A stretch of DNA of 64,000 nucleotides. It comes from Yuukianura sp. NJ FZ-2021 (Eukaryota). Below, one piece after another: positions 1 through 64,000 of this stretch (the stretch's first letter is position 1; every line of letters starts with the position of its first letter). Location: contig CM102287.1 in NCBI GenBank assembly GCA_046563655.1, positions 3,720,001-3,784,000 on the forward strand, given 5' to 3'. The position numbers and the translations under genes were made by a program. The notes beneath the pieces are model-generated. The model did not search any database and was not told the DNA's origin. It worked only from the letters and a program-made list of their open reading frames with translations.

Positions 1-3000
1 CGTCAACTACGTGAAAATGATGACTACAGAGAAATGGAACAAGCACGGGATACTGCAGCGCATCGTCAACTGCGTACTCAGGTTCATGATGAGCCCTGGG
101 AGTCGGTGGTTGAGGTCTTCGAAGAAAAATGCAGGGAAGGCCCTTCACATATCTGTATCTCCTGTGGTGGACTTTGGTTCAAGAAATCTATCAAGCAGCT
201 GCGGCGATCCGACTGTACTCGATACGATGACAACTTTCTGAACGCTGTTTTCTCTACGCAACTGGAAGGAAACTTTTGTAATACTTGTCATGCTGCAGTT
301 AGATCTGGTCGAGATTCACGCTTGGCGCTTACCAATGGACTCAACTTTCCGGTCATCCCTTCAGAGGTTTCGTCTTTGACGCGTCTGGAAGCTCGTTTAG
401 TTTCACCATACCATGTTTTCCAGGCGATTTGGGCTGTACAAGGACAGCATGGTACAGTTTAACTGTTCATAAATAAGCTCAAAATTTGATTAGTTTTGCT
501 AATAACAATATTTGCAGGTCAATTGAAGACGAAAGGACGGATTGTGAATGTTCCAGTTTCCGTGACAAATATTGTTCAAAGTCTGCCCCGCCTCCCTTCA
601 GACGATTCAGTCCTGCATCTCCGGCTGGCCCGTCAGATGCATGTGGAGAAGAACTACACGTCTGGAAATATACGTCCACAAAAAGTAGTTGACGCTGCTA
701 AAGTTTTATGTCAATCACCTTTGTACTCTCAACATGGGATATCAGTTTCGAATTCCTGGATCGCGGATTCTCAAGAATTGAATTCCTTTGACTCAGCCAT
801 GGAGAGTCAGCTTGAAAACTCTCATATAATTGCGAACGAAGAAAGTCCGGACGCTGAAACCGAAGACTCGACAGCGGGTGAGACGATGCTAACAGATGCC
901 TCGGGGCTTCGGATGGCCCCCGCTGAGGGTAATCGGCCTGTTTCTGTTCTTCTGGATGACGACGCTATATTTCTAGCCTTTCCTCAAATATTCGGCGGAG
1001 AAAAGCTCAATCCAATGTATGCCGGCAAAAAAATCTCAAAAGCTGACATGTTCATGTCGTTTGCAAGGAACAAAGACCGACGTGCTGCCGAGTCAGTGGA
1101 TTTCCTCTTGTACATGGCGAAGACTCTAGAAATTGCACGAATATCTAGCAATCGCACCATTCACTTGAGGAAACGAAAAATAAATGGTGAGCATATCATT
1201 CCAACTGCGGGACAAGTCTTGCACCAGACTTACGTTGATGGCCTCATCAAGGACGACAACGCTTATAAAGTCTTGTCCGGAATACGGAACGCAGGAGTAC
1301 ACTGGAAGAATGAAGGCAACAAAGTTCGAGCGATGATACGTACGTTTGGGATTGCCACATTGTTTGTCACGATTAGTGCTGCAGAGTTGAAGTGGAACGA
1401 GCTGTTGGTGTTATTGAAGAAAGTTCTGGACGGCATCGACATTTCTGAGCAGGAAGCCCAAGAATTGTCCACTTCTGAGAAAGCGTTGTTGATTCAGCGT
1501 GATCCAATCACATGCGCGCGGTACTTTGACCACCGTTACTCCGCTCTGAAATCTACTTACAGATCTCGAAATGGGCCTTTTGGTAATCGTGAAATCCGAC
1601 ACTTCTACGAAAGAGTGGAGTTCCAGCACCGAGGAAGCCCCCATGTGCATGCAATGTTTTGGCTCTCAGACCCACCAATTTTCAATCCAGAGAATGAATC
1701 GCATGACGAAGTGACTAGTTTCATTGACAGTATGATAACATGCCGTACAGACTACCCTCCGGAGGATCCAATCACTGGTCTACTAACTCTCCAGACTCAT
1801 CGCCATACACATACTTGCTACAAGCGAACACACAAGGGAGTTAAATGTCGTTTTGGAATACCATTCTTCCCAATGGATCAAACTCGCATCCTTTTACCAC
1901 TGGACAACCCGGCAGACTACAAGGAACTCAAGCTACGGCATAAATTGATTCGTGACTTTTTGGAAGCTCAAATGCCGGACGCGGGAATGTCATTTACACA
2001 ATTTCTAGGCGCCATAGTTTGCGATCTAGCTCTGTATTTACGAGTGATTCGGTCTAAACTAAAGAAGCCACATGTGTTTTTGAAACGTAAACCGAGCGAA
2101 GTTTATATCAACGCCTACAATGAAAAGATTTTACGGTTGCAAAAATCCAACATGGATATTCAATTTATCCTTGATCCATACGCCTGCTGCAGCTACATCG
2201 TTGATTACATCAATAAGAGCAATCGAGGTCTTTCAGAACTCTTGAGAAATGTTGTGGACGAAGTGAGAAAAGGGAATACTCCTCTCAAGGATAGTCTGCA
2301 GATGATTGGTGCCGCCCACAACTTGAATAGCGAAATTTCTGCCCAAGAGGCTGCTTACAATGTGCTCCAAATGCCAATGAGCTATTCGTCTGAAAAGTGT
2401 GTCTTTGTTCAGACTGGGCCAGAAAGCCATCGAACAAGAATGTTGAAGCCGCAAGTGGATCTATCTCAAATGGACCCGGATGACCAAAATATTTTCTTCG
2501 CGAGTCCAACCGACCATTACGCTCAGCGGGCAGTTGCATTGGAGTCGTTAAATCTTGCCCAATTCTCCGCCTGGTTTGAGTTTTCAAAAACATTAAGACG
2601 AAAGATTGGCGATCCAGACGAAGAGAATGACGCACCACCTCCAGAAGAAATGGGAACTGAAGTTTACAAATTGCGCGACGGGTCTGGATATGTACGAAAG
2701 AGGAAATTTGCAAAGGTAATCCGTTTCGTGCGCTACAACAAGGAAAAAGATCCGGAAAACTTTTTCCGAGAACTCTTGATGCTTTATAAACCCTGGAGAG
2801 ACGAGGAGAAAGAATGCGGAGAAAATATAGATTGTCAAAAAATTGTGGCGGAAAACCTAGACTTGATAACCAGCAATAGAAAGGAGTTCAATTTTTTTGA
2901 CGACTGCATACTTGATGCTGCCATGGAAGAAGTGCTGACAAGGCCACCAGAAGATGAAGTTGAATTGGATGAAAACCAACCTTCCGTAGATGACCTGCGC

Positions 3001-5393
3001 GAGTATCGTCTAGAAGATACATCAGGCACGAACGCAGTTGACTTTGGAAGCTACGAAAGACGGCCATTTGCAGAAAGTTTCAAGAATCCGCAATTGACTT
3101 CAAATGATGAGTACTGGTCGCTACTAGCTTCTTTGAACGATGAACAGCGAGACTTGGTTTACCACACCTTCGATCACGTGAAGAGAAAAGAAGGTTCAGC
3201 ATTTCATATCTACTTGAAGGGAGGTGCCGGTGTGGGCAAATCCCATGTCATCAAAACACTCTTCCAAGGATTGGTCCGAATTTTTGGTTCTGACCTCAAC
3301 CGTAATCCGGACAAAATCTCGGTCCTCCTCGTCGCTCCAACTGGGAAAGCCGCATTCAACATCGGAGGCTCCACACTACATACGGCATTTCAGCTACCAG
3401 TTAACCAACGTGAAGCTGGATCGCTGTCTGCAGATATATCTAATACAATGGCTGCGACTTACTCAGAGCTAAAGGTTTCACTCTCTCACATGTGCTTCTG
3501 ATTGTTAACTGATAGTAATTGAGATTACTAATTTACAGATCGTGATCTGCGATGAGATCAGTATGGTGGGTGAACACCTTTTGGAACAGGTGGACAAGCG
3601 CCTGAGAGATTTGTTTCAACCAATTGCACCTTTCGGGGGAATCTCTTTCATTGCCGTTGGTGACTTCTACCAGCTACCACCAGTTCTGGCTGTCCCGTTG
3701 ACGCATGGCACGATGAGCAACTCCATTTCATCTTTATTCCATCGGCCTCTTTGGCACCACTTTCTTGTGCACGAGTTGACCACAATCATGCGCCAAAGCG
3801 AAGATATCGCCTTTGCTGTGGCCCTCAATAACATGGCAAGAGGAATGATGACTGATTCAGATAAGGAACTGATGCGAAGCCGGTGCTTCGACACCCTGCC
3901 AACGGAAGTGGCGGAACTGAGACCTATCCACTTCTTCCAGACCAATGCTGCAGTGACCGCGTTCAACGAAATGTTCCTTCAGCAGATGCCAGGAGAACTG
4001 ATCCTCAGCAGAGCTACCGATAGTGTTCGTGGTGATCTCCCTCAGACGTCAAGAGTCCGACTTCTGCAACGGTTTCAAACGAAACCGCTGAACGAAACAA
4101 TGGGCCTTCCCATGGAACTTCAATTGAAAATTAACGCTCGTTATATGATGACCAACAACGTCGATTGTGCGGACGGATTAGTAAATGGTGTAACTGGTAT
4201 ATTACGAAGAATCGATCTTGGTGTGGCGATAAACGACCCTAGCGACCGTATTCCACTGCGACTATGGATAGAATTTGAAGACGCACGCAGTGGCCAGCAA
4301 TTACGTTGCCGGTACCAATCAATTGCAGACAATTTGGGCGTTGAGTCAACTTGGACGCCAGTGGAGCTACTCACACAAGAGATACATCAAAAGAATGCCA
4401 GCATAAAAATCACACGGAAGCAGTTTCCACTTGTTCCTGCAGAAGCAATCACCATTCATAAGAGCCAAGGAATCACGTGTCAAGCGTAAGTATATAATAA
4501 GTATTCCAATTTATTTTACAATTTAAGCATTCCAATTTATATTGTGCAGTGCTGTACTCCATATTGATCGTACTCGCCACATTTCTCGAGCTTTGATCTA
4601 CGTCGGCTGTTCTCGACCTACGAAAGCCAGTGGCCTTTACATTATGGGGGACTTCAGGCCTCCTAAACCAATTTCACCGACAAGTTCTCTCGCCTTGGAA
4701 ATGGCTCGTCACGAAACCATGAAGCTGGTCCCAGTCTTTCAATCGCTTCACAAAAGGGATGATGGTTTAATCCAGTTCCTTTACCACAACGTCCAGTCAT
4801 TGCCAAAGCATTCCGCAATTTATTCTTCGGATGCAAGTTACAAAATGAGCGACATTCTTCTCTTTGGTGAAACATGGACTCTGCCGGAAGACAATGTCAC
4901 AATTGGAGATCATGTGAAAATCTGCAGTGTCGATTGTGTGACAGAAAGGCGACCACTCGGAGCCAGAATTTATTTGCGGCAGCATTTGACAAATCGCATC
5001 CTGAGTACTACTACTAGATTTGTCGAAGATGAGCATGGAAGTTGCAGCTGTGTAGCCATGAATTTTGCTGGAACAAACGTAATTGGAATTTACATCAGCC
5101 CACGTTTTTGTTGGTGTCTCTTTACCTCCATAATTTCATCTCTAATCAACTCCCTTGGTGGCTCAAGGACGATCGTCGCCGGAGACTTCAACGTTAATTT
5201 CAATCTCATTGCTTCAGCTGAACGCAAGTCGATGTTGGATCTTGGACTACAACTTCGTTCTACTGACTTGCCTACGACAAAGTTCGGTACCCAAATCGAC
5301 GCGGTCTTTGCTTCATTTGAATTAGATGCGATTGGATTGTACACGTCCGCGACATCTATCCACGAGCCCATTTGGGCACGGTTCTCTCAGTAA
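1..5393 (+). CDS. Helentron transposase: CxxC region + HUH Rep + PIF1-like SF1 helicase + C-terminal AP-like (EEP) endonuclease; 4 exons visible, 5'-partial
   Basis: Exons ~<1-451, 518-3474, 3539-4486 and 4550-5393, joined by short GT-AG introns that keep frame. Motifs: CISC/CNTC; Rep YERVEFQHRGSPHVH (the S is typical of Helentrons) and YIVDYINKS; Walker A GGAGVGKS; APTGKAAFNIGGSTLH; Walker B DEISMV; GDFYQLPPV; QFPLVPAEAITIHKSQG; YVGCSR; endonuclease HNVQSL, ETW, YISP, GDFN. Confidence 0.92.
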
Positions 5394-5845
5394 CAGCTTC
5401 AGTGCTTCAATAATTAAAAGTGACTAATTCCTGATCTTCATAACAGTTATTCCAATCCAACAAAGGATGCAAGTCTAAATAATAATACAATTCATATACT
5501 GGCTTCTCAAGAAATGTTTCGGCAATAAAAATTTGTTTCTCTTCAACAAGTTTCCCTATGTAAATGCTACGAAGAATTTTCAAGTAAAGTGCCTTTTTCG
5601 ATTCCACATAATAGGTAGTTAATAAGAAAATTCAACTTTAACTTTAGCCTTTAACTGGAAAACAAAGCTTCATAAAGCTGGGCAAAGGAATTGCTAATTT
5701 GTAATTAACGGTTATTCAGAAACTACAAACCTCTTACTAAATATTTTTGTTGTATTTATTGTTATAAGTAAAGATTAAATTTCATTTTTTTTAATTAATC
5801 ACTTTGTATGAGAATCGATTACGATTTTGTTTTAATAGTCGATTA

Positions 5846-7088
5846 TTAATGTTGTAAGATTCGATTAAGTGTTTCAGCTTCGGCGGCTTCAAACCACTCT
5901 GACAAGTCCTTTGCCAAGTTGTGATCCTTTCCCACTAAGATCAAATCGCCAGGATTGCAGTCAATTGAGTTGACACCATTGTAACTAGAAATCTTCACGA
6001 GCTTGAACAAGATAATTTCAAAAGGAGCAACTTGCACGGTTTCGGTCATATCATTCCATAGCTTTGCAGTAAACTTTCCAGTCTTGTCCACAAGAGTAAG
6101 TTGACGAAGTCTGCATGTTGGGAACTCTTTGACATCTTCAATTTCAATTACCAGACCCGCCATGTCAACATATTGCCCGGCTGACATCAATTTGAGGTCT
6201 TCCGAGTCGATCGGAGTGATCTTTACTACATGAGCAGCTCCTTTGGGTGCAGTGATGACGGTGGTTTCAGTGCTACTGGCATCAAAGGATGAGTTTGTCA
6301 ATTTATTTCTGTTGTCCTTTGGCCGCAGTAAAAAGTTTTCGATTCGCACAAAAGCGTTGATCTGAAACAGATAATCTGAGAATTATTAACATATTGTGAA
6401 AATAGTTTGCTATTACCTGAAGCAGGGACTCCCATTGTGGTTTCATTACTCCGAATAACGTGAACTGGATCTCCCCGGACTCGTCACCAAAAACAAAATG
6501 CTGCAGTTGGCCTCCGTTCCCGTACGCCATTGGTCGTGCAACCTTCAACACGAGGACTTCGATTACACGAGATGTAACTGGAAGGTTAGGATGCAGCTGC
6601 TTCACAGCGATCACGGGAAGTTCAGCTGGGTCCTCTTTTGATTTCACTTGAGCTTTTTCAATCTGGCTTTTCCACTGCTGAAACGGCGACATGCAGCTTT
6701 GAGTACCGCTAGAACCAGGCATGGGTTCAATCAGAGCGGATCTACTTTGATTTCCTTAATAAATAAAAATGATTAGTCATACTACTGTAAAAGCGACATT
6801 GGTTTTCAAAGTACATTTAACAATTACCTGAAGGTTGTACATTATGTTCCGCACTTGAAGTATTGGATTCAAGGCTCTCACTCACATCACTGGCATTTTG
6901 CGCTTGATCAATAGTAGCGTCACACTTTTCGTTTTCTATTAAATAAATGAACGATTTTCAAAAAATGTATATTTACGATGTTGAAAATTTGTTCTATTTT
7001 AAGAATTACCATCTGTGTCTTGCAGTTTCAGAACCTTCGGAGCAGGTTCGCCTTTGGTATTAGAGCACCCCTTCTTCTTAGGTGACAT
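5846..7088 (-). CDS. RPA70-like two-OB-fold ssDNA-binding protein (Helentron cargo), 4 exons
   Basis: ATG at 7088 (MSPKKK, NLS-like); exons ~7088-7010, 6938-6828, 6755-6418 and 6362-5846. OB-fold-like strings LQHFVFGDESGEIQFTLFG and YVDMAGLVIEIEDVKE...RLRQLTLVDKTGKFTAKLWND resemble RPA70 DBD-A/B. Confidence 0.8.
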
Positions 7089-7669
7089 ATTGTCCCTTTA
7101 CGAGTAGATACTTGACAATGATGTTGAAAAGTTACTAAGATTTAATGGAGGTCACTTTGATCAAGGCAAATCTGAACGAACTTCAACGGACTAAATCGGC
7201 TGCAAAATGGTTTTTGTTAACAAATTCGAAACGTATTTTAGGACTAATTCTTATAAACATTAAAAAATAAACATTGGTTTTGTTGTGATGACGACTTCTT
7301 TACTATATTCGTATATACATAATTTTGTAATTAACTAATTTATTTTATATCATTCGAATAGATAAAAATTTAAAAAATGTCGTCAGACAGTTTTGTTGCT
7401 TCATTCGTGTTCAATTTCTATATATTTTTACATTCAAACATGTTTTTTGTTGAGAAAAGTTAACAAAGTTTGAAGTATTCCAAAATATAATTTTTTTTAC
7501 CTTTGTACCTCATGTACCGTCATCATAACAACTGGGTAGATGTATTGATGTTTACAAACAATTATGGAAATCTTCTACAATTTTAACATTTTCTGTACAT
7601 AAAATTGATTTGAAAAAATCAAGTTGATTTAATTCTAAAGTTAGCTATCAAATAAGATTTAAAGCTAAA

Positions 7670-8704
7670 ATGGCTTTTATATTCTTTAATGGTATTGAAA
7701 GTTACGAGCTAAATAGGATCATCGCCGAAGACAAAGGCCGGTACGGCGAAAAATTCAAGTTCCTTGAAGATGGAGAAGCAATTGTGGAGATGGAAGGATA
7801 CACAGTGGGCGTAGCAGAGTCACGGAAACAATTATACTCCAGAAAAGTTGTCTCATTTCCAAACTTACAGCAAGAAGACCGAAAAATTTTCATGCCGATA
7901 GCTTTCCTGACACACGGAGAAGTTGAAGAAACTGCTCATGATCACCTATCATTACTGTATGTTGACGTGGACGCAGGAAGAGCCATCTACTTTTGTCAAC
8001 TAAAAGGTGACATTTATGAGAAGGCGGTAAAAACAAATATGATGATTCGGTTGAGAGCCTGCTACCCTGGAGCACCAATCAAGTTCACGAAATATCGTTT
8101 TCCAAACAACGTACGCCAATACTACCCAGATTCATGTGCATTATTCGCTATATGGATTATGCGTCAGGTCATCAAGTTACAGGGACAAAATTTGGATTCA
8201 ATTCGCCTTCCGACATTCGCTCAGATGCATTCGCTGAGAAAATCATTAAACTTGCAACAGGACCAAAAACAAACGTCAAACAATAATCGAAGTCTCACCG
8301 AAATTGACAAACTTTCAAAATCGAAAGTAAGCCTAAATTTTGTTTTAAAGATGTTTTGTTTACTAAAGCGTACTTTTTGTTTTGTTTCGTCTCAGAAAAA
8401 GGTATACTTGCAGCAGAACATGTCAACTCAGGAAGGAAATAATACTGCGGAGAATTGTGATCCGGATGTAGAGTCAAGTCAAAGCAATGGTGCTAAGAGG
8501 GTCAGATTCACAATTCAACAATCTCAGTCATTTTCCAATTCTTTTGGCATTGCTGCCGCAATCAGTACAACATCCTTAGCTTCAATTGGTACAGACACCA
8601 AAACGGACTTCAGAGCTGGCGTTCTGAAAGATGTGCAACTTTCTACATCTCTGAACGTCGTCAATCGATCGATCTCCAAACGTAGTTCTCAACGACACTA
8701 CTAA
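7670..8704 (+). CDS. Ulp1/SENP-like CE-clan cysteine protease-like protein (Helentron cargo)
   Basis: IFMPI...HDHLSLLYVD...IYFCQL...RQYYPDSCALFAIWIM follows the His / (Asp) / Gln-x-Cys order of C48 peptidases. Probable in-frame 69-nt intron 8327-8395; AATAAA at ~8823, before the Helentron terminus. Confidence 0.6.
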   Translation: MAFIFFNGIESYELNRIIAEDKGRYGEKFKFLEDGEAIVEMEGYTVGVAESRKQLYSRKVVSFPNLQQEDRKIFMPIAFLTHGEVEETAHDHLSLLYVDVDAGRAIYFCQLKGDIYEKAVKTNMMIRLRACYPGAPIKFTKYRFPNNVRQYYPDSCALFAIWIMRQVIKLQGQNLDSIRLPTFAQMHSLRKSLNLQQDQKQTSNNNRSLTEIDKLSKSKVSLNFVLKMFCLLKRTFCFVSSQKKVYLQQNMSTQEGNNTAENCDPDVESSQSNGAKRVRFTIQQSQSFSNSFGIAAAISTTSLASIGTDTKTDFRAGVLKDVQLSTSLNVVNRSISKRSSQRHY

Positions 8705-9049
8705 CAACGCATGTCGTCGCACTTTGTCTAATGTTTGTGCTAACCAGAAATCAATGAGTCACAAAATGATATATTACAGTTGAAACTTATTAGTCTTTAG
8801 TTTAGTTTTCTTATATTTTTGAAATAAAACGTCCGCTACGGTTTGAAAAGAATTAAACACTACATTTTTTAAAGTCCTATAAATAGTCAACTTTCTCCAG
8901 AAGACCAATGCTCAACCCTTGAGCATTGCCCTACCTTGTTTATTTTTTCAATGGATTCGGCACCCATTTTTCTTCGGGGGAAAATATTTTAAACGCATAT
9001 TTTTAACGTTCTTCGCGGGGCCCATAAAGCTTCAATTTCCCAAGACCTT

Positions 9050-10478
9050 CTTTCAAATCAAAAACCTCATGGAGAATTAGGATTTGCAAAACCGCCATCG
9101 GAAGTATTTGGAACAATTCATGTGGACTACCAAGGCCCATTTTCTACAAGCGCAGGCGGAAGACAATGCAAGTATTTACTCGTTGTCTAAGATGAACTGT
9201 GAAAATGGGTTGAGCTTTTCCCAATGACAGCAGCAACAGCAAAGAAAACAGATGAAATCTTAGAAAATAAAATATTTTGCCGGTTTGGACCGCACCGCAC
9301 CGCACCGCGTTTGGACCGCGGTATGCACCGCATACAATAATCTCAGATCATGGATCACAACTTCAACTTCTCTTCACTTCAACACTTCAACTATTATCAC
9401 AGATTTATGTGAAAAATGGAAAATCAAACATAGGATGGTCGCGGAATACCATCCACAAGCAAATCACTCAGAAAGAACAAACAGAAGCATCAAAACCATG
9501 ATCCAAGCCTATATTGAAGACAGTCACCACAAATGGGACGAAAATTTCCGAAAATTTGCACTGGCATTGCGCACAGTCACAAACGAAACTACAAAAGTCA
9601 CTCCAGCATTGCTGAACCTTGGAAGAGAAATTCCACTTCCATTCGATCGAAATTTACAAGAAGGACCAACAAAATTCAATTATGAAAAAGCTCAAAAAGT
9701 TCCAGATCAATTAAAAGAACTAATCGAATACGTTCGTGAAAACATGACAAAAGCCCATGAGAAAACCAAAATTCATTATGACAAAGCTCACCGTCAAGTG
9801 GTTAGGTTAGGCAGACGACACGTATCTCAAATAAAATTATATTTTAATCGGAAAATAAAAACAAACTCAAATAAATTAATTTCAAACGTTTCGGAAACGT
9901 TGAACACGGAAAACGAACCTCAATCGAGATTGAGACGTCGTACTAGAGTAAATTACAAAATGCGCAAAATCAAAATCAACCCAAAAATCAGAATCAAAAT
10001 CAACAAAAAATCCAAAACCAAAATCAGCCCCAAAATCAATCCAAAAATAACCGTCATCATCCTTACAAGAAATAGTAGTGTCAAAGGTCACTACTAACCA
10101 TGACTACTTCAGACGATGACGACCGGATTCAGTCTCCACTTCAGGCGACTTCAAAATCCCTTCCTTTCACTACAACCCCCCCCCCCTGTACCTGTACCCC
10201 ACCCCCCCCCCCCGGAGGCCCTTTTTCCTGGTGGTATGGTGTGACGGGACGAGACACCGAAGGAAGCGCGGGAACCCTTAGTTGTAAGCACACATATGAA
10301 CAGGTGGAACATTCATACATTCAGTCAATAAATGTTATTCATTGGGAGAGCATCTCCCCACCAAATCTCCAGTCCCGATTTGCCACATCATTTATTGTAC
10401 AAGTCCTTGTGTCATCAGACGTCACTCATCGCATCGACAGGCCATCGCTGACGATTAGCGAATAGTGTGTCCGTCACA
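9050..10478 (+). mobile_element. Degenerate Gypsy-type LTR retrotransposon 3' part (integrase pseudogene + 3' LTR)
   Basis: Integrase core IHVDYQGPF..KYLLVV*DEL*KWVELFP, IISDHGSQ, YHPQANHSERTNRSIK, with stops and frameshifts. LTR-like 10240-10478 is bounded by TGTGACGG...CCGTCACA, preceded by G-rich GGTGGTATGG, and contains AATAAA. Confidence 0.78.
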
Positions 10479-11825
10479 TCCGTCTCATCGTTCCAAAATT
10501 TAAACTTTATGTTAGCCCGACTTCGAAAGTTGGAAGAGGGAAGAGGGTGTATTTAGAACATTTTGTGTTTTTAAAAATGAAATGCACTGAAGTTTGTTTC
10601 TTTTGTAAGTATTGTGAGTGCTCTCGAATCGTGTATTTTTGTGCGGAGCCGAAATACCTCATATGCGTAAGGCCTCCTAAAAATATACGTCGTCATTGTC
10701 TCTTTAAAAGCTAATGATACTTTGTGGATTTCGAATTTGCATTTGGAGGCACTATCAACACGCTTATTAGGTTGCGCAAGCCACCACTATTTGTGCGCTA
10801 CTAATATCTGCTCGGTGATTCCATTCCGCTAATAATCTCGAACTGAATAGGGGATATGTTGCATTGCGAGAGGTCTAATCAACCTGACGGAAAGGCATAG
10901 TCATAGGAGTTGTCTGCTTCGAGGTTTCGAGGACATGCTTCCCCAGAAAACTAACTATGATTAAATTCGATGTAAAAAAAATCCAAGAGATGATGCGGCA
11001 TCAAATATGCCATATGGAATGAAAATTTCAGTATTGAATAAGTATTATATTCAATTTCTAAACTCATGTTACAAAGACAATAAAATTTCTAATCTATTGT
11101 TTAGCACCTTCACGAATACAAAGATTTTTTGAAATGCATGTATGAAATGACTAGAACATTTATTATTATTATTATAAGATAACACAATCAATTGGAACAA
11201 TACAACTTTCAAAACTAAAATTTATCATTGTTTAATTATTTCTTTGTTTACACTAGGCATATATAGGAAAGCTCAACGTCAATTGACCTAGTTTGTACTT
11301 TAGTTGAAATTATACCACACTTCAACTCGTGTGTTGTTTGTAATGGCTGTAATTTTCCAATCCGTGTTTGTGATAGTGTTTGATCTTCTTTTACTATGTA
11401 AGTATTTAAGTTAAAACGGCGATTATTGAAAATACAATTTACCAGTGCTGTATTGGAGTATTTGTATTTATTGCATTAGAGCTTTGTTGAAAAACCTTAA
11501 ATAACATTAGCGAACAACTTCCATGCGTTTTAACATTAATAATGAAACAGAAAATGGCACTCATCTAGGTTCCATTGTCCATATATAATTCAATGTTAAG
11601 CGTTAAACAATCTAATCTATATTACAGAGTTTCTGTCTGGCCTCATATGAGTGAAGTGAGGGTTTACTCTGGCTTTGAATTCAAGGTTATGCAGCACAGG
11701 AGTTAACTCTCACTTCACTTCACTTCAATTGTGACAACACAGGGTTGAAGTAAACCATCTACCGGCTGTACCCATTGCACCCAACTTTGGTTGGTCGATC
11801 TTTTTGTAAATTTAACAATTCGGAT

Positions 11826-12096
11826 CAAGGTAAATAGAATACTTATAGCTATGGTCGCTTAAAATTGTTTTTTCAAAACCGAGTTACTATGGGATTTCCT
11901 TTACTCCGAGTTCACTCATTTACAGTGTTGTTCAACATTTTCATCATTTTAGTCTCACTACTTTCGCCGCAAACTTAAAAATAGCTTAAAAACTCGGATG
12001 AACCTGTATTTTCACTCGGAGTGACGACACTGCGAATGAAATTGTAAACACCTCAAGAATTGGTTTTGGTCGCTAAGGCATTTTTGCCACCCCCTG
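11826..12096 (+). mobile_element. 271-bp non-autonomous element with 9-bp TSD (AATTCGGAT), ends CAAGGT...CCCCCTG
   Basis: TSD at 11817-11825 and 12097-12105; a second copy of equal length lies inverted at 40847-41117 with its own 9-bp TSD. Confidence 0.85.
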
Positions 12097-12114
12097 AATT
12101 CGGATATCGTTTTT

Positions 12115-12624
12115 AGTCTTCTGGAGACGCATGTCTACGACATGCTGAAGAAGACTATTGATACGACTTTGTCTGTCTGTCCGTAACGTTTTTTAGGACC
12201 CGTTTTTTAGGAGCATTGCCATGACAACATCGACAATACATTATGTGCATCTTCCTCAACAAATGAAGAACATGAATCAAGAACGATGTTCGACCAACTT
12301 CTTCTTAACTTTCAATTTTGTGCATTTTGTGCACACCAAATTAACAACATCAATTCAATACACATGTTTTGGGGCTCAAAACTTTAACATGATTTTGGTT
12401 CAATTAAAAGGTAGATTTGCCAACACAATTTTGGTGCAACTCATGCACAAAATAGAACCTCACATCCTCAATGAAAATTTTGAGCAATGTTTTGGTGCAT
12501 CAATTCCGTGAAAACGGTTTGTCAGTTCTTCCACAGTTTTAAGTCACACCGATTTAAGTCGCATCAATTGTCAACTCCCTCCAGAAGACCTATGCTCAAC
12601 CATTGAGCATCGCCCTACCTTGTT
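12115..12624 (+). mobile_element. HINE/DINE-1-like non-autonomous Helentron, internally deleted
   Basis: 5' AGTCTTCTGGAG + palindrome GCATGTC-TAC-GACATGC + GTCT microsatellite; 3' CTCCAGAAGAC + hairpin + CCCTACCTTGTT; T-rich flanks with no TSD. Confidence 0.88.
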
Positions 12625-12644
12625 TATGTAAATTCTTTGCTTTG

Positions 12645-13394
12645 AGTCTTTTGGAGACGCATGTCTACGACATGCTGAAGAAGACTATTGATACGACTTA
12701 CTTTTCTGCCCGTCCGTACGTTAGTAAAGTTTTTAGGACCCTTTCCACTGAAAGATAAGCACCATCGCAGTTGGGGAGTCATGTGAGGCTCAAGAGTTTT
12801 CAGTAGGTCTACATTCCACTCAAAGTGTTAAATGAACAATGTGGAAGTTGGCGGCTACTTTACGTACCCGAAGAATCGCAGAAATCCCTCAAATCTTCTC
12901 AAATCAACTGTACGTTGTGGGGTAGGGGTCAAATATCGATTCTTTAAGATCAAAATCATAAAAATTTCTTATGAATGCAAATTTGAACCCTCCCACTTGC
13001 TGCTTACGTACTACGGATTTAAGCTGGATTTTCTATCCTCTGATAAGCAACAAATTAACAACGTAAATAAATGTACTGCCAGAAAATGACCGGGTCAAAA
13101 GTGCGTTGTTTAAATATATTTTGAGTGTAATCGAAACCAAAATGTTTTCGGGAAACGACTACAATGCGTGTGCGTAACGTGGCCGCCCATTTCTACGTTG
13201 TTAATTCTAGAATTTTAGTGCAATGTAGACCTAATAAAAACAATTGAGCCAAACATAACCCCCCGAACAAATTGGGGCTTACGTTTTAGTGCAAAGTATC
13301 CTAAAAAATGTGACAGACGGACGGACGGACGGACGGACAAAGTCGTATCACTAGTCTTCTTCAGCACGTCGTAGACGTGCGTGTCCAGAAGCCT
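12645..13394. mobile_element. Two diverged HINE 5' fragments in opposite orientation (12645-~12870 +; ~12909-13394 -)
   Basis: Both carry the HINE 5' terminus/palindrome and GTCC/GGAC repeats and match the 5' half of 25784-26838. Confidence 0.75.
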
Positions 13395-14642
13395 AAAATG
13401 GTTTTGCTCAGCGTAGGAATGTCGTACAGTGACCCACAATATATCAAACTTTAGGGAAAGATTTGATTTCTGCCAATAAAGCCAAATTGCGACAAAGGCT
13501 GTCCACCCGTAAGAAAAAAAATGCCTAAAAAAATCCTCGCTCCCTCCCTCCGTCAATTAGAAAGGGAAAGAAATTCCCTATTTTCTCATTGACGGAGGAA
13601 GGGAGCGAGGATCTTTTTTTGAGACACCTCTTCTGATGGGAGGAAAGCCTTTGGCGCAATTTGTCTTTTTTTACATCTGTTAAAGGAACGGAACAGTACA
13701 TAACAATGAAACGAATCCGTCATAATTGGGAAGCACACAGTAAAACTTGTTGTTCGAATTTTTAGACGCGATATTGGTGCACTTTCTTTTGAAGTGTTGG
13801 CAACACCCCCTCCGCAGTAAGGACGGGGATGCGGATTATCGGGGTTTTCCCGGAGAATCACCGGGGATTTGGGGATAACCCCAATTTGCCGGGGAAAGCA
13901 TCAAATTCCCGGGGAACAGCCATCACTGTATCTTTTGTAATTGAAGTCAATTTCAACCTAATCAACAATGGTGCGCCTAATTGGTAACTGAAAATTTAGT
14001 ACGGAGTTCCGTGCACCGTTTCTCATCGCATTGTTACAGGTATTGTTGACTGTCTTCGTCATTTCAATTGTGAAATGTCTCCAGCAGACTTGTGCCCAGC
14101 CCTGCCTAACCTCACCAGTGGTATTTTTTGGTCAGTTTCTTTAGAGTCTTCAACATTTTGTCTGTTTTCTTAGAAACGATCTCTAATTTCTAGGTGAATT
14201 TACAACCCTACCGAAACTATCCTTTTCTTACTTGTGACCTGGTCAACCCTACAGCTGACCTCTACTCGCTATAGTACCCCCTTCTCTGCCATTCTCGGCA
14301 GAACATCCTTCCATTATACTTCTTTCTATCGACCATCCACTTATTGTCTTCATGTGTCCGTCCACCTCAACATAGGCGACTCTGGTGTCCGTTGATCACT
14401 AGAGACACAACTGTCTTGTGTCCGTCGTTGCTTTGCAATAAAAGCGAATCTAACAATTCCTTTATTGTGGTACGCCTTGCTACCGTCTTTGCTCCACCAG
14501 GAGCTAGTTCATTAATCGGTAAAAACTGCCATCTACTTGGAGTCACAGCAAAGGTCAACTATATCATTTCTGTAAGGTCGGTCTGATAATGAGTCATTGC
14601 CAATGACTTAGTATTCCGGTCGGCCCGCTTATGTTTAATTCT

Positions 14643-16000
14643 TAAGCTTCCCGCTCACCAAACTTTCGGCCCGAAAAAGTGGCGACGACGATTTGTCGGC
14701 TCGAATTTGTCTTTTCAGAATCTGGGTACAGCACACTGCCATGACTCAAACGACGGCGCGTCGGTGCCACTTTTGGAGCAGAACTTTTTTCGTCTGCACT
14801 TTGTCTCTGCACACAGCGCACTGCCAAAGTGAAACGAAAAAGTAGCGCGGACGTTCGGCGGCCAACGTTCGTTTCACTTGGTGTGCTGTAAGTCTCAATT
14901 CCGGTCTTCCGTAGATTGGCGCCATTCTCAGAAATTCAAAAATAAAGTTTGTTTCAAACTTGATTACATATGCTGATTAACAAAAGAGCATACAGCTATG
15001 CTACTGCAGCTATGTAGCTTATGGATGTCATCAATGTAAACCTTTTGTACCTAAACTGACGAATTGTGCTGCAGTTTTAGTCCAAAAGGGGTTACAGAAG
15101 CATTTATAGCTCTAATTAAGCTATAGGTTAATTAATTATTTACACTTAGACTAATTATTAACATTTTCGTATTTTTGAATTTCTAGTATTTTCCATATGA
15201 AGAGGGATGAGCATAATTTCTATCATGATTGTTTGTGGAATCGCCAAGTGGATTCCATTCGGTTTCTCACTTTAAACTTCCCGCTAGTTTTAGGGTTCAA
15301 AATTCCCTCAATTTCAGGCACCTTAGCCCCTCCCTCTACTACGCAGTTAGATTTGTCTTTTGGTTCTTTTTGCTCTGCTAGCTCGGTCTTAGCACGTTGT
15401 TACGACAAGTACCACGCTTTCAGTGTGCTAAGTACTCGCTCTCTCACCTCTCAATTAACAATTAATTGTTTCCCCATACTAATTAACTTTCTTTAATTAA
15501 ACGTTGGGTTAAAAGCCTTGATCAATCTGAAGTTTCAGATTCTAGTTTTGCCTCAAATTTATTCCTAAAAAGTTCAGTTTGAAAGTTACTGAACAATGAT
15601 AATTGGTATAATGTGCTTCTTTGATCGAAAGAAGCAAAAGGTTCCAAATTATTGCTTCTCGTTTAGTGTGCGGTATGCACAGAAAAAGTGGAGCCGACAA
15701 CTTTCGTCTCGGAAGATGAAAAAGTTCAACTTTCCGAAACGACAAGATTCTGGCCGCCGACAGGAATTCTCTCGGCGGTGTGCTGGGTGCGACGACAAAA
15801 GTGAGAAGAAAAAATTCTTTTCACTTTTGTCTGACGAAAGTTGTCGCGCGGCTTGACTCCCGGTGTGCGGGTGTCATGAGTCAAAGTGAGACGAAACTTT
15901 TCGTCTCACTTGTTGGGCAGTGTGCTGGCCCAAAGTCAGACGAAAAAGTAGCGACGACAGTCGGCGGCTGTCGTTTCACTTTGGTGAGCGGGACGCTTTA
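14643..16000. mobile_element. Probable PIF/Harbinger-type MITE remnants
   Basis: Inverted TCCCGCTCACCAAA / TTTGGTGAGCGGGA next to TAA/TTA, plus related sub-terminal repeats at 14645-14890 and 15660-16000. Confidence 0.45.
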
Positions 16001-16275
16001 GTTTCCCGTACGTTTATGAGCCTTGAAGGTTTACAATTTTAATAATAACGCCACCATAATTAATTAGGCTGAAAATTGATCAAATTTTATTTCATTAGTT
16101 AACGTTAACCAGAAATAGTCGTAACATTGTTACTTCTGGTTTTGATGGAATTTGATATTACAATTACGGCAAATGACATCCGAAATGTTCTGAAAAGGGG
16201 TCATATACGTCGGAAATTTTTTTATGTGTTTCAAAAAAGATTTTACTGTTTAACGTACCTTTGTGGGGCTTATAT

Positions 16276-16733
16276 TCGGCAAAACGGCGCTTCGATTTTT
16301 TACGATTAAAATATCGTTTTACATCAATTTTTGGGTGTAGATTCCGAATCTGAAATCCGTTTTTGGCGGTCACACCTCCTTCTTGGTAAGATTAATTAAC
16401 TAAAATTCTAATTAACAGTGTGAATTTGATAAACAGAATGAGAATTTGTGGTGCAACCAATGGAAGCCAAGGATTGTTGTTTCTTATATCTCCGCGCCGA
16501 AAGCGCGCGTTAGGTTTGGTTAGCATATAACAACAATAAATTCGAATCTCCATTGGTTACACACTCATTCTGCATGCGAAATGCATATACTGTTAATTAA
16601 AATATTAATTAATTAATCTTACCAAGAAGGAGGTGCGACCGCCAAAAATGGATTTCAGATTCGGAATCTACACCCAAAAATTGATATAAAATGATATTTT
16701 AATCGTGAAAAATCGCAGCGCCGTTTTGCCGAA
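16276..16733. repeat. Foldback (long inverted repeat) MITE
   Basis: ~130-bp arms ATTCGGCAAAACGGCGC...AAGATTAATTAA with a reverse-complement partner; the centre is also partly palindromic. Confidence 0.75.
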
Positions 16734-18180
16734 TTTGTTCCCTTTGTGGGCTACTTTTGCTAAATGTAATTTAATTATGGACGCCAGAATCTATCGAAAA
16801 GTTTCGCGTTTACCTGTACATTCCTATATTCTGCGTGCGCTCTCTGTACGGCACAGTATATATACGCGCTTTGTTGATCTTAGATATGCTTGCCACCGCT
16901 TCCCCAGTAACTCGTGAGACGAGTACTGGAATAAAACAGTATGGGAACTGTAGTTGTCTATGTAAAGCGTCTGATAACACATCCCAGGTAAGGTCATAGT
17001 TACCCCACTTCAACTATTTAGTTTAAACTACTCGACTCGTTTTGACAAGGATTTGCCTTTTCAGCTGTTCTCGCAGTTTAACGCCCAAAAAAGTAACGAA
17101 ACTTACGCAGATCCGCCGTTGGATGATAGGGAGAGTGATTGGGATGACGGGGATGACAAAGGCTACATCCACAGTGAGCATATAGGATCGGGATGTTACC
17201 AACACGAATATTGCTGGGCTAGTTGCAGAGTTCTATTTTTTATGCCAGTTATTCCTTTTATTTGGTCATCACATTCGCCGGCATCTTGTTACTCAACCAG
17301 ACACCTCGAAGGCATCGTTTCACCACTTGCCAATTGCTCTCGGGATGATGATTGCTTCAATCACTATGACTGTACAGGCCTTTGTGTGGAAATTTCTGAT
17401 CCACTTTGGACACGCCTAGGCGGAACGTGGCAATCCAGAGTACCAGTACTTCCCGGGACATAAGATTGTGCCTACATTTGGATGACTTACAGAACCAGCA
17501 TATGATCACAATAACAAAAACACATTACACTGTCTAATTCACTAATCTATATTTTCAATAACAATAAGCTCGAATATAATGATAAATGTGTATGCTAAAA
17601 CTTGATGGCAGACCCGTTCAATTCACTTGCACTTACCACATTTTGTTTTAAACATACACTTATAAATGAATCAGCGACAAGCTGAAGTCGTTATCCTAAT
17701 ACTAAACACTGTAAGCAAAAAATCCAGATTACTCAACTTTACATTAGCTAAAATTGTATCCTCGGCCACAAAGTTTAGTACTGCTTAAGGACGGGTAAGA
17801 GGCAGCGTTTGTTTACGATTTGCTGTCAGCCATTGTCATTAGTAACAAAGCAAATTCACTGCTCAAACTTGCAAAAGTCGGCACTCTTTCCAATGATTGA
17901 CAAACCAAAGTTTTTCGCAGGATAGGAATTCAAACAACCTGGGACTCAACAACAACCTTGTGCCCATTGAGACGGTTGATTTCGGTGCCGATATTTGCAA
18001 ATTATTGAATAATGTCAGAATTACATCTGTTTTGTCTTATAACTTTTTTATTATAAGACATAAAAATGCGTTTGAGGTGTCTAAAAATCCGGAAGACCAT
18101 GGCGCATAATAGTTAGGGGCCAATTTCCAAATTTTTTGTGTCATACAATACTTATACAAAATTGAACCTTTGTATCGGAT

Positions 18181-20402
18181 TGTTGAAATTGGGTTTAAGT
18201 TATTTTTTGATATTTTTGTATTTTTTGGACTAGTTTCAAAAGGCTAAATTTTGTCCATAATTTTTCTATACCGTAGGGACTAAGTATAAGCATTTGTGAA
18301 AATATGAGGAAAATTCTTCGTAGCGTTTGCTTAGGGAAACTCTTCAAAGTTTGACTTTCTGAGATAGGTTATATTTGGTGTTGTTATGTTATGCTGAGCT
18401 TGTGGGAGGATAGGGAGTGACAATAGCGTCTGGCCTTGGGCTGAGTTGGCTCTTCTGTTTTTTGTTCCCTCTTTTTTCCTCTCTCATATACAGTACGTTA
18501 TAAGAATTCAGATAAGACACACTTCATGTGTAATAACTTTCAAGTTTTCTTTGATTTTAATTGTAAGATTTTCATTGATCGCAAAGTGCGAATAAAGTAT
18601 TGTTTTCATTAAGTAAATCTCCGAGTCAGAAAGTCGAGTATTTTTCATAAAGTTATCCAGAGTCTTATTAGAAGGAATATCTACCCGGTGGGTGATATTT
18701 CCTATTTGAGTGCTTGGATCCAGATTCAACATTTATGGCGACCCTGGCAGGACCGTTGGTGTTGAAGGACAAGAGCAAAGTTTGGATTGTCATCTTTACT
18801 TGTGCTATCTACAGATGCGTTCACATCGAGTTGGTGACGGCCATTTCTACAGAAGAATTTCTCCTAGCGTTTACCAGATTCTGTATGAGGAAGAGACGGC
18901 CGGCAACAGTGTACACCGACAACGGAACAAACTTCGTTGGAACAGAAAATTTGTTCAAGACCATCAATTGGAAAGAAGTGGAGCGCAAGACCAAACATCA
19001 CCGAATTCAGTGGAGGTTCAACCCTCCAGCAGCGCCGTGGTGGGGTGGCTGGTGGGAGCGACTGATCAGAAGCCTCAAGGACTTGCTGAAGCGGATGTTG
19101 GGATTTGCAAAGCTCAACTATCAAGACCTGGAGACATGCGTGTGTGAAGCAGAATGGGTCATGAATCATCGTCCTCTTACTTTCATAACGGAAGACCAGG
19201 ATGACCTCATTCCGCTGACTCCAGCCATGTTCGTCTACGATCTTCCAGCAGACGGACTACCCGAAATTGAAGTGATGACTGGAACGAACCTAGAAGGAAA
19301 GAGGAAGAACCTCAAGAAGCTACTAGAAGAGCTACAAGATCGTTTCAGAAAAGAATATTTGGGAATTCTGGTTCAGCGTGGATCTCAGAAGATTTCGCCT
19401 GTACTGGAAGTGGGAGATTTAGTCTTCGTGGGACGTGAAGACGTGAAGAGGACACTTTGGCCAATGGGACGGATTTTAGAACTCATTCCCGGAAAGGATG
19501 GAACATCTCGTGTAGCCAAAGTGAAAACGAAGACTGGAATCCTGACTCGGCCCATGCAGCGACTCTACCCATTGGAGCTTTGTCATCGAGAGGTTCCGGA
19601 CGTGCCTGAGAAGAAGGAGAAGAAACCAGTGGCACCGGAAAACCATCAGAAGCCTCAGAAGAAGACGGTGACCAAGGACACTCAACCTCAAGAAGTCGAC
19701 ATCGTAACAACTCGGAGTGGACGAAGCATCAAGAAACCCGTGAGGTTCTGCGATTATTGATATGGTTTTAACTAAGTTCATTGTTTTAATTTTAAAGAGT
19801 TTTGACTGTTTTGTTTTTCTTTTGTTCCCACAAAAGAAAGTGGGAGTATGTTGAAATTGGGTTTAAGTTATTTTTTGGATATTTTTATATTTTTTTTGGA
19901 CTAGTTTCAAAAGGCTAAATTTTGTCCGTAATTTTACTATACAGTAGGGACTAAGTATAAGCATTTGTGAAAATATGAGGAAAATTCTTCGTAGCGTTTG
20001 CCTAGGGAAACTCTTCAAAGTTTGACTTTCTGAGATAGGTTATATTTGGTGTTATTGTGTTATGCTTAGCTTGTGGGAGGATAGGGAGTGACAATAGCGT
20101 CTGCCTTTGGGCTGAGTTGGCTCTTCTGTTTTTTGTTCCCTCTTTTTTCCTCTCTCATATACAGTACGTTATAAGAATTCAGATAAGACACACTTCATGT
20201 GTAATAACTTTCAAGTTTTCTTTGATTTTAATTGTAAGATTTTCATTGATCGCAAAGTGCGAATAAAGTATTGTTTTCATTAAGTAAATCTCCGAGTCAG
20301 AAAGTCGAGTATTTTTCATAAAGTTATCCAGAGTCTTATTAGAAGGAATATCTACCCGGTGGGTGATATTTCCTATTTGAGTGCTTGGATCCAGATTCAA
20401 CA
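18181..20402 (+). mobile_element. BEL/Pao LTR retrotransposon, internally deleted (only the integrase C-terminal part remains)
   Basis: LTRs 18181-18731 and 19849-20402 (TGTTGAA...TTCAACA); 5-bp TSD CGGAT; PBS TGGCGACCCTGGCAGGA; PPT AAAAGAAAGTGGGAG. BEL integrase motifs AGPL..KVWIVIFTC, TDNGTNFVG, PWWGGWWERLI, WPMGRILE, RPMQRLYPLE. Confidence 0.93.
18735..19760 (+). CDS. Truncated BEL integrase ORF starting at an ATG inside the PBS
   Basis: Open frame MATLAGPLVLKDKSKVW...RFCDY; it lacks the HHCC finger and the first Asp of the DDE motif. Confidence 0.6.
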   Translation: MATLAGPLVLKDKSKVWIVIFTCAIYRCVHIELVTAISTEEFLLAFTRFCMRKRRPATVYTDNGTNFVGTENLFKTINWKEVERKTKHHRIQWRFNPPAAPWWGGWWERLIRSLKDLLKRMLGFAKLNYQDLETCVCEAEWVMNHRPLTFITEDQDDLIPLTPAMFVYDLPADGLPEIEVMTGTNLEGKRKNLKKLLEELQDRFRKEYLGILVQRGSQKISPVLEVGDLVFVGREDVKRTLWPMGRILELIPGKDGTSRVAKVKTKTGILTRPMQRLYPLELCHREVPDVPEKKEKKPVAPENHQKPQKKTVTKDTQPQEVDIVTTRSGRSIKKPVRFCDY

Positions 20403-21093
20403 CGGATTTTTAGTATCATTCAGCTGCTAGTCAAATTCTGAGCCCTAATAATTATTCTGCAAATATCAAGGAATTTTTAGAGCTATTGTACAAATTTCTA
20501 GGTCATTCCTGTGACGACGTTATTAAGCCTGAAAGTTAATTCATTTGAGGCAAAACGAGACCCACCGTTGCCATGTCTTATTCCTTCTTAATCCAACCTA
20601 AAAAGGTTCCGGCTAATTTCAGCCAATTTCGACTTAATCTTTAAATCAGCTACCGGTACGCCTCGTTAAACAGTTATCGCAAAGTATACCATCAGAAAGT
20701 GTTTCCTGTGTTCGACACTGAAGATTAGTTGGGGCTTGCTCAATTGCTAACGTATAATGGCATAAAATGCTACAGTTTCACATTAGTGCGTATTTTTGCC
20801 ACAAAATTTTGGTACTGAGTTTATTGTCTTCATAGATCATCAGGTTTGGTGTTTAACATACAACTTTTGGTACCTAGGGTACCGTGATTTCAGCCTTGTA
20901 AAATTTGTGGGAACGCTGCAGGATTGAATATCCTGGACAACTACTTCCTACTAGTTGCAAAGTTAGGTATTTTACGCGACAAAGTTAGTTATCCCGCGAC
21001 ACTAAACCTCGTTTGTTCTTGCCAGCTTACTTGTGGTAGCAGCAACCGTTAACAATAAACTTCATAGTGACTATTTACTAAGAACATTCATTT

Positions 21094-24000
21094 AATCAAT
21101 CAATCAATCAATCCGTTTATTTGATTTTGGCCAATGCCCTATCAATTACATTCCTGTACCTCCTTTAGATATTAAGCGTTAAGACAGAGTCATAACCTAG
21201 TTAAACCTAGTTAATAACCTAGTCAACAGTTAAAATGCTAATTTGAAAAAAGAGAAGGAAATACATAAGCAGAATTGGGGCAGACGTAAGTAAAAGTTTA
21301 TAAGTCAATTGAACTTGAAATTGTAGTTGAGGTTGAAGGAAGGAGTAGAGTCCAGGGCTCATTTGTCCAACGTTGGCTCGAATATTGACAGCACTTTGTG
21401 GTGGATATTTTGAAGTCTTTTGATGAAGGTGGCATCCTTGGCGTTCAGGTTGGTCCAAAAGATTGGGCATTGGTTTGGCGGGAGTCTCAGTTGCATTCTA
21501 TGGTGTTCTGTATACGGACATGTCCAGAGTTCATATTAATATGAAAGCTGGTCCCCACAGTAACTGCATCTCTATTCGGTGAACTGACCAAAGCCAAGCC
21601 ATTTTCGGTTGAAGTGGAGTATGTTTGAGTTAAGTCTGATCTGAAGAATGGGAGTCGTGAGATCAGAAGGAAATCGTTTTGAGAATATTTCTGTTGTCGG
21701 GAATTTTTGGCAGCTTTCAGTGTAGTGAGGGATGGAAGAGGATAGCGCGGCTTTTTCGATGTCTGATTCTCTGCACAACTTCCAAAATTTCTTATCAGTT
21801 GAATTTGTCACGGCTCTAGTCACGGTGCCGATTCCCTTGTCGTAGACTCCGTCTAGTCCGATCAGCGCTAGAACCGTTCTGAGCTGCATGCACCAACTGT
21901 ACTTGGTTTCAGGGTAAAGTGATGTCACTTTACGCAGCTGGTAGTACGTGTTTTTCGTCAGGTTAGAACAGAGGTTGGTGTGTAGTTTTGTGAAAAAGAG
22001 CCAGGTTCTTTTCACCACCTCGAATTCTAGTGGTGGGGACTCTGTTTCTAACCTAACAAACTACCTAGGAGTGGTATATGGTAGGCGCAGGAGTCTTTTG
22101 AAGTAGCTTTGTTGAACCGTTTCTAGGGTGTCTGTATGGGGCAGTCCCCAGATTTCGCAGTTGTAGAGTGTAGTGAATTTTACCAGTGAGTTTAGTAGCG
22201 TTTCTATAGTCCACAAGTCAATGTACTTTGTTTTCTTCAGTATATTTAGCGCGACTCCTTGTGCTGCTCAACGGCATTGAAGCGGCTGCTCATCGATTAT
22301 CCTATTGTTCGTTATTAGTAGGTTAGTGTACAGTTTCAGAGTAGGGGTAAGATGAGATGAGGATGTGTTTTGAGGGAGATTTGAAGAGAGGCGAGGTGGA
22401 GAGCAAGTTAGGATTTGTATGTTAGTTTACAGATCAGTCTGGATTGTGCTGTTGTGAGAGAGAGATCAGTGGAGAGATGATCAGTTTGAGATCATATTGT
22501 ATTTAGCGGTGATTATTCATCAGTTTATTCTTATGCTACAATAAATATATAGTTATATATTTATCTCCGCGATGTGTTGTTGGAGTCGGTGACCCTGATT
22601 CTTGGTAGTTAGAGGGATCTGCGGATCAGTGTTTGGAGTCTGAGGGCGTGGCTGCGGTCATTTAGGTTGGGGATTAGCGTATGAGACGCTACAGCATTTC
22701 CTGCTGCCTTTTTGAATGCGCCATTTGACTGGAATATTATACCAAGGTACTCGTACTCCGCAACGGTCTCGACCGGTGTCCCATTCGAAAGAAGTCGTCT
22801 TTTTGTAGTCGCCCCGAGCGTCGGAAAGCCACAACATTTGTCTTAGTTATGTTAACATGGAGAGCTGTTGATTTAAAAAAGTTAGAGGCGAGTTTAACCT
22901 TCTTTTGTAGCAATTCTTTGGACGGTAATGACAAAGTCGTCGGCGTACAGGAGAACATGAACAATACGAGAGCCTAGAGTGTACCCTTTCAGAAGAGATG
23001 ACGAGAGTTTGGTGACAAGATCCTCAATGAACAAGTAGAAAAGAGTGGGTCTGGCAGAATATCCTTGGAGTAGTCCATTCATAATTTTAACCGGCTCCGT
23101 GAGGCCTTCCCTTGTGTTGATCTGTGCCGTGGCGTTTCCGTAAAGGGACCTGAATACTGTTAAAAACTTGTTGGAGACACTCAGATTTCCGAGGAAAGCC
23201 CTCGGTAAACTGTGATTGGGTGTGTCAAAAGCATGAGACAAGTCAACGAAGGCGACATATAGTTCCTTCCTCTTTAGGAGTTGGCACTGGGTCATAGACA
23301 TCAGGGTGAAGATGTGGTCTGTACATGATATCTTGATTTCCGGAAACCAACTCGCAAGTCTGAAATTTTGTGATTTACTTTTATCCAGTTGGTGAGCCTT
23401 GAATTGAGGATTTTGGTGAATAATGTCAGGATGGTGTTCGTCAGCGATGTTGGGCGGTAGTTTTATGGCAAGTCTCTTGAACCCTTCCTGAAGAGCGGAA
23501 GAATTTGCGCCTTACACCAGTGCTTTTTGAACAATGGTTTGGAAGAGTGTGACCAGAAATAATAGAATGTTGGGAGTGGCCGATTTCCAGAGTTCATTTG
23601 GCACTATGTCGGGGCCTGTTGCTTTGTTCGGTTGTAGTTTCTTTGTCGCCATTCTTATTTCCAAGGCTGTTATGTCGCGGTCTAGGATTTCATTTTATAT
23701 AAAACGGCTTTCAGGAAGCACAACCCTTGGGACCTCATTTGATTTAAAGAGGTTCTGGAAGTGTTGGAACCATGTTTCCTTTGGGATTTTGTCTTGTACG
23801 ACGGATTGAGTTGTATGGAATTTGACCGCCTTCCAGAAGCTTGTGGGGTTCTTCGAAGCGTGGAGTTGCCTGACAAGGTTTGAGTTGAACATTGCTTTCT
23901 TGTTGGCTAGTTGTAGTTTAGAGTTCTTTTGAGCTTCAAAATAGAGTTGGGCATAGATCTGTTTGTCTTCAGCGTTACACCTTCGGAGTTTGCGTACTGC

Positions 24001-24100
24001 GTTGTTCTTCTTCCATTTGAGTGAATTGAGTTCAGCGTCGAACCACGTCGGCTTATGTTTTAGTAGTTTCGGTTTTTTGTATACGCCAATCGACTTCCAG
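21094..24100 (-). mobile_element. Decayed non-LTR retrotransposon (LINE) reverse-transcriptase region
   Basis: Frameshifted RT motifs AFVDLSHAFDT, GLLQG, LLYADD, NITKT; 3' end AATAAA followed by an (ATTG)n tail at 21094-21121. Confidence 0.82.
22278..22693. mobile_element. Solo LTR inserted in the LINE
   Basis: TGAAGCG...CGCTACA termini, 4-bp TSD GCAT (22274-22277 and 22694-22697), internal AATAAA. Confidence 0.75.
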
Positions 24101-24289
24101 TTTCCAGGATTTTGTTTTACAGGTGGAGGCTGGATTGGTTCGGGTTTTTGATTTTAAAATTTAGAGAATCCTCGAGGTGTTTATAGAACCGGTGTTTTTC
24201 CATTTTGCAGGCAGGAACGACAATTTTTTCGCGGGACATACGCGTATTTCCTGGATCATGCTTTGCCGACAGAGTGAGTGTTAAAATCC

Positions 24290-24943
24290 TTAATCACTCC
24301 CCGAGAAGAAGTGATCTCTCGTTCGTTGGACCGAAGCAGTCACGAGAGTTGATTTTGAAACGTTTATTTTACTTATTCTGAAGTAGTTTGAATAGAGTTG
24401 GACGTACTTTAGTTGGAAATGCGTTGGACAGCATTGACGGATGCTCGGTTGGTAGGCCATGATGTACTTTGAAACCGTGGGAATGAAGGATCTCGGATGA
24501 TACCTCTTACTGTCTACAACGTAAGTTCTGGATCGCGTTGTAGTTGTGGTTGAGGAGTATGTCATAACTTCCTTTGTAATGTGTTGGAAATAAGGAACGT
24601 TGTTATGGCCGAAGTTTGAAAAAGTAAGAAGACATTCCAGTAAACTCATGTTGGTAGGAGTCAACCAATTTACCACAAAGTTGACTTTGCCACGAACACA
24701 GTCGCGTTTGTGCATCTTGAATATGAATCGAACACTTCTTCTGAATATTTTGTTAATATTATCGAATATGGAGAGATTTGATTTTAACCATAGTATAATC
24801 ATGTACTTGAGCACTGGGATAATGTAGGACATGATCATGAGTTTCCTGTTTTCTTCTGACAGGAGATCTTGTATAGGATAGAAGGACCATAAGATTCCAA
24901 TTACCTTGCCATTGCGAAGAAGATTAAGGACAAATGTTGTCAT
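24290..24943 (-). pseudogene. C-terminal fragment of a second LINE ORF2 (CR1/L2-like)
   Basis: RKLMIMSYIIPVLKY..W...KIFRRSVRFIF resembles the post-RT region of LINE ORF2. Confidence 0.5.
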
Positions 24944-25747
24944 GACCGGAGAAGGCTAAGCAAGTGCTCGAAGGATGAAAGGGAGAAAATTGCGAATGAA
25001 GGTAGTACTCCAGGATCAACCGCCTCGTCGGTATACGGTGCATGGGCGAAATGCATCCTCGGCACTATGCCGCTTCTCACATTCGGATTATTTACAAAGT
25101 CATCCTAATTCAGCCTCGAGATTTCAAATCAACAATTTCTCAAGAATATTTCTGAACTCAATCTTGTTGCATACAACGTATTTCTCTAAAAATTAAAGTT
25201 TCTCAAATAGATTTTGAATGTTTATTTTATGATCGAAATACAGAAATTAACCTCGTTAAAACGAACAAAAGTTTTACCGCCGTTTAACATCACAATCGTT
25301 AAACAAATTAACTTCCAGTAACACAGCAGATTTGATTGTTTTTTATATACGTAGTTTTTTTGCTTATATTTTTTTCTTTTCTGACTTTCCAATTTTAAGT
25401 ACTACATTTTAATTTATTTTTATTTCAGTTAACAGTGATTGACAAAACTTTTTCTAACATTTTCTTACACCAGTTTTCATTGTTAATCACTTTTTGGCTA
25501 TTGACAAATTACTTTTGTAGAATCTGAAAAAAAATACGTAGTATCTGACTAAATTAGCAATACGCTAGTTGGAGAGAGTTTGGGTTTCCCTTGTAAGAAT
25601 CGGTAAATCTTACGTAAGGATCAATCAAAAATAAATACGATTGGAAATTAGTGTTTCACTTTCGTAGATTAATAATTAAAAAAAAACAGCAACACGAAGA
25701 GGGGAATTTAACCTTTTTATTAATTATATTTGGTTAGCGTAACCTAA

Positions 25748-27027
25748 CCTTTTGAGGGCTAAATACAACTAAAAAGTCGTTTTAGTCTTCTGGAGACGCA
25801 TGTCTACGACATGCTGAAGAAGACTATTGATACGACTTTGTCTGTCTGTCCGTTCGCTTTTTTAGTATCTTTTGCGCTAAAACATAAGCTCCATTTTGTC
25901 CGGGGGGTTATGTATGCCTCAAGTGTTTTCATTAAGTCGCATTTGCACTCAAAGTGTTATATTAACAACGTGGAAATGGGCGGCCACTTTATGCACCCTA
26001 AGTGCAGTCGTTTCCCGGAAACATTTTGGTTTCGATTACACTCAAAATATATTTAAGCAACGAAGTTTTGATCCGGTCATTTTCTGGCAGTATGTTTAAT
26101 TACGTTGTTAAATTAAGACTTAACTAGGGGGTAGAAAATCTGGCTTAAACTCATAATATGGAAACAGTGAATGGGAGGATTCAAATGTGCATTAAGAAGA
26201 AACTTTTTATTATTTTGAATTTAAAGAAACGATATTCGACCCCTACCCCACAACGTACAATTTTGTGCATGATAAGCACTTAAAAGCGGTTGCACACAAA
26301 TCCCAACTTGTGCATTTACTGGAACCGACTATGACTTTTAAGAAACAATATTTGACCCCCTCCCCTCAACGTTCAATTTTGTGCATAATGAACACAATTG
26401 AAGGTTTGTGCAGTTTTGAGAACAATTGTGCAACAAAATAATTTTGAACAGAGTAAAATATGAGCTTAATTTGAACAACATTTTGATGCAGTTGTCCGCT
26501 AATAATGCATTGCCATGGTAACACGGACAATACATTGTGCGCATTTTGCTCAACAAATTAACATCAATTCAGTGCACATGTTTTGGGGCTCAAAACTGGA
26601 ACATGATTTTGGTGCAATTAAAAGGTAGATTTGCCAACACAATTTTGGTGCAACTCATGCACAAAATAGAACCTCACATCCTCACTGAAAATTTTGAGCG
26701 ATGTTTTGGTGCATCAATTCCGTGAAAACGGTTTGTCAGTTCTTCCACAGTTTTAAGTCACACCGATTTAAGTCGCATCAATTGTCAACTCCCTCCAGAA
26801 GACCTATGCTCAACCCTTGAGCATCGCCCTACCTTGTTTTTTTCGGATCTCAGGAGCCATCTAACGACTCTAGTCGTCTGCAACTAGGTTTAGAAAACCG
26901 CTGGGGAAAACAAAAAACCGTTCTTGTGCCATAGCAACGTATTATTGCATGCTTTGCATCGGTTTTTTGGGGTAAATTAGTATCGTCTCAGCAGCAAAAT
27001 ACAAAAAAAAATTCAGGCATCAAAAGG
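25748..27027 (+). mobile_element. piggyBac-like MITE interrupted by a HINE
   Basis: CCTTTTGA...TCAAAAGG-TTAA; the halves match the uninterrupted copy at 27533-27753; the HINE sits in a T-run. Confidence 0.8.
25784..26838 (+). mobile_element. Full-length HINE (non-autonomous Helentron, ~1.05 kb)
   Basis: Both Helentron termini present; near-identical to the inverted copy at 37340-38924; internal TGCACAAAAT-type repeats. Confidence 0.9.
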
Positions 27028-27252
27028 TTAAGTAAACATGAGTCGTCAGTTTGTCAACTATCGATCATCGATAATTTTGATAAGATTCCTGTTTAGCTCC
27101 AATTTCAATCGCTTCCAGCGCTGCGTGTTTCTCTCTGTCCACAATATTAACTCTTCCAGTATTCAGTTAGTATTCCGAATGCGTGTGAAAAATTAATACA
27201 TTATCATAAAAAGTGCCACATTAACTTAAAAGGTCACAGTTAATAATAATTG

Positions 27253-27530
27253 GGCCAGGTCGAAAAGGCTGCAATTTTTAGAGGCAAATTGAGACGTGTT
27301 AAGGGAAAAGGCTGCAATGGGGCAAAGTGAGACCACATGGCTAAAAGGCTACAATTCTTCGATTGAGAAAAGGCTGTAATGGGGCAATGTGAGATTCCCG
27401 TGCAAAACAAAGGAATTTCCAGGAGAAACTTCACATACCTTAGAAATTTCGTGGGACGAGATGAGATTCCTTTCGAAAACTAAGAAACTTCATGGAAAAA
27501 CTTCAGCGAATCAGAAATTCTTTACTAATT
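27253..27530 (+). repeat. Dispersed repeat (AAAGGCTGCAATGGGGCAA family); second copy split into 29497-29722 + 33400-33477
   Basis: Direct sequence match between the copies; the second copy is interrupted by nested insertions. Confidence 0.75.
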
Positions 27531-27532
27531 AA

Positions 27533-27753
27533 CCTTTTGAGGGCTAAATACAACTAAAGTCGTTTATCTTTTGCGACATCAGGGGCCGGCTGATGACTAT
27601 AGTCGTCTGTTGTTGGTTTTAAAAAACCGCTGGAGAAAATAAAAAACCGTTTTTTCCCATAGCAACGTATTATATGTTATTGTTGCATCGGTTTTTCGGG
27701 GAAAGTATCGTCTCAGCAACAAAATACAAAAGAAAATTTCAGGCCTCAAAAGG
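27533..27753 (+). mobile_element. piggyBac-like MITE
   Basis: TTAA-CCTTTTGAGG...CCTCAAAAGG-TTTTAA; further copies at 34047-34268 and 34275-34498. Confidence 0.8.
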
Positions 27754-27781
27754 TTTTAAAGTAGTCGAAAATATGGACAAT

Positions 27782-27984
27782 CATAGAGTAACCATGACGA
27801 TTCGATTTTTTTTCTTTTAACTAGAGTGGACATAAGGCATTTTTTCAACAAAATTTTTGAAACATTTTCAAAGCGAAAAAAAACCGTTTTCATCTCAAAT
27901 TTGTTTCAAAAATTTTGTTGAAAAAATGCCTTATGTCCACTCTAGTTAAAAGAAAAAAAATCGAATCGTCATGGTTACTCTATG
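27782..27984. mobile_element. P-element-like MITE (203 bp, almost fully palindromic)
   Basis: TIR CATAGAGTAACCATGACG...; 8-bp TSD TGGACAAT. Confidence 0.85.
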
Positions 27985-28011
27985 TGGACAATAGACATGC
28001 ATACAAGGCTG

Positions 28012-29273
28012 GGGATGGTCTTATAGAGCAACTTAAGTTTTTTTTCACCTTAAGTCGAGGGCTTTCTCCTTAAGTGGTTTCAGAGAAATTCTTAGATTTT
28101 TCTTAAGGTCGAAAATCCTCCTTAAACTTAAGGTACCTCCGGACTCGACTTAAGTAGAACTTAACAATGTAAACACATCTAATCACATATAAACTTCAAT
28201 GTCTTGAAGTTCGCGCTGTCATTTCTTCCACTTTTATTTGATAAAGAGGTTAAACTGTCTAAAAATAACACTTTCAGTTAAATTAGTTAATATTAGGCTA
28301 AACTAACTTAATTTCATATTCTAACCTATATTTTTAATGACAATATTTTTACTGACAAGATACTGGCAGGTTATCCCTTCCATCGTCCATTAGCTTCCTC
28401 CATCTCTGGGTATTGTGTCCTTTCTGAACTTGCGTTGTCATTGGTTCAGTTAAATTGTGTGACGTCCTCGTCATCTGCAGCAGGGCTAACCGAAGGTGAA
28501 CTAACGTCTGAAAGTAAAAGAGTAGGTTAGCTTAGATTGTATGAATGTTGATTTGGAGGGGTTTGAGGTACACTACATACATGTAATGGACAATATAAAT
28601 ACCTACCCCTCCATCAATTCCACATGCTGAGGTCATTCAAGTTTGACCTCATCAAACTGGATGAGAGATGCTTCCGGTGCCCAAGTGTCAGTTCTGACAT
28701 CCACTACCTTTGGCCTCCTTGGTCATTTGCTGTAAATGAGATGAGAGACTAGATTAGTTTTACTATTTAATACCAATTGTGTCTTACGAATTGTTAGATT
28801 AGTGTTGTTAGGTTAGTTATTACAATTAGTTGATGTACTTACCCAGTTAGAACTGCAATTTCGTCGAATGAGATTGCTATCTAGAGATACACTGGTCACC
28901 CCAACCACATAAGGTTAACTAACCAATTAATTATTATACACTTTGATGTTTTGTCACTATTTGAAGTTTAAATCTTTAAAGAACATATGATTGTTTTTGG
29001 AAATTATTTTAAGTTTCAAATCAAAGTTTTTTTTTCGTGCCAAAAAGATTCAAAAGTGGTCACGTGAGGCAAAGCTACATAGGCTAAAATACATAGGAAA
29101 AAGTGGCAACACCGGCAAGGAGGGAAAACTTTCTCCGACCTTAAGTTTTGACTTAAGATGCTCTAAGGTGAGCTCTTAGAACCCAAACTAAGATCTTCCT
29201 TAGAGCATCTTAAGTTTTTACCTTAAGGTCTCTACTTAAGGTGGAAAACTCAGTTGCTCTATAAGACCACCCC
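28012..29273. mobile_element. Harbinger-like non-autonomous DNA transposon
   Basis: TIR GGG(A/G)TGGTCTTATAGAGCAACT; 3-bp TSD CTG; CTTAAG-rich subterminal repeats. Confidence 0.75.
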
Positions 29274-29768
29274 CTGAACTGCAAATTGACCCTTGTCTTT
29301 CACTCAATTTTCACAATGTAAGCGTCCCCTTCTATTAGATTCTCTTTTACGATTGATTTTATAAGCTAGATAGAGGAATTACAAAATGCTTTGCGTAAAA
29401 TTCAGGCTATTATCATCGTTTGTTTCTTTGTTGATGTGAACTCAATCGAACTGAGCAGGTGAAAGGAGACAAGTACAAAAAAATCAACAATTATTAGGCC
29501 AGGTCTAAAAGGCTGCAATTTTTGGAGGCAAATTGAGACGTGTTAAGGGCATGGGAAAAGGCTGCAATGGGGCAACGTGAGACCACACAGACATCATGGC
29601 TAAATGGCTGCAATTTTTCGATTGAGAAAAGGCTGCAATGGGGCAATGTGAGATTCCCATGCAAAACAAAGGAATTTCCAGGAGAAACTTCACATTACCT
29701 CAGAAATTTCGTGGGACGAGATCAAGGTAAATAGAATACTTAATAAATAATACTTAATAAATAGACGA

Positions 29769-32700
29769 TGACGGGCTAATGGGTAAGCCCAAGAAACAAG
29801 CCAGGAACAACTGATGAGATGTGATGCTAGGAAATGAGGTTGATACCTCTTTTATTTTAGGTTTAGCTTTAGATTTAGTTTTAGTTTACTTTAAGTTTAA
29901 ATTGAATGAAAGAAAAAGACAAAAGAGCCGATGACGGAAGATGAGATGTTGACTGGAAGAGGGGAGGGAGACGACTGACTGACGGAGACGAAGGGCACGA
30001 CACGAGAGGATCTTCTGGTTGACTTGAGGGTGGGTTGCAGAGACTGTAACCCCTCATGACCCCGCCGCCGAGCCCAGAGCCGTCCCGGCTCGAAAAAACC
30101 AAGGGGTACAAGCGGGTAGCATGGGCCGAGCGTCAATTTTGAAAAATTTTGAAATTGGTGCCGAATGGAGTCCAATCACTGAAAATAGAACAAAAATGGT
30201 GGGGAAAAAGCGGGGAGGGACTCTGAAAACATGAGAAAAGATTAAACCAAATTCAGGGGCTGAAATTTTGCAAATTTGTTATGCCTAATTGGGGGGTCAA
30301 ACGGGTATGGGGAAAATTTAGGAAAAATGCTCGTCTAAGGCTCAAAATGGAGGGTAAAGGAACCAATTTAGGGAATCAACATCTCTTAAGAGGAAGAAAG
30401 ATAAGGCTAGGAAGAATAATATTAAGTATATATACATAAATCAATAAGAGTGTTTAAGAACCAGTAAAAGTGTCCAAAGTCGTCATCAAAGTATTAATCC
30501 ATGGGGTGCGCGCGACGTCGATCTCCTGCAGGCCTATGTCTCCTAAAAACCTGGGAAATCAAATGATTAGGGGGGAAAACGGGGAACCATATAGGCAAAA
30601 ACTACAAAACCAATCAAAAATCAGTGCACAAAATACCAAAATACACAAAAATCAAGGCCAAAAATACCAAAAACCACAAAAATCAAATCAATTACCAAAA
30701 TCCAGAGGCATGTTTCACCCCAATACAAACCAAAGAAAATCCAGCAGCATATTTCACCGCAATAAAAGACAAAAGACAAATTAAGAAGCATGTTTCACTT
30801 CAATTAACCCAACCAAAAATACACAAAATCAGAGGCATATTTCACCCCAATTACAAAGAAAATACTCACCAAATCCGGGAAGGACCGAAGAAATTTACAT
30901 ACCAAATCCAGGGCGAGGAGGAGGGCAAGGCAATTCTTCAGTGACCATCAGGGATTTCCAATCTAAAAAATTGGGAAGGGAACGACGGAAACTGTTTAAG
31001 AGGAGGAGACGGCGACAAACAGTTTCTTCGGTTTCACATCCAAGGGTGAAGTAGATCTGGAGTTGGGGGTCCAAAAGGTCAACAATGTCCTGGCCTCGAT
31101 CTGGGTACACTTTGGCGGGAAAATGGAAATCCAAATACTGTTTCGCCAAACGAACAAACTTGGATGGGTTTGATCCAAGTGAAAAGGAGGGCTTCTTTGG
31201 AGTCACGTCTTTCTTGAAGCGGAGGCTCTGGAAAAGGCGGAAACGGGGAAGTTGAACTTGTTCCTTGACCAAACCGGGCTTGTCACAGGAGAGTGCAGAA
31301 AGTACAATGGCATCATGACGAGGTGCTGGAGGCTCCGGGTCACTAAAGCGGGCGGGGCAAGGCAATCCACGCTGAACCATCAGCGCTTCCCAGTCAAGGA
31401 AACTAGGCAGGGAGTCTCGGAAGTCATCTAGGAGCCTCAACTTCTCAAGAACTTGGAGTCCGTGGTCAACATGGGAAAGGAAATATTTTTGGAGAGAAGG
31501 ATCTATGTCGTTGATCAAGAGACTACCGAAGATGGGAGTGTAAAAGTCAAGTTCGTGGTAGACCATGGCAACTTCCCATTCCTTCTCCCTCATCCAGCTC
31601 TCAGGAATATCTCCGAGGCGGAAAATCTTACGTCGATCACCTAAAGTGTGAGAAAGAGGGAAGATGCCTGTAACTGGGAGAACGGGCATGGCGACAGGAG
31701 TAGGGGGGATAAAAACGGAATCGGGGTCTCTCGAACTGACATAGCTAGGGTTAGGATTAGGTAACGGATTTTGGATAGTATCAGGGATCACGGGCTCTGG
31801 AAGTTCTGGAATAATCGGGGGTGACGGAGTTTCAGCTGGAGGCGACGATGGAGCGTGGTCAGTTTGGAAGGAACAAGACGACTTCGATGGGGTTCCTGTG
31901 GATTGGGGGGAATCGGGAGCTGCTGCTGGCAAACGGCGAATGATTTCCTGCAGCATCTGCAGAATTCCGGAAAGAATCGGGGCTAGGGAGTCTTCTAATC
32001 CACAGGAAGAACATGACTGGCTTCTGGATTCTGGAATTTGGCTCTGATTTGGACTAAGCGGCGAGTCGAATTGGAGAGACATCAATGGGACGGGCGTGAT
32101 TCCTTGCGTCGATCGGTGTCGGTTCCTGTAGCGGGGACAGCATCCTTTGGTATGGCCACCAAATCTACAAAAGTTGCAAATCGGGCGACCATCAGGGGTT
32201 CGTAGGTTATTTGTGGTCCCCCTGGATGAATTTTTGTAGATAGGCTGCTGACTCATGGCAGGAAATCAAATGGAATTAACTGAAACTCAAAAGAAAAGTA
32301 ATTAGCAAAAGAACCAATAATTGTGAAATCAGCTTTCCTAAATTTTGTATTTAATTAGGTTTTTGTAGTATTGTCGTCTAAAAGGAGGAATTGGTAAAAG
32401 GAATTGAACGGTAGAAGTGGGGAGTACAAGGGAACAGGCGTTGCTGTAGTGCAACTGAGTTTTGCAATTTTGCAATTGCAATTGCAAAAGTAGTGGTGTT
32501 TCGTGATGGTTGGAGGAGACGCTGTTGAAAAGAGGGGAAAAGAGGGAAGAAGAGGGGAGATCCGCAGCTAGCGTGTATTCCGAGGGAGTGGGTGGACTCC
32601 TTCAACCTCCTCACCACCTCTGAGCGTCCATGACGGCTTCCTTCCTTCCACGCGTCCCAGCCGCCATCTTGAATTTTCCCTCTTTTGTGGCTAAAAATCG

Positions 32701-33399
32701 ATGATTCGGGGTCAAAATGGGCTCCAAACTGCCTAAAAATGAGGGAAACGGGATGGTGGGGCAAGGACAAATGAAAGGATGTTCATAGGGCCTCAATAAA
32801 CCACCGTAATCCACCAAAACTAACTTGATTTACCAGAAAAAACGCTAAACTGCTCTACCAACTGAGCTCCACGCCACTGGCGTGACCTCTGACCTGCAAA
32901 AGGGGATGAAACGGATAGAGGGGGGGGGGACAGCAATCGTACGAGGCGAATTTCAGGCTACAATGCCTACATTTCAAAAATCAGATGTTTGCTTTACCGA
33001 TATTCGCTGAACGGCGACGGTTACTGTTTGAATCCGGCAATGTAGGTCAGCGGTGAGGTCGTTGGCAGTAGCTTCCGGTCCCCGAGTGCAGATCGAAGGT
33101 CGTCCACCACTTGACGGGCTAATGGGTAAGCCCAAGAAACAAGACAGGAACAACTGATGAGATGTGATGCTAGGAAATGAGGTGGATACCTCTTTTATTT
33201 TAGGTTTAGCTTTAGATTTAGTTTTAGTTTACTTTAAGTTTAAATTGAATGAAAGAAAAAGACAAAAGAGCAGATGACGGAAGATGAGATGTTGACTGGA
33301 AGAGGGGAGGGAGACGACTGACTGACGGAGACGAAGGGCACGACACGAGAGGATCTTCTGGTTGACTTGAGGGTGGGTTGCAGAGACTGTAACCCCTCA
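29769..33399 (-). mobile_element. Pol-less (non-autonomous) LTR retrotransposon, 3.6 kb
   Basis: 288-bp LTRs at 29769-30056 and 33112-33399 (TGA...TCA; 3 mismatches seen); 4-bp TSD ACGA; PBS-like TGGTGGACGACC after the 5' LTR on the minus strand; G-rich tract before the 3' LTR; no PR/RT/IN motifs seen. Confidence 0.9.
30895..32256 (-). CDS. 453-aa protein: Gypsy Gag-type CCHC knuckle + Pro-rich linker + duplicated unknown domain
   Basis: RTPDGRPICNFCRFGGHTKGCC (CX2CX4HX4C); aa 252-301 and 396-445 align without gaps at 26/50 identity. Confidence 0.75.
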   Translation of the reverse strand: MSQQPIYKNSSRGTTNNLRTPDGRPICNFCRFGGHTKGCCPRYRNRHRSTQGITPVPLMSLQFDSPLSPNQSQIPESRSQSCSSCGLEDSLAPILSGILQMLQEIIRRLPAAAPDSPQSTGTPSKSSCSFQTDHAPSSPPAETPSPPIIPELPEPVIPDTIQNPLPNPNPSYVSSRDPDSVFIPPTPVAMPVLPVTGIFPLSHTLGDRRKIFRLGDIPESWMREKEWEVAMVYHELDFYTPIFGSLLINDIDPSLQKYFLSHVDHGLQVLEKLRLLDDFRDSLPSFLDWEALMVQRGLPCPARFSDPEPPAPRHDAIVLSALSCDKPGLVKEQVQLPRFRLFQSLRFKKDVTPKKPSFSLGSNPSKFVRLAKQYLDFHFPAKVYPDRGQDIVDLLDPQLQIYFTLGCETEETVCRRLLLLNSFRRSLPNFLDWKSLMVTEELPCPPPRPGFGM

Positions 33400-33524
33400 A
33401 CGAGATGACATTCCTTTCCAAAACTAAAAAACTTCATGGAAAAAGTTCAGCGAATCAGAAATTCTTTACTAATTAAAACCTTTTTCTTTAAAAAAACTGG
33501 CGCGGCGCCTATCTTAATGGCTAG

Positions 33525-33952
33525 GGTTCGGCGAATACCGTTTCGTTTTTCAAGTTGGGAATTTTAAAAAAACCGAAGCGATGTGGAACCAAAGTTTCGA
33601 CCGGTTCGATATTACTGTGAAGTCAAAATATCGAACAATCCAAGTTCTCAAAAAACTCGGCGCGGCACATATCCTAATGGCTTGGGTTCGGCTAATACGC
33701 GGCACATAGTTCGAAGCCATTCAATTAGATACGGTTACCACACAGTTCTCTCTCGTCAATTACCGCTAAACTAAACGGTATTAGCCGAACCCAATACATT
33801 AAGATATACCCTACACCGAGTTTTTTGAGAACTTGGATTTTTCGATATTTTGACTTCACAGTAATATCGCACCGGTCGAACCTTTGGTTCCAAATCGCTT
33901 CGGTTTTTTAAAATTCCCAACTTGAAAAACGAAACGGCGGTATTCGCCGAAC
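33525..33952. repeat. Foldback inverted-repeat element
   Basis: ~135-bp arms GTTCGGCGAATACCG...CTCAAAAAACTCGG and their reverse complement. Confidence 0.75.
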
Positions 33953-34046
33953 GATTCGATTTTAATCTTCTTCAGCATGTCTGCAGAAGACTAAAATCGA
34001 ATCGTCATGGTTACTCTATGACTATCCATATTTTCGACTACTTTAA

Positions 34047-34498
34047 CCTTTTGAGGCCTGAAATTTTCTTGTGTATTTTGTTGCTGAGACGATACAATTT
34101 TTCCCGAAAAACCGATGCAACGCATGCATAATACGTTGCTATGGGAAAAAACGGTTTTTTATTTCCTCCAGCGGTTTTTTTAAACCAACAACAGACGACT
34201 ATAGTCGTCAGCCGGCCCCTGAGGTCGCAAAAAATAAACGACTTTAGTTGAATCTAGCCCTCAAAAGGTTAAAACCTTTTCAGGCCTGAAATTTTCTTTT
34301 GTATTTTGTTGCTGAGACGATACTTTCCCCGAAAAACCGATGCAACAATAACATATATAATACGTTGCTATGGGAAAAAACGGTTTTTTATTTTCTCCAG
34401 CGGTTTTTTAACACCAACAACAGACGACCATAAGTCGTCAGCCGGCCCCTGAGGTCGCAAAAAATAAACGACTTTAGTTGTATTTAGCCCTCAAAAGG
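34047..34498 (-). mobile_element. Two tandem piggyBac-like MITEs
   Basis: TTAA-flanked copies at 34047-34268 and 34275-34498 matching 27533-27753 in reverse. Confidence 0.8.
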
Positions 34499-34595
34499 TT
34501 AAACACGTATTTTAAAAATTAGCAGGAGGAATTTCTAAAATACTATTTACAACTCATACCTCCCTCTGTTTCTGCTGGATCTTTAAAGTATACAC

Positions 34596-36559
34596 CATAG
34601 AGTAACCATAACGACGCAATTTTTTTTCTTTTAACTAGAGTGGACATAAGGCATTTTTTCAACAAAATTTTTGAAACAAATCAAAAGAGGTTAAAAGAGG
34701 TAAAAAACCGCTTTCATCCGAAGTTTAAGCAATGTTCACACAAAAAATGAAATTTTGATTTTCAGTGTTCAAAATTTCTAAAATTATGAATAAAAATGCG
34801 GAAAACAGGGGTTTTGAGACAAAATATCTGCCCATAGCTGTCACGATACAACTGGTGACTAGTAGTATGCCCGGAAGAGGTTACAGCAACCCAACAATTC
34901 GTCCTCCTGCTAAAATTGCTTTCGCAAAAAGTTAAATTAAAGTCACTATTTCCTAATGTGCTTACCGTAAATGCTCTAATGCAAGCGCGTATTCTAATAG
35001 AAGCGCATACTCTAATGCAAGCGCGGTTTGAGCGGGGGCAAATTGCGATATAAGCGCGGTAGCTAACTTGAGTTTAAAACAGAGCCTAGAGCAAAGTGAC
35101 ATCATCTGCTTAACTTCTATGTTGCGAATTTGTTTCAATTCACATTGTAGCACTTAAATACAAGTTTTAAAAATGGCGAAACCTAAAAGACGATCGTTTG
35201 ATCTCAGTTTTAAGTGACAAGTGGTTCAGTACGCTTCTACTCATACCACGGATGGTACCGCAGCTCACTTCGAAATACATCGAAAACAAGTCTTCAGTTG
35301 GCTGAAGCTAACGGATGAAATCGGTAAAAATTTAACTAATTTTAGCTTACGACTCGAGTTCTTCATGAAGACTTCCAACCTCGGTGTTAGGTTAAAAATT
35401 TAAAATTTAGATAAAATTTCCAATCCAAATATTATTTCCATGAACGAGACTGGAATATTTTTTGACATGCCAAGTAACACTACAGTAGACACAGTTGGAA
35501 CGAAATCTATTTCACTCAAGACTACCGGTATGTTAAGTATTTATAACCATTGCAATTCTCGACTTTTCATATTTAAAATCTCATTTTTAAGGAAATGAAA
35601 AGGCTCATGCCACTGCTGTTCTCGCTGATCGTACTGATGGCGTCAAATTAAAAACCTACGTTGTTTTTAAACAAGGAATCCGTGAGGTAAAAGTCCTGAA
35701 GACGAAATTTAAAGACGTAGAAATTTCAAGCAGCAAAAACGGTTGCATGAAAAAACGAAATCGTCATTTTGGAATCCGACAGTGAAGGCGAAGACTCTGA
35801 AATGGAGCACATTGAAGGCTTTGAAGAAAGCGACAGTGACACCAGCGACGAAGGGGATCACTATTAATTGAATTTAGGCTCACTTAAAACTTATTAATTA
35901 TTCCGGTAATAAATAGTGTTCTAATAGAGGCGCGTCCGAAAGGTCGAAAATTCTTATAAGCGGCGCGCTTATATTAGAGCATTTACGGTACTTTGCTTCG
36001 CTTGGTCATTAGACAATACTGTAAGATTAGGTTTCATTACATAGCCAGACAGGAAACCATTAAGCTAAACCCAACTACTTATTCGTAACACTTGTAACAA
36101 AACTGTAATTTTCAGAGGCCAGTGATGTTAGATCCAGAGTATTTCCAATTCGCAAATTTAAACTCTGCTGTGAAATAAAATCTCCCTTAATTCCAAATAG
36201 TTTCAAGTAGTTAACCACAGCTAAAGTAAATTTAAACGCTAAATTAACTATCTACATCTATAGCTACTATTTACATCCACGCCACTACTAGTCACATTTT
36301 CCAGAATCACAGATAAGGGTTGATAGTTTTTCTGGAAAACAAAACTCTAGATTTAACTTTTTCGTGAATTCTCGAATAATTTTCGAAATTTTAAAAAATG
36401 GTACCTGAAATTCATCGTTTGTGTGAAACTGGCTTAAACTTGAGATGAAAACGGTTTTTTCTTCGCTTTGGAAATGTTTCAAAAATTTTGTTGAAAAAAT
36501 GCCTTATGTCCACTCTAGTTAAAAGAAAAAAAAAGTCGCGTCGTTATGGTTACTCTATG
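34596..36559. mobile_element. Longer P-element-like non-autonomous element (same TIR family as 27782)
   Basis: TIR CATAGAGTAACCATAACGACGC; 8-bp TSD GTATACAC; hosts a nested pogo element. Confidence 0.85.
34965..35988 (+). mobile_element. pogo-family (Tc1/mariner superfamily) element, internally deleted, pseudogenised transposase
   Basis: TA-CCGTAAATGCTCTAAT...ATTAGAGCATTTACGG-TA; MAKPKRRSFDLSFK*QVVQYA (HTH) and MNETGIFFDMPSNTTVDTVGTKSISLKTTG/NEKAHATAVLA (pogo DDD region). Confidence 0.85.
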
Positions 36560-36752
36560 GTATACACCTCAAAGACCTACAGTTGAAACGAGCCTTAACT
36601 AAAAGGTAATATTTACAGACTGATGATTGAAGATGAGACATTAGGGTAAGAGGTACACGTTAATAATATTGATAATAGAGAAAAGAACAGTGGAGAAAAT
36701 TAGAAAGTTGTAACTTGGTTACTACTAATAGCATGAACTAGTGAAGAAGGCT

Positions 36753-39700
36753 TTATGACTGATGATGATGCTGCTGATGATGCTGATGCATTGTCTTCTT
36801 GGGAGTCTGATCCTTGCTGTAATTACTAATCACTTTCTTCAGTTCTCCAGTATTGCTTCCGGAATTGGCCGAGTGAGAAGCGTTGTTATTTGGTGTTAAA
36901 TGATTGTATTGTGGCGGCATGTAGTAGCACGTAGCTGGATATACAGTTCCAGCACACTTTCCAGCTTGAAAGCTATTGTACAATAACAATATTTTAATCA
37001 ACTTCTGTAATTAAATTGGATTGGTCTTGCATTCAAGCCATTAGGAATCTTACTCAGAGGCATAGAGCTGGTACGCAAGTCTTTGTATGAGTTGAAGAGT
37101 GAGGCGACGCTCATGTCCCATCAAACACACTGTTGACGAGTCAACGACATTATGAAGTGTCACCAAGAAAGCATACCGAAGCCTTCCGGAAACTCCAGAC
37201 ATGTGATTTGCCACAAATGTCCTCAGTTTGACTTCTTGTTGCTCAATCTGAAAAAAAATGAAAAATTAATACATTTTAGATGATCTAGGAAGGAACAGCA
37301 ATCAGTTTAACTCCAAAGGATCGAAAAATATCATTTCAAAACAAGGTAGGGCGATGCTCAAGGGTTGAGCACAGGTCTTCTGGAGGGTGTTGACAATTGA
37401 TGCGACTTAAATCGGTGTGACTTAAAACTGTGGAAGAACTGAGAAACCGTTTTCACGGAATTGATGCAAAAAAACATCGCTCAAAATTTTCAGTGAGGAT
37501 GTGAGGTTCTATTTTGTGCATGAGTTGCACCAAAATTGTGTTGGCAAATCTACCTTTTAATTGCACCAAAATCAAGTTCCAGTTTTGAGCCCCAAAACAT
37601 GTGCACTGAATTGATGTTCTTAATTTGTTGAGCAAAATGCGCACAATGTATTGTCCGTGTTACCATGGCAATGCATTATTAGCGGACAACTGCATCAAAA
37701 TGTTGTTCAAATTAAGCTCATATTTTACTCTGTTCAAAATTATTTTGTTGCACAATTGTTCTCAAAACTGCACAAACCTTCAATTGTGTTCATTATGCAC
37801 AAAATTGAACGTTGAGGGAGGGGGTCAAATATTGTTTCTTAAAAGTCATAGTCGGTTCCAGTAAATGCACAAGTTGGGATTTGTGTGCAACCGCTTTTAA
37901 GTGCTTATCATGCACAAAATTGTACGTTGTGGGGTAGGGGTCGAATATCGTTTCTTTAAATTCAAAATAATAAAAAGTTTCTTCTTAATGCACATTTGAA
38001 TCCTCCCATTCACTGTTTCCATATTATGAGTTTAAGCCAGATTTTCTACCCCCTAGTTAAGTCTTAATTTAACAACGTAATTAAACATACTGCCAGAAAA
38101 TGACCGGATCAAAACTTCGTTGCTTAAATATATTTTGAGTGTAATCGAAACCAAAATGTTTCCGGGAAACGACTGCACTTAGGGTGCATAAAGTGGCCGC
38201 CCATTTCCACGTTGTTAATATAACACTTTGAGTGCAATGTAGACTTAATGAAAACACTTGAGGCATGCATAACCCCCCGGACAAAATGGAGCTTATGTTT
38301 TAGCGCAAAAGATACTAAAAAAGCGAACGGACAGACAGACAAAGTCGTATCAATAGTCTTCTTCAGCATGTCGTAGACATGCGTCTTGTGAGGTTCAGGG
38401 CTCACACGGCTTGAGAGACAAAGGATGATAGTGCAGAAAAAATAAGTGACCGAGTGGGATTCGAACCCACGTCTTTCTCCAATCCGGGGAGACTGCACTG
38501 CCCTTATGCTATCAGGCCACAACTTGCACAGGATAGAATCGGAAGGCTACCATAACAGGCACTGTCCATTCCATACACCTCTATCCTTGGCGGTTGGGAG
38601 TGGGACTGTTCCCAAACGCCACATCACCCGCCCCTCAAGCCCCCTCACGGCCCAACCGTCTTTCGGCACCAAGTGTGAGGTTCAGGGCTCACACGGCTTG
38701 AGAGACAAAGGATGATAGTGCAGAAAAAATAAGTGACCGAGTGGGATTCGAACCCACGTCTTTCTCCAATCCGGGGAGACTGCACTGCCCTTATGCTATC
38801 AGGCCACAACTTGCACAGGATAGAATCGGAAGGCTACCATAACAGGCACTGTCCATTCCATACACCTCTATCCTTGGCGGTTGGGAGTGGGACTGTTCCC
38901 AAACGCCACAGTCTCCAGAAGACTAATTCTTCAGCATGTCGTAGACATGCGTCTCCAGAAGACTAACAGGTTTGATTGAAAAGGTCATCGACACGTCGCT
39001 TGAAACCACTGTGCTGCAGTGCAGTATGTTAGGACAGAGGATTAAGAGCGACACAATGCAATTGATAGACTGCTGTTGGGTAACCCGTTTTCCGCGGGGG
39101 GTAAAGTGAATTATTCCATTACATTAATTTCAGAAATCTCTCTAGAAGTTGTGGAACTCGCGCCGAATTCAACAAAAGCATTCGTGTGTTATTTTTATAA
39201 AAACTGAATCAGTTTTACTGATTCAATCATGCGCTAAAAAAAAGAAATTGCGGAAATAGTTAACCATGTAGCGTACGAGGGGAATCCGTATCACCGTATG
39301 TATCCCTTCTAAAAGTTAATAAAAAGTTAATTAACCTTCTTTCGGCCACTTACCTCAGGGAAATCAATGAAAAATCGTGAGCACATGTATCGCTGGAGTG
39401 GAACTATGGAATGCACATCGGCCGGCCTGTAACCACGAACAACCAGGTTACAGAATTTGAGTAGCCCTCCACCCCGAATTTCTTCTGGATTATGTGTGGC
39501 AATTAGACCATGATGGAGGTGGAATAGAGCTTCGCCAAAGTCCCCGTAAACAGATTCACCAATCACGGTAGGAAAGAACCTGCAAATTAGAAAAAAATTT
39601 AACTCAATTCAACCTAATAAGTTTAGAGAAACTTAGAACGTTTCAAAGAAAAAAACCTTGAACTCACCTGGCGGACATTGGAATTGTGGCACACTTGTAA

Positions 39701-40547
39701 AACAGTAACAATGAGTCCAAAATAACTGAAAATTAAAGTCAAAATTAGGAAATGTCAAACACCATCAACGTCAAAACAATTCAAGTACCTTGGAAGGAGT
39801 CAACGGAGAATTCGTACTGCCGACGCATCGTGTCAACAAATTTGAGCTCAACAGAACAACTGCGACTACTCTTGCCGTCACTACAGCTGGAATCAGCCGA
39901 CGGCGAACTTGGTGGGGTGAAGGAATTGTTTTGGCAATTTCCAAGAGCAATCAGTGACCATCGATCACCATCACAAACGCGCACCATTTTGGAAACGTAG
40001 GCTTCCTTCAGGGCACAAGAGGACATGCGTGCTCGACTCACCTAAAGCAGGAAAAAAGCATAAGAATTAAAATTAAGACATCAAAACTAATGAAAATTAA
40101 ATTCTGAGAAAGTGATTAGCATCTCACTTGAGGTGGGAGGAGATCAAGGATAACATCCAGAACGGCCGTCTTCACGCGTTCAAAGTGTTTAGGCGTCGAG
40201 AGCTCCATTCCAAAGATCAGATCGATATCATTGTACGAGAATTCGGCATTTGACTTGATGAGGCCGGGCGCGGAAGACGTCTGCGTGGCGTCCGTGCTGA
40301 TGTTCTGGACAAAGAATGTAGGGATCGACTGGGGAGATACTGATGAAAGAATGGTAGTTGTCGTAGAGCCTTTGACTTCGATTCGACTCGTCACTGGAGT
40401 TTCGTCGGTAACTTGACAAGAACACATGAGCCCTTCGTCCCCTGCGGATTGGTAACTGAGGCCACAAAGAAAACAAGGATCCGGTTCCGCTGCCTCGTTC
40501 AAGGCATGACTCGCTGCACCACCATTCCTCAGTCGAACGTCACGAAT
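36753..40547 (-). CDS. TENT5: Terminal nucleotidyltransferase 5 (FAM46/TENT5) homologue; 5' exon(s) not identified
   Basis: Exons ~40547-40128, 40041-39789, 39725-39668, 39579-39354, 37247-37053 and 36972-36753. Motifs [104 protein letters not shown]. Confidence 0.92.
38446..38520 (-). ncRNA. tRNA-like Pol III unit in TRIM LTR (copy 1)
   Basis: A-box TAGCATAAGGG, stem TCTCC-CCGGATT-GGAGA, T-arm GTGGG-TTCGAAT-CCCAC, then TTATTTTTT. Acceptor stem is imperfect and U33 is missing, so this is not a functional tRNA. Confidence 0.75.
38733..38807 (-). ncRNA. tRNA-like Pol III unit in TRIM LTR (copy 2)
   Basis: Identical to 38446-38520. Confidence 0.75.
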
Positions 40548-40846
40548 CTACAAAAACAAAATTCAAATTAACACTTAATCCAATTTCATTTGGAATATTT
40601 CATAAAATAGAATTCTCATACGAATTCTCTATAAATTTTAAAATTTACATTTAGCAATTACCTGATTACCTAAAAGTAATGGATCTTCCTTGTTCACTTT
40701 CACTCAGGACGACAGTCATCGAATCCCAAAATAGGTTAACAAGCACAGAATTCCAAAAGGTCAATTTCGAAGAAATTTTCTACGAATTCTTCCAAAATGA
40801 AAAGAAACTGGACCACTCTTTGCATTCACTTGCGGTCGCACCACAT

Positions 40847-41117
40847 CAGGGGGCGGCAAAAATGCCTTAGCGACCAAAACCGATTCTTTATTTGTTTACA
40901 ATTTCACTCACAGTGACGTCACTCCGAGTGAAAATACAGGTTCATCCGAGTTTTTAAGCTATTTTTAAGTTTGCGGCGAAAGTATTGAGACTAAAATGCT
41001 GAAAATTTTGAACAACACTGTAAATGAGTGAACTCGGAGTCAAAGAAATCCCATAGCAACTCAGTTTTGAAAAAACAATTTTCAACAACCGTACCTATAA
41101 GTATTCTATTTACCTTG
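40847..41117 (-). mobile_element. Second copy of the 271-bp element, 9-bp TSD GCACCACAT
   Basis: TSD at 40838-40846 and 41118-41126; matches 11826-12096. Confidence 0.85.
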
Positions 41118-41199
41118 GCACCACATTAGCTTTTCAATTCCCTTAAGGTGTGCGGACACCCTGGAAACTGGGGGTCAAAATGCCGCTGTAACACATGAA

Positions 41200-41485
41200 A
41201 TGAAAAATGATCTCGGACATCGTAGAAAGGTCATACAATGACCCACAATATATCAAACTTTAGGAAAAGACTTGATCTTAGTTTCTCGCTAAAAAAAAAT
41301 TACAAAGTTTTAGTTCCATCTATGTAAATATGGAGGTGGAATGTTTGGGTCCATTTTTTTTACAGTTACAACTAAAATTTTGTAATTTTTTTTAGCGAGA
41401 AACTAGATCAAGTCTTTTCCTAAAGTTTGATACATTGTGGGTCACTGTATGACATTCCTACGCTGACCCAGACCGTTTTTCAATT
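41200..41485. repeat. Foldback MITE; arm fragment also at ~13400-13468
   Basis: TGACCCACAATATATCAAACTTTAGGAAAAGACTTGATC and its reverse complement. Confidence 0.7.
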
Positions 41486-44400
41486 TCAATGTCGCAGCCT
41501 CAGAAAAATTGTTGACAAAACCCAGACGACGGCAACCGAACTTGTGTCAGTATTTTGTTTGTTTGAAAGTGCATACTTTTTTTGATCATCTTTGCACTGA
41601 TCCTTTTTCACCACTCACGACGGTGTTTCTTTTTGCCGATGTCTGCATGTTTTACTAACTGCAAAAACTCGGTTGTCGTGGTTACTAAATTCAACGATTA
41701 TAGTTTATTAGACGCATACCACACGTCCTTAATCAAGAAAAAAAACGAAATGAACAGCAATGGAACTGAAATTAATGCGAGTAGATGCACAATTTCTTCA
41801 CAAGTAATGGATGAGAACCAACAGTAATTTGAAGCTGAACTGATTAAGTGAAAGGCGGGTGGAGGAGTGAAAACGAAATACTAGATTAGAATTTGTTGAT
41901 CCAGGGCTAAAATAAGACCGGGAACCTGTGATTGGAGCTCCGGCAACAAGTGACTGTTCCTGGACAAAAGGCAGCTCCCGACTCATGTACTTGCACACAA
42001 TAATATTCCGACATATGTTTCCGCAGTTTCTCTTTTCCGCCTTTTTATCCCTTGAGCCACCAAGTGAAAGCCCAGTACTTTCACTGGTCTATTAAAGCAA
42101 GAACCATCTCTCTCTCTCATCTCTCCTCCCACAAAAGAAATTGAATGTTTTCTCAGAAAATGAACAAAAGCCCGCACATCTCCGCTCTTGTCACAACCTT
42201 CCGATTCACTACTTGAGCACAACAGCAACGATAGCAACCAGATTCAACTTTAACATCTCCTCCTTCCCTAGAAAGATGAAGCATCGTGAAGAAAACAAGG
42301 CCCAATCACCACGCAACTTTCTCCCACGCAAGCTTCCTTGACAACCAAATCGTCTTCTTTAAGGTTAAGGTTAGGTTAACCTATTGACAAACCTTGCTCC
42401 CACGCACAGTCATAAACTTAAAAAAAAAGAAAGTTTATTTGCGTCTCCCAAACTTTTCCAATCAGCTTCTAATGTAGAGCAGGAAACACTTTACTTTCTC
42501 CCCATTCTCCAATCACCAAACAACTTTCAGTTCAATTCATATGAAAAGGACGACGCAATGAAAAATAGAATTTGGCTAATGTTAACTTCGCATTTGCAGA
42601 TTTTGTGTCATCAGAGCACTCTCAACGGCAACGCCCAATTGCCTCCAAGTGTCAGCCATCAAGTTATAAATTATGACGCACATAGCTTGATTTTCTTCTT
42701 GTTAGAAAACGCGCAGTTTCCGTATAACTCTTTTTGCAATAATTTAAATTCTTCCCACTTACGGATTGTTTCCATTATGGGAAAATTCCGCATTAGGAAC
42801 AATCGACAAAAATTTTCGTTAGAATTTGGTACTAAAAGTTGTGACAAGATAAAAGATATATTTTTGTTAATTTAAACTGGTTTATGGAATGCTCCAGTGT
42901 TGCAAGGTTAAAAAAAAAAGCATTGTTTCGCACATGACTCTCATGGTTGTTTCTAAACATTCCAAAAGCCTTTTAATGGCACTGTCACATCCATATTCGA
43001 AATGACAATAGATGACATTGAGCAGATTTTGATCACTAGATACAATCTTCGTCTTATTCATCTTCCTAATGTGTGTGTTGGAGTGACCTTTAATGAATTG
43101 TGACTGGGTTGTGCGTGGTTTGTTAGTGTTAAGGGAGCGTGACTTTGGGGTTTCCGTCCCTTGCCTGACCATTCATCAACCGCATACTTCCTCGTCCAGT
43201 TTCCTTTTCCCCGGGTGAATTACTAACACAAAACTTCAGCTTCAGTCCAGCGACGAATCCGAGAAAAGAGAAAGTAAAGCCAACCTTTGGCACAATTTTT
43301 GAATTCATCTTGGATAGAATTAAGATAAAAACTTGACCAGTGTATAACATCTTTAGGAGGTCCAAAGGAAGACCAAAATCAAAAATATTTGTTGTAGTAA
43401 AAGAATGTTCAAAGTTCTAAGGTTCATTTCAAGCATTTGGTAAAAGTGGAAATTCGGTTCAACTAGTTCGCTTCCTGTTGATTCGTCTGTTTGAAATTTT
43501 GATGCTTTGGTTTGATTGTTGTGTTTTTGTTGAAAGGTCACAACAATGGGTTTAACAAAGTGCATGTTCCATTCACCCCTTGCTCAAACACGAAGCGTCA
43601 GCACACACAACACCCCCACTTGGTCAGAGGGTGAAATAATAAAAATGTCACGTCAGGTGGAATATCACTTGTAACAACACTTCTGGAGCTCAAAATCCAA
43701 TTCAGGAAGCAGCACTCCAATTTTGAAAAGTTTCGTTGCACGCACCATTTTCAAATTATTTTAAAAGTTTTGAGCCAGAATGACAAAATGGCTGTTTTAA
43801 AAGAAAGAACTCCAATTTTACATAACTTTAAAACGAATTACTGTTAACTTCGTTTGCTTTAGTAGATTTTGTTAGCACTGTTACGGTATTTGATATTCTG
43901 TTGCTACCCTGGGCTCAATTCCAACTTATTGCTGGATGTATTATTTCAGAAATTGCTTGGAAGTGGATCAGTCACATTGGATCTCACCATAATCAAAGGA
44001 CTTCAGATGATCACTTCAGCAGAAGAAATGGGAAATTCTATGCTTCTGTTTCTACTTCAAGGGCTTCTTCAAAATCATCCAATGTTTTATTTTACTCACG
44101 AAGTGGGACTGGCTCCTTCGGTGGGACTCATGAGGTCCCTTGGTATCACATTAAGCGTCTTATGAGTCTCAATGCAACAGGAGAACTACTGAACACAGAA
44201 AATCATACGCTGATATCTCAAGAAATTTCAAAACCCAGAATCATACCTTGCGAACATATAGTCTGTCTTTTCTGAACGATTTTCCAAAATGTATCAAAAT
44301 TTGAGATTTTGAAATCAAGGTTTGAAAGAATATAAATTATCTTCAGGGTAAGTAAAATCAAGTAATGCTAAGATCTTAGCATTACTTAATACTTAACTCG

Positions 44401-45492
44401 AGTTTGGTTTATGTGTTGAAATTAGTGTAAAGCCTGCATGCAGTTGAATTTTACGAGGCCATAACAGAAATTAATAACGCAGTTAAACAGCTACTAGTGC
44501 CAGCCGAAATGGTAACCACATGATGAAAAGTGAAAGTTACTTTTTCTCTGAATGGGTCGTTTACAATTGAAATGTGGTTTTTGTGTGATTTGACACTTGA
44601 CCTCAAGCTGGTCAAACACAATATACTTCCTTTATTTCAATTTAACACAAAAGCGAAAACTAAAATAAAAATAAATGTAAACTGCAGCTCCAGCTGTGAA
44701 TAGCAATTTGACCTCTTCTGTCTCCCGAAATTTGTTGGTCACTTTTCATCGTTTCATGAATGTGTTTCTCGCACGCCTCAGAAGTGACCTACTATTTGAT
44801 GTCGGCGTTTACAATACACTTGACACACTATGAGCCACTGACATGTTTATTCTGGACGTAAATTCAGGAACGAGGAAACAGAAGGAATAAAACTGTCACA
44901 TCAGGAAATTATGTAATGGGAATCACTCACATTCTGAAATATGGAATCACTACTGCAACAACATGAGTTATTCGCAGAGAAAGCACGCGGTGAACATAGT
45001 AGAAATATTTCAATTTCAGTATGTTGAGACGCTTTTGTTTCAAATATGAATTTTACAAACTCTTTTGTGTTCCTCGCTTTCTTGAAGGAGTTTCGAATAC
45101 ATCATGGAAAGTTAAACTTAACTTTTTGAAGTGAATTTTGAAATGAGTATCAAAATAACTTTTGTGGAATTGAGAAATGGAATGACATCCGCGTAATGTC
45201 ACATGATGCTGTTTCTGATGCAATTCTGATTAATTCCAAGGAAAAGGGAGAAAAGGCTGTGCCGCGAGAATACTTGAAATTGAAGTTCTCGAAATTCGAA
45301 CTTTTCACCATGATGGCTATTCCTAAATACCACAAATTTCAAACGTTGAATTCTCATTTCAGCCATTTCTATCAAGTTTTTGTCGCCGACGTGAGCGCGT
45401 TTGCGACGCCATTTTGCTTCGTAACTAATAGAAACGATGTACCACAAACAGTAAACAAACTTTGCCGCATTCCCCCCTTTCAAGATTGATAG

Positions 45493-46658
45493 CAGGGTTG
45501 GTAGAGGATAGGGTTAACCGTTCCGGAGGCTTTTTGAAAAAAACAAACTTTTTGAGCTGGTTGAATTTTTTCAACCAGCTTTGTTTGTCGTAGAAACAAT
45601 TTTAAATAAATTAATTTTTAGTACAGTGCGTTTCTTAAAATCCTTGAGGATTAATTTGCTACAATTAAAAGTAAGTGTGTGAACAACATTTTGAAAACTG
45701 AAAACTCTGAGGTCACCGAGTGAACTTATGACAGACAGCCCAATGCAAGTAATATTTTGTTGGAAATGGCTTGATAAGCTGATTCGGAACAGAATTTATA
45801 AAAGAACTTCTGGAAGAATTTGTAATTTCAAAAAGGATAAACTGCGCAGTTTGTGCGCAGTTTAGAATTTATTTTGGCTTTGACCTTTGACCGGGGAGGT
45901 CAAATGTCAAATGACCAGGGGAGTTCGAGCTATCCCGTAAGGCACTACCATCTCCCAAAGGAGATGTCCCAAAACCCTGTCGAAACGGTACCCGGTGCTA
46001 TTCGAATGAAATGTTAACCAGTTCTTAGAGTCAATGTTGGGGTCATATTTACAAATTTTCAGCCCCCTAGAAACGATAGGTCACGGGTCACGGGGGTCGA
46101 AGGTCACCATGTCATCCTATGACGACCCCATGCAAGTAGCATATCGTTGGAAAAGTCTCGATCCACTGATTCAGAAAATGTATATATGTCAATATTGATG
46201 ACGTAAGACAACGAAGTTATGGCGCCGGAAATTCGAAATCGCTAGTCCAACCGCTTCCGAATTTTGACTTCCTTTGACCCCGAGTAACCCGTGACCTATC
46301 GTTTCTAGGAGGCTGAAAATTTGCAAATATGACCCCAACATTGACCCTAACAACTGGTTAAAATTTCATTCGAATAGCACCGGGTACCGTTTTGATAGGG
46401 TTTTGGCTCATCTCCTTTTCATTCGAATCAAAAAAATTAAGGGGAAACGCAAATTGTCGATTTCACAAATATGCTCCGGCTTACTTAAGTTCATTTCGTA
46501 ATTCATCGCTTATGAAGATTCGCTCTGTACATTGAAATTCAAAATTCAAAATCGTCTTAGCAACAGATTCAGTTAGCTGATTGAAGTCAGCCAGCTCAAA
46601 AAGTTTGTTTTTTTCAAAAAGCCTCCGGAACGGTTAACCCTATCCTCTACCAACCCTG
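45493..46658. mobile_element. hAT-like non-autonomous element with a nested foldback (~45957-46419)
   Basis: ~68-bp TIR CAGGGTTGGTAGAGGATAGGG...; 8-bp TSD ATTGATAG. Confidence 0.85.
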
Positions 46659-46716
46659 ATTGATAGCTAGGGAGAAAGTGATTTTTAATTTTTAAATTAA
46701 CATTTTGTCAGACATC

Positions 46717-48657
46717 ATGAAATGCAGTCGCCAAGTTTTATATCTTTGTTGTATTGGATTTGGAATTGTTACGATTTCAATTAATATCTATTTCGTTCCA
46801 GGTAAAATACATTTTAAAGTTAAAAAATACTACAGACAGTAGTTTTTTAAAACAATGACAAAATTTTGATTAAGAATTTGTTTGTGTAGAATGGGAGAAG
46901 GCCATGGCCATCGCTGGAGTGCCTTGGTGGCCATCTTGTAAGGCACCTTTGTTTTCACCAGTACGAGACGTCAAATACCTGAAACTGCCAGAGATCAATA
47001 ACCTTTCACAATTTTTGGCAATCCCTAAACCTCTGAACTATGTAACGTTCCACACAAATATAACCAAAAGTAGCAACAGTTAAGAAGTAAACACCGTTTT
47101 CGATTTTCTGACATCTTGAATTCAGAACTCGGTTGGACTGACTTTTCCTCAGAATCTTATGTTAGGTTTTGTTAGCATCGCAATTCTGCGGATTAGTCAC
47201 TCTTTTCCGTGCCGCGCGGTTGCATTGTGAATTCACGGAAATGATTTTTTGTTGATGATTTTCTTTGTGTTTAGATTCCGTCATCGACCAAGGACAAAAC
47301 TGTGCTTCGATTTGACCTTGACACGCCATTGACCTCCATTCCACCACCAGATTTCAACGGATACAAAACGATTGTATTTCAAACTCGAAATTTTGGAAGA
47401 TACTTTTTGCAAGAAGGTTCAGACTGGATCAAATATGGCGACTTTTTCTACGGTAGCTCTACGCCTGTGTGTCCTCAAAAGTGCAAGTACAGTATCAACA
47501 GAACGTTAGCAGAAGATGCTGATGCCGTCATGTTCAACATTGTTAATTCTTTGCACCGAGCTTAGTGAGTTGGCGCAATAACAACTTTAATCGCTAAACG
47601 TTTCGTTTAACCTAATCCTAATCCTAACCTGCCGTGGCATTTTCTTTTTTAGTCCTTGTGATGGTGAATACCCGAAAAAACGAAGACCTGACCAAATTTG
47701 GGTTGCATTTACGTTAGAACCACCGACTATGTACGATGCAACTTGGCTACATGAACTGGGTCATTACTTCAATTGGACATTCACTTATCGCCTGGATTCG
47801 GACATTTACTTCCCGTACGGGTATTTCTACAAATTGGACATTCCAAGGTCGTTGAATGACATTGTCTTACCCAGCAAAGAAGTTTTACAGTAAGTTACAG
47901 CACTACATGCGGAAACGGAACGGAATTTGAACAACCCTAGCTATGGCGAAGTACCGTAAATGTACATATGACCTTAAGGTGTGATTTTACTTATTTTTGT
48001 AGGTCCAAGACCCTTGTTGCATCATTAATCTCAAACTGTAGAGCTCAAAGTATGCGAGACCAAGTGATCGCAGCCATGAAACGCCACATCCGAATTGATC
48101 AGTACGGTAGATGTGGCCAACAATGTCCAACCGGAGATTGTCGTACTTTTTTGGCGGGAAGATACAAGTTTATTTTGGCTTTTGAAAATTCGTTGTGCCA
48201 AGACTACATCACTGAAAAGTTTTTTGAAGCCTTCTCCGTTGGAATTGTTCCTGTAACTTATGGACTTGGTGATTACTCGGAAGTGGCTCCACCGGGATCT
48301 TATATCAATGCTCTTGATTTTCCAAATGTATCTGCCCTTACAAACTACTTGAAGTACTTGGATGAAAATGATGACAAGTATCTTGAGTACTTCCGCTGGA
48401 GACAACACTACGAACTAGAACTAGTACCTTACAATTCATTGGAAAGTGAACTGTGCTCTCTTTGCATCAAAATCTGGAACGCACCACAGAACTCTACGCA
48501 ACAAATTACTAGTTTCCAAGATTGGTGGGATCATAAACGCTCAGTCAAACTGGAAAAGTCTCCCAAAAATTGGACAATTGCTGACAAAATACTGCATTAC
48601 AGCAAAAACAGCTGTATTGATCCGGAAGAGATCTTCAGCCAAGGCTTTTTGAATTGA
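46717..48657 (+). CDS. Alpha-1,3-fucosyltransferase (GT10), multi-exon type II membrane protein
   Basis: N-terminal TM segment; DADAVMF; RRPDQIWVAFTLEPP; FNWTFTYRLDSDIYFPYG; alpha-1,3-FucT motif YKFILAFENSLCQDYITEKFF; SYINALDF. Confidence 0.9.
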
Positions 48658-49325
48658 TATCAATTCACCAAAGATCAATCAAAGTTTATTTGTTTAATCT
48701 TTAGTTACAAACATCCAGAAAGCGCAGGCTTACCGAAAAAAAAACGTTAAGATTAATCCGTTAAGTCAGAATGTAGATTTATGAAACAGAAAAATAAAAC
48801 GCCTTTCACGTATGGGGATTACTCATATTCTGAAATGTGGAATGCAACAATCGAAGTTATTCGCAGGGTAAGCAACCAGTGAACATAGAAATATTTCAAT
48901 TTCAGTATGTTGAGACGCTTTTGTTTCAAATATGAACTTTATTACACAAATTCTTTTGCGTTCTTCCTTTCTTTGAAGGAGTTTGAAATACGCATCGAAT
49001 TACTTGAGGGAAGAGACTTAATTTGATATTGCAAAATGTTCAATAACTGTTGTTCTTTGCAATCAAACAGAAATCGTAAAACTATTGTAGAAGGCGTATG
49101 AGTTCCCGAGTAAATAAATAACAAGAAATAAATAAATAAGAAAGTAAATAACGACGAAACCATCTGCGGCATCAGTCAATAAATGGCCGCATTCTGCAGC
49201 TTCCGTTTCAATTTTCAATCACTTTTACTGCCTCTTTTCTGAATGCTTTGTTGTGAAACGTATAATATTTGTATAAATTTTTAAAACAAGGTTTCTCACT
49301 GCAAACTTGCTTTAAAAAATTCTGT

Positions 49326-52300
49326 TCAAACAGACACTCCAGCCTCGGCCAATCGCTTGTCCAGCTCATCAAACAAAGGTGTGAAATAGTGGATCAGCGA
49401 AGCTGTCGACAGTTTTCCTTGGCCCGTCAGAACCTTCAGCGCTTCTGGCCAGTTTTCACGAAATCCCATTGCCATCACATCGCTGAAACCAAAAAATCGA
49501 TATTTTGAAATTTGGAATAAGCTGTTTGAACAATTTGCTGTTTGAACAGCTTCAATTTGCCAACTTACGCCAGTTTCTTTCCAGCTTCTTTGTTTCCAGC
49601 AAAGTCGCATTGATAAAGTGGTTTCGAGGTGGGGCTGCCTGGCGTAAATTCTTTAGCAGTGATGCACATTGCTTCGTAGAACTGAAACTGCAGAATGTGA
49701 CTGATGAAGTATCGAATGTACTCAACATTGGCCACAATGTGATACTTGGCAGCAGGGTCAAAGGTCATTGGATCCCTTGGTGCTGGAGGCACAATACGCT
49801 GATTCTCTTTTCGAATTTCCCACCATCTAATACTGTAGTTTGCAGGGTTCAGCTTCCCCTCTATTACTTCCCAGCGCCACTTGTCCACCGAATAAGCAAA
49901 CGGGAGAAATGCAATCTAAAAATACACAGTAACGTACAGTTGGACTGGACAGTTAACTTGATTCTCGCATAGATTTCGAAAATTTGAAACTTTTTTTTTT
50001 CTAATTTTGAAATTTCGTTTTCCAAAAATTTAGAAATTATGTTTTCAAAAATTTTTCAAAATGTAAGCTGAATTTTTTTATTAGTTTTTGTTTTTTACCT
50101 TTTCGAGAGCCATTTGGTACAGAAAGTTTATGTCTACTGGAGACGGAGGAGGCGGGGCTTGTGAATCAGCGTTCTGATTGGAGCAGTCGAGGTCAAGGCC
50201 AAGGTCAAGTTGTAGAGCGCATTGGAGATGCTTCGGAGTAGTCACGGCCAGGGCTAAAGCATCTCCTAAAGCCTCATGGAATCCAGGATTGGCTCCATCC
50301 CGAAATATAACGTGCTCATTGGTGTACTGCATGAAGTACTCAATGTGACCTGCAAGGTCAAAGGTCAAGGTCATGGTGACATATACATCTTTTATTTTTA
50401 AACTTTGGAAATTTGATGTTCGTTTGTTTACCCATTTCGTGGTGAGCAGTGACAAGGTCGTCTAATGCCACCTTAGTGCACTGCTTGATTCTAAAATTTC
50501 AAAAAAAAAAAAAAAAAAAATCAAGGTCAAGGTCAAAGGTCAAGAAAAATTTCACTGAATTTGGATTTTTTACAAACCTGAAGTCCGTGTTTCCTCTGCC
50601 CAAGCAGAAATCTAGAAACAAAACAAAATTATTTCAGCTTTGAAGCACTAATCGATATACAGCAGCAGCGATTCAGCGATTGTACTGGAAATTTTTCACT
50701 TAACCTTCAGCGCTTGCGTGACAAACGACTTCCCGATCCGTTGGTTTGACCAGCATGCTCTTCTCTCAAAACGTCGGAGTCATTCTCTGCAATCCCATGT
50801 CCCCGAAAAAGTCATCGGCCCTTCAAAAATCTTCTTGGGCGTGTACCCCTATTCAAACAAAATTGTTCAAAATCATGGCAAAAATTCATAAATGAAATTG
50901 TAACTTTTCAAACCTTGTTTATCAAAGCTGCAGTGACATTGACAGCAGTAGCATTCGGGTAAGGCTTCGTACTTGCGTCCAGTTCACCCCACTGCTGTGC
51001 CCACATATTTCCAAAGACATGTGCTGGCAGATACTGGCCGAATCCACCTTCTTCGAACTTGGCCTTCCATGCTGGATTCTTTTTCAGTTGGAGACCAACG
51101 TAAGAGTGCAGTTTTTTGTAATACGGCTCCAGCGATTTCCAAATCGCTTCCATTTCGGCCTTGAACTTAGCCGGAGTCCACTCGTTCCCAACGTCGTCGT
51201 CGTAGTCCATCAGCGACAGTTCAGTCATCTGCAACGACAAACAAACGAAAAATAAACATTTTGTTTTTCAAATTTTTCAAAAATGTTCTTGAAAATTATG
51301 ATTCAGATGTGAAAAGTTTTGTTTTCCAACACATTCCGTCTCTGAGATATGAATTTGTAAAGTTTATGAATTTTGAAATTTTGGAAATTTTTACACTGAA
51401 GTTAAATGTTCTCATGGGAAACTGTGTGGAGTAATGCGAAGATCGGCTGGCTCAAGTTGCAGAACACAAATTTACATAATTGAGTACAAAAATTTGCCAA
51501 AAAACGTACATTCAAAATTCATAGAATTCGTGCATAGAGAGTGGTTAAGGTTAGTTAACGTACATCTTTGAATCCATTGGCGTTGGCCATTTCATTCTGG
51601 AGGTCAATGAACTGCTTGTACTCGTTCGGCGTGACCTTTGACCACATCGTGTCATGCCAAGCTGTCCAATAGTACGCCAGTTCATCATAGTCCTTACTCG
51701 AGGTCAGTTTGGCTTCAATTTCTAAGTACAAGATACCAAAAAAACCTTCCGTTAAAATTGAAACTTTTAAATTCAATTTTTTCAAAAACTTGACGTTGTT
51801 TGTGCTGCTCACCAGGATCAAGCGTGTAGTTGCAAATTGTAGGATTTTGATATTCGCAAACAGTTGCTGTTGCATAGACAGATTCCATTTGAGCCTGGAT
51901 TTCATTCATTTTGGCAACATGTGCTGGCAGCATTGTTCCTGGACCGGATACTTTCAAGTACTTGATCTCTCTCTTCACAGTTTCATTCTTAAAGGAATCC
52001 AAATGCGGGAACTTCGCCAGTAGCTCTTTCTGCACAGTGGCTTGAAATTCTCCAAATTCATTGGTCGCCAAAACCTAAAAACCAAAATTTTGAAGCAAAA
52101 AGGTCACGAGGTCAATATTCACAAATCTTACTGAATTGTTCTCTGATTCTTTCGTGACATTCGTGATATAACTCCATCTTGCTTCTGTTTGCTTGTTACA
52201 TGCTGCCGAGTATCGTTTTTCCAAATCTTCCAAGTACTGGATCGCTTCTGCTTCTTCTTGCTCTTGCGCAGAAGCAACTTGAGCTGAACGCAGAGACACG

Positions 52301-52344
52301 ACGATAAAAAGCGCCAAAACGGTTTTCCAGTATTGCAGTGACAT
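49326..52344 (-). pseudogene. Angiotensin-converting enzyme-like (M2 peptidase), single domain, apparently disrupted
   Basis: Signal peptide; [50 protein letters not shown]. One exon has a 1-nt frameshift (~50820) and a TGA at 50766-50768. Confidence 0.82.
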
Positions 52345-52592
52345 TTTTGTGGCAAGTGCTAAACTAAACTAAATTGTCAATTGCGATCCAAGCACATTCT
52401 TGCAACTGAAAGAAAAACAATGGCCTTTTATAAACCTGTTCCTGATAAAAATTTGAGAAGGTTTGAAACTGGTACTAAGGTCGTTACCACCTCACACCAG
52501 AAAGTAATTAAGAAACAACAAAATGTTAATTGCACCAACAAATGAAGTCACACCACATCTCTTGCTGCTAATGAAAATTCTATGGTTATTAC

Positions 52593-53050
52593 CACGGTTG
52601 GTTGGTTTAAACCAATTGATTTAAACCAATGGTTTAAACCATGGTTTAAACCAAGTGGTTTTTTAAAAATAAAAACCTGGTTTAAATTAACACAGAAATT
52701 AGCATGGAAAACGGGGAAATCTTGAAATTTTTCACCTCGAAACAACGAATTCCCCACAAATTGTTGTGTTATATTCTGCTCCTTGTTCTATTAACCCTTT
52801 TTTCTCTTCAGTTGTCAAATTTTAGTCAAAAGTAGACAAACTAACTACATTATTTGACAATATTTTACTAAAATACACCTTTTCAGTATACTATTTTCGA
52901 TAAAAACCCGCTTTTGATTTAAACCATAAAAAAAACCTGGTTTAAAACAAAAACCAGGTTTTTTTGGTTTATAAAAAAAACCTGGTTTAAACCAAAAACC
53001 AGGTTTTTTTGGTTTTTATTTTAAAAAAAACCAAAAACCACCCAACCCTA
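52593..53050. mobile_element. hAT-like MITE with GGTTTAAACC subterminal repeats
   Basis: CACGGTTGG...CCAACCCTA flanked by a near-duplicated TTATTAC. Confidence 0.6.
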
Positions 53051-53300
53051 TTATTACGTTATTACTTCCCGATCACCTTAGTTTCTAACAGTAGTATGAA
53101 CACAAATACTTTGATTTACCAACGAAAAGTGGAAAAATAGTGACGTAAAATGACTATGAACTTGAAATATTTCCAAGTTGAAAAGAAATAGTCTATTACT
53201 ACTCGCCTTATTTATCCCTTGGGAACAAAAGGCTTTGGTGTTGACCTTGAAATGCTCAAGGTCAACATCATGGTCAGTTGAGAACAATGAACTCCAATAA

Positions 53301-55114
53301 TTACTTTTCTTCATCACTACTATTACTAAACCAGTCTCGCGTGACCTTTGACACTTCTTTCAAGGACGACGATGGACCTGGATCTGACCTTGACCTGGAA
53401 GTGGCAGTGTTGGAGATGATGGTGACTTGAGGACAAATGAGCTTCGCAGCAGCGTCAATCTGAGCAGGGTGCATGATGCAGTCAGATCCGCAGAGAGACT
53501 CATGGTCGCTACTAATAGAATCCACCTAAGAAAAAAAATCAAAATAAAAAGTGACTTTTACAAAAAGTAGAAATTTATGTTGATTATTTTTGGCAAAAAC
53601 TAAAATTCATTTGTGGAATCTTACCAGATTTTGATCAAAAACGGAGGATTTTCCAAAAACGGCAACTCGATTCTTCGTGGAGTCTTGCACTACTTGGACA
53701 TTGAGTAATCGTAGATCAGTTTCAACTTGGTCCAGTGTAGGATAGAGCAGAAGTGATTGAAGATTGAGCAGAGGATACTTGCAAGTTGATGATCCAAAAC
53801 CTTTGGAGATCACATTGAAGGATTTTCTGTTAAACAAAATCAACGCCAGTTTGTAAAAATTTGTTCCAGGCGATGTTGTTATTTAACGTAATTTCACATA
53901 CAAAGTTTATAACATTTGAACACCCGCTTGGACTTACAGACGAAGCCTCTTTGTATGTTCAAACGCAGCAGAACACATCAACGGCGGCAGTAGTTTGAGC
54001 AGTTTGAAATACTTGACGAAATTGTTACACTGGAAGCACAAGGACATTTGGGTTGCAAGTTGGTAGTTCTTGTCGTCCCTGAATTAAGAAGAAAGGCTTA
54101 GTTAATTAAATTGTACTTTATGTTATCAAGTTTTTTAGTAGATTATGACCTTACTAACTTGAGATTATCTTGACCTCTAATGGCTAAAGCTCTCCGAAGT
54201 ACTTCTCCAGATTCTGGACAGAGAATGACATAGAGTGATTCAAATTCGGCTCGACTCGGTTTCCAGTAAGAATTGAGCTCGTACAGAGACAACAAACGTT
54301 TCAGATTATCCATGAGATGCTTCCGGTTGATATTTGGGTCAAAGGTGGTAGGTGGTTCGTGTCTACATCTGTGAACAAAATGATTTGAGATGAATTTAAA
54401 CTACGTAGAAATGTATTTGAATCTTACCGATATGCAGAGTAAATGTGGAAGCGAACCATTGACTCTAGGATTCTGATTGCTGACGAGTCCGTGATACGTT
54501 GAATAACCAAATCCTGCCTTATAGCGCGTAGACGATCAAATATAAAGTCGTAAATAGTTGTAAACTGCTCATCTCTGCGTGTCAAGATTCTGAAAATTAA
54601 ATGTATTCTTTCGTTTTGAACCAACTTTTGGGGAGAAATACAGAAATTGTAGTACTTGACTGACTCGCCATATAAGTAGACTGCTGTTCTCTCAAGTACA
54701 TCAGCAGGTCGCAGGTCAGCTGGAGACGTTTTGTCAAGCCCAGCCGCAGATCTTGTAAACGTTTTCACCACTTTTGACACATCTCCTTTAAAAATCATTT
54801 TCTTTACTCTGTTACGTGATGCAGCCTGTGACGACCTCGTAGTTAATCCACATCCAGCTTCGGCTAAATCATCGCTCCGCTCAAACTTGTGTAGCAGCCC
54901 CTCCCGCTCTCGCCTTAACAAAACAAACGGATATTTTAGGTTTACACTTACAAACGTTTAGTTAATCTTCGTTCGCTTTACTTTGTTTATTGCAAAAATT
55001 TGCAAATTCTGGACAATTCTGATTTTCGATTTTTGAATTAGAAAGAAAAACTTACATTAGCCGTTCTTTAAGAGGACACATATCTATGCACGTCCCTGTG
55101 ATCACAGTAGTCAT
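53301..55114 (-). CDS. SAC3/GANP-domain protein (SAC3D1-like), multi-exon
   Basis: ITGTCIDMCP..ER..REREGLLHKFE, VKTFTRSAAG, DLRP..VL, YDFIFDRLRAIRQDLVIQ, LESMVRFHI. Confidence 0.85.
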
Positions 55115-55448
55115 GATTAAATCCACTAATTCCAGTGAAGAATCACTAATCAATTATTAATTGAGATTGAGAACAAAACAAGGTGAACAAAATGATCACG
55201 TAAACTTCAATTTGAATTTTTGTTTTCTTACTTTACTTTTATTTGTTTATTTGGTGAAATTCAAATTACTTCCCGCGTTTTTCTGCAATGGGGGAAAATG
55301 AGACGTTCAGTCAGAATTTGCTGCACAATAACAACTATGGTTAATTGAATTACAATAAGCGAATTAATTAAGTTAATATTTAAATAATTATTTAATGTCT
55401 AATTAATTTAATATTTAATTAAGCTGCATTTTGCATCCATTATAGCTT

Positions 55449-57169
55449 TCAAAATGCTTTTCTGCCCATGAGTATAATGGCTTTTGTTTCAGTGTCGTGA
55501 ATGAAGTACAAGAACGGATGATCCGCTCTCACCACAATTTGTTCTTTTCCTCCTTATAAAAAGTAAGATCAATTAATTGAAATACTTGTAATTCACAACT
55601 AATTACTTAAAATTCGGGAAACAATTACCCGCTGGTGCTTCGTCTGCTGGTTGATTCCCTTTTTCTGTAATGGACAACACCGTCTTGTGCACAATTTTGT
55701 CCAGGAAAAGTCCCGGGTACGGAGTAATTCCATTGTAGTCCAGAATCCCTCGAGCGTCAGGGTCCACATTAATTCCAAGCTAATTCATCATGAATTATTC
55801 TTAATTAAGTAATTACGTAAGTAATTACGTAAGTAATTAAGTATTTGTATTCAATGTTGCAATCTTCTGGCTGACCTTGGTAATCATTGACCTTGGATCA
55901 GTGTGTCCAAAAGTCCAAAACGACTCGGCGTCAAACTTAGGCAAAAACAAATTCACTACAGTTGACCTCATCTGCGTCAAAATCGAAGTCAAAGTGCGAT
56001 TTCCCGTTTTCAGGGTATCTTCCAACGGAAATCGCAAACCATCGCGATTTTTTGGTACCAAAACTACCATTTCTAGTCGTTCCCCCTAAAATTTTACCAA
56101 ATTCAGCGTTTCCAAAAATCAAAATTTTCGAAATTTTTAGTTTCTTGTGAACCCGTACTTACTGAAAATGGAATCGCTACGACCTGTGACCTCATGTCCG
56201 GTAAATCAGCGTACTTTAACTTGCCATGATAGTTCATCATAGTTGTACTCGTAGCAGCATGAGTGTCATTTAAATAGAAAAGGTCAAAGGTCGAACCTTC
56301 TCCAGTAGGCTGAAGTGTAAACGGATGCTCCCAGATTCCACGAAAATAGACGCCACTTATCCCAACTAGTTTTGTGTCTTTTGAAATTGAATCTAAAGAA
56401 ATTTTTGAAATTTAGTGTTTTTCGAAATTTTGAATTCTAGGAAACTGAAATTTTGACACCATACCTGGAGAGATTACCGAGGTCACCTTCCCTTTCGTTT
56501 TTTGACTCATCCAAGTATTAATTTTTTCAGCTGTGGTCACACTTTTTCCAAAATCAGCGCTGCGCACGCCTCCTGACGCTGAAAAGTCTTCTGTCAGCGA
56601 TTCCTTGAATTTCGTTCTAATTTGGTGGCTCGTTGGAACGTAAATCCTTTGGATTGATTTGTACTCGATGTCATCGCTGTCCTAAATTTTGAAAGTTTTT
56701 GGATTTCGAAATTTTGAAATTTGATTTTTTTGAATTTCTTACAGGTAAATTTTGGAGTAATTCTGAAAAGCCTTCGGTGATTTGCTTATCGCTAAGTGTA
56801 CGCATTTCCAGTGCGCCAGCCAGTTCGTCTTTTCGGCTGGAAGTCGAGCCGCTCCAAAGCATTCCGAGCAGAGCGCTGACCGAGAACGGAGAAAACACAA
56901 AGTTCCCATGTTGTGTTTTTGTTTCTCGCAGAAGCTGCAAAGGTCAAAGGTCATTGATGAGAAATGAGTCGAGGTCAAGTACAAAATTTCATAGTTCAAC
57001 TTACAAAGTAAAACTTTTTGGCAAATTTTGTATTTGCTTCTACGATGGATTTGAGTGGAAAGTTGTCTTCGTCTGACGGAACTTCTTCTTCTTCATCCTC
57101 TTCAGACTGTGAATTGACACTGGTCAAGGTCAAGGTCAGCAGAACTAACGCGGTTACGCAAAACTTCAT
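55449..57169 (-). CDS. Secreted serpin-family protein 1, multi-exon
   Basis: Signal peptide; NFVFSPFSVSALLGML; VYFRGIWEHPF; SEFVFA/NLFLPKF region; C-terminal ADHPFLYFIHD..IILMGR. Confidence 0.85.
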
Positions 57170-57460
57170 TTTTGAAATTGAAAACTGAAAAATTCAATTG
57201 AAAACTGCCGAGTACAAAAATTTCGAGTTTAACTGTGCACTTTTGTGAAAGTGAACTGAAGTTCGCTGTCTCGCATACATTTCAAAACCAGTTTTGACAT
57301 TTAATTGGTGTCAACCACTTTTAGTTTGTTTTTGCCTCGTTTTAAGTGTTAAAGTATTAACTAGGTTAACATTTAAACCTACGTTAACTTAACCAACTAA
57401 GCGAAACTAAAGTAATTCGTAAGTAATTAGTAAGTAATTAAAGTTTTATTTCTAAATTAA

Positions 57461-59126
57461 CTAATTAATTTTTCTACCAACAATTAAAATCGACTCTGTT
57501 GAAAATTCATAAATGAAAAACAGAAAGGGATGATCCACGTTGAACATCGTGCGATTTCTCTTTGAGGTCAACTTGTCCACTCCTACAAAATATATTAAAA
57601 AGTATTAAAACATAATAAAATGTATTAATATATAATATTTTCTACTTGGAACAGTAGGTTTGAGTCCCCCAACCCCTTCCTCATTGACCGAAATGGAACT
57701 ACGCAAGGTCACATCCGTAAAGTAGAGGTCACCACCGCAATCAATTCCCCGGAAATCGGCTACTGTTGGATACAGAATTCCACTCATCCCAAGCTGAGAA
57801 AGTTTCAAAATTTTGAAAAATTGAACTTAAAATTTTGAAATCTGACCTACTTTTTGAAATTGACATTTTTGACGTAGTGCTTACCCTTCCAAGAGCTCCG
57901 CTTTGTGCTAAGAAGATGGTCGAGTTGAGGTCAAATTTTGGAAGCCAAAGGTCAATCCAACTTCGTTTTAGTTTTTTAGGAATAGAATTCAACGGCACAG
58001 TTTTTAAATTTGACTCCAGGAATTCCAGCCCACCGCGATTATTCGGCAGAACGATGACCATTCCATAACGGTCTCCCTGGTTTCCAAAGATGAAATTTTG
58101 AAGTTTCCAAATTTCGAAATTTCGAAATTCAAAATTTTGAAAAAATTTACTTGAAATGGTAGCATGACGGCAGATGAATCCAGATCTGGTAACTGAGTAA
58201 ATGGGAAGTAATCGTCGTGGTTCATCATTGCAACACTCAAGCGATCGTTTTGGTTCAAGAAAAAATGGGCGGGCCGAGTAGACAAAAATCCAAATTTTTT
58301 CTTCCATGGACCCAGAAATTCAGCAGAAGCCAGTAGAATTCCTGCTACAAATTTTGAAATTTCCGAAATATTTTTTGTCAACACAGCACATCATTTTAGT
58401 CAAACTTTTTTTCCAAAAACATATTTTACCCGCATTCGAATTTGCGTTTTCTGCAACCAACGTTGAAGCATGATTGTTCGAAATTCCGAATCTGCCATTG
58501 GTCCAACCCAAAGTGATCAATTCCTCTCGCGCAGACGCGTTGTTAACAAGAATTTGGACATTGTTGTACTTCCTGTGCAGAATAGTCGCAAATTCTGGAA
58601 CAAAAGGTTGACCTTTGACCTCTGGAACTAAAATCCTAACAGACGAGATGTATCTCACAGCCTGCCCTTGTTGTTCCTGGAAAGTTTTTCGAAAATTTGA
58701 ACGAAAAGCAAATTTCAAAAGTTCTTTTTGTTGAAATCTTGAAATTACCTTCACTGCATTCAAAATATCTGCAGTTCCAGTGTCCAGCGTATGTCGTTGG
58801 ATGTGATCCACCAGCAGTCCTTTTTTCAATAATGTCTCGGTACTTTCCCGCGCTCCTTCTGATAATGCTAACAATCCTGTAGTCAGTGCCAGTGGACCAA
58901 AAATTTCAAAATCTCCTACATCTTTCAAAATCTGAAAAGAATTAAAAAAATAATTCGAATTCAAAAAAAAAATACAACCTTGATCTGCTCTAACCTGGTA
59001 CGCTGTTAGTGTAAAATTCGAATTTGCAGCAGCAACAAAACGAGCTTCGATTGAAACGGGTGAAACAAAATCAATTTTTCCAAAAACTGAAAGCAGAGCA
59101 GTTGTCAATTTCCAAATTTCGAACAT
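57461..59126 (-). CDS. Divergent serpin-family protein 2, multi-exon
   Basis: AEFLGPWKKKF, MVIVLPN, IDLWLPKF, ISVNEEG, FNVDHPFLFFIYE..ILIVGR. Confidence 0.8.
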
Positions 59127-59949
59127 TTCAAAAATGAACTCTTTTTAAAATTTGAAAGGTTGGAGTTCCTTTTCATAGTAGAGCACCAAATGAACGAATG
59201 TGTAAGTGTGAAGAAATTGTTCAAAACGAAATTGGCGCTTGAAACGTGACTAATTTTCAAAAAAAAAATTACGCTTGAAGCTACAAAATCTTCGTGAATC
59301 ACGCTGATCACGATTGAATTTTTTTAGTCATAAATTTATATTCTTCTGCAAAGTCATCAAAGAAAATGAAGACGAAAAAACAGTCAAGGATATTTTGTTC
59401 AAATTTTTTTTCAAAAAGAAAACCAACTTCTGAAATTTTGAAATTTTTTAACATTTCTACGTTTCTAACAAATGCAACTGCGTTCGGCAACAACGATCTA
59501 AACTCTTATTTTGACTGAGCATTTTCGATTTCAAATTTCTCTGCTCGACGTTGAAATTTAACATTTCGAAATTTTGAATTTTACCTCGGAAATTTCTTGT
59601 TTTGATTACTTAAATAAGGGTTGCCTGAAAAGTCATTAAGGGGTGGGTACTTTTTTTGTGTTCAACTTTTGGTCAACTCAATTTTTCAAATTATTTTAGT
59701 GACGAAGGGCAACAATTGAAAAATTCCCCCAAAACTCTGTAAACAAAGCTATTTAAATTTTGAAACAGACATAGAAGGTTTCGAATTGTTTGGCACATTT
59801 TATAAAATTTGAGTTCTGAATTTGAATTTGAATTTGAAAGAGTTTTGAATTTGAATTTAAGTTTTGAGAAACTGGAAATTTGAAAAGTTTTGAACGCTTG
59901 GAATAGAACATATCTAAACTAACAAAAAGAAATTGGATTTCCATATAAA

Positions 59950-61744
59950 ATGACGGCTTCGAGGTAAAAATGTTTCTTTTTAATTGCTCAATTTAAATGA
60001 ACTTTTAATTTGAAGAGGTGATGCAATTTCTAGGCAATCCAGAGTACTATGTGGAGCTATTTTCATATTTTGCCTCATCACATTCTTAATGGTGACTCAC
60101 AATCCATCGTACTCAATTGGCAAATTCAATTCTGCACTTGGATTTCAAATGTTTAACTTCGCATCTAACGCCTCGACGCCCAAAATTCAAAATTTCGGAA
60201 ACCTGTTGCTATCATATGATTGGGCAGGACTGGCAGAATCAACTGCTCACGGAAAAATGGAAGAACTTGAACACAAACAACAAAAGTTAATGTCGCTTCT
60301 CACACCGTATGTCGTCATGGAACCGCTTGTACCGATCGATGAGTCATGTACTGCAAGGCCATTGACCCCACCAAGTGAAATCAAATGTGAAGGTCACGGA
60401 AACATTTTCAAAGGTCATCTTCGGTCAAAACCGATTTCAAAAATTGGAATCATGGTTCAATTTGGATTTGGCGTAGATGTGCTTGAAATTTATTTGAACG
60501 AAGTGTATGACGTTGTGGATCGATTCTTCATACTGGAGTCAACCAGAGCCCATTTGAGACGTACTAAAAAATCACTCATTTGGGAACGAGTCAAAGATCA
60601 ACCTCGATTTCAAAAATTTCAAGACAAAATTGTACATCTTTTGATTGATGACGCCGAGGCAGCAAATACGAAAATTTTCAATGATTCAGTAAACTCGGAA
60701 CGCATATTTCAAATGGAAGCACTTCAAGAACGCCTGCGCTGGGCCAAATTTTTACAGTGGAACAACGCTCATAATTTTTTCAACCAATCAGACTTCATCG
60801 GTAAATTCAAGGATCCTTGACAACCAAAGTGAACTTTCTTTAATAGGTTAGGCGGTAAGACAAGTTTTGAAAAAAAATTTGAGTCAAACAATTTTTTTCT
60901 ACCTTTTTTTTTAACCACCGCTTTTCTACATTGCATTTGCCAATAATTTAAAAGTCATCTCCCTGAATTTTTTAATTCCATTTGTCTTACCAACGGCGAT
61001 TGAAACTGAGAGTGAATTCAGTTTTGAAAATTTTTCTAAAAAAAAATGTAAAACTCGAGTTATTGCCTAACCTGTCGAAAAAAGTATTTGTTTGTTGATC
61101 AACCTTGGATAAATTTTTCGTTTTTTTTTCTACATTTTTTTCTAGATTTTTATGATACAATTTTGATTATAATTCCAGGACTTGGAGATGCTGATGAAAT
61201 CCCAGCTCGAGGAGTAATTCACATGATTCGTCATTGTGACTTTGACGTTGATCGATTCGATGTCGGAATTTGGTTTAGTTTTGGCAATGTCAATTATGCA
61301 TTCAAAACTGATTGGCCAGTTCCAGGACATGCGTATACCCTAGGAGATCCAACATTCTGGAGAGTGGATGCTGCTACAAAGTATGGACAGTCCGGTGAAA
61401 CACCGTCACGCATGCGTGGAAGGTCAGGACACTTTGTTCTTGGCGGAATGCATATGACACATTCTGGATATCTCCCGTTCCAACTCGCACGTCGAACGTC
61501 TTGTTCTGAGTGCCAACCATTTTCAAGTTCTGACATTGATTTCTTTGTCACAAGTTTGAAACATGGTGATGTAGCGGCAATTGAAACAAAACTGGCCGAA
61601 GTTCCGTCAGAGTATTTAGAGCGGAACGAGAAGCTGGAGGACGTGAGCGACATGAATGAAATCGCTATTTTACCTTGGTTTTATTCCTGCAATGTCAACA
61701 GATACCCATCATGGCAGGGGAACCATGACACAAGACTAGATTAG
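59950..61744 (+). CDS. GT17 family (MGAT3-like beta-1,4-N-acetylglucosaminyltransferase), 3 exons
   Basis: Exons ~59950-59963, 60015-60800 and 61179-61744; TM segment near the N-terminus; VDVLEIYLNEVYDVVDRFFILES, GDADEIP, GGMHMT. Confidence 0.78.
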
Positions 61745-64000
61745 GCCAAAAACTTAACATAAGCTATCACAAACGCTAACTCTACGTCTACATTAGTCTT
61801 ACTGTCTTGTTATTACACAACCAAAGTAAACTACAAATTCAGCATGTGTTAAAAAAAATGAAAAACTTTTGAGTTTTTTTTAGGTTTGGAAATATCAAGG
61901 TCAACTCAAAGTATCTAACTAATCGTCTGACTTTTAGAAATTCCGATTTAAAAATTATCTGTTTGAGCGTAAAGTTTAACTTTTCGAAATTTTGAATTTT
62001 ACATTGAAAATTTCTTGTTTTGATTCCTTAAATAAGGGCTGCTTGAGAAGTGATTAAGGGGTGGGTACTTTTGTGAGTCCTTCCAGAAAATTGGTAGGTT
62101 CAGAACTGGCTTGTTTGTGTTTCTGGAGTGAAGCCGACAGCATTTTAAAAATTTCAAAACCGCCCATTTCTGAGTCACAACAAGAACATTTTAGTGCAGC
62201 ACCCTTAAGTCCCCCTGCTTTTTCAATATTCCGGCTGCTTTTGAATTTTGAAAAGTCAAGTCCTGATTACAGTGATCCCTGTGACACTGACACAAGGAAG
62301 TTGTGACTTAAGGGCCCCTTTCATGTTTTCAAACATTTCAAAAACGGCGTTTTCACAAAATCTTTGTCATCTTACCATTTTTCAAAAAAAATCTAAGGGC
62401 CCCCGTCTCCCAAGAGTTGCATCATTAGAAATACATTCCGTTTTTCTTAGAAAATGTCCCAAATGTGTCGTTTACACAAGGAGACAGGTGACCCTTAAGC
62501 CTTAAGGGCTCCCTTGGGTGGCAGGAGAGAATACAAAACAAATTTTTTTTTTTCGAAAAAAAAACGAAATTTTTGTTTTAGGATTTTTTCTTGTCTTCTG
62601 AATTTGAATCTCCTGTTGGCGTTGAAAAATTGGACAACTTTGGACGGATTAAGGGACGGGGGCCCTTGAAATAGAAAAAGCTTTCCCCTCCAGTTTTGCG
62701 ATTAGTGCTGCAATAATTGCAGTTGTTTTTTGGTTTTTATTGCAGAAAGTGTCAAGTTCTGGGGAAGAATAAAGTAAGGCAGAGGATTAGTGAGGATTTG
62801 TTAGGCTGTTTGGTTTGACTTTTTTGTGGTTGTTGGGCACCTATTGTGTCCAGAGACCCTTAAAGGGCCCAGGGCACCCTCGACGTGTGTGGTCTTCATA
62901 ATACTTGCCTCATCCTCATCATCATGTTAGGGCTAACATTATGTTTCGGCAGGAGATCAAGTCAGGAAGATACCCGCTGTTCACCCTCCCTCCCCGCAGG
63001 ATCCCTTAAGTCCCCCTGCACCCAGAGCAGCTCCATGGATAACACACCCAGAAAATAAGAAAAATCCATTAGAAATGTCCATTGTAAGGCTCAACAACGC
63101 AACAACACGGACACTGAAATCCAATCTCTCTAAGGGATGCGAGGGAAGGGCCCTTGGTGCATGATAAAGGGCCCCCTTCACTTCAGCCTCCATTTTGAAA
63201 TTTTGAAAGTAAGATTTTTCGGTGCACCAAAACTAAAAATTCGGTTTACTTCTCCCGAATGTTTTCCGTTTTATACTGGAAGTGAATAGGAAATCCAAAA
63301 ACTTCAAGTTTTACAAACTTTTCCAAGGTTTTTGAAAAATGCTTTCAAAGATTTTTTTAAAACAGGCAAATTTTGATTGATATTTTTTTTAAATTTTACA
63401 GACTAAGAGCTAGAGAAAACTTTTGGAGTGAACTAATTTGCCTACTGAAATAATTACGAAATTTTTGAATGGTTTTTATGTTGTGCCTGTTATGACTCTA
63501 TGCTGACACCTCATTGTGCTGTTGATCTCATAAACAAAAAATGTAAAGTGGTCTTCGTGTGTGGTCTTCACAAAAAACACTCACAAAAAACACTGAAAAA
63601 AACACCAAAAAAAACACTTCAAAGTCAAACGAACTTTTATATCCTTTCGTTACTTCTTATGTTTTTAGAAAAAGAAAGTTCTCGCTCACTTCACAATTTC
63701 TGCATGTTCATGATTATTTCCAATTTCGAAAACATCAAACAAATTAAAAAAAAAAACTGCAGTTAACAAATTTTTGGAAATCGTTTTCTTTTGTTTTTTT
63801 TTAAGCAAAGAAACTTTTTTGTTAATCTTCTAAAGTGTTTCAATGCACTTAACTTTTTTCTAAATTTTCTTCCTGAGTCTAAGAAAAAACAGTTTTTTGT
63901 CTGGCGTTTACTTTCAACAGTGACCTTTCAAAATTTCCAAACTAAATTCTACACGAAGCATGGACCCTCATGGCTCAAAGCACCCTGACGTAGTTCCAGA

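Follow-up and report, generated by a model that had tools for sequence, protein, structure and literature searches.

The element at positions 29769 to 33399 of the window, by which the whole 64-kb stretch of DNA analysed is meant, is a genuine LTR retrotransposon of an animal genome, inserted recently, present in multiple copies and without polymerase genes. It is 3631 nt long, of which only 3055 nt are internal region, and it belongs to a known kind of dependent LTR element with an unusual protein.

Boundaries and reading strand of the element

The repeat search found a single pair of 288-nt direct repeats, located at exactly 29769-30056 and 33112-33399. The two LTRs are identical at 285 of 288 positions (3 differences) and have TG..CA ends whichever strand is read. 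They are flanked on both sides by ACGA, a 4-bp match with a chance of about 1/256. The near-identical LTRs and intact TSD claimed in the first-pass annotation were in this way confirmed. The boundary features and the features outside the coding region are as follows.

29769..30056, minus strand: 3′ LTR (element orientation) of 288 nt, bounded by TG..CA and carrying AATAAA at LTR position 201
33112..33399, minus strand: 5′ LTR (element orientation), partner in the 288-nt direct repeat pair
29765..29768, no strand: left TSD copy ACGA, same letters as 33400-33403
33400..33403, no strand: right TSD copy ACGA, same letters as 29765-29768
33098..33109, minus strand: candidate primer-binding-site-like (PBS-like) 12-mer that begins with TGG and lies 2 nt past the 5′ LTR
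30057..30075, minus strand: PPT-like and G-rich, immediately upstream of the 3′ LTR, by position only
32257..33111, minus strand: leader of 855 nt, ATG-poor by ATG count against shuffles
32852..32899, minus strand: hairpin within the leader, then a stretch resembling a tRNA D-arm and a run of T, a lead only
30593..30861, minus strand: 3′ untranslated region with a pair of short tandem arrays, one of 31 nt x 3 and one of about 39-47 nt x 4

The element is read on the minus strand, which corrects the first-pass annotation. The TGG-start 12-mer after the LTR, the AATAAA at LTR position 201, the strand of the open reading frame (ORF) and the depletion of ATG in the leader all agree on this orientation. 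The plus-strand orientation was tried and rejected, there being no TGG-start site 3′ of the left LTR, no purine run preceding the right LTR and no ORF. The PBS-like 12-mer occurs once in the window, where 0.09 occurrences are expected by chance, and two tRNA-Ser genes in the window did not fit it when judged by eye. The PPT-like stretch is assigned by position alone since its purine run is interrupted and not clean. The leader contains 4 ATGs against 11.8 ± 3.1 in shuffles (P 0.006), and its antisense strand contains 13. At 32852-32899 Rfam proposed the tRNA-like part of YrlA at E 3.3, below threshold, and ARAGORN called no tRNA there; over the element as a whole Rfam gave nothing at gathering score and sub-threshold rows only at E≤10. 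The tandem-array part of the 3′ untranslated region shows indel differences among family copies.

No pol was found in the element. Nine of the ten stop-to-stop ORFs of at least 75 aa other than the main one matched no Pfam family at E≤0.1, and the tenth gave one ELP6 row below threshold, at E 0.04 and 13.8 bits where the cut-off is 31.6. No Pfam family for RT, RNase H, integrase or protease was found in any element ORF of at least 75 aa. The proposed recent insertion of a pol-less LTR element is borne out by this and by the 3/288 differences between the LTRs. With no pol remaining by which to classify the element, an assignment to Gypsy is without basis in the sequence.

The encoded protein and its possible role

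The coding features of the element are as follows.

30895..32256, minus strand: the one long ORF in the element, 453 aa, with the stop codon counted in the span
32137..32178, minus strand: zinc-knuckle pattern CX2CX4HX4C, aa 27-40, in a basic stretch (pattern match)
31642..32124, minus strand: linker rich in Pro and Ser, aa 45-205 (P 19%, S 16%)
31321..31635, minus strand: repeat unit 1, predicted helical, aa 208-312 (AF2: six helices, pLDDT 66.6)
30898..31197, minus strand: repeat unit 2, predicted helical, aa 354-453 (blastp, MAFFT and codon comparison)

An in-frame stop lies 3 codons upstream of the ATG of the ORF. The knuckle, at aa 27-40 of 453, is N-terminal to all else, and the usual Gag order of capsid followed by nucleocapsid is not found. 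Translated in six frames, the window yields 127,996 residues, among which its pattern has 1 match. Of the knuckle-first ORF described earlier, the CX2CX4HX4C spacing at aa 27-40 stands and the identity with a Gag nucleocapsid is putative, the Pfam zf-CCHC profile giving the knuckle no score even at E≤10. Pfam searches of the ORF at E≤1 and E≤10 returned neither zf-CCHC nor a capsid family, in keeping with the earlier remark that no capsid domain is visible.

The C-terminal part holds two copies of a helical unit of roughly 100 aa. Unit 1 (aa 208-312) and unit 2 (aa 354-449) align by blastp with E 5e-18 and 38 of 108 columns identical, and by MAFFT with identity in 39 of 91 aligned pairs. In the core quoted in the first-pass annotation 26 of 50 positions are identical (52%) with no gap, which upholds its description of two copies of one domain with a core about 50% identical. 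An AF2 model of aa 196-453 alone was unusable (pLDDT 38), and unit 1 modelled as a two-copy complex gave no answer (score 0.00), which neither supports nor opposes self-association. Capsid, SCAN and Arc-type chains were absent among the fold matches listed, which leaves room for them. The Foldseek rows suggest the MLLE/PABC domain, recognisable by the five-helix PABC fold or the Pfam PABP profile, as a possible lead. For a possible resemblance of the conserved core of the duplicated unit to SCAN or capsid C-terminal domains, the Pfam test was negative.

Homology was searched with the whole ORF, the C-terminal half or a two-unit profile, A1. Neither the ORF nor its domain had a relative among PDB sequences or in the ESM Atlas, and fold searches assigned it to no known fold. 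A 5.8-billion word-indexed protein library held none either, as searched with the whole ORF among proteins of 249-793 aa and with the A1 profile among those of 185-2000 aa, and phmmer against 1.84 billion representatives gave 0 matches at E≤0.001. A search of metagenome loci by protein yielded 169 pattern matches and 0 confirmed. The match to a known Gag or host domain that could have overturned the first reading was thus found in none of Pfam, PDB, the protein libraries and the ESM Atlas. Two candidates were rejected as chance: four metagenome loci sharing a 19-nt LTR/PBS word, alike across just 23-27 nt and with no protein match, and one weak tblastn match within the window at 3222-3365 (E 0.2), antisense to a Helitron ORF. 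In general literature searches no protein with the knuckle first and this duplicated domain was described, text searching being blind to sequence families.

How such a protein may serve the element was considered next to these results. It is an even call that this is a semi-autonomous LTR element, making its own RNA-binding, particle-associated protein and borrowing RT and integrase. A full-length RNA would start in the 5′ LTR, on the 33399 side, and end past the AATAAA of the 3′ LTR, and its long ATG-poor leader would let ribosomes through to the single ORF. Judging by its sequence, the basic N-terminal CCHC knuckle may bind the element's own RNA in the manner of a nucleocapsid. The two helical units on their Pro/Ser-rich tether of roughly 160 aa would be protein-protein modules, which either self-associate or dock on particles belonging to an LTR element that has pol. 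Such a partner would have an identical primer-binding site and LTR ends, and its protease, reverse transcriptase and integrase would act in trans. In this manner a structural and packaging protein would be added, or competed with, by the element, while the enzymes are borrowed. Counting against this semi-autonomous reading are the lack of profile or fold support for Gag and the knuckle-first order, reversed relative to Gag. The interruption of the PPT-like stretch also counts against it, as does the lack in the window of a pol-bearing partner sharing LTR or PBS; none was found in the metagenome scan either.

It is possible, though somewhat unlikely, that the ORF is not Gag-derived and is instead an accessory gene, either taken up from the host or another element or arisen within this one. 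Its CCHC would then be incidental or serve another nucleic-acid role. The protein could counter host silencing or act in nuclear import or targeting, with mobilisation by cis signals alone. The missing Gag, capsid and zf-CCHC profile matches speak for this, as do the domain order unlike Gag and a domain with no relative in the PDB, protein libraries, ESM Atlas or metagenome loci. A precedent is given by wheat RLG_Sabrina variants, which in the part of the source relied on here swapped GAG-Pro for unrelated short ORFs (PMC9744471). It is countered by the exactness of the CX2CX4HX4C pattern in a basic N-terminus, found once in 127,996 six-frame residues, and by its position, since an LTR element is where a nucleocapsid knuckle would be looked for. 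A host paralogue was moreover absent from the window and from the protein libraries. Starting again from the semi-autonomous reading, the duplicated helical unit might be a lineage-specific capsid replacement, a proposal which we regard as quite unlikely. The canonical capsid would have been dropped in favour of a bilobed assembly or docking module, made by doubling a single small domain, behind the N-terminal knuckle. That module, on the same improbable footing, might load the element's own RNA into the particles of another element or build novel particles.

Constraint on the protein and copies of the family

The comparison of copies rests on those listed, which comprise 40 of 527 substitutions, 12 of 72 indels and 32 of 918 pieces, and the full-length reading covers this one copy only. 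Between units 1 and 2 the synonymous sites are saturated (pS 0.785) with pN at 0.466, and codon identity is 48/58/32% at positions 1/2/3. Seven of the 12 listed ORF variants are synonymous against 3.8 expected, a weak excess (P 0.049). The nine listed pieces wholly in the ORF, amounting to 1964 nt with 146 substitutions, are all ungapped at up to 15% divergence. Gapped pieces number 0/9 for the ORF against 9/13 for the non-ORF internal region (Fisher P 0.0014), or 5/8 with the tandem arrays removed (P 0.009), all among the listed pieces. In gap letters the difference is 0 in the listed diverged ORF pieces against 38 in the non-ORF internal pieces, and the 12 listed indels all fall outside the ORF. 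The saturated synonymous sites together with the gapless diverged ORF pieces argue that the ORF is kept as a protein. The view that selection held the ORF open while the repeats diverged is accordingly sustained, and no broken frame, which would have spoken against it, was seen among the copies listed. The constraint between the units could be older than the capture of the gene by the element.

A very doubtful explanation is that the ORF is a functionless relic, open in this copy only through the copy's youth, in a large retrotransposon derivative whose movement would depend on nothing but LTRs, PBS, PPT and a packaging signal. The copy is indeed young, with 3 LTR differences in 288, and for that reason the open frame in this copy alone proves little. 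Deletion forms also exist in the family, with joints from 30128 to 32627 and from 30153 to 33359 in one sequencing run. A relic would nevertheless not account well for protein similarity retained between units whose synonymous sites are saturated, for listed ORF pieces that stay gapless at up to 15% divergence while non-ORF pieces are gapped, for the synonymous excess in 7/12 listed ORF variants, or for the ATG depletion of the leader.

Contigs matching the stretch at 85-100% identity numbered 376, 311 and 117 in one sample and 92 under a second organism label. In two contigs the match ends at 30056/30057 and unlike DNA follows, and such departures at the LTR edge indicate other insertion sites. 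In a paralogous contig without the element the left flank is joined to exactly 33400; this element-free site is also missing 46 nt on the left side of the LTR (29723-29768), a caveat on the TSD. These contigs support the element's membership of a family with many copies and further insertion sites. That it is not mobile, the repeats stemming from local segmental duplication or faulty assembly on either side of an ordinary gene, agrees with the one copy in the 64-kb window but is extremely improbable and already contradicted by the contig data on copies, breakpoints and the element-free site, that is, by hundreds of contigs of graded identity under two organism labels, breakpoints at the LTR edge and a paralogous site ending exactly at the LTR, and it is opposed also by the TG..CA termini, TSD and PBS-like site.

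Comparison with known dependent elements

LARD and TRIM elements have LTRs, PBS and PPT and no pol, are mobilised in trans and usually have no conserved coding capacity, TRIMs being far smaller. The present element is like them in having LTRs without pol and differs in keeping a constrained ORF; with 3631 nt and a constrained 453-aa ORF it is not the very small, non-coding element that defines a TRIM. The knuckle shares with the zf-CCHC nucleocapsid knuckle the identical Cys/His spacing, the basic context and the location inside an LTR element, but the Pfam profile is silent and the motif is in single copy and N-terminal rather than after a capsid.

The nearest likeness comes from RLG_Quinta, described in the portion of PMC11302176 drawn on here as a non-autonomous centromeric Ty3/gypsy element of Triticeae with GAG and a domain whose function is unknown and without RT/INT. 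It is thought there to give the structural protein while its partner RLG_Cereba gives the enzymes (PMC11302176). Both are LTR elements without RT or integrase with a single intact ORF that includes an unknown domain. For RLG_Quinta the same portion calls the Gag homology ‘very clear’ and has the partner known by shared PBS and LTR ends (PMC11302176), whereas the present element has no recognisable capsid, an N-terminal knuckle, a duplicated unknown domain and an animal host. RLG_Sabrina variants and RLG_WHAM of wheat are pol-less LTR families, abundant and recently active according to the sections of PMC9744471 used here, and in some of them unique segments replace GAG-Pro and code for short proteins without homology. 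These are plant elements of 6.6-8.3 kb with short proteins (PMC9744471), in contrast to the 3.6 kb, the 453-aa protein, the internal duplication and the knuckle of the present one. As far as the excerpts of PMC3735527 and PMC9744471 describe it, BARE2 of barley is alike in that a related element supplies the missing function. It is opposite in having GAG disrupted and the other genes kept, the present element keeping its ORF with all of pol absent.

What is understood of dependent LTR elements with a retained gene comes mainly from cereals, and a clean young animal example extends the ‘semi-autonomous’ strategy beyond plants. Its constrained orphan protein offers a small, tractable system for how a parasite of a parasite packages its RNA. 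For annotation, gene finders might take the 453-aa ORF for a host gene.

Anatomy and coding layout of the element

The repeat search recovered a single pair of long terminal repeats (LTRs) at exactly the ends given to the element by the first-pass annotation, which had described a young, pol-less LTR element with a zinc knuckle fused to a duplicated domain. That description was real and correct, apart from the strand, which is minus, and the label 'Gypsy', which is unsupported because the element retains no pol to classify.

Main features of the element (window positions)
29769-30056 and 33112-33399, minus-strand element: LTR pair, 288 nt direct repeat
29765-29768 and 33400-33403: ACGA 4-nt repeat directly outside both element ends
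32256 to 30895, minus strand: main ORF, 453 aa

The LTRs both start with TG and finish with CA and differ at 3/288 positions, which would correspond to roughly 0.5-5 million years if the rate lies between 1e-8 and 1e-9 per site per year; with ACGA on both sides, near-identical LTRs and an intact target site duplication are both confirmed. The minus-strand reading rests on four features: a 12-mer starting with TGG 2 nt past the LTR at 33112 (unique in the window, 0.09 expected by chance), AATAAA at LTR position 201 in minus-strand orientation, an imperfect G-rich purine stretch adjoining the opposite LTR, and a leader of 855 nt with only 4 ATG, where shuffled versions have 11.8 ± 3.1 (P 0.006) and the antisense strand has 13. 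All four leader ATGs open frames of at most 18 codons. At 32852-32899 (minus) the leader also holds a 6-bp hairpin, a 17-nt tRNA D-arm-like stretch resembling a Pol III A-box and a T run; this segment scored only E 3.3 in Rfam and gave no tRNA by ARAGORN.

The internal region is 3055 nt, and the absence of pol was borne out, as no Pfam family was found in the main ORF. Among the ten other element ORFs of at least 75 aa, nine had no Pfam family at E≤0.1 and one had a sub-threshold ELP6 row. The main ORF, preceded by a stop three codons 5′ of its ATG, is the one long frame in either orientation of the element, and is followed by 838 nt including two short tandem arrays. Its product comprises a basic N-terminus with the knuckle, a Pro/Ser-rich segment (aa 45-205; P 19%, S 16%) and two helical units. 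A duplication makes up the C-terminal half (aa 208-312 versus 354-449; blastp E 5e-18, 38/108 columns identical), with 39/91 aligned pairs identical by MAFFT, and 26/50 in the core quoted by the first-pass annotation. The knuckle said to start the ORF stands as a CX2CX4HX4C spacing at aa 27-40, with no second match in the 127,996 six-frame residues of the window, but its assignment to Gag is not established, Pfam being blank.

No match to a known Gag or host domain was found in Pfam at E up to 10 (whole protein, knuckle alone and each unit), and no relative among PDB sequences (protein; profile from the two units), in a word-indexed 5.8-billion library (ORF at near lengths; two-unit profile at longer lengths), by phmmer against all 1.84 billion representatives, in the ESM Atlas or in a metagenome scan. 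Since the libraries searched are poor in eukaryotic transposon proteins, these results mean 'not found' and not 'unique'.

Constraint on the reading frame

Three lines of evidence, unequal in strength, indicate that the ORF is kept as a protein, as had been proposed from its remaining open while the units diverged. Between unit 1 and unit 2, codon identity is 48%, 58% and 32% at positions 1, 2 and 3, and synonymous differences reach a proportion of 0.785 (saturation) against 0.466 for non-synonymous ones. Similarity still visible at such an age implies long selection on the protein, which could in principle have acted before the ORF became part of the element.

The second line is a comparison of gaps in the 32 listed of 918 pieces aligned from public sequencing runs. 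The nine listed pieces wholly in the ORF (1964 nt, divergence up to 15%) carry 146 substitutions and 0 gap letters, whereas the 13 listed internal non-ORF pieces (2748 nt) carry 173 substitutions and 38 gap letters, with 9/13 gapped (Fisher P 0.0014). When indel-prone tandem arrays are left out, 5/8 non-ORF pieces are gapped versus 0/9 ORF pieces (P 0.009), and all 12 indels listed, out of 72, fall outside the ORF. Thirdly, the 12 ORF substitutions among the 40 listed of 527 overall include 7 synonymous ones versus 3.8 expected (P 0.049), and 3/5 replacements are Val/Ile.

A low-depth contig (3.2) from run X5, which carries a second organism label, goes back 155 nt at 31538-31692 with 4 letters between, forming a 159-nt in-frame tandem duplication (53 codons) at the start of unit 1 that may be an assembly artefact. 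A subfamily seen in X1 and X2 is missing 93 nt immediately 3′ of the ORF (30804-30896), with one letter inserted; as aligned, the gap touches two stop-codon bases, and the C-terminus of such copies may be different.

Family, insertion sites and flanks

The stretch is partly present in five public runs, and contigs from four were aligned to it: 376, 311 and 117 from three runs of one sample, which may be the window's own source, and 92 from the run under another organism label. Contig identity in X1 was ≥99% for 125, 95-99% for 123, 90-95% for 87 and under 90% for 41. Summed word depth, which is not a copy number, is far higher in the element interior than in the last flank bins. Two X5 contigs follow the element as far as the LTR edge at 30056/30057 before running on into 127 and 255 nt of unlike sequence, marking either other insertion sites or solo LTRs. 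X1 and X2 each have a contig in which the left flank runs straight into 33400, the first base past the LTR. With 10 substitutions and 15 gap letters in some 200 nt of its left part, it is a paralogue of the flanking repeat rather than an empty allele. Taken together, the contigs document a family that is dispersed and whose copies end where the LTRs end.

The element-less contig is also missing 46 AT-rich nt left of the LTR (29723-29768), among them a 14-nt tandem duplication, and a 7-nt direct repeat (29716-29722 and 33400-33406) stands on either side of the missing block as a whole. This absence may be a paralogue indel predating the insertion or a feature of the insertion itself. The flanks (29400-29760 and 33400-33940) are multi-copy in the runs, the element being nested in another repeat family; the left one holds short direct repeats and the right one a MITE-like 152-nt inverted repeat pair (33547-33698 / 33778-33929, 86% complementary).

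A dependent element and its surroundings

The element is an enzyme-less LTR element with many copies, a recent insertion and a constrained ORF. That it is semi-autonomous, borrowing its enzymes while encoding its own RNA-binding, particle-associated protein, is a reading to which we give an even chance. The ATG-poor leader would let the main ORF be reached, and a pol-bearing LTR element, compatible in its primer-binding site (PBS) and LTR ends, would supply reverse transcriptase, integrase and protease. The element's own protein would bind element RNA via the knuckle, and the helical repeats would carry this RNA into particles, either by associating with themselves or by docking on the Gag of the partner. 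That the duplicated unit is a capsid substitute seems unlikely, and the finding would gain weight if it were true.

Gag membership is not established because the knuckle is no more than a pattern, a capsid cannot be recognised and the domain order is inverted. The main rival, in which the ORF has nothing to do with Gag and is an accessory gene, either acquired or new, is a tentative possibility. That the ORF is a relic is improbable and fits the evidence for constraint poorly. An artefact is scarcely credible, being contradicted by the contigs from public runs.

On this semi-autonomous reading the element works like RLG_Quinta or the RLG_Sabrina variants, and its kind is known from cereals. 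RLG_Quinta is described as being without reverse transcriptase and integrase, encoding GAG together with a domain whose function is unknown (PMC11302176), and as paired with RLG_Cereba via identical PBS and LTR ends (PMC11302176). In the RLG_Sabrina variants GAG-Pro is reported as swapped for segments encoding short homology-less proteins, and such elements are termed semi-autonomous by the authors (PMC9744471). BARE2, described with a broken GAG and its other genes intact (PMC9744471), is the opposite case, whereas the present element keeps its ORF without pol. What is described here is a dependent LTR element from an animal genome, whose orphan protein is under constraint and unusually laid out.

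The genome is taken as animal because of host genes with very short introns at 39330-63763, namely a TENT5/FAM46-type nucleotidyltransferase, a GT10 fucosyltransferase, an angiotensin-converting-enzyme-like peptidase M2, SAC3/GANP, a serpin and GT17. Elsewhere in the window, neither a BEL/Pao-type integrase fragment (18696-19760, plus; DUF5641 E 3e-16, rve weak) nor the separate fragment of a reverse transcriptase (22894-23511, minus; RVT_1 E 1.5e-10) has DNA in common with the element. A Helitron-type element at 1-6755 has Helitron_like_N (E 1e-20) together with PIF1 helicase pieces between 490 and 4489 (plus); another ORF, of 288 aa, lies at 4527-5393, and the minus strand holds RPA-like OB-fold ORFs (5849-6382, REPA_OB_2 E 1e-8). 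Two tRNA-Ser(GGA)-like genes, identical and low-scoring (38445-38520 and 38732-38807, minus; Rfam 34.6 bits), sit in a 287-nt tandem duplication.

Follow-up and report, generated by a model that had tools for sequence, protein, structure and literature searches.

A Helenus-type TRIM with tRNA-like units in its LTRs and varied host-tRNA primer sites in a springtail genome

The window analysed here (64,000 nt of contig CM102287.1, assembly GCA_046563655.1 of Yuukianura sp. NJ FZ-2021) carries on its minus strand a 524-bp non-coding TRIM, made up of a 237-bp LTR, a 50-bp core and a second 237-bp LTR. Among its close relatives in this genome there are exact primer sites for five different host tRNAs, which likely record repeated swapping of the primer tRNA. 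The probable reading, in our judgement, is a protein-less TRIM of the Helenus (TRIMp3) type, which would be transcribed by Pol III from the tRNA-like unit of its 5' LTR, copied and inserted by Gypsy enzymes, and open to primer swapping. The Helenus class is already known and the element alone is modest news; new here are the host class (Collembola) and the primers, and the points worth specialist attention are the exact primer swaps within one family and the mapping of the R region by breakpoints.

Anatomy and classification of the element

All the parts that define a TRIM (two LTRs, PBS, PPT, non-coding core, total under ~1 kb) are present (Table 1). Their minus-strand order is a TGTG...CACA LTR, 2 nt, the PBS, a G-rich tract and the 3' LTR, which the G-rich PPT directly abuts, and GTCT is duplicated on both sides as a 4-bp TSD. 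Direct-repeat comparison within the window gave 100% identity between the LTRs, so that the identical LTRs and 50-bp internal region of the preliminary description, made from the letters alone, stand. Its tRNA-Phe PBS and PPT were likewise found, with a longer PBS than it had claimed, matching 18/18 to L092, one of the two host tRNA-Phe isodecoders found. Its word "minimal" marks no record, since the cores of Helenus are 43 bp in fish (58–60 bp in Lingula) according to the available portions of PMC10886601. AATAAA, ATTAAA and TATAA are absent from both strands of the TRIM. In 6/6 folded variants, the predicted structure pairs U5 with the 30 nt behind the PBS (z from -1.4 to -4.1 against mononucleotide shuffles). 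Two hairpins lie in U3 at LTR positions 1–37 and 38–95 (window 38910–38816), and the pairing of the first survives sequence changes in a sister family. A tRNA-derived SINE (SINE2) was ruled out as the identity of the element by the paired TG...CA LTRs, the PBS and PPT, and the fixed 4-bp TSD.

Table 1. Features of the TRIM and of its target (window coordinates)
Feature	Position	Strand	Basis or remark
5' LTR, 237 bp, TGTG...CACA	38674..38910	-	repeat comparison
tRNA-like unit of 5' LTR; A box 38798-38788, B box 38754-38744	38734..38805	-	Rfam RF00005, ARAGORN, sequence
T6 run of 5' LTR, putative Pol III terminator that would need read-through	38724..38729	-	function inferred
PBS, 18 nt, exact complement of the tRNA-Phe L092 end plus CCA	38654..38671	-	tRNA comparison
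Leader/PPT, 30 nt, G-rich; predicted to pair with U5, closing the PBS in a loop	38624..38653	-	prediction
3' LTR, same sequence as 5' LTR	38387..38623	-	repeat comparison
tRNA-like unit of 3' LTR; A box 38511-38501, B box 38467-38457	38447..38518	-	Rfam, ARAGORN
T6 run of 3' LTR, putative RNA 3' end	38437..38442	-	inferred
TSD GTCT, left copy, 4 bp	38383..38386	.	
TSD GTCT, right copy, 4 bp	38911..38914	.	
HINE body; inner palindrome 38366-38382, (GACA)n, 3' sub-TIR 37375-37385, 3' hairpin near 37350-37370	37338..38386	-	98.6% to the HINE at window 25794-26840
Rest of split HINE 5' sub-TIR	38915..38926	-	
Second tandem copy of HINE 5' terminal 40 bp	38927..38966	-	junction without TRIM at G000:C11:290679

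Both LTRs hold a 72-nt tRNA-like unit that scores 34.6 bits against the Rfam tRNA model (gathering score 29; host tRNAs reach 51–73 bits) and that ARAGORN calls tRNA-Ser(GGA). An A box and a perfect B box lie in the unit, and 4 nt downstream of it follows a T6 run, the sole run of four or more T on the sense strand of each LTR. Judged by standard tRNA anatomy, the unit, with a bulged acceptor stem and an anticodon loop that has neither U33 nor a purine at 37, is unlikely to act as a decoding tRNA, and LTRs of this kind inflate tRNA gene counts through false tRNA-Ser(GGA) calls. The A box of the window copy, TAGCA...GGG, departs from Kojima's commonest TRGCY plus YGG, while the B box GGTTC is present. 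The profile also picked up two true tRNA genes; with these removed there were 47 distinct units, decayed solo LTRs included, of which 40 have an A box (by a general pattern), 37 a B box and 46 a T4+ run. The A/B-box cassette with T-run proposed earlier is thus found, and its boxes are conserved among copies.

By Kojima's definition, as given in the available portions of PMC10886601, the element is a Helenus (TRIMp3), with tRNA-derived sequence and boxes A and B in its LTRs, a 4-bp TSD and priming by a host tRNA; what had been offered as an analogue is thus the class of the element itself. The same portions describe further likenesses in a size below 1 kb, a unit in both LTRs, a PBS and PPT, a presumed Gypsy helper, tandem arrays, primers that vary between families and a probably non-functional tRNA. 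Differences lie in the host, the arthropods of Kojima's Table S1 being Hymenoptera only, and in the primers, since the Phe and elongator-Met 3'-end primers of the springtail TRIMs do not appear in the Helenus Fig. S2 (PMC10886601, in part). Within the one springtail family (79–95% identity) four primers occur, each with an exact site of 18–19 nt, against ~11–12 nt for the wasp Helenus PBSs listed in that source. The family had been called probably uncatalogued, which holds for Kojima's Table S1 and DataS1, where no Collembola are listed and a string search of the whole supplement file for tggtgccgaa gave 0 matches. Cassandra and Ajax also have a Pol III-type promoter within their LTRs (PMC10886601, PMC7215508, both in part) but carry a 5S unit, whereas the unit here is tRNA-like (type 2 promoter); an Rfam search of 37000–40500 gave no 5S match at E<=5. 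In our literature search, no title dealt with springtail TRIMs or with primer copying within a TRIM family, no paper linked Yuukianura with transposable elements, and TRIMp3 in the present sense occurred only in Kojima 2024.

Copies, primer sites and the candidate helper

The host is a neanurid springtail, with an assembly of 98.7 Mb in 22 contigs. It was placed by its COX1 translation, which matches a record of Yuukianura szeptyckii at 100% identity, the next named matches, to about 84% identity, being from Collembola; homologue searches with GT17 and SAC3 gave no placement. BLAST of this genome with the element (best 40 of 147 candidates scored) found at least 13 two-LTR copies at 79–100% identity, besides solo LTRs and many older remnants. 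The two-LTR copies represent 12 independent sites, two of them (L008 and L009) having common flanks, and the exact LTR start was found 37 times in the genome. The two LTRs are identical in 6/13 copies and differ at 1–2 positions in the other seven, and whole elements are identical at different sites in two cases (L002 = L003, L006 = L007); the family has therefore moved recently. The preliminary description had gone further and called it probably currently active. Recent movement stands, but present-day activity does not follow: the window copy stands at 94% identity to its nearest full-length relative, and contigs from four of the nine listed runs showed no empty allele, none of them bridging the site into the unique right flank (run X1 left it uncovered). 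Contig joints around the HINE end stem from other HINE copies.

Of the 20 family copies tested, 18 have a perfect 4-bp TSD and none a TSD of 5 or 6 bp, and the 4-bp TSD recurs in 11/13 copies of two sister families; counts of older solo LTRs and of sister families, made by BLAST and patterns, are lower bounds. Sister family 1 is ~550 bp long, has a tRNA-like unit of the same kind and also occurs as three-LTR tandems. These tandems sit inside a satellite, and the family (L022, L026, L108, L114, L119, L168, L172) shows two unit versions within near-identical flanks. Sister family 2, the third family, has 165-bp LTRs with the same kind of unit and a 1130-bp four-LTR tandem; its loci are L207 (G000:C4:7633.9-7635.0 kb), L194, L195 and L220.

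For 26 internal regions we looked for matches among 50 host tRNA genes; the Rfam scan for tRNAs listed 58 matches, nine of which were left out (best 63 of 7405 candidates scored). In 22 of the 26, a single host tRNA 3' end is matched over 18–19 nt: every core of the family (13) and of sister family 1 (9) follows it for 18 nt (19 for Lys-CTT) and diverges thereafter. One disrupted copy matches over only 11 nt, and three cores of the third family (L207) match over at most 8 nt among the 50 genes. The 18-nt limit is that of the usual stop of reverse transcription at modified A58. Five tRNA genes are used, namely two Phe isodecoders, elongator Met, Lys-CTT and Lys-TTT, four of them within the family of the window copy. 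That copy has the site of Phe L092, subfamily B that of Phe L076, subfamily C that of elongator Met L140 (an intron-containing gene) and subfamily D that of Lys-CTT, while sister family 1 has Phe L092 or the Lys-TTT isodecoder L240. The matches discriminate between isodecoders (L092 from L076, L240 from L077). The five primer ends differ from each other at 2–7 of 18 bases, on average 5.2 as against 8.5 for all 40 distinct ends, and only 30 of 100,000 random sets of five tRNA ends are as tight.

Because several coordinated substitutions each recreate a host tRNA end, the PBS was likely copied from the priming tRNA, as in retroviruses and unlike yeast Ty1 and Ty3. Retroviruses copy their primer, whereas Ty1 and Ty3 do not inherit its sequence (PMC7472051, in the portions available; an experiment on Ty3 primer inheritance is described in the corresponding part of PMC5371799). 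The likeness to retroviruses and ERVs (ETn, MLV, HIV) lies in the exact 18-nt PBS and in switches between near-cognate tRNAs, such as that of ETn from Lys3 to Lys1,2 (PMC7472051, in part); the difference is that the TRIM here is non-autonomous, with a likely Gypsy helper. In the mechanism we propose, a host tRNA would prime reverse transcription of the TRIM RNA and plus-strand synthesis would copy 18 nt of that tRNA, so that a near-cognate primer would thereby rewrite the PBS. For changes of primer between Helenus families, Kojima calls the mechanism unknown (PMC10886601, in part); the exact, isodecoder-specific PBSs in near-identical subfamilies make this question testable and point to the copying of mis-annealed tRNA. 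Two other ideas on the primer were tried and rejected. Self-priming by the element's own tRNA-like unit would rest on 5 contiguous bases (10 with one bulge, by inspection) against 18, and a Lys/Phe chimera is not needed for the Lys PBS, which host tRNA-Lys-CTT matches 19/19.

The PBS variants might instead have come by recombination with LTR elements that already carried those sites, or a BEL/Pao helper might move the TRIM, and there is in fact a multi-copy BEL/Pao family with the exact 18-nt Phe L092 PBS of the window copy. We find this highly improbable. The leader just behind the PBS is alignable across subfamilies, only the 18 nt and the 2-nt spacer being wholly replaced; the exact 18-nt elongator-Met PBS occurs only in three TRIM copies; and the TSD was 5 bp in the one BEL/Pao copy checked, versus 4 bp for the TRIM. 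The 4-bp TSD, as in animal Helenus, favours a Gypsy element, which is the likely helper on this analysis. The genome contains Gypsy elements that combine PR-RT-RH domains with a Phe PBS, and one of them has an integrase, a 14-nt Phe PBS match and a 4-bp TSD, with LTR ends unlike those of the TRIM. An autonomous element with the TRIM's LTR ends was not found in a search with three patterns (30, 14 and 30 of 35 matches examined as loci); these were TRIMs, chance matches, or elements with different ends (BEL/Pao, Gypsy or pol-less).

Some of these LTR elements have features of their own. BEL/Pao loci with the Phe PBS are L105, L106, L112, L113, L121, L126, L129-L131, L133 and L193, and in one BEL/Pao copy the 453-bp LTRs are identical and there is a single frame of 1714 aa. 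At L189/L186 there are a Gypsy with a third frame of 686 aa behind pol, without Pfam match, and an LTR element of 2 kb that lacks pol; the 161-bp LTRs of the latter are identical, its Phe PBS is complete and its TSD is 4 bp long.

LTR mosaicism and transcription

The window LTR has a mosaic sequence whose breakpoints fall at the tRNA-like unit's borders. It equals subfamily B over positions 1–98 (98/98, in U3), beyond which 21 of 141 columns differ (Fisher p=9e-6). At sites informative between B and C, 7/7 at positions 51–86 follow B and 17/19 at positions 100–234 follow C. Compared with subfamily D, it agrees at 82/82 positions over the unit and T-run, 67/112 in U3 and 43/50 in U5. The breakpoints fall at 87–99, at ~102–103 and before 190, the unit occupying 106–177 and the T6 182–187. 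When first-strand transfer takes place between unlike co-packaged RNAs, the breakpoints fall inside R, and so the mosaic fits a presumed Pol III transcript whose R region is the tRNA-like unit; it could also come from DNA-level conversion or from template switches anywhere in U3.

Pol III transcription from the 5'-LTR unit is likely, and the mosaic breakpoints lend it indirect support. Pol III would initiate ~6–19 nt upstream of the unit, would sometimes pass the first T6, transcribe U5, PBS, PPT and U3, and end at the second T6, giving an R region that roughly corresponds to the unit. Template switches between co-packaged subfamily RNAs would then reshuffle U3, R and U5, and Gypsy enzymes would copy and integrate the product. 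A T6 run is a strong Pol III terminator, and full-length RNA should therefore be a minority product. Cassandra transcripts reportedly begin in the small-RNA unit of the 5' LTR and extend to the one in the 3' LTR, and in arrays they are presumed to read through the LTRs in between; Pol III transcription has been validated only for Cassandra and not for Helenus (PMC10886601, in part). The mosaic LTR predicts both the RNA start (LTR positions 87–100) and the RNA end (the second T-run), which makes the Pol III question testable for Helenus.

A weak hint of RNA that crosses the first T6 comes from Logan contigs of two metatranscriptomes, which cross the T6, PBS and PPT of related elements. The runs, which come from other organisms or strains, supply contigs alone. 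In run X5, 3/3 contigs map to the TRIM (with the B-type PBS), and the HINE flank, though of higher copy number, has none; in two DNA runs the HINE is much deeper than the TRIM. The low-depth pieces of run X7 include HINE sequence, and DNA carry-over is possible there.

Two other accounts of the unit have to be weighed. The genomic RNA of the TRIM might be a Pol II product, started in U3 or arising through read-through from the host, with the unit giving a short Pol III RNA or riding along as a SINE-type passenger. The T6 right behind the unit, which would halt most Pol III in the 5' LTR, speaks for this, and RNA contigs are equally compatible with either polymerase; we nevertheless think it unlikely, given that a TATA box and a poly(A) hexamer are absent and that the unit, with breakpoints at its borders, is the part best conserved between subfamilies. 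Alternatively, the unit might serve mainly as RNA structure, a tRNA mimic acting in RNase P/Z processing, export, stability or packaging, and not only as a DNA promoter. In a MAFFT alignment of 33 units, 89.7% of the cells of a cloverleaf are paired, against 25–49% in slid controls, although the cloverleaf was drawn by the author from the same sequences; 7 of its 18 pairs show double-sided changes, which among such related units amount to few independent events. The non-decoding loop motif CC[CT]GGA is kept in 41/47 units. RNA-level selection on the unit is accordingly possible, but folding z-scores of single units are weak (-0.7 to -2.0), and the position of the A/B breakpoint, 6 nt or more upstream of the mature +1, speaks against a 5' end made by RNase P in that event. 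As the main role of the unit, we consider RNA mimicry distinctly unlikely.

We can only tentatively combine these threads into a Pol III-made RNA that has as its R region a tRNA mimic under structural selection, with retrovirus-like primer inheritance carried out by Gypsy machinery. If this combination is true, such elements could switch very rapidly between near-cognate primers (Phe, elongator Met, Lys), and perhaps from helper to helper. Primer inheritance in animal Gypsy elements and programmed read-through of a Pol III terminator would then both have a natural record and a minimal test object in this 524-bp element.

The HINE target and other features of the window

The TRIM is flanked by a ~1.1-kb HINE with sub-TIRs, a 5' palindrome, (GACA)n and a 3' hairpin. 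A TRIM-free copy, 98.6% identical, lies at window 25782–26840, and the HINE family has dozens of copies, a more diverged one of them at window 12113–13398. The 40-bp HINE 5' end occurs twice in tandem, and the TRIM interrupts the inner one, between the sub-TIR and the inner palindrome. This split had been described correctly, while the second 40-bp end, which lies outside the TRIM, had been missed; because of it, sub-TIR and inner palindrome of the HINE are both still intact. Other loci (L033, which is G000:C11:290679, L054 and L056) also have tandemly duplicated HINE 5' ends, and an identical 40-bp junction is found at two loci.

The 11-bp sub-TIR of both HINE ends is also found at window 8895, with the same hairpin (~8895–8941), behind Helentron ORFs for Helitron_like_N, PIF1 and RPA at 490–6382. 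The Helentron spans 490–8941, with its 5' end ~1.5 kb before the window (L191), and has an endonuclease-like ORF without Pfam match. Sub-TIRs, 5' inverted repeat, microsatellite, 3' hairpin and T-rich ends are all as in the HINE/DINE-1 and Helentron elements of Thomas et al. 2014 (PMC4067079, in the portions available), as is the autonomous Rep/helicase and RPA partner with common ends; set against the same portions, the target HINE differs in its duplicated 40-bp 5' end and otherwise in nothing important.

The landing of the TRIM in a HINE end was likely a matter of chance. Of 20 TRIM family copies just one is in a member of this HINE family, the very copy by which the TRIM family was ascertained, and targeting of HINEs was therefore rejected. 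Another copy (L002) sits in the (GACA)n of a different DINE-like element.

Elsewhere in the window, a SECIS_1-like Rfam match at 40250–40312 (plus strand; 26.6 bits, under the gathering score of 35) is probably due to chance, and a long imperfect palindrome at 41185–41498 (arms of at least 94 nt, 83%) is MITE-like. In the assembly as a whole, two equally scoring intact copies of mitochondrial COX1 lie in large contigs (G000:C4:7555540-7556880 and C10:1261863-1263203), as NUMTs or through mis-assembly.
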